Below, in pieces: positions 1 to 32,000 of a stretch of DNA of 32,000 nt (positions are counted from its first letter, which is position 1; every line of letters begins with the position of its first letter). The position numbers were made by a program, and so were the translations under genes. The stretch is from positions 62,601 through 94,600 of the forward strand of contig NW_008806293.1 in assembly GCF_000400465.1 (NCBI RefSeq). The letters are read 5' to 3'. This DNA comes from Wallemia ichthyophaga EXF-994. Taxonomy: Eukaryota > Fungi > Basidiomycota. The notes under the pieces were generated by a model. The model did not search any database. It was not told where the DNA came from and was given only the letters and a program-made list of their open reading frames with translations.

Positions 1-45
1 AAGTCCCATTAGAGTAGAAAATCTATTTGTGTCAGAACGAGTCGC

Positions 46-1138
46 TTACTCTGGTTTTTTGGAGATAAATAACATCATCGGGGTGAAGAGTTTCTTTTGA
101 CCACCTTCGACGAGAGCATCAGCAGCGACCTTGAGTGATTCTCCAACTTCAAATGTACCCTTTGGTACAACGCCGAACCTCTCGAGTACCTTTATACCAT
201 TTTGAGTCACAAATTTACCAACGCTTGTCATTCTCCAGACTGTGAAAATATCCCACAAGTTTTGACATTTTCTGATATCTCCTTCTAATGGATAGTACCA
301 TGGTATAGGATCCGGTCTAGCTGCAAGGTCTTCCTCGTGGAGAATCTCGAACCCGACCTTTTTCAAAGCGTTACGGGCATTTTCAACGTTACGCATTTCT
401 GGTATACCATCGCCGACTTCAATTCCGTGAGCCACTCTCTTGTGCTCAGGGTTGCGTGGGTCCCATTCGTCGGTCATACACCATTCGCTGTGGAAAAATT
501 AGAATGGAGGAGGGTACTTGAAAGTGTACTTACTAGACACCAAAGATACCACCTGGCTTGAGGATCTTCTTAATTTCATTGTAAACACCCTCGAAGTTTG
601 GAGCGTGAACGGTAGCCTCGATAGCGTAGACAGCATCAAAAGAGTTTTCACCGAACTGTTCGGACAACTTCATGAAGTCACCCTTGACGAAATCAACTTT
701 ATCTTCAAGACCAGCTTTCTTTGTGTATTTTCTTGCTCTCGCGACTTGGAAAGCGTTGTTGTTCAGACCGACAATGTTGGCATCTGAGAAGGTAGCAATC
801 TCTCTGGCAGGGCCACCGACACCACAGCCGACATCCAAGACCTTCATGCCCTTCTTCAAACCGATGTTTGAGGACAAATAATGCTCATGTCTGGCCAAAG
901 CTTGATAGAAGCCCTCACCCTTGTAATATCTACAGAAGTGGAAGGAAGTGCCCCATCCGTACTCGTAGAGCTCAGTAGCGCCATCGTAGTAGCCGTTGAC
1001 GACATCTTTGTAGACGTCCAACCTGTTTTGACGATCGGTTTCTGAGTCGTTCGAAGAATCTTTTTGCCAGAAGTTGTTGTAATTCTCGATACCAGCGTTT
1101 GAGCGCTTTCCGTCGTCTTGCTTGTTGTAAGTTGACAT
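46..1138 (-). CDS. ERG6: Sterol 24-C-methyltransferase (2 exons; intron 488-533)
   Basis: [22 protein letters not shown] motif [26 protein letters not shown] and a C-terminal sterol-MT domain ([13 protein letters not shown]). Intron GTAAGT...CACAG joins ...GIFGV-Y-EWCMTD. First ATG is at 1138; the ORF-track start at 1171 is TTG. Confidence 0.95.
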
Positions 1139-1218
1139 TTTACGTTGTGAGAGTTTGAGACCAAGACTCAACTAAATAATCAGCGCACTTGAGCTCGAAC
1201 TTCTAGGCGGGAAATTAA

Positions 1219-2062
<844 letters not shown>

Positions 2063-2103
2063 CTTATCTATAAAGTGGTGATTACATATATGTAAATTAT
2101 TCT

Positions 2104-2729
2104 TTAATCCTTTTTCTCCGTTTTGTCGGATGATTCAGTATTTTGGGCTTTGTCACTCGACTGGGCATCTTGATTAGCATTTTGATCTGTACCTGGTACA
2201 TCTTCCGTCTTCTCAGTTTCAATCCTACTACTCTGTTCAGCTTGTATTCTCTCAAAGGCCCTAACGACCTTTGATTGCAAGTAATGACTGTACGGCTGTG
2301 TATCTGGCTTGACTTTGTTTAAGTGACTTCTTCTTTGAGGTTTCTTTGGTTGGGCCTCTGCTTTCGGATCTACCTTAGGCTGAGGAGGGCTATTCATTTT
2401 GAATAGGTGATCATAGTTGTGTTGAATATCATCTAAACTAGCCTCTCGCTTGACATTCAAAATCAAATGAGCCTCATCAAGCGTCATCTTGAGCTGCTTT
2501 GTTGCGTGCTGAGATGGATTGGCTTGTGAAGCATTTTTATCATTTGACTGTTGAGAAGGTTCATTCAAATCAGGCTTGTGGGTTGCGTTAGAGACTGCTT
2601 GCCGACCCATTTCCATGAATGCCTTCCCGAAGGCTTTGCTAGCACCGAAAGTGACCTGGGCTATTAATTTCGGCAGATTAGACTAATAATTGGTCAGATT
2701 TCGTATAATACACAGATAGCACTCACCAT
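2104..2729 (-). CDS. PAM16: Mitochondrial import motor J-like protein Pam16/Tim16 (exon 1 coding part is ATG only; intron 2683-2726)
   Basis: MSNLPKLIAQVTFGASKAFGKAFMEMGRQAV N-terminus and J-like domain MTLDEAHLILNV...YDHLFKMN...SHYLQSKVVRAFERI. The intron has a GTGAGT donor, CTGAC branch and TAG acceptor (44 nt), and rejoins in frame with ORF 2104-2616. Confidence 0.88.
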
Positions 2730-4977
2730 GGATGCTTTGAAAATGGACGTTGAAGATCAAGTGATACGCAAGTTGGAGAAATCTGAATTATTGAGGGATT
2801 TAAATGTTTCTAAGGATTTCAATGATTTTAGTGAATACACCAGCAAATTAGGCGTTTTAAGCCTGTCAAATGTAGAGTTGAATCATCAATTCAATCAATT
2901 ACTATCAAACTATAATCAGCACGATAAGACTTATGATTTAAAAGCTGAATTGATTGAATTGAAGCAGCTGAAGGCTTATAATCATTGGCTATTAGATCTG
3001 ATTCAGTTGGGGAAACTACTCGATGACTTGGCTATTAATTTTGATATCAATAAATACAATTCTATCAGATTGATGGAGCTTGAGCTTCTGAGAAAGTACA
3101 ATAACCATGAATATATTTCAAAACTCAAGCAAAACACGTTCAATAAGATCAAAGATGACTTGATTTCAAGCTTGGTTAATGATCTTACTCGATTAGGATA
3201 CCCAAATGATGAAATCAGACCCCTAAACCTTGAAAATTACCCTTCATTTACTCTCAACCTTAGTAGATTGAATGAATTTGATATAGAGACGTGCAAAATT
3301 GATGATACTGATTACAGATGCCTTGTCGTTCAAGCCTTTGTTGAACCTATCAGAATTAGATTCGCTTACCACTTTGAAAGTAACTTATACACCAGCAAGC
3401 TCAATAAACCTGAATATTATCTCAATTATATCACTGACAACATCATCAAACATAGGAGATTTCTTTCTTCCGAAATACAGCACCTCACCCCGCATGATAA
3501 CACCCTGAATAGCTACGTCGATCAGCTTATTCAACTAACTAAGGGCAAGTTTGTCAGATCTATACCTTCTATGCTCGGTGTTCCGAATATACTCACTCAC
3601 ACTATCCATCAATGTCTGAAATTTGATCAATTCCTTCTCTCGCATGAGCTATCCACAAATGCTGTTATCTCTAATGCCTTTTTGAATAATGGCGATTGGT
3701 TCAACAGCTGGTTGGATTCTGAAACCAGGCTCGCGAACGACACGTTCCAATCCATTATCAGTTCAACGAATGCCTGGTCATTTATTCAGCAGACGTCTTG
3801 CAGTGATAATGAAGATGACTTCTCTCTAGATACGAAATCTTCTATCAACTGCACTGTTTCAGCTCAGAAAACTTTGGATCTGATTGAGGCAATCACGGGT
3901 GAGTATTTCCTAAGCAACATAACATCTTCTGAACAAAGTCTAGATAGGTACAGACCACTTCCATCGCTCCAACAGCGCGCCAATTTCTTAATTAAAGTGC
4001 AGCTTCCGTTGATAGAAAAATACGGTAACAAATTGACAATGTCTCTGGACGCATTTGAGTCTTATTCATCTACATTCATAGCAGCAATGTCAAGTGTACC
4101 GGGCTCGTTTGGAGAGAAGCATAAATCTAATCAGGAAGATTCACTAGGATCGTCCACCCTCACTAAACTTATCAAAATCATATTAAATGCGCAATATTTT
4201 AGTCAAGTAATATCTGACTTGGGTGAAGATATCTTTTTTTTGGAACTGTGGGATCATTTCACAGCCTCCTCACCAACTGACAACGGTACATTTGAGAAGA
4301 CCATTTTTTCAGAACTCGCGAGCATGTTTAATACTCTATCCCAACGCGCCCAAACCATTTTGATTGGCCATACAGCTTCATCAGTAATGCTTTCGTTCGA
4401 CGACTATCTTAAATCGAGACTGTGGAATCTAGACATACAACCTGAAAAAGACGAATATAGTCAGGAGCTGTCAAAATCTTACAGTATCTTGAAGCATCAC
4501 TTAGTTGTGATACATGAAGAGCTATCTTACAGTTACAGAATTGTAACAAAGGTGCTGATCAAAGAGATATCAAATACGGTGATGCAGTCGATTCGACGGA
4601 GTATATTTGAGCTGCGTCAACAATTTTCTCATCCCTCCAGCCAACAATTCTTAAATGACGTTATCAACTTTACCAAACTAAACACACCCCATTCAGACAT
4701 AACATTCAACTCGTTTATACCATTGATAGATCGCCTCATTCTACTCAGTCTACCTTCCAAACAAACAGATGAGAACTTGAAGGAGAGAACGCTGTCGAAA
4801 GCGATGCAATACGCATGGGAGGATGATTCAACACATTACAACAGATGGTGCCGTCAATTACATCTCAATGATCTGGCTATGGTGGGGTGTGCCGGTAATT
4901 TCGAGGACAGACGGTTTACAGTCGATCACGTCGAAGCTCAACGTATTCTCAGAATGAGAGTAGAGTGCTGGAGGTGA
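2728..4977 (+). CDS. TIP20: RINT-1/TIP20 family tethering protein (Dsl1/NRZ complex); probable in-frame intron 3899-3943
   Basis: 749-aa ORF with FVEPIRIRFAYHFESNLYTSKLNKPEYY, ILTHTIHQCLKFD, WFNSWLDSE, ITDRYRPLP and ILNAQYFSQVISDLGEDIFFLELW, all characteristic of RINT1/TIP20. The start could alternatively be the ATG at 2743. Confidence 0.85.
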   Translation: MDALKMDVEDQVIRKLEKSELLRDLNVSKDFNDFSEYTSKLGVLSLSNVELNHQFNQLLSNYNQHDKTYDLKAELIELKQLKAYNHWLLDLIQLGKLLDDLAINFDINKYNSIRLMELELLRKYNNHEYISKLKQNTFNKIKDDLISSLVNDLTRLGYPNDEIRPLNLENYPSFTLNLSRLNEFDIETCKIDDTDYRCLVVQAFVEPIRIRFAYHFESNLYTSKLNKPEYYLNYITDNIIKHRRFLSSEIQHLTPHDNTLNSYVDQLIQLTKGKFVRSIPSMLGVPNILTHTIHQCLKFDQFLLSHELSTNAVISNAFLNNGDWFNSWLDSETRLANDTFQSIISSTNAWSFIQQTSCSDNEDDFSLDTKSSINCTVSAQKTLDLIEAITGEYFLSNITSSEQSLDRYRPLPSLQQRANFLIKVQLPLIEKYGNKLTMSLDAFESYSSTFIAAMSSVPGSFGEKHKSNQEDSLGSSTLTKLIKIILNAQYFSQVISDLGEDIFFLELWDHFTASSPTDNGTFEKTIFSELASMFNTLSQRAQTILIGHTASSVMLSFDDYLKSRLWNLDIQPEKDEYSQELSKSYSILKHHLVVIHEELSYSYRIVTKVLIKEISNTVMQSIRRSIFELRQQFSHPSSQQFLNDVINFTKLNTPHSDITFNSFIPLIDRLILLSLPSKQTDENLKERTLSKAMQYAWEDDSTHYNRWCRQLHLNDLAMVGCAGNFEDRRFTVDHVEAQRILRMRVECWR

Positions 4978-5099
4978 TTACATAGTACACATAGAATCAC
5001 TTAGAATTTAAACCTATTTTCTCTGATAATTAAATTATGCATTATACACTGCCAAATCTACATGCTGTGCCTTCTCAATCTCTGACCATTACCACCGAG

Positions 5100-8000
5100 A
5101 TGTCCGCGGAAGAACTAAAGGGAATATTCCCACTCACAAAGCCATTGCCTTTACCGTCTAATAATACACCTCTTTCTAAAATCGTTGATCTCCAATTCGA
5201 AGAAGAGTTATCGAAAAATCCCACCAATCTGCGTGTCTGGTTCAGCTACATCGACGTCGTGAACTCCAAGCTTGAATTATTGACCCCAATTGAAGAGGAT
5301 GACAGTATATCCACGTCTACCAAGGAGTTACTGGGACCGCTCGCAACGCCAGATAGACGCACCATTTATCAGACTCTTACAAGTATTTACGAGAGAGCTC
5401 TCGGCGTATTTCCATTTAATTATCGGCTGTGGTATGCCTACCTGCTCATGAGGTTGTCATTTTTAACTGAAAACATCACCCACGACGATATCAACCAGCT
5501 GAGGAACAACAGAAGACGCTTAGTAAGAGGGCAGCCGTTGATCGATTTGGAGAAAGGTGACGAGAGGATCCCTTGGAAGGAGGTGTCTGAGGCTAACTAC
5601 TTGGATGGATTGATCGGCGAGTCTGAGTGGAAGGCCACTGCTGCCGTTTTTGAAAGATGCCTATCATGGCTACAGAGCGTGGGTGTGTATCGAAATCTAA
5701 TTCCTCTGTAACATATCCAAACAGATGCCACGTATATGGTTGTTGTATTTATCACTACTCAGCAATCCGGCCTGCCCACCCCGTTTAGGGCGCACACATG
5801 CTAGGCGTACGTTCGATAGAGCGCTGCGCACCCTTCCCCCTTCGCTACATATGCGTATTTGGCCAGCCTATCTCAATTGGGCCAAGTCGATGGGTGGACA
5901 TTGTCTGACCATCATTTGGAGAAGGTATTTGGCAGTTGATCCATACCCAATCGAGACCTACATTCAACTTTTACTAAATGGCGAGAAGCCTTCGAGTAGG
6001 GCCCTCGAGGCTTGTAAGCTTCTGCTCAAACTTTCAAGATTGTCAAGAGAGAATCACTATGTGTCTCCTCAAGGTAAAAGTCCCTACATGTTACTTAATG
6101 ATTGGTTGGAGGTTTGCTCCGAGTACGCTGACATTGTCGGCGTTGATGTCGAAAAGGCGACTGCGTTGAAACCGGTACAAGTCGGGGGACGACACAATGA
6201 AATGGATAAAATTACAGAAAGCATTTCAAAACAACCCGAAGACGAGAAGCCGGCTGGTATTGATTCAAATGTTGATGCTGATATTGACCCTTCAAATGAT
6301 CAGAAATTAGATGTTGATTATTTGGTACGCAAAGATGGTTTGTCAATATACAAAGACCAAGCTGGTAGATTGTGGACTGGATTGGCCACATACTGGATCC
6401 GTCGTGGAGAGTTCGAAAAAGCTCGTCAAGTGTTCGAAACGGCGATTAAGTCAGTGGTCACAGTCAGAGATTTCACGCAAGTGTTTGATGCTTATGCGGA
6501 GTTCAATGAGCAATTAGTAACATCTTTAATGGACGCCTTAGCAGATATAGATGATGATGAAAAAAATGATCTGGAGGAAGACCTGGATAGTAATATGCAA
6601 TCATTCGAGCATTTAATGGACAGGCGACCAATTTTAGTAAACGATGTAATGTTACGTCGTAATCCGAACGATGTCAACGAGTGGCAGAAGCGCATTGCAT
6701 TGTTCGACAATGACGACGAAAAGATTGTTAATACATACACAGATGCTATACTCACCATAAAACCCAAACAAGCAGTCGGATTTGGAGATCTTTATGCAAA
6801 CTTCGCAAAGTATTACGAATCCAAAGGAGATATAGGTAGTTCCCGTCAAATCTTTGAAAAGGCAATTGATGTAAATTACCGCCGTATCGACGAGCTCGCA
6901 GAAATCTGGATTCAATGGTCAGAGATGGAATTGCGACATGATAACTTTAACGAAGCGGTGAAGGTGATGGAAAGAGCAACGACTACACCAAAAAACACAA
7001 AGGTGGACTATTATGATGAGAGTTTGTCTCCACAGAGGCGATTATTCAAATCGTTGAAAATGTGGTCATTCTATGTCGATATTATGGAGAGTATTGGAAG
7101 TGTTGAATCTACCAAAGCAGTTTATGATAAGATTTTGGATCTAAAAATAGCCAATGCACAGATAATCATCAACTATGCTTTGTTTTTGGAGGAAAACGAT
7201 TACTTCGATGACAGTTTCAAGGTCTATGAACGCGGTGTGGACGCATTCACTTACCCTGTCGCATTTGAGCTTTGGAACGTATACTTGTCAAAGTTCTTGA
7301 AGCGTTATGTAAGTGAATGGACAAATTATATAGTATACTAACAAGATTAAAAGGGAGGATCTAAGCTGGAACTGGCGCGTGACTTGTTCGAACAAGCTGT
7401 TGAGGGAATACCAAGCAAATTCGCCAAACCAATATTTCTGATGTTTGGTAAATTAGAAGAGGAATATGGACTTGCAAGGAGAGCCATTAGAGTTTATGAA
7501 CGTGCTACACAAGCGGTCTCGGATAAAGACAAGTTTGAGGTGCGCAATTACACTAGATGACAATAATATTCTAACAGCAGTTGCGCAGATGTACAAGATA
7601 TTGATTGCAAAAGTAGCTATGAATTTTGGTCTCGCAGCTACGCGACCTGTCTACGAAAAGAGTTTAGAAGAGTTACCGGATAAGTCTGCGATAGTAATGG
7701 GCTTACGCTTCGCAAATCTTGAAAGGAAGCTCGGAGAGATTGACAGAGCGAGATCAATTTACGCGCATACTTCGCAGTTTTGTGATACAAGAATTCAAAA
7801 GGAGTTCTGGAATGAGTGGAACCAATTCGAAATTGATCACGGTAGCGAGGATACATTCAGAGAGTTCTTACGTATTCGTAGATCGGTACAGGCGTCATTT
7901 AACACAGAGGCACATTATTTGGCAGCGCAATCGCTGCACAACAACGCGAGCAAGTCGGGCGAAGATGGTGGGGAAGAAGAGGCGACTGCTATTAATGACC

Positions 8001-8152
8001 CAATGGCAAACGTTGAGAGAAATATACCAGGATTCGTCAAAGGGAAAACACAGGAGAAGGACGGTACAGGCGAGGAAGGGGATAGTGAAGGAGTTGAGGG
8101 AGGAGGAACTAATAATGAAGATGAGATAGCAATCGATGAAGAGGATATGTAG
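5100..8152 (+). CDS. SYF1: Pre-mRNA splicing factor Syf1/XAB2 (HAT repeats); introns 5679-5724, 7309-7353, 7540-7588
   Basis: FEEELSKNPTNLRVWFSYI, MPRIWLLY, ARRTFDRALRTLPPSLHMRIW, AGRLWTGLATYWIRRGEFEKAR, VMLRRNPNDVNEWQKRI, LFKSLKMWSFYVD, HGSEDTFREFLRIRRSVQA. The start is ATG 5100, or the in-frame upstream ATG at 5037. Confidence 0.96.
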
Positions 8153-8319
8153 AAGTACAATGGCATTATAAATAATAAAAATTTTCAAGAGTATTTAAAT
8201 TTCACTATACCACGTTCTCTCCTGGGAAAGAACTACGATGATAAAAAGATTTCAGCTGTCTGGGTTTAGTTGAATAAAACAAATTCAGTCATCTAAAATG
8301 TTTAAGAATCTCTTAAATT

Positions 8320-8434
8320 ACAACATGATGAGATAAACAAGCATAATTAGAGTCAAGCCTTGAGCCAATTTCTTCCCCTGTGTGGGTGAAATAGGCATGA
8401 AAGTAGTGCGTCCGCTTAATGGACTCTGAAGATT
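8320..8434 (+). ncRNA. snR66: Box C/D snoRNA, snR66-like (predicted 2'-O-methylation guide for LSU rRNA U equivalent to S. cerevisiae Um2417)
   Basis: Box C ATGATGA at 8325-8331, box D CTGA at 8426-8429, D' TTGA at 8360-8363. The guide AATTAGAGTCAAGC (8345-8358) is complementary (one G-U) to the conserved LSU sequence GCUUGACUCUAGUU. The D'+5 rule points to the second U of GCUUG. It is flanked by a 20-bp inverted repeat (8304-8323 / 8433-8453). The ortholog name relies on recalled yeast coordinates. Confidence 0.85.
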
Positions 8435-8491
8435 GTAATTTGAAGAGATTCTTTTTGTAAAATAAGCTTGAAATTTGATAGTAACACCCTT

Positions 8492-9596
8492 ATGCCTTTA
8501 CTTTCACCAATTCACATAGCTGCTTTTACTTCTGGTGCTGTTCTAGGTGCAGGAAGTGCTTATTATTACGGTAGCAAAAGTGTTGAAGGCGTTAAATTGA
8601 GCGCGTCTCCACCTACGCCTGTACCTGCGACAAATACTGCTTCGATTCCTACACAAGCTCCAACACCGGTTAACTCAATCCACAATCCTCAAGATGTTAT
8701 TAAAATGGGATTCCCAGGTTGTTCGACGTTGTATGCTTGAAATATTACTTATCTTTGCCTTATAGGCCCTATATCAGACCTTATGCGTCGAGAGGCGTAC
8801 ATTACTTCATATGATAGAACAAAGAGACATCCAGCATGGGTGAGTTTTATTACAGCAGATAATACCCATCAATCTTACTTGCCTTTCTCAATAGACAGCA
8901 CAACATTTGACCGCAGAATCACTTCAAAGAGACAAGTCAGCACCAGCTTCAGATAGAAAGAACAGTCAATTCAAAGAAGACAATGCAATTCCAGACAAGT
9001 TTAGAGCGAGATTGTCAACCTACTTCAGAAGTGGCTATGACAGAGGTCACTTGGTTCCAGCTGCAGACGCTAAATCAGGCCAAAATGCAATGGATCAGAC
9101 ATTTTATCTTACAAACATTGCACCACAAGTTGGTCCAGGTTTTAATAGAGAGTATTGGGCGTATTTCGAGACATTTTGTCGAAATCTCACCAAAGATTTC
9201 AGACACGTCTATGTGTTTACACTGCCACTTTACCTACCAACGAAAGAAATAGATGGAAAATGGAGAGTTAAGTATGAGGTTCTAGGTGATCCATTCAGTG
9301 ATACACCTACTATCAGTGTACCAACACATTTCGGTAAAGTGGTTATGGGAAGTAAGGACGAAGGACACAGGGATTTGTCACTTGCAGCTTTCGTGCTTCC
9401 TAACCAGGCTATTCCAGAACAAGTACCACTTCCTACGTTCTTACAGAGCATTGAAAAAGTCGAGAGAGATGCCGGTTTGATGCTTTTTAACGACAACGTC
9501 AAGTCTACAGCTAAAGAATTGTGCAAGCAAGTGAGATGTGAGGCTGTTGTGCGTAAATTTGATCAATTCGGTAAGCAGATTGGCAGTAAAAATTAG
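8492..9596 (+). CDS. NUC1: Mitochondrial endonuclease G (DNA/RNA non-specific nuclease); two introns near 8718-8765 and 8840-8895
   Basis: GFPGPISDL, YITSYDRTKRHPAW, SGYDRGHLVPAAD (DRGH catalytic motif), TFYLTNIAPQVGPGFNREYWAYFE, VPTHFGKV, AFVLPN. Confidence 0.95.
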
Positions 9597-9641
9597 ATAG
9601 AGAAGGAAGCAAAAGTACAAGAGTGCGCGTAGATAAATAAA

Positions 9642-10278
9642 TTATTCATTCGATAGTGTATCATGGAGTTGCTGAGGTGGTTGAGATTCATGTTGTGTGA
9701 TGTCTTGTTCAGCCTTGACATTAGGAGGATCTTGTTGCTCGGCAGGTGTAGGAAGTTGATGCTCAGATTGTTGCTGATCGGTTGATGTAGAATCTTCTTG
9801 CTTTGCTGGTAAAGAATCTTCTTGGATAGCCTGCGCAGATTCATCTTTAACAGAATCCTCTTTATCTTCATTTGTCTTAGACTTGCGACCTCTACGTTTC
9901 TTTGTTGCAGTGTCTTCCGAGGGAGCAGGTATTTTATCAGCGATTTCAGTCAAGAAGTCAAATTGTTCAGTATTTGAAATTGTCTGTTTGAGATGTTGTG
10001 CCGTCATTTTCTTAGCGCCCTTCTCCTGAGTTATTTTGATAGTCTCATCGACGAGAGCTTGCATAAATAATTCCAAAGCTTTAGCTGAAAATTGACAAAT
10101 AAGCCAAGTGAATATTCGATAAAGCTGAATACTAACAAATAAGTACAGGCGTTGCTTGTGCAACTTTACCAACTTCATCGTCCATTTGCATAATTTTCTT
10201 TATGCGAGCGACGGGAAATTTTGTATTCTTTTGCTTTTTGATAGCGGCATGAGATTGCTTTTGAGGTTGATCAGACAT
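9642..10278 (-). CDS. BUR6: Negative cofactor 2 alpha subunit (histone fold, DRAP1/Bur6); intron 10085-10136
   Basis: [29 protein letters not shown]|[12 protein letters not shown]...[20 protein letters not shown], followed by an acidic Q/P-rich tail. Confidence 0.93.
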
Positions 10279-10362
10279 TGGTGGTTGGTGTGGGTGCTGG
10301 TTGGTGTTGGTGGTTAGGTTGACAGCCAACAATCATCTAGAAGGGAGAAGCTAAATATTTAA

Positions 10363-10928
10363 ATGACATTTATTGATTCAAAGAGGAGGAAATTCAATGT
10401 GACTGGTGAGTTATACAGTGGAGTTGCTTAGTCGTTATATTGATATATTTACGGGATAGATCAACAATTACGAATTAAAAAAGTTATCAAGAGACAACAA
10501 CAACAACAACAACAACAACAGCACCAACAATCATTCAATCAAAATCTCATTGGATTACAGAATTGCGTTGTTTGTAGACGCAACTTCAATTTCAAGTTAA
10601 GCTCGATATCGGGTAATATCTGTGCAATGTGAGCAGGACTTAGATTATTCATTTAAATACCTTCTAATCCACTCACAGATGCAATTCACCTGCATGTTTG
10701 ATCTGCTCCCGTAATTGTAATGGCATCTTCAACTCAAACTCAAAGTGTGAGCAATCAACGCGTAAAAGATCGATCAATGAAGATACCATGAAGCTAGTCA
10801 TTCAAGGATGCTCAAGAGTTCTATGCAAGAATTGTATTATTGAAGAGTCAGTTTGTTTACTCATTATCTACCCACTAACACTACTCAGTCACCAAAATCA
10901 AATTTGTTTAGATTGTTACAAACAATAG
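10363..10928 (+). CDS. Small Cys-rich protein with SIVA-like C-terminal zinc-finger spacing and polyQ; introns 10406-10459, 10629-10678, 10847-10888
   Basis: Three GT-AG introns (54, 50, 42 nt) join one open frame with Cx2Cx15Cx2Cx4Cx2Cx3C-x30-Cx4Cx2Cx9Cx2C. The gene model is well supported by splice signals; the family assignment is inference. Confidence 0.7.
10495..10518 (+). repeat. (CAA)8 microsatellite encoding polyQ
   Basis: Eight consecutive CAA followed by CAG CAC CAA CAA in exon 2 of the Cys-rich gene. Confidence 0.95.
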
Positions 10929-11036
10929 CATTTTACTTTTAGTCATTGATATGTATTTCTATTAAATAAAATTTGCATCTTCTATGCCAGTTTTTGGTCT
11001 CCCTGTTGGTGTCTTCTCGGTTGAAATAAATTAAGC

Positions 11037-12318
11037 ATGACTTTTAATGAGAATGTCGTGACGTATGAATCTGATAGTCCATCAACATCTACAAATTCAA
11101 CAAAGTCATCTACAAACTACTCAAATCTCATTCCAATTGATTGCTTACCTTTTCAACGAATCGCAAACGTCATTGAACCAACATGCTTAGACGAGAATAA
11201 TGAACCTTATTTATGTATGTTTTATGTCTTTTATACACTTTCTCTCACTCATTATCACTCAAGTTAACGCTTGGATTGTTAACCTCACTTCTCCAGTTCA
11301 AACCCGTGACCTTATTAGATTTTCAACTCATCACAGGCTTGAGGATAAAAAGTGTGAACGAACGAAGCATCTCCGTAGAATTAGAAAGGCTTTTCCTTAC
11401 GAGAATGTCGACTGTGGCCCACACACAGCCACTTCAAACCTCCCTGGCCTTGATTACTGCATCAGTGTACTTCTCGCTGAAGCCACTCCTGACTTGACCA
11501 AGGATAAAGTTAAGCAGCTCCTCTCACGAACCAGCGCACAAGTCACAGATCTAGACCCATACATACTTAAAGTTCCTTCGAGGAGGGCGACTACTGGTGA
11601 GGAGTACAATGCGTGTCAGAAATACTGGCCTGTTTCTTTTACCCCAAAAGCTCAATTCGTTAATGGTTTCACCTACGATTATTGGGATGTTCGCAAATTA
11701 GACTGGGTAATGAACGGTTTAGATAAAGCGAAATCATTGGCCTATGAAGCAAAGTCTCGTGGTGAACTTCCAATTGCCGCTCACGTCTCTTCTCCACCTA
11801 TAGAGATACCTGTGCCGCCAGGATATCCACCCCCGACGCCTAACATGACCGCTTTGGGTTACGATACAAGATGTAGCAGTGGGAATCCCTTGAACCATGC
11901 TATCTTTAATTGTGTGCGCAAAGTTGGTGAACTGCGCTACAAGGCGGATGCCGAAACGACGACAATCAACGGAAATGACAATGAGAAGCGCAGCAGTTCT
12001 ACGCAACCAAATACCACTGCCAACAATACACCCACCTTGTCAGGGTTAAACGCTTGTCAAAATGGCGCTGAATATCTATGTACCTCCCTCACACTCTTCT
12101 CCACTCATGAACCGTGCATGATGTGCGCCATGGCTTTGGTACATTCAAGAGTTAGGGATATTTACTTTCTCAAAAAGTCTACGTCGTCAGGTGGCTGCGG
12201 ATCTGTGTACGGTGTACACGAAATGCAAAACCTCAATCATCACTTTGAAGCCTGGTGTTTGAATAGTGAGCATCCTTTAAGTAACGGACTGGATTTAGAT
12301 GACCATATTAGCCCGTGA
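11037..12318 (+). CDS. TAD3: tRNA-specific adenosine-34 deaminase non-catalytic subunit Tad3/ADAT3; one intron near 11215-11260
   Basis: N-terminal region with L.HLRRIRK and ...YWPVSF; deaminase motifs PLNHAIFN (HAI in place of catalytic HAE) and YLCTSLTLFSTHEPCMMCAMALVHSRV...GGCGS...LNHHF. Confidence 0.92.
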
Positions 12319-12512
12319 AGTATGGCTCATTGGTTACTAATTAACCCCCTGATATATGTAATTGTCTGTACTTTTATTTCGACTTTCTTGTTTCTGTCGC
12401 ATACATTAAACACTTTGCATTGGTAGACTTGATTCATTTTATCTGATAGTTTAAATTGAAACTGATACACATACATTTATATACAAAAATTATACCCATG
12501 AATCAATGCTTT

Positions 12513-13639
12513 CTACTGATATCCGTCTGAGTACATTCCCGGCCTATATACAAATCCTGGCTCAGGCATCTGAGGATGGCTGAAAGGATCCTTGTGGTTT
12601 TCCTCCATCGACACTCTATCGTAAGGATTACCTGGTTCAGGTTCGAATGGATTGATAGTTTGACCGCTCGTCAGAGGTTCTGAGCTGTCATCGTATGGTC
12701 TCGATGTATTTGGTTGATACGTTTCCTTTGAGTAGCCGTAGCCTCCTGCTGCAGCTTCCTCATCCATATCTGGAGCTGTAAATGGTGGATCTCTTACGCC
12801 ACTCTTTCTGCCTTTTTTGATCAGAGTCTTGCTATTAAGCATGATTTCTGCGATTGATCCCATCCAACTAAAGAATACAATCCAGAATAGAATAGCTGCA
12901 GCCTTCTTCGTACCACAGAAGGTCGACAAGGCGTTCTTGAAATCATCACCTTTGCCTTCATGAGGATCGTCATCTGGATTCTCACATCCTGGTGTGGTGA
13001 AGGCAGATCCTGTGGTTATGGCTGCAAGTAGTAGGGAGATTAAGACACCAGCGCCGTTCAAAACCCATGCAGATCTGCGCTCTTTGAGAAATAGGTCTGC
13101 ATTCTAAGGAAATAACGCGTCAATTACGCGTCTTCGAAGGATAAAGAAAAGTCTACTCACCTTGAGCATATTCCTCTTCACGTAAAGCATTGGTATCGTG
13201 AATAAAACAGTCGACATTATCAGCAAAAGTAAGCTGACTGCTAAAGACAATCTATTGATCTGTGTAAGGATACTTTCTGTTGTTATTGCATATCACGCAC
13301 CCAGATAATCCAGAAGGACCAACTTCCCATTTAGCTTGAAATCCGGCAGTAGCAGCCCACATGATCAAACAGAGCAGACTGCTACCCATCTGGCAGCTTC
13401 TAATAATAATAGTAATCACCGACATTTTGGTATCCTTGAAAGGAAGTTTGTTAGATCAAGTTGAGTTTGGGCGTTGCAATTGAACTCACGCTAATTGACG
13501 CAATTGGAATTTCATGATATGTGTCTTCTTTGTTAGATCCACCAGTCATGAGAATATCGTGGGGATTTGATTCTTGCTTGTCAAGCTTAGGTGTTGGCGT
13601 GAAAAGGTGCTTTAGTCTTAGAGTGTATCCTTCGAGCAT
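12513..13639 (-). CDS. MARVEL-like four-TM membrane protein (several introns)
   Basis: Hydrophobic segments IIIRSCQMGSSLLCLIMWAATAGFQAKW, VLNGAGVLISLLLAAITTGSA and C-x-TKKAAAILFWIVFFSW, with a P/Y-rich cytoplasmic tail. An intron at about 13435-13489 (GTGAGT...CTAAC...AAG) links ORF 13451-13639 in frame; the alternative start is ATG 13425. Confidence 0.6.
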
Positions 13640-13672
13640 TCTGAGTTGGAAAGTGTTTAGATTCTAAATTAA

Positions 13673-13769
13673 ACGCGTAATTTATACATACTTTAATATA
13701 TTTTCTTATTTTACGCGTAAATTCTTTCCGTTAGTCCTATTTGTGTTGTTCGATTGAGCAAAGACGCGT
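13673..13769. promoter_or_regulatory. Cluster of three MCB-like elements (ACGCGT) in the MARVEL/LSM2 divergent intergenic region
   Basis: ACGCGT at 13673-13678, 13713-13718 (within the palindrome TTACGCGTAA) and 13764-13769 in AT-rich DNA. Function is inferred from fungal MBF/APSES biology. Confidence 0.4.
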
Positions 13770-14044
13770 AGCGCAAGCATAGCGCAGAGTAAGAAAATAT
13801 TCTAAAATGAGTCGATATACATATATGAAAATAATAATAAGCAACAGATTCATCATTCTTTGTCGTCTCTGACTTGTAATTCCACTTGCCACATCGGTAC
13901 ATAGTGAATTGAGTCGGAGCATGTGACAATGCATCTGTGATGAAATGTACTTACGACTGCCAGCTTTCCTCCAAGCTTCAACTAAATAATTCATATCCAA
14001 TAAAATCAAGGTTGTCAGCTGACTTCCACGATAAGAAATTTGAT

Positions 14045-14473
14045 ATGGTGAGCGAATAACGAATGATATATATCAGATATTCACAGTCACGTCAGCTGAT
14101 ATTCTCAGTATTTAAAACGCTCACAGAGCAGACGGTTACTGGTGAGTGTTGCGTGTTGATACCTAGCCAAATGGCTGAGATTATGAGTAAAGTTGAATTG
14201 AAGAATGATTTGTGTTTGATTGGCACTCTGAAATCTGTGGACCAGTTCCTAAATATCAAGCTAGACAACGTTAAAGTCCTCGATGAACAAAGATATCCTC
14301 ATATGGTGAGATTATTTAGATTTATACCAAGCATACACCTAATAGACTTTCAGATGGCTATAAAGAACACTTTCATTAGAGGCTCTGTAGTTAGATACGT
14401 CCAGCTACCTTCGGAATCAATCGACACTCAACTACTTCAAGATGCAACTCGCAGAGAATCTACACGCACATAA
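14045..14473 (+). CDS. LSM2: U6 snRNA-associated Sm-like protein LSm2; introns 14048-14095, 14142-14192, 14306-14353
   Basis: M|LIFSVFKTLTEQTVT|VELKNDLCLIGTLKSVDQFLNIKLDNVKVLDEQRYPHM|MAIKNTFIRGSVVRYVQLP...DTQLLQDATRRE. Confidence 0.97.
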
Positions 14474-14548
14474 TATCTAACCCAATAACTTCAAAAGATC
14501 TGTATTTATGCATATACTTTATTTTTTATATAAATAGTCTATTCACCT

Positions 14549-17500
14549 TCAAGAAAGCTCTATTGACATTCTAATACCCATACATGCAAGTTCCGACGCT
14601 AGATACCTCAACACGTATGGAACTGCTACTACGTCCATGTTACCACCTTTGCCAATGTTCAACTCCTTCGACAATGGCAGTATGATATCACTTTTTCTCT
14701 TCACTTGAGTTGCCTCGCCATCCATTTCTCCCTTGTCCTCCTCCTGTTGAGCTTGACGACATACGCGACAATACTCTCCAGTTGGTCCTTGAGGAAGTTG
14801 TGACGCTCTTGTGTCTCTCTCATCCGTGTATCCTAGTGAAATTAAACTACCGCAGTCTCTGCATACCCATGCTGTTGAGTAGTCGGAGCAATTCATCAAT
14901 CTGTCTTGCAGCAAGAAAGATGTACCATGAGCAATAAGCGCATCTCTCTCCATTTCTCCCAATCTAATACCACCGTGACGCTTACGTCCCTTTTGTACTT
15001 ATTAGCCAGGGTAATAATTTAAAATAAGCCCAACGCACCTTAATTGGCTGACGTGTGAGCTGATCAACCGGCCCGAGCGTTCTAACTTGATACTTGTCAT
15101 TAACCATGTGTCTCAATCTTTGGTAGTAAACACATCCAAGATATATATCAGCAGGGAATTCTTCACCAGTTACACCGGAATACATTGGTTCGTTTCCGTG
15201 ATAATTGTACCCAGCAGCCTTCAGCTGATCACCAAAGTACTCGACAGGCGTATCGCTTTCGTTGAAGTTAAATGGCGTACCATCCTGCGCCAAACCGTGC
15301 AATGCACCAGCCTTACCTGCGATGGACTCTACAAACATACCAATGGTCATTCTAGATGGGAAAGCGTGAGGATTAATGATAACGTCTGGCTGCAAACCTG
15401 ATTCTGAGAATGGCAGGTCAATCTTCTTCCATCTCTGTGACATAACACCCTTTTGTCCATGTCTAGAACTGAACTTATCACCAACAACAGGTGATCTAGG
15501 TATACGGATCTTAAAGTGAATCTTTTGCAACTCAGAGTCACCACCGTCTGAACCCAGCAAACGAATTTCGTCAATGTAGGCATCTTCATCTCCTTTATAT
15601 TTCTCAACCATTGTTCTCTGTGTGGTTTCATCTATGTACGCGCAAATTGGATCGCCGGAAGTTACTTTGACGCCGGATGGCACTATACCATCGTCGTCAA
15701 GCGTTTCTCTCCATTCCCTCTTTGCGTCAGCACCCAAACCAAAGTGCAGACTTGGTGTTGACTTTGATTTGTTTGCTCCTCTCATCTCACGGAGATCCAC
15801 AATTTGAGATTTGTACACTGTACCATAACCAAATCCTCTTTCATGTGCTGACTTATTGATTATCATAGCATCCTCCATATCGTAACCGGTATACGACAAT
15901 ACGGCAACAATTGCATTAGCACCTTGAGGGAAATTATCCATACCGTAATTGTTGTGCAGGTTTGGCCTAACGATTGGTGATTGACCGTTTTGAATTCTAT
16001 ATAACTTGTTATCCGTTCTTCTCATTATAGCTGTTGAAGGTGTACCCATTGTTTGCTTAGCCATCTGGCATTGGTACATGTTTCTTGGTGATTGATTGAA
16101 ATCGGAGAACGGTGTCATATTTGCGACAACCGATAAAACGTTCGTTGGTGTAAATTCAACATGTGTAGATATTCCCTTCTCAATCTCTTTTGGAACACAA
16201 GCGACGTCCATGTAAACCTGTTCGAATGAACCCAAGTGATCTAATTTACCGTTGGCAAGGTACTTAACCGGTCTCATCATTCTAGCTCTTGAGGTGAACA
16301 GGTAGAGACCTGGATATTGACCTCCTTTAGACGATGGTACTAAACCAATTTCCATATTCAACGGCACGTCATGTAATCCTTCAGTCTTCCAGATACGCAG
16401 GGCCTCTGCCATGTGCTTGACGTCTGAAGTGTTGGCCCATCCAATCACTCTACCGTCAAGATGTATAGCGACGTGTGTTCTTCTATCAACTGTGAATATA
16501 AATGGCTGAATCATACCCAAACCTGAGAGCAGTGCTGGGATTTTAGATGCACTTTCTTCCAGGTTTTCGGTTGTAACTTTACACGATCTGGAAAGATGGT
16601 TAAGAAGACCACATGGAGCACCATCTGGTGTGTGTACTGGACACAAGAATCCCCAAGCCTCAGGAAGGAGCTTTCTAACAGCTGTTGTCTTTAATTCAGC
16701 AAAGAAAGCACCTCTATGTATACATCTAAAGTGTGAGAGATATCTGTAGAAGTTGAGCTTTTCAGCCATGATTGTGAAACCAGTAGCTTGTTGTAAATCT
16801 AAACCAGATGGTGAAACAAGATTACCAGTAGCTAAAAAGTAATTAAGTTTTTGTCCAATATCAAAGTTCGTTCTCTGTATGACTTTGTTGACATACTTGT
16901 CGTCGCTTAAATTGGTCGAGCTAACTTGTCGTCTGAGGTCTTGTCTAATCTGAGCAGAGGCAGCTATTAAACACTCATCCAACTTCTCCTTTATTATTTG
17001 ACCATACAAAAAGCCAGGCATGAGTACTTCGTGTAGTTGAGGGGAATCTGGATTATCTGCGCAACTTTCACCACTGACTAGGGAGTAGAGCTTTTGTAGC
17101 ATGAAAAGCAACATTCTATACTTGTCTTCAGGTGTTTTAAGGTGGACGAGGATACATCTCTCAATGAGGTGTTGACCAACTTGAATATCGGACCAATCAT
17201 CTGGACAGCCCAATACGACTCTAAACTTAGATCCTAAGTAGAACAAGCATTGATCTTTGGTGTATAGTCTGAATGGCTTGAATCCTCTTAACAAAAGTTC
17301 AACACGATCAGTCAAGAAAGTGTTATCGTAGTCTTTTTGAATGATTCCTTCAAAAATATCCCTATCAGAAGCAGAGCTGAGTGCTTTCATGACCATGATA
17401 ACTGGAATCATGTATTCGTTCTTTCTCCATGCAAATCTGAGAGTAGCGCCACCATTACTGAGATAATGCATAGTATTTGTTGTTGAAGTTTGATCAGGTC

Positions 17501-18236
17501 TAACGCAACGAATCTGTACACCAAATTCGGTGTATGTTGGGCCTCTATTAGCGAAACTAGGTCTAATGATTGAAGTTACGTAATGTCTTCTCGGAACGAC
17601 GAGCAATCTCATTAACTTTTCATTACCGTTAATAATGAAATAACCGCCCATTTCATCTGATTCTTCGTGCTTTGCTACTAATTCTGCTGAGGACATTTTC
17701 TGCAAATTGCATCTTTCTGATCTAACCATGACAGGAACTGATCCGCACTCTCTAATGAACTCTGTCTTTACTTGACCATCAACCTTGAGTTGAATTTTAA
17801 CGCTCATACGTGATTTGTAGGTTGTGAGTCTCTCTCTTGCCTGTAGTGTAGGTAATAAGGTGAGTTTCGAAGATTTTGAAACGAATCAAGCTCACCTCGA
17901 ATGGGAAAACTCGTCTATCTAAAGAATTCTTATCTTTATCGAGTACCATAGGTTTGGCAATGTTTAATTGCTTATAAGTCACTTAAATGGATGAGCGAGA
18001 AGAACACGATAAAACGACGACTAACATTCAAGCCTGTGTTTATCATCGATGACAACTCTAGAAGGAATATCTCTAAGAGCTTTATCGAGCAGTCCTTCAT
18101 CGCCATTTGAATCCTTGAAGAGCATATTGAAGCTGTCTACGTGAGGCTTTACCAGCTCCTGCAGAATTGGATAATTATTCCCTTTCGCCGAGGGATTTGT
18201 GAATTTCTTTTCCCTCTCGAGCGTGTGAAACGACAT
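14549..18236 (-). CDS. RPA135: RNA polymerase I second-largest subunit (RPA135/RPA2), several short introns
   Basis: FHTLEREKKF, GGYFIINGNEKLMRLLVVPRRH, HRGAFFAELKTTAVRKLLPEAWGFLCPVHTPDGAPCGLLNH, NQSPRNMYQCQMAKQTMG, YTGYDMEDAM, GDKFSSRHGQKG, YYQRLRHMVNDK, GEMERD and C-terminal Zn site CRDC...CRVC. The start is ATG 18236, or the in-frame ATG at 18278. Confidence 0.97.
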
Positions 18237-18276
18237 GGTGGTTACAGCACAAGAAGATTCTTCATCTTGAACTTCC

Positions 18277-19799
18277 ATGAGGATAGCAATTTTACACCCA
18301 GATTTAGGAATTGGTTTGTATGGTTTTAGATTATACGCCCATCTCTCACTCTTCTTTCAGGCGGCGCAGAAAGACTGATCGTCGATGCAGCGCTCAGTTT
18401 GCAATCCAGGGGACACAGCGTTGATATATTCACAAGCTACCACGATCCCTGTCACGCATTCAACGAGACCAAAGATGGTACTCTTAATGTCCACGTTCTC
18501 GGCGATTGGTTTCCGCGCTCTTTTTGGGGTTATTTGCACATAGTATCCGCAATCGTACGACAGATACATCTAGCTATATTGCTTATGATCTCTATTACCC
18601 TCTCAATCATCATTTCTCCTAATATGTCCTTCTCCGTTTGGTATAAACCCACACAGCGATACGATGTTATCTTGGTCGATCAGCTCTCTGCAGCCATTCC
18701 CTTACTCAGACTTTGGCTAAAGACTCCAGTCGTATTTTACTGTCACTTCCCTGACAAATTACTCGCAAGTGGCTCTATAGCACCTGTTAGCGGCGATGGC
18801 AAGACCATTTACCCGGCTCAAATGTCCACGCTTAAGCAGCTATATAGAATACCCATGGATAGGTTTGAGGAGTTCTCTACCGCTGATGCTGATGCTTTAA
18901 TCGCCAATTCTCAATTTACAAGCAATGTTATCAAGAATACGTTTGTCGATATAACCCACTCACCTATCGTTATATACCCTTCAGTAGACACTACTGATCT
19001 TGTAGGAAGCGCAGGTGATTTGAATGGGTGCGTGACTATCTTACACGTTTTCAACTACTAAAATAGCTCAAGTGCGCGCATCTTCCTATCTATCAATAGG
19101 TTTGAACCAAAAAAGAATGTCAACTTGGCTATAGAAGCACACGCTAAGCTCATCGAGAATGTTGGAAAACAAGAAAGAAACTACTTGAGTCTTGCATTGG
19201 CTGGCGGATACGATGCTAGACTACCATCTAACGTAGACTGCGTACAAAACCTGGAGAAGTTGTGCAAGGTTCATTCACTTGTGTGTTCGTTTATTGACGA
19301 AGCAAATGCAATAAATCCCAACGACGGTATCGATGTTTATTTCATGTTGAATATCAGCACACAAACCAAGAAAACATTACTCAACTCATCCTCTACAATT
19401 GCACTTCTTTACACTCCCACCAATGAACATTTTGGCATTGTTCCTGTCGAGGCGATGGCATGTGGGAAGCCCGTTCTCGCTACAAATACAGGTGGTCCGG
19501 TTGAGAGTGTTAAAGATGGTGAAACGGGGTATTTGCTCCCTTCTGATCCACTACAATGGTCACATAGGATGAAAAATATGCTCTCATCATCTAATCAAGA
19601 GACGAGCATTAGTTGCTGCAAAGCCAGAGTTGAGGAGCTATTCACTCTCAAACGAGCAGGCGAAAAATTTGAACAGGTCTTAGTGGAAGCCGTTAGCCAC
19701 GGTCTCACTAATCAACGCGAAAGAGGAGCTCTACTGCAAGGAAGTGTTATGCTCTTTTTTGTGACTACATTCATTGTCTTATTGATGATGATCATCTAG
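18277..19799 (+). CDS. ALG2: Alpha-1,3/1,6-mannosyltransferase Alg2 (GT4); introns 18314-18360 and 19028-19066
   Basis: [13 protein letters not shown]|[88 protein letters not shown]-terminal TM. An in-frame TGA lies just upstream of the ATG. Confidence 0.96.
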
Positions 19800-19897
19800 A
19801 CAAGATTGTTCCACTGTATTCTTACTGTAAAAAGTGTATGTGTAGTAATACAAAATTCGTAATGAAGAGAAATATTAATAATACTATTGAGGGACTG

Positions 19898-20883
19898 TCA
19901 ATTCAAATTCAAGAGGAAGGTTATCGTCGCTGCCGCACCCAGGCTGACACCTAGAGCGCCACCTACAATCCCAGCAGTGAGATTTTGCTTGTATTCAGCT
20001 GGTGGTTTGTTGACCGTCTTGTCAGTGAAGTTTGAAGACTTTGATTTCTTGAGCTTGTTTGTCCTGATCCTGGCGAATCTGAACGCTTCCTTGCGTTTAG
20101 CGATTTGGAGTCTCTTGTTTATAATTTCGCTCTTTATGGATTCCAGTCTTATTTCTTTAAGGTCATATGCTAGTGAATCGAGGGTGCTAGACTGTGCTGT
20201 AAGCTGGTCTTCAAGGTGTGCAATTTGAGAACGAAGAAGTAAATCAGAGCCACATTTGAGGCTGTTGGGGTTAATAGTTGATGACTCAGAGGGAATTTCA
20301 TTGGTAACATCATTACCTGATCTGATTGTTTGGTTTGGCTCTGGATAGTAAACCTCATAATCATCGTCATGCTCTCCCTCATCATCATAATCATAGTATT
20401 TGCTCTCTTCATCGTCAAAGCTACCTCCAGTTGCGTTATTCACACTAGTTTCACGCTCATTATCAGCATGATCAAGATTTTCACTGATATCGCTCAAGTC
20501 CGCAGAGAATACGTTGGATGGCGAGTCAGCTTTGACAGTGACAGTGACAGGCTTAAAAATCTTATCGCGAATCTTGAGGCGCTTGCTTAATTGCAATTTG
20601 AAACCGCTTTCAATCTTGACCGGCTCAGGGGTAAGTTGAGTGACTTGCCCAGTGATACAATCGACGAGAAATGAACCATGCAAGCTTCCTGTATCTTTGT
20701 AAAAGATTGAATTCCCTTCAAGCTGCGATACAATAAGCTGATGTCATTCACACAGCAGTTACGATGACGCACCCAGAGTAGTCCATGGGCTTTTGATACT
20801 ATCTTGGACTTGAAGAGGTCTCTACCGATGACCTGCTTGTCGCTGACTGGAATAATTTTACCAGATTCAGTTATCAGCCTCAT
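19898..20883 (-). CDS. FHA-domain protein with coiled coil and C-terminal TM anchor (SLMAP/Far10-like architecture); intron 20723-20772
   Basis: The spliced N-terminus VIGRDLFKSKIVSKAHGLLW|LEGNSIFYKDTGSLHGSFLVD carries FHA motifs (GR, SxxH, DxGSxxGS). It is followed by an acidic linker, a heptad region (LRSQIAHLEDQL...LKEIRLE) and the hydrophobic tail AGIVGGALGVSLGAAATITFLLNLN. Confidence 0.7.
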
Positions 20884-20966
20884 TGTATACACTAAAGAGC
20901 AGGCTAAAACAGTAAAACGTATACAAGTGATGATATTAAATACAATAAACGCAATAATGCTACATT

Positions 20967-21980
20967 TCAATCAGCTAAACACTGCTGGTCACAGATTGTT
21001 GATTTCATTTTCTGACTTGAAAGTTCTATGTCGAACAATTTAACCTCATTTAAAGCGTGTAAGGCTGCAATTGCATTCAATCTACCAGTCTCCACTGCTT
21101 GCTTCCTTTCCAACCTCAACTTCTCTAGCTGATCATCCAACTCAACCGTTGCGCTACCTCTTATCTTTGGCTCGCGAGCTGGTTTTGGCGGGCTGTCTGG
21201 ATAAACTATCTCCTTTGTAATGCTGGTATTTGAAATGCGCGTTTTTGTGTGCAATCTCCCAGGCTTATCGTCGAAAGCTGTAACTTCAGGCGTGCGAGGG
21301 CTGCGTGAGGTAGTTGTAGGCGAGTAGCTAGAATGGCGTTGATGGTAATTTGAATTAATTGAAGGGATACGAGGCCTAGCTGGTGGAGGATGGATTATCT
21401 GCGGGGATGGTTCGATGACTGTCTCCTCTTTCAGCTCACCCTCTTCGCCATCATCGTGGTCTCTGGTAATCACTTCACGGGTGACGCTGCTAGGTGATGG
21501 GAGAGGAGAGTCATAAGATGTGTTTATAGGCGGTGGCCTGTGATTATGACTGTGGTTAAGGCTGTGTGCGCTTGGGTGACTGTATGAATGCGAGTGGTAG
21601 CTATCGTAGTCTCTTCCGCCGCCGCCACCTCTATAACCACCTCTACCACCACTATATGGCTTGCGTGAGGGAATGTATCGCGGCGGGCTTCTCGGTGGTC
21701 TGTTCCTACTCAAGTGGTCGTCTCTCCAGCCAGGACTTGGCCTATAGAAGCCTCTCCTAAACCCACCACCACGATATCCGCCTCTGTCATATCCACCTCT
21801 GTCGCTGTATCCACCTCTATCGCTGTGGTGCTTATCAGGATGAGTAACCCAATCGCCTCAGAATCAGACTAACCTGTAGCCACCTCCGTAACTTCGAGGC
21901 GCAGGCGGTGGTCTTCTATCAAATTCATAGCCCCTGTATGCTCTAGGCGGTGGTGATCTCGATGTATTTCTCCCGGACAT
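20967..21980 (-). CDS. Hypothetical low-complexity RGG/RGY- and SP-rich protein with C-terminal helical segment; intron 21823-21873
   Basis: MSGRNTSRSPPPRAYRGYEFDRRPPPAPRSYGGGY|SDRGGYSDRGGYDRGGYRGGG... runs in frame into ORF 20967-21713. The intron has a GTTAGT donor, CTGAT branch and CAG acceptor. Confidence 0.7.
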
Positions 21981-22308
21981 CTGATAGTTTGCAAATAAGA
22001 AGGAAGACAAGAAGCGTTATGGATTAAAATCTAATCACAAATCTACCAGAACTCTTGCTAGTATTTTTGAATGGTTCCTTCACTTGATTTATTCCAATTA
22101 TCCTAATTGTATTTCACATCGAGTACGTACTTCCTGCAATACACGAGGTCAATTCCCATATCCGTAAGGCAAATTGTTGAGGTCTGCGAACTGCTACTAA
22201 AATGTTCATATTTCGTCTATGTATGAATGCAGATGCACCCGCCTAGCACGCTTCTTCGCATTATTGTTCTGATCCGCTAACGATATGGGTCAAGAGAAAT
22301 ACTTTTAT

Positions 22309-22336
22309 TTCCCTGGTTATACTTCCCTGGTTATAC
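22309..22336 (+). repeat. 14-bp perfect tandem duplication (TTCCCTGGTTATAC)x2
   Basis: Seen directly at 22309-22322 and 22323-22336 in intergenic DNA. Confidence 0.9.
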
Positions 22337-22832
22337 TTCACAAGCCACACAATCCTAGAATAGTGACGTTTTTGCTTACCACGTTTAAGCGCACTGAGAC
22401 AAGTGAAAATATTCCCAGACTGATTTGGACTTTGAGCTATTCCTGATTACAGTAATACCTGAGGAAATCATAAGCGTCTGCTCCATAGCCACATTTTGCC
22501 GTCAAGGAACAAGAGCTGAGGGAGGAGAATTCACGGAATGAGACCAGCGCCGCCTCTGACAAGACAGTAGCATTAGCCATGTAACATCTATTGAACGGAC
22601 TATGTCTGCAGTTGTAGTACTGCGAACCAACCCAAACCTACGCGCTGGCCTACGATCAAACTCGATTCGCTGGTGGCGATGAGAGCGTTCACGACTGTCA
22701 CTGCAGGTGGGCAGCTGCATAGAATCAACCAACCTATCGCAGCTCATCGTTGCAAACTTACTGACGTCAGATGGAGTGACGTCGGTTATTTCCAAGGAAT
22801 TTCCAAAGAATTTCCAAGTCTTCTGTACAGTC

Positions 22833-23801
22833 ATGATGATTAATAGAATTGCAAAAGTAAACACGCGCAACATCGCCACGAGCGTGCGCACACTCGCCAA
22901 CAAGGCAGAAGATGTGGACTCACACGCCAATTCGCCATGGCAAGCGACGATAAAGGAGGGTGAGGAGAGTGGGGAGTATCCCGGGATGAAGCCCAACGAC
23001 CAAGAGACTAAGCAGTCAATAGGCTCAGCTTCTGCCGATCAAGTGGGCGGAAAGCGTGATGGACATGCTTACGCTGGTGAGAAGGTTGATGCACCAGAGC
23101 CAGGTTTAAAGGATAAATTCAAGAAGGCTCTTGGCTTAGCTTCGGATAATGAGAGTAAAAAGGGCAGAACATACACTACACTCGCACGCCAATTCTCTTC
23201 CACTGGCCACCTCAACAAGAAGGCAAACGAGCCCAAAGAGGAGACTAACAATGCGCAGTCTGGCCATATTCACCACAGCAATGCCACTGGTCAGCCTCTG
23301 CATGGCGCTGACAACGTCGACAAACCTGCTCGCTACAGTGACGCACTCGCGAAAGAAGAGGGTGTCCACAGTGGTGCCAGAGGTGGTTATGTACATGCTA
23401 TGCCTAGTGCTGAAGCTGAGAGCAGCGGCAAATCTTCAGCATACCCAACCAATGATGCTGTAGGTATGGAAAACTACCCAGCTGCCAACTTGGATGGCGT
23501 TAAACCTTCGGGGTCAGTGCCTGGCTCAAGCACCATTCCAGATCCACTACCAGAGAGCATCAGAGAGAGTGTGACGCGCACCACCGATCCAGATGCGTTA
23601 GGTTCTAGCAATAGGCTCAGACACGGCCAGTCACCTGGCAGAGACTTCAACGAAGAGGGTTCGAATATGAACGATTTGCCAAGAGACAGAGTCGACCCAA
23701 CTTCAGAGCTCGGTTCCAGAGGTGTGAACCTCCCACCACCACCACGCACACAGGCAGAGCTCGACCAGCTCCATCCTGGCCGAAAGAATCCATCAAAGTG
23801 A
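22833..23801 (+). CDS. Hypothetical hydrophilic, probably disordered protein with a putative mitochondrial presequence
   Basis: Long open frame from the first ATG at 22833 (MMINRIAKVNTRNIATSVRTLANK: R/S/T-rich, no acidic residues); the rest is G/S/P/D/E-rich. No family recognised. Confidence 0.65.
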   Translation: MMINRIAKVNTRNIATSVRTLANKAEDVDSHANSPWQATIKEGEESGEYPGMKPNDQETKQSIGSASADQVGGKRDGHAYAGEKVDAPEPGLKDKFKKALGLASDNESKKGRTYTTLARQFSSTGHLNKKANEPKEETNNAQSGHIHHSNATGQPLHGADNVDKPARYSDALAKEEGVHSGARGGYVHAMPSAEAESSGKSSAYPTNDAVGMENYPAANLDGVKPSGSVPGSSTIPDPLPESIRESVTRTTDPDALGSSNRLRHGQSPGRDFNEEGSNMNDLPRDRVDPTSELGSRGVNLPPPPRTQAELDQLHPGRKNPSK

Positions 23802-23868
23802 GAGCAAGATGCGGAGAAACTCTATAAATTTGATAAATACACTTATTTTGCTGATTTCCTAATTTCCT

Positions 23869-25137
23869 CTATTGTTTTGGAATCTCAACCCTCTCCACTT
23901 GGTCGGCGACGCTATCGACAGACTGCTGCTGGAATGTAGCAGCCGAAGCCTTTGTCTTGTTCTTTTTTGCCTCATTTTTTGCCTTCTTTGCCTCTTTGGC
24001 GGCAGCGGCAGGATCTATTGGTGGTGGGTATGCTGCCTTCTCAACTGCCTTGAACTCTTCATCAGCCTCAAAGTCCTTTCTAATTGGATCGAGAAGGGTG
24101 TTAATGGCATCCTCAACCGCCTTCTTGAGATCACCGGGATGGAGAGCTTTGGTTGAAAAGTCATGCTCGATTTTATCGTAATCCTTGTAGTGCAACGAGC
24201 CACCAAATCTTTCTGGACGGGTGACCGAGAATAAAAAGTCATTGGCGGCATCTTGGGCAGCGAAAGGCGATGCACCCTTAATAAGCTGCTTATATGCAGC
24301 GATTGGGAGTACAACAGCTTTCAAGAAAGCCAACAAGCCATTTTCTTGGACATTACCTTCCTCACAGAAAGCCAACTTGATCTTCTTCTTGACATCTGCA
24401 GCAGAATCGAGGAAATCAATTTTAGAGTTAGGGTCTGAAGAAGACATTTTACCACCGGCCAAGCCAGGGACCATGGCATTCATCAAGTGAGCCCTCTTAG
24501 CGTAGCCGAGCTTTGGGAGAAGGGACTCAGCCATAACAAAGATCTTCCTCTGATCAACACCGCCAAATTGGAAATCACAGCCCAGATGCTCTTCGTCGAG
24601 AGCTTGGAGGCCAGGGTAGAGCATACCGGAGAGAAGAGGGGAGGAGACCTGCTTGACGACTTCAGCGCCAGCCTTTTTAGCGTCATGCTCAGTTGTCATG
24701 GCAGCGAGCCTGTAGCTGTCCATGGAGTATTGCGGGGTGAGTTGATAGGAAGAACCGACGACGAAGATGAGATTATCGACAGGAACGTCGAGGCTGATGA
24801 AGATGGATCGAAGGAGTTTAGTGTAGTACTTGACTCTATCCTGTACTAATTCAAATGGGGCTTTGAGATTATCCAAGAAAGCGTGTATATCAGCCATAAG
24901 CACTTTGACTTCAACGCCTGCTCTGAGGAAATCTGCAATTTTAACGAGAGGAACAAAGTAGCCAACGTGTGGTCTACCCGTGGGCGCTGTTCCCCAATAA
25001 CATTTCAATTGCTCGCCTGTACTGATCTTCTGCTTGACGATATCTGCACCGAGAACTTCGTGCAACGAACGAGTAATCAGATTGAAGCGTTGATTTTGTT
25101 CGTTATTGAGATGTACTTGCTTCGAATTATCTGCCAT
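23869..25137 (-). CDS. TYS1: Cytoplasmic tyrosyl-tRNA synthetase (intronless)
   Basis: YWGTAPTGRPHVGY (HIGH-like), ADIHAFLDNLKAP, YPGLQALDEEHL, QFGGVDQRKIF, GGKMSSSDPNSKID (KMSKS-like), LHPGDLK. Confidence 0.97.
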   Translation of the reverse strand: MADNSKQVHLNNEQNQRFNLITRSLHEVLGADIVKQKISTGEQLKCYWGTAPTGRPHVGYFVPLVKIADFLRAGVEVKVLMADIHAFLDNLKAPFELVQDRVKYYTKLLRSIFISLDVPVDNLIFVVGSSYQLTPQYSMDSYRLAAMTTEHDAKKAGAEVVKQVSSPLLSGMLYPGLQALDEEHLGCDFQFGGVDQRKIFVMAESLLPKLGYAKRAHLMNAMVPGLAGGKMSSSDPNSKIDFLDSAADVKKKIKLAFCEEGNVQENGLLAFLKAVVLPIAAYKQLIKGASPFAAQDAANDFLFSVTRPERFGGSLHYKDYDKIEHDFSTKALHPGDLKKAVEDAINTLLDPIRKDFEADEEFKAVEKAAYPPPIDPAAAAKEAKKAKNEAKKNKTKASAATFQQQSVDSVADQVERVEIPKQ

Positions 25138-25306
25138 TTTGAATTTTAAAAGATGGACGTGAGTTATAAAGAGCGTCGTCATACATCTCTTCAACACAAA
25201 CATCGATGAATATGTCAAATAATTTCACTTCTTGGGGACGGTGAGTTAGATTTATGCGCGTATAAAACCAACTTACAATCTCCTTAGCCCTTTCACTGAC
25301 GCTAAG

Positions 25307-26083
25307 ATGGACATGTACGGTGGTGATGTTACACAGCGGTACCAGCTCGGCGCGCAGCAGATGACTGTCCCCGATGACAAGTTCTCTGAAGGCGTACAGA
25401 AGACTCAACAGCCCATAGTCACCGGCACTTCGGTCATTGGATTGAAATTCAAAGACGGTATCATGCTCGCTGCTGATAACCTTGCTTCTTATGGCTCTTT
25501 GGCTCGTTTTAAGGATATCCAGAGACTATATGGCGTTGGTTCAAATACAATCATTGGCGCTGCTGGCGATATGTCTGACTTCCAGCACGTTCAACATCAA
25601 CTTGACACTCTCATTACTGACGAGTATTGCCACGATGACGGTCATTCCCTTGGACCTGCTCAAATTTACGAGTATATGAGCACTCTTATGTACCATCGTC
25701 GCAGCCAGCTCAATCCTCTCTGGAATGCTTTCGTTGTTGGTGGTGTTGATCCAAAATCTGGTGAATCCACTCTCGCTTACGTTGATCTATTGGGTACTAC
25801 TTACTCTGCTCCAACTATCGGTACTGGTTATGCTTCAATGATTGCCATTCCTCTACTCAGGAGACTGGTCGAAGATCGTCAGGAGCCTCTTAACAAGGAA
25901 GATGCTTTGGATATCATCAAAACTTGCATGAAAGTTCTCTTTTACAGAGACGCTAGATCCCTCAACAAATTCCAAGTCGCTACAATCACAAAGGAGGGCT
26001 CTGAAATTAGCCAAAGCATGTCTGTTGACACTGAATGGGGTTTCGCTGAGGGTATTAGAGGTTACGGTGGACAGACACAATAA
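25307..26083 (+). CDS. PRE4: 20S proteasome beta-7 subunit (PSMB4/Pre4, intronless)
   Basis: TQQPIVTGTSVIGLKFKDGIMLAADNLASYGSLARFKD, YHRRSQLNPLWN, YVDLLGTTYS, CMKVLFYRDARSLN, C-terminal W.FAEGIRGYG.Q. Confidence 0.97.
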   Translation: MDMYGGDVTQRYQLGAQQMTVPDDKFSEGVQKTQQPIVTGTSVIGLKFKDGIMLAADNLASYGSLARFKDIQRLYGVGSNTIIGAAGDMSDFQHVQHQLDTLITDEYCHDDGHSLGPAQIYEYMSTLMYHRRSQLNPLWNAFVVGGVDPKSGESTLAYVDLLGTTYSAPTIGTGYASMIAIPLLRRLVEDRQEPLNKEDALDIIKTCMKVLFYRDARSLNKFQVATITKEGSEISQSMSVDTEWGFAEGIRGYGGQTQ

Positions 26084-26154
26084 AAGTGTATGATTTGTAT
26101 TACATCTTTACTATTTCATCAATTCAACTAAATCCTAAATACGTCATAAACCAT

Positions 26155-29153
26155 TTAAACACGATCAAACGCTGACGACGATCGACTTAGCCGTGTGTCT
26201 TCAGTTTGCTGCGTTGGCTCAATCTCCATCACTTCGGCTTGTTTCTTCGCTTCGTACCGCTCTTTACGTGGGCTCAAGTTCTCTTGTGACTGCGACTGCA
26301 AGAACGACGACTCATGACCACGCACGAAAGTCTGCAGACTCTTGACAGTAGTAAATAGCAGCATTGGTAAGCCGGTAACACCCTGTCTACCAAGCCATTC
26401 AACGTAATTAGCTCGTATATTCAGCCCGTGCATATCTAGCGAGCTTCCCTTTAAAGCGCTATTACTTACGGCGCCCTCGTAACGTTCTGGATGCGTTACA
26501 TTAAAGTAATCCTGGAACTCCCCCAGAAATCTCTGCGACAGAGGCACAAGACGAGGATTAAAGGCAACGTCACCAACCGCCTTGATCGATAATTGGTATC
26601 GTCCCCACTCGAGATCCTGAGAACTTTTGTGGAGCCGTTCGAGTACATCTCGACCAAGACCTGAAACCCACTCTCCAGTGCGTGATATTGGATCGAATGC
26701 CTTCATACGGTAGAATAATTCGCAAGTAGCCAAAACCCATTCGTGGAATTGTTTTTTGAAAGCTGGCGGATATTCACTTACACGACCTTCTTTGAGTAGA
26801 TCTCCATGTACCGTCATTATCTCACGCCAGTTACATATTTGGGCGCATAAACGCGATATCACTTCAACACCACCATTTTGAATAAGGGTAAAGAACATTT
26901 CTGTATTGGGTAGCTTGATACTGCAATCTTGAATGCTTGTCATTAATGGTGTGGTAGCTTCGATCGTGTCCAATATGACGTGGTGCACTGCCGCGTTATT
27001 GGGATGATCCTGAGTGCCAACTGCATAAGATGCAATTAACCATCACAAAAAAAGAAACTTACCTTGTATATCAACTCCCCTAGCATCTCGACATGCTCGA
27101 CCATCAGCGTGTTTACATATTGCCAATTAATCCTCGCATCGTCGTCCGCCAATGTAATGTAAGTTTGGCGCATCCGACTCCAATTATAGCAAGACCATTG
27201 CCTCAGTAGTGCGTTGTAGCATTTCACAACTCTTATGCGAAATTCCAAGCCAGAATATGCAGAGAGACGCGCGAGAGGCTGAAGAACCAGCTCGTGGATC
27301 ACTAATGAGGATATTAGTAAGACTTAAACCCCGTAGCACTTAATCTACCTTGAAAAGGTCGGGGAGGGTAGTAAGAAATAAGTTCAAATATCTCAGTTTG
27401 GAAGATAGCGCCATCCCATGTCTCGAGAAAGTCGACAACAAACGCCTCGATTAATGGTGATAGTTGCTGGTAGGTTTGATCAGTTTGAGTTGTTCAGTTA
27501 ATCAAAAATCCACCAAATACCTTAGTGTATCTGCAATGAGCGACAACAAGGCGTAAGAACTCCTCAGAAGCTTCGTAATTGTCTTGCGTAAGTGGAGAGC
27601 TCACGATCGCGTCTTTTAGGGCATGCGATAGCCATGCACTCAGCTGCCTAGTGTTTTTGTCTAATGGGCAGTATTGGTGAGTATATCTTAGACAATTAAC
27701 ACCTCAACCAACCTGTCGGATGAGCCAAATAGGCCCACGTTGCGAAATTATTCTGCAAAAGAGCAGCCACCTGAGACGGCATAGTGAGACGATCAAAGTA
27801 TTTACCGAGAGTGCGCAAAGTGGGACAGTCTTGAATGGTGATGATGCTGCCCCTTGATTGCATGACTGACAATGGTGGCGCTGCATACTCTATCCTTTGT
27901 CTCTTTTGTGGTACTAAGCTTTGTTGCAAAATCTCCGAAGTTGTTTGCTTTGCATTTCTCTCGGCCCTTTCTTGACGTTTCTGGATTAGCTGCTCTTCAT
28001 ATTCTTCCACTGTGCCTTCTCTGATTGCGCGTGACTTCTGCTTCCAGTTTGCGTTGACCTGGTTTTTTATGTTAGGTGTGTCTCAGTCCATAGCTCCTTG
28101 CTCACTCTGTAGGGCCGTTTGCCAGCTGCGCGACCGATACCTGGAGGAATTCGTGTAGGGTGGTATGAGCGGAAAACGTTTATGAGAGCGGGGAGAGAAG
28201 GGTCTAGTGGAAAGCGTGCCTGTAGAGTGAGTCTGTTTGGGAGCGAGAATTTTAGTAGCGAACAGTGAGAACTAAAAAAAAAAACGCACATGAACGAAAC
28301 TCTAAACGGTATGACGTGCTCGCGTCTAGTCAATAATGCTAGCAAATAAGGCAGGTGTGGTCTAAGAGAGGTAAGTGAGTATGCAGGTACAACATAACGA
28401 CAGCTGACGGCGTACCTTAAAGTCTCTATACCAAGATGATTCCACAAAACGGCATACATATTACCGAGCGTGCGTCGCGCAGTACTATCAATCCACTCCA
28501 AAACAGCCACTAGCCATTTAAGACCGGCAGCTTGAGTGGTGGTATCAGCGAGCTTGTGTCTGCTAGCGCCGAGAGAACCAAGAATGGAGATAATGGTGTT
28601 TTCATTGACGGTGGTGATTGGGTGCAAGAAGGTGAATAGCTTGTTGCTGCACTGTTTGTCTGGAGGTGTGTGTGAGGTGTTGAGGCTGTAGGTGTGCATT
28701 AACTCACTCATGTCACCACTTAGAGCAACTTCCACTGCCTCCGCTATCTCTTCTGGGCTACAGCCAGCTTTCATGACGCGCGCGTTTATCGCTGCGAAAG
28801 TGCGCCCAGTGATTTCACGTTTTTCTTTAGAAAGCGGGTATGTGTTGCCTTGTGGGTGTCAGGAGTCGGTGCATCGTGGTTGATGAGAATTACCCACTTT
28901 TCTTCAGAATCGATAGCAGAGGATAGAGACTGTCGGCTACTTCTCCATCAGGGGGAAGATGGTAGATTTGTTTGTTGGCTTCTACATTTTCATTTGGCTG
29001 TTCGGTGTTTTCTGGCTGCTCTGGATGCTGTCTGGTATCTTGCCCCTCTGTGTTATCAATCTGGGTGTTCTCTCGCGCATTAGTATCCAAATCTCTGGAG
29101 CTGTCAGGATCGCCTCTCGATTCACGGCGCGGCGACTGGCGTACGCGAACCAT
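26155..29153 (-). CDS. MIS6: Inner kinetochore protein CENP-I / Mis6 (multi-exon)
   Basis: ISILGSLGAS...TTQAAGLKWLVAVL...LWNHLGIETLRPHLPYLLALLTRREHVIPFR matches the Mis6/CENP-I N-terminal signature (ITRRKHV.PFR). Downstream exons (27696-28010, 27036-27302, 26155-26988) are consistent with a protein of about 800 aa. First exon from ATG 29153, joined by intron 28849-28897 (GTGGGT...AAG). Not all junctions were resolved. Confidence 0.75.
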
Positions 29154-29345
29154 CTGAGATAAGGATGTTGGTCGTTCGAAACGAAGGAGGGTGGGAGATG
29201 TCGACGATACAGACGGCGAGATGAAGGGTGGGGCGGTGTAGAGGAGAGAGATAGCAATCAGAAACAGTCTTATAAGCCAGCCTAGTCGCTGCAATCGATA
29301 TTTCCGGTAATTATACGCGCCTTATCTTCTTCACCAACAACGGCG

Positions 29346-30234
29346 ATGAGCGACGACACAGATATGGAAGTTGAGCGTATAGTGGATGGCGAGGAGGGCG
29401 GAAATGACGGGGATAAAGGTCAAAACAAAATCAAAGACCCAGAACCCGCGGGAAGTGAAGCTGAGCGAGATGAAGCTGAGGGCGTACGCGACACGAACGG
29501 AGCAAATGGTGCAAATGTTGCAAATGCAGGAGTAGAAGCCAGTACAAGCGCAATCGCAAATCCATCAGAAAACACACCACAACCACAACCACAACCACAA
29601 CCACAAAAACTAGGCAAACGAGCGAAACAGACGCGTCAACTAGTCCAAATGGCCCTCAATCACATAGTAGAAGGATGGTCATATGACAATTTCGCCGAGT
29701 CGTTCCCCGCTATTGCAAAAGATGCACCGGAGTCGCTGAGCAGTATGCGCGAGCAGACCAAAGACCATTTCGAAGCGAGTGTGACAAGCTCTATAGCTGC
29801 ATTACACGAGCGCCGACGCGTCGTCGAATCGCTTAACAGTCTTGACGATATGCTCGAGGAGATACAGCGTGCTAAACGGAGCAAAGGGACCAACTTCAAA
29901 AAGAAAGGGGAAATGCTCGCCAATGACCCTTTCCTCGCTTACAGAGTGAGGAGGAAAGCTGTACTGATGCAGGAACATAGAGAAATGGATGAGCGCGTCG
30001 AGGATGCGCGTAGAGAGATGGATCAACTGGTGGGGAACATCAAGGAAATGGAAGCAGAGGAGGAAGCAGGTGAGAGTGAGAAGAGAGAGCTGGAAAGGTT
30101 GTTGGGTGTGGTGAGTGCGTGGTTTCGTGCGTGCTACAAGTCTAACACACGCTACACAGGTCGATAGCAGCACACAGAATATCCCTATAGATGAAATGCG
30201 GGTTGTTCAAGCAGAAACAGAGCTTATGTTGTAA
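29346..30234 (+). CDS. NNF1: Kinetochore MIND/Mis12 complex subunit Nnf1/PMF1-like; intron 30111-30159
   Basis: WSYDNFAESFPAIA...MREQTKDHFEASVTSSIAALHERRRVVESLNSLDDMLEE fits the Nnf1 domain pattern, followed by a coiled coil. It has an acidic disordered N-terminal extension. Confidence 0.72.
29577..29606 (+). repeat. (CCACAA)5 hexanucleotide repeat encoding (PQ)5
   Basis: Seen directly in the NNF1 N-terminal linker (PQPQPQPQPQ). Confidence 0.95.
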
Positions 30235-30270
30235 AATACATGTATTATTCCTCTATCCCATACCATCATC

Positions 30271-32000
30271 ATGCTTGATATCTGTGAAATAGTTCATAAG
30301 GGTGGGTGAATGATATTAAGATATTACAATGCTTATCACTACCCAATTTTACAGGTGGTACTGTGCTCTGGTCACGCACTTACACTCCAGAAGCTGCACA
30401 CGACGCAGAAAGCGCGCACTCACCGACAAACACGCTCATCAAAGAGGGAGTTATTGAAGGACGTTTAACCAGCTCACCGCACGACATAAACCAATACAGA
30501 GTACACTGGGGATTGGAGAACAAGACCGATCTTATCTTTGTGATTGCATACTCGAAGATTATTCAACTGGGATGGGTGGATGAGCTACTCGAGACAGCCA
30601 AAGCTCTATTCGTCAGTCTATTCAAACCCGTGATTGAGCATATCATTGCTGCTCTAAGCGGTGCTACTCCCGATGACGCTGTTAATCTCGACTTACCCGC
30701 CATGTTCAAAGGCTGGGATGAGGTATTCGATCAGCTGGTAAATGATATCGATGTGCGTTGTTCTTCGTTGGCTGTACTTACACCCTCTCACAACTGCTCT
30801 CACCAGAAAAAGAAGAATATTCGAGGAAAGTCTAGCAACGCTGGTGCGGCTACAAGAAACGCAACTTCAAATCAGAACAAATCAGGTATGCATATTCTAC
30901 CATCACAGCCCAACTCTTCACTCACACAACCAAGCACCCACGCGTGACGAGCCTAAGGCCATTGATGCAGAGGAGATTTCCAAAAATGTCGAAGCAATGA
31001 AAAACAGAATCAAGTCTAAGAAGGCGCGTGGTGGAAAGAAGGTGGTGAAAGGTGAGACAATCAATGATACACCAGTCGATACAAAGAAGGGTAAAAAAGA
31101 AATGCGTTCATGGGGCGATAAAATATCTTCAAAACAGATGTCAGAATTAGATTATAGTAGTGGTGGTGCGGATGACGGGCTGGACGATAAACATGTCCAA
31201 ACACTCGTCTCAGATTCCTCCAAGGGTAGCCATGATGGTGAGGTGTACACGTTGGCAGAATATGCAAATGAGAAAGGCAGTGATGAAGATGACGATTTGT
31301 TAGATATTGAAATACCAGCACTCTCAGACACACCACAGAAAGGTACATCTTGGGGAATATTCTCATCACTCCCCTCTCTCAATGTGTTAAAAGGGAAGAA
31401 ACTCGACAAAAATACACTACAGCCAGTACTCAGCTCCATGTCGAGCTTACTGATGAAGAAAAATGTAGCATCAAGCGTTTCTGAACAGATATGCGATTCA
31501 GTCGAGCAACAGTTGGTCGGACGCACAATATCATCATTCAGTAGTATAAAAGGGGCAGTAAAGTCAGCGCTGACTACATCAATTACACGCGTACTCACAC
31601 CCAAGACATCCACCGATATACTCTACGAAATATCACAAAAGAAGAAGACGACGACTTCAAATGGGAAAACGACACCTTACAGTGTAGTATTTTGTGGTGT
31701 GAATGGAGTTGGGAAGTCAACAAATCTCTCCAAAGTTACGTATTGGTTATTAGAAAACAGGTACAAGGTGTTGATAGCGGCATGTGATACATTCCGTAGC
31801 GGGGCAGTTGAGCAACTACGTACGCACGTGTCTAATCTTAACAAGCTGAAACTGGGTAGTGGGGTAACTGCTCAAGTAGAGCTTTATGAGCGTGGCTATG
31901 GAAAAGATGCGAGTGGAATTGCACGTGATGCTTTGGGATATGGTGCGCAAAATGGATTCGATGTGGTATTGATAGATACTGCGGGAAGAATGCAAGATAA
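30271..32000 (+). CDS. SRP101: Signal recognition particle receptor alpha subunit (SRX + NG GTPase), multi-exon, truncated at window end
   Basis: MLDICEIVHKG|GTVLWSR, N-terminal longin-like region (LIFVIAYSKIIQLGWVDELL), GTPase motifs VVFCGVNGVGKSTNLSK, IAACDTFRSGAVEQLRTH, DVVLIDTAGRMQD. Confidence 0.96.

What the first reader, a model, noticed from the sequence alone, without database searches (positions are those of the whole stretch)
2683..2745. Divergent PAM16 and RINT1/TIP20 share one CATG palindrome as interlocked start codons
In CCATGG (2726-2731), ATG 2728-2730 opens the 749-aa RINT1/TIP20 ORF on +. The complementary ATG (2729-2727) on - is followed at once by a textbook intron (GTGAGT...CTGAC...TAG, 44 nt) that splices in frame into the Pam16 N-terminus. 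There is therefore no intergenic DNA. Each gene's promoter and 5'UTR must lie inside the other gene, and the two mRNAs must overlap antisense at their 5' ends. Even with the alternative RINT1 ATG at 2743, only 13 bp separate the start codons. Both families are conserved housekeeping genes (mitochondrial import motor; ER tethering), so this suggests extreme genome compaction or coupled regulation through transcriptional interference.
Basis: partly seen in the sequence, partly recalled or inferred. Interest (0 to 1): 0.72.

Follow-up and report, generated by a model that had tools for sequence, protein, structure and literature searches.

The report
Head-to-head PAM16 and RINT1 start codons
In the very compact genome of the salt-loving fungus Wallemia ichthyophaga, two housekeeping genes on opposite strands start only 13 bases apart (11-13 across the genus); the shared CATG is a lineage-specific coincidence on top of that real, already annotated arrangement of a known kind.

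Summary
The window is Wallemia ichthyophaga. The sequence observation is correct: CCATGG sits at 2726-2731, with ATG 2729-2727 (-) followed by a 44-nt intron (2726-2683) that joins in frame to the Pam16 N-terminus. ATG 2728 (+) opens a 749-codon RINT1/TIP20 ORF. The one-codon PAM16 first exon is real. The same splice is seen in RNA-derived contigs of W. mellicola and Laccaria bicolor, and ATG|GYGAG and the YAG acceptor are kept in five Wallemia lineages. The exact 193-aa product is already in GenBank, where the two annotated CDSs overlap by 2 bp. The 'interlocked' RINT1 ATG is not conserved. W. hederae and W. mellicola lack it, and in another Wallemia it is out of frame. The RINT1 start kept in every lineage is ATG 2743 (MDVED...), which leaves an 11-13 bp spacer. 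In W. mellicola, spliced PAM16 RNA reaches at least 16 nt upstream of its ATG and so covers the RINT1 start codon; a 5' antisense overlap of at least 5 nt follows by inference. No RINT1 transcript or TSS data were obtainable, and regulatory coupling is untested. This is an extreme but ordinary-in-kind product of genome compaction combined with an ancient start-codon intron. Interest is low to moderate.

The parts
2727..2729 (-). PAM16 (TIM16) start codon. It is the entire coding part of exon 1.
   Evidence: Sequence. ATG|GYGAG is conserved in all Wallemia loci. The orthologous ATG is joined directly to codon 2 in W. mellicola RNA contigs L011 and L012 and in Laccaria L018. The N-terminus MS.(L)PK matches other basidiomycete Pam16 proteins.
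2683..2726 (-). PAM16 start-codon intron: 44 nt, phase 0, GTGAGT...CTGAC (2697-2693)...TAG.
   Evidence: The interior diverges between species while the ends are kept, and length is 44-47 nt in Wallemia. The orthologous intron is removed in RNA. Transcript-verified neighbouring NUDT21 introns are 41-45 nt.
2104..2682 (-). PAM16 exon 2 (codons 2-193 plus TAA stop at 2104-2106).
   Evidence: The translated product is 193 aa. Pfam PF03656 E=8e-20, covering residues 8-98. The exact sequence is P0066 in NCBI/UniRef on 15 contigs.
2726..2731 (.). CCATGG palindrome holding the PAM16 ATG and a lineage-specific RINT1-strand ATG.
   Evidence: CATG is present only in W. ichthyophaga and L003, and absent in W. 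hederae and W. mellicola.
2728..2730 (+). Upstream in-frame ATG on the RINT1 strand (would add MDALK). GenBank uses it as the CDS start. It is not conserved.
   Evidence: P0081/EOQ99235.1 starts MDALKMDVED. Context is CTCACCATGG. It is absent or out of frame in the other lineages.
2732..2740 (+). Second upstream ATG on the RINT1 strand, out of frame (ATGCTTTGA, ML*).
2730..2742 (.). 13-bp spacer between the PAM16 ATG and the conserved RINT1 ATG (11-13 bp across the genus).
   Evidence: The W. hederae GenBank gene calls place the two starts 12 bp apart.
2743..2745 (+). Conserved RINT1/TIP20 start codon (MDVEDQVI...).
   Evidence...GACGTCCAT is invariant in all Wallemia loci. Orthologues start MDVE[D/E]QVI. 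Context is TTGAAAATGG.
2743..4977 (+). RINT1/TIP20 coding region. It is 729 aa after removal of the intron at 3899-3943, or 734 aa if ATG 2728 is used.
   Evidence: Pfam PF04437 E=1e-64. The intron is 45 nt, phase 1, GTGAGT..CTGAAC..TAG, matches the NCBI model ...AITDRYRP..., and corresponds to a frame-breaking 44-nt intron in W. mellicola.
2704..2710 (+). TATAATA inside the PAM16 intron, 39 nt upstream of ATG 2743. A speculative TATA-like element for RINT1.
   Evidence: Sequence only. Similar AT-rich strings are present in W. mellicola and L001 but not clearly in L003 or W. hederae. Not tested.

Best explanation
This is a compaction-driven head-to-head gene pair in Wallemia ichthyophaga.

PAM16 on the minus strand has an ancient start-codon intron. 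Its first exon ends with the ATG at 2729-2727, a 44-nt intron is removed, and translation continues with SNLPK.

RINT1/TIP20 on the plus strand starts at the genus-wide conserved ATG at 2743, 13 bp away. In W. ichthyophaga a C happens to precede the PAM16 ATG. This creates an extra in-frame ATG at 2728 on the RINT1 strand, which gene finders pick, so GenBank shows a 2-bp CDS overlap. If the RINT1 TSS lies upstream of 2728, that ATG would merely add five residues (MDALK).

The spacer is far shorter than a core promoter. Each gene's initiation region must therefore lie in the other's transcribed sequence, and the two transcription units cross over at their 5' ends by a few to some tens of nucleotides.

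Shown: the sequence, the conservation, the splice in two relatives, and a PAM16 leader of at least 16 nt that covers the RINT1 start codon in W. mellicola.

Inferred: the same holds in W. ichthyophaga, RINT1 uses 2743, and the arrangement is a neutral or tolerated product of intergenic shrinkage rather than a regulatory device.
For: - Species and compaction: the RINT1 ORF is 98% identical to W. ichthyophaga EOQ99235.1. The genome is 9.6 Mb with 73.6% CDS.
- Neighbouring NCBI gene calls are also tight: 41 bp stop-to-stop, 122 bp from stop to the next start, and 233 bp for the next divergent pair.
- Splice: L011 and L012 join ...ATCTATG to TCAAAT... and also lack the NUDT21 introns. Laccaria RNA contig L018 joins ATG to GCTTCC across a 64-nt intron. 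The distant relative L015 keeps ATG|GTAAGT...TAG|TCCAAT.
- N-terminal alignment with MSAPK / MASPK orthologues.
- The JGI model P0070 uses the same structure independently.
- RINT1 start: GACGTCCAT is invariant and the spacer is 11-13 bp, while CATG occurs in only 2 of 5 lineages and is out of frame in one of them.
- Out-of-frame upstream ATGs lie close to the RINT1 start in L003 (-14, -36), W. hederae (-51) and W. ichthyophaga (-11). This fits a very short RINT1 leader.
- Chance: 19% of ATGs in the window are CATG.
- Precedents: start-codon introns are an over-represented class in short conserved proteins (PMC1626468). Overlapping transcription is known in compact eukaryotic genomes.
Against: - There is no transcript or TSS evidence from W. 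ichthyophaga itself, and no RINT1 transcript from any Wallemia.
- ATG 2728 has a strong context (ACCATGG) and is fixed in all sampled W. ichthyophaga strains. It could be the used start if the TSS lies upstream of it.
- Synonymous sites next to the junction are not more conserved than elsewhere. There is therefore no positive sequence signature of promoter elements embedded in the partner gene, though four lineages give low power.
- The W. ichthyophaga gene models trace to a single ab initio prediction (GeneMark-ES), which was propagated by MAKER to the strains.
Confidence: 0.8

Rival explanations
1. RINT1 is translated from ATG 2728, so the two CDSs overlap by 2 bp at CATG. The interlock is a selected device that couples the two genes through mutually exclusive initiation or transcriptional interference.
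For: The GenBank reference and strain annotations use exactly this model. ATG 2728 is in frame, in an ACCATGG context, and identical in all W. ichthyophaga loci examined. The close pairing of the two genes is conserved across the genus.
Against: - The CATG is absent in W. hederae and W. mellicola and out of frame in L003. It is therefore not what is conserved.
- The MDALK extension has no counterpart in any orthologue.
- A CATG arises by chance at about 1 in 5 ATGs.
- The annotations are ab initio calls that take the first in-frame ATG.
- No expression data link the two genes.
Confidence: 0.12
2. The transcripts do not overlap. Both genes use ultra-short leaders that begin inside the 11-13 bp spacer, and translation runs from near-leaderless mRNAs, so the promoter is shared but the transcripts only abut.
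For: The W. mellicola RNA contigs end only 10 and 16 nt upstream of the PAM16 ATG. Upstream ATGs very close to the RINT1 start in three lineages suggest a very short RINT1 leader.
Against: The 16-nt leader in L011 is longer than the 11-nt W. mellicola spacer and includes the complement of the RINT1 start codon. It is contiguous with the splice junction, so it comes from PAM16-sense RNA. Any RINT1 mRNA must contain that codon, so an overlap of at least 5 nt follows.
Confidence: 0.06
3. PAM16 is not spliced in W. ichthyophaga and starts at ATG 2616 (170 aa) or at a non-AUG codon. The apparent intron is a coincidence.
For: Prokaryote-style gene callers and one NCBI strain model give the 170-aa product (P0001, P0067).
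Against: - The 23 residues lost are conserved (SNLPKLIAQVTFGASKAFGKAF) and lie inside the Pfam Pam16 match.
- Exon-2 sequence upstream of ATG 2616 is conserved as coding, while the intron interior is not.
- The orthologous splice is seen in RNA in two species.
- An in-frame stop lies immediately upstream of exon 2.
Confidence: 0.02

Closest known systems
Start-codon introns: phase-0 introns between codons 1 and 2 (Nielsen and Wernersson 2006, PMC1626468)
   Same: PAM16 has a phase-0 intron directly after ATG, and it encodes a short, conserved protein without a signal peptide. This is the class described. The ATG|G at the exon end matches the usual exon-end G... actually the exon ends in ATG and the intron begins with GT. 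The intron is ancient, being shared by Wallemia and Laccaria.
   Different: Here the one-codon coding exon sits 13 bp from another gene's start codon, so the whole first exon lies within or next to the neighbour's 5' end.
Bidirectional (divergent, head-to-head) gene pairs with shared promoter regions
   Same: The two genes are on opposite strands with adjacent 5' ends, and the pairing is conserved across a genus. The neighbouring NUDT21/ERG6 pair (233 bp) and Laccaria RPA43/PAM16 (95 bp, with a single RNA contig spanning both) are ordinary examples.
   Different: The ATG-to-ATG distance of 11-13 bp is far below the usual 100-1000 bp. That leaves no room for a nucleosome-free promoter between the genes, so the initiation sites must cross.
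Overlapping transcription in compacted eukaryotic genomes: microsporidia and nucleomorphs (Williams et al. 2005 PNAS; Corradi et al. 2008; cited in PMC3629993)
   Same: Shrinking intergenic DNA forces transcripts to begin or end inside neighbouring genes. Wallemia also shows 3' overlap, because the PAM16 and NUDT21 mRNAs assemble into one contig.
   Different: Wallemia is a free-living basidiomycete with normal intron density (2.4 per gene). It is not a reduced parasite or an endosymbiont remnant.
GenBank annotation of W. ichthyophaga EXF-994 and 21 strains (RINT1 EOQ99235.1; Pam16 193 aa)
   Different: The annotation is an uncommented ab initio call. I found no paper discussing this gene pair.

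Membership tests
Pam16/Tim16 (Pfam PF03656) | Profile match above the curated cut-off | tested here: met
   71.6 bits against a 30.3 cut-off, E=8e-20, residues 8-98 on profile positions 5-86.
Pam16/Tim16 (Pfam PF03656) | Conserved N-terminal hydrophobic segment followed by a J-like domain that lacks the HPD tripeptide of true J proteins (the feature itself is stated from established knowledge of Pam16) | tested here: met
   MSNLPKLIAQVTFGASKAFGKAF aligns with MSAPKIIVQILVTGAQIFGKAL and similar orthologue N-termini. There is no HPD in the 193-aa product.
RINT1/TIP20 (Pfam PF04437) | Profile match above the curated cut-off over most of the domain | tested here: met
   219.6 bits against a 30 cut-off, E=1e-64, residues 201-716 on profile positions 3-502 of 514. 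The GenBank name is RAD50-interacting protein 1.
Start-codon intron class | Phase-0 spliceosomal intron exactly between codon 1 (ATG) and codon 2, removed in mRNA | tested here: met
   Removal is seen in RNA-derived contigs of the orthologues in W. mellicola and Laccaria bicolor. In W. ichthyophaga itself it rests on homology, splice signals and the in-frame stop, not on its own RNA.
Bidirectional / divergent gene pair | Opposite-strand neighbours with 5' ends adjacent (<1 kb) | tested here: met
   Start codons are 13 bp apart, and 11-13 bp in the genus.
Bidirectional / divergent gene pair | Mapped TSSs, a shared promoter and co-regulation | not testable with these tools
   No CAGE, 5'RACE or stranded RNA-seq was accessible. 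The only data are the 5' ends of two W. mellicola RNA contigs, at -16 and -10.
Genes with overlapping coding sequences | Both overlapping codons are actually translated | tested here: inconclusive
   The 2-bp CDS overlap exists only if ATG 2728 is used. Conservation favours ATG 2743. There are no proteomic or ribosome-profiling data.
5' sense-antisense overlapping transcripts | Transcribed regions of the two genes share nucleotides | tested here: inconclusive
   Half is shown in W. mellicola, where spliced PAM16 RNA covers the RINT1 start codon (L011 = L010 4985-5003, CAT at 4987-4989). An overlap of at least 5 nt follows only by inference, because no RINT1 transcript was recovered. Nothing was tested in W. 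ichthyophaga.

The most novel reading that the evidence does not exclude
The 11-13 bp head-to-head spacing is maintained by selection across Wallemia because the two essential genes share one crossing initiation zone. Polymerases loading for PAM16 and for RINT1 would compete, or the short 5' sense-antisense duplex that covers both start codons would tune translation or stability. In W. ichthyophaga the CATG would then add an alternative RINT1 N-terminus that depends on TSS choice.
Probability: 0.08. Interest if true: 0.6.

Novelty: new member of a known kind. Interest (0 to 1): 0.3.

Why it matters
It is a clean, conserved and extreme example of how far a free-living fungal genome can shrink a divergent intergenic region. 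At 11-13 bp between start codons, there is no room for a conventional promoter. That makes it a convenient natural test case for how RNA polymerase II initiates when both core promoters must sit inside transcribed or coding DNA.

It is also a practical annotation lesson. Start-codon-only exons and tight spacing caused several wrong public models at this locus:
- W. hederae Pam16 is mis-spliced.
- W. hederae RINT1 is fused to SYF1.
- W. mellicola strain models start MVTQV.
- RINT1 has no gene call at this locus in the W. mellicola CBS 633.66 assembly.

It does not reveal a new mechanism or family.

Tried and rejected
- Exact look-up of the 749-aa and 744-aa RINT1 ORFs found nothing. The annotated product is 734 aa because an in-frame intron is removed.
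- I searched for RNA-derived RINT1 contigs in order to map its 5' end. This used a homology search with the W. mellicola first exon, cluster members, look-ups of P0084 and P0087, and an exact look-up of a hand-spliced 728-aa W. mellicola RINT1. It found only genomic contigs or nothing.
- A look-up around a mid-window ORF, meant to obtain eukaryote-style gene calls for an intergenic-distance distribution, returned only prokaryote-style Logan calls. Context distances therefore come from L006-L009 only.
- I tested for extra synonymous-site conservation near the junction as a sign of embedded promoter elements. None was detected, with low power from four lineages.
- A search for the origin of runs ERR2309082 and ERR2309083 in the literature gave no hit. 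That these contigs derive from RNA is inferred from the removal of five introns in two adjacent genes.
- I rejected a hidden upstream PAM16 exon. The N-terminus MS.(L)PK already matches orthologue N-termini, and the RNA contigs show no further junction upstream.
- I rejected the intronic in-frame ATG seen in L001 and L002 (MQSNLPK, P0002) as a general start. It is absent from all other lineages, including W. mellicola CBS 633.66.
Full report
**Observation**

The stated features are all present.
- CCATGG occupies 2726-2731.
- The plus-strand ATG at 2728-2730 opens a 749-codon ORF that runs to 4977.
- The minus-strand ATG at 2729-2727 is followed by GTGAGT...CTGAC...TAG (2726-2683, 44 nt).
- After that comes TCT AAT CTG CCG..., which gives M|SNLPKLIAQVTFGASKAFGKAFMEMGRQAV...

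An in-frame TAG at 2685-2683 prevents any unspliced extension. The next in-frame ATG (2616) would delete 23 residues.

Pfam assigns the spliced 193-aa product to Pam16 (PF03656, 71.6 bits, residues 8-98). It assigns the plus-strand ORF to RINT1_TIP1 (PF04437, 219.6 bits).

**Source organism**

The window is Wallemia ichthyophaga.
- The RINT1 ORF is 98% identical to EOQ99235.1, 'RAD50-interacting protein 1' of strain EXF-994.
- The exact spliced Pam16 sequence (P0066) is in NCBI/UniRef on 15 contigs.

In those assemblies the gene calls are RINT1 2753-5002 (-) and PAM16 5001-5626 (+).

These models are not independent evidence. The reference was annotated ab initio with GeneMark-ES (PMC3849046). 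The strains were annotated with MAKER, using the reference proteome as evidence (PMC6738226).

**Is the PAM16 model right? Yes**

1. Other basidiomycete Pam16 proteins begin MSAPK, MASPK or MSLPR followed by the same hydrophobic helix.
2. Aligning the junction from five Wallemia lineages shows a clear pattern. The lineages are W. ichthyophaga, an unnamed species L003, W. hederae L004, W. mellicola L010, and a mellicola-like L001/L002.
   - ATG|GTGAG is conserved. L003 has ATG|GCGAG, a GC donor.
   - The acceptor is a conserved YAG, and intron length is 44-47 nt.
   - The intron interior is diverged, while exon 2 is conserved as coding.
3. Two Logan contigs from runs ERR2309082 and ERR2309083 (L011, L012) read ...TCCATCTATAAGATCTATG|TCAAATTTACC.... 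They match W. mellicola genome positions 4985-5003 joined to exon 2. The introns of the convergent NUDT21 gene are also removed, so the contigs derive from RNA.
4. The independent JGI model for W. mellicola CBS 633.66 (XP_006956954.1) also starts MSNLPK.
5. The structure is ancient.
   - A distant Wallemia-like metagenome contig (L015) has ATG|GTAAGT...(62 nt)...TAG|TCCAATTTACCA.
   - Laccaria bicolor has ATG|GTCAGT...(64 nt)...CAG|GCTTCC, and an RNA-derived contig (L018) shows the splice.

PAM16 therefore belongs to the described class of genes with a phase-0 'start-codon intron'. That class is over-represented in short conserved proteins (PMC1626468).

**Is ATG 2728 the RINT1 start? Probably not**

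On the RINT1 strand, all lineages keep ATGGACGT (MDVE[D/E]QVI.KL), which corresponds to window 2743.

The base before the PAM16 ATG varies:

| Lineage | Context of PAM16 ATG | Opposite-strand ATG |
|---|---|---|
| W. ichthyophaga | CATG | present, in frame |
| L003 | CATG | present, out of frame (ATGGTTGGTTGA) |
| W. hederae | AATG | none |
| W. mellicola group | TATG | none |

The palindrome is therefore a lineage-specific by-product. In this window 19% of all ATGs are preceded by C.

W. ichthyophaga even has a second, out-of-frame ATG at 2732 (ATGCTTTGA). Out-of-frame upstream ATGs also lie close to the RINT1 start in L003 (-14, -36) and W. hederae (-51). The simplest explanation is a very short RINT1 leader, which would place the TSS downstream of 2728. 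Tolerated uORFs cannot be excluded.

If the TSS does lie upstream of 2728, the strong ACCATGG context would give a harmless 5-residue extension.

The 749-aa figure also includes an in-frame 45-nt phase-1 intron at 3899-3943. The mature protein is 729 aa from ATG 2743, or 734 aa from ATG 2728.

**What is conserved and real**

The spacing between the two conserved start codons is the real feature:
- 13 bp in W. ichthyophaga
- 12 bp in L003 and W. hederae (the W. hederae GenBank calls are also 12 bp apart)
- 11 bp in the W. mellicola group

The distant relative L015 has about 100 bp to the upstream divergent ORF, whose identity as RINT1 was not confirmed. Laccaria has a different neighbour, RPA43, 95 bp away. 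The extreme spacing therefore arose within Wallemia. This fits the genus's compact genomes: 9.6 Mb, 514 genes per Mb and 73.6% CDS.

Neighbouring gaps in the NCBI calls are 41 bp (PAM16 and NUDT21, stop to stop), 122 bp (RINT1 stop to SYF1 start) and 233 bp (NUDT21 and ERG6, divergent).

**Transcript overlap**

In W. mellicola the spliced contig L011 begins 16 nt upstream of the PAM16 ATG. The spacer there is 11 nt, so the contig contains the complement of the RINT1 start codon plus 2 nt.

Those bases are contiguous with the splice junction within 19 nt, so they come from PAM16-sense RNA. Any RINT1 mRNA must include its own start codon. The two transcription units therefore overlap by at least 5 nt. 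This last step is an inference, because no RINT1 transcript was recovered.

The contigs stop at -16 and -10, which suggests a short PAM16 leader but does not prove one. For W. ichthyophaga the overlap rests on homology only.

I found no excess synonymous constraint near the junction: 0.63 against 0.53 overall for RINT1 codons 1-20, and 0.55 against 0.55 for PAM16 exon 2 codons 1-15. There is therefore no positive sequence evidence for conserved promoter elements inside the partner gene, and nothing bears on regulatory coupling.

**Comparison and novelty**

Each ingredient is known:
- start-codon introns (PMC1626468);
- divergent gene pairs;
- overlapping transcription in compact eukaryotic genomes (Williams et al. 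2005, cited in PMC3629993).

Both gene models are already in GenBank. What appears not to have been described is the genus-wide 11-13 bp start-to-start spacing, together with the RNA evidence that the PAM16 leader covers the RINT1 start codon.

I rate it a new member of a known kind, with low to moderate interest (0.3).

**Verdict**

The PAM16 intron, the compaction and the PAM16 5' leader reaching into RINT1 hold up.
- The 'interlocked start codons, no intergenic DNA' reading is a species-specific coincidence that ab initio annotation amplified.
- Coupled regulation is untested.

Noticed in passing
window 3899-3943 (+): The 749-codon RINT1 ORF contains an in-frame 45-nt phase-1 intron with no stop codon (GTGAGT..CTGAAC..TAG). 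Read as a plain ORF it adds 15 residues (GEYFLSNITSSEQSL). The orthologous 44-nt intron in W. mellicola breaks the frame.
   Followed up: yes
window 2062-2106; L010 5636-5679; L011 600-660: PAM16 and the convergent NUDT21/CFIm25 gene have stop codons only about 41 bp apart. In W. mellicola the two spliced mRNAs assemble into one RNA contig, so their 3' ends overlap.
   Followed up: partly
L004 (W. hederae GCA_004918325.1) 1-4644: The GenBank models at this locus look wrong. RINT1 is fused to SYF1 as a 1742-aa product. Pam16 (P0004, MVRKQITFG...) reads through the start-codon intron donor and uses another splice.
   Followed up: partly
L010 (W. mellicola CBS 633.66) 2648-5000; P0069: No RINT1 gene call is listed in the JGI-derived assembly, although an intact two-exon gene is present. 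Several W. mellicola strain models of Pam16 start MVTQVTFG instead of MSNLPK.
   Followed up: partly
L003 3886-3934 (Logan SRR25399871, unnamed Wallemia): The PAM16 start-codon intron uses a GC donor (ATG|GCGAGT) where the other lineages have GT.
   Followed up: no
L001 683-730, L002 16-63: In this mellicola-like lineage the intron contains an in-frame ATG just before the acceptor (..AAAATGCAG|TCA). Unspliced RNA could therefore still encode a near-normal Pam16 (MQSNLPK...). Prokaryote-style callers report that ORF (P0002).
   Followed up: partly
window 4977-5037 and 5037-7341 (+): SYF1 follows RINT1 in tandem, with only about 60 bp between the RINT1 stop and the first SYF1-frame ATG ORF in the window. 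The NCBI calls give 122 bp. SYF1 is split over several ORFs, so it contains introns.
   Followed up: no
L017 3905-4001 / L018 1935-2031 (Laccaria bicolor): RPA43 and PAM16 are divergent with 95 bp between their start codons. One RNA-derived contig spans both genes, so abutting or overlapping divergent 5' ends also occur in a non-compact basidiomycete.
   Followed up: no
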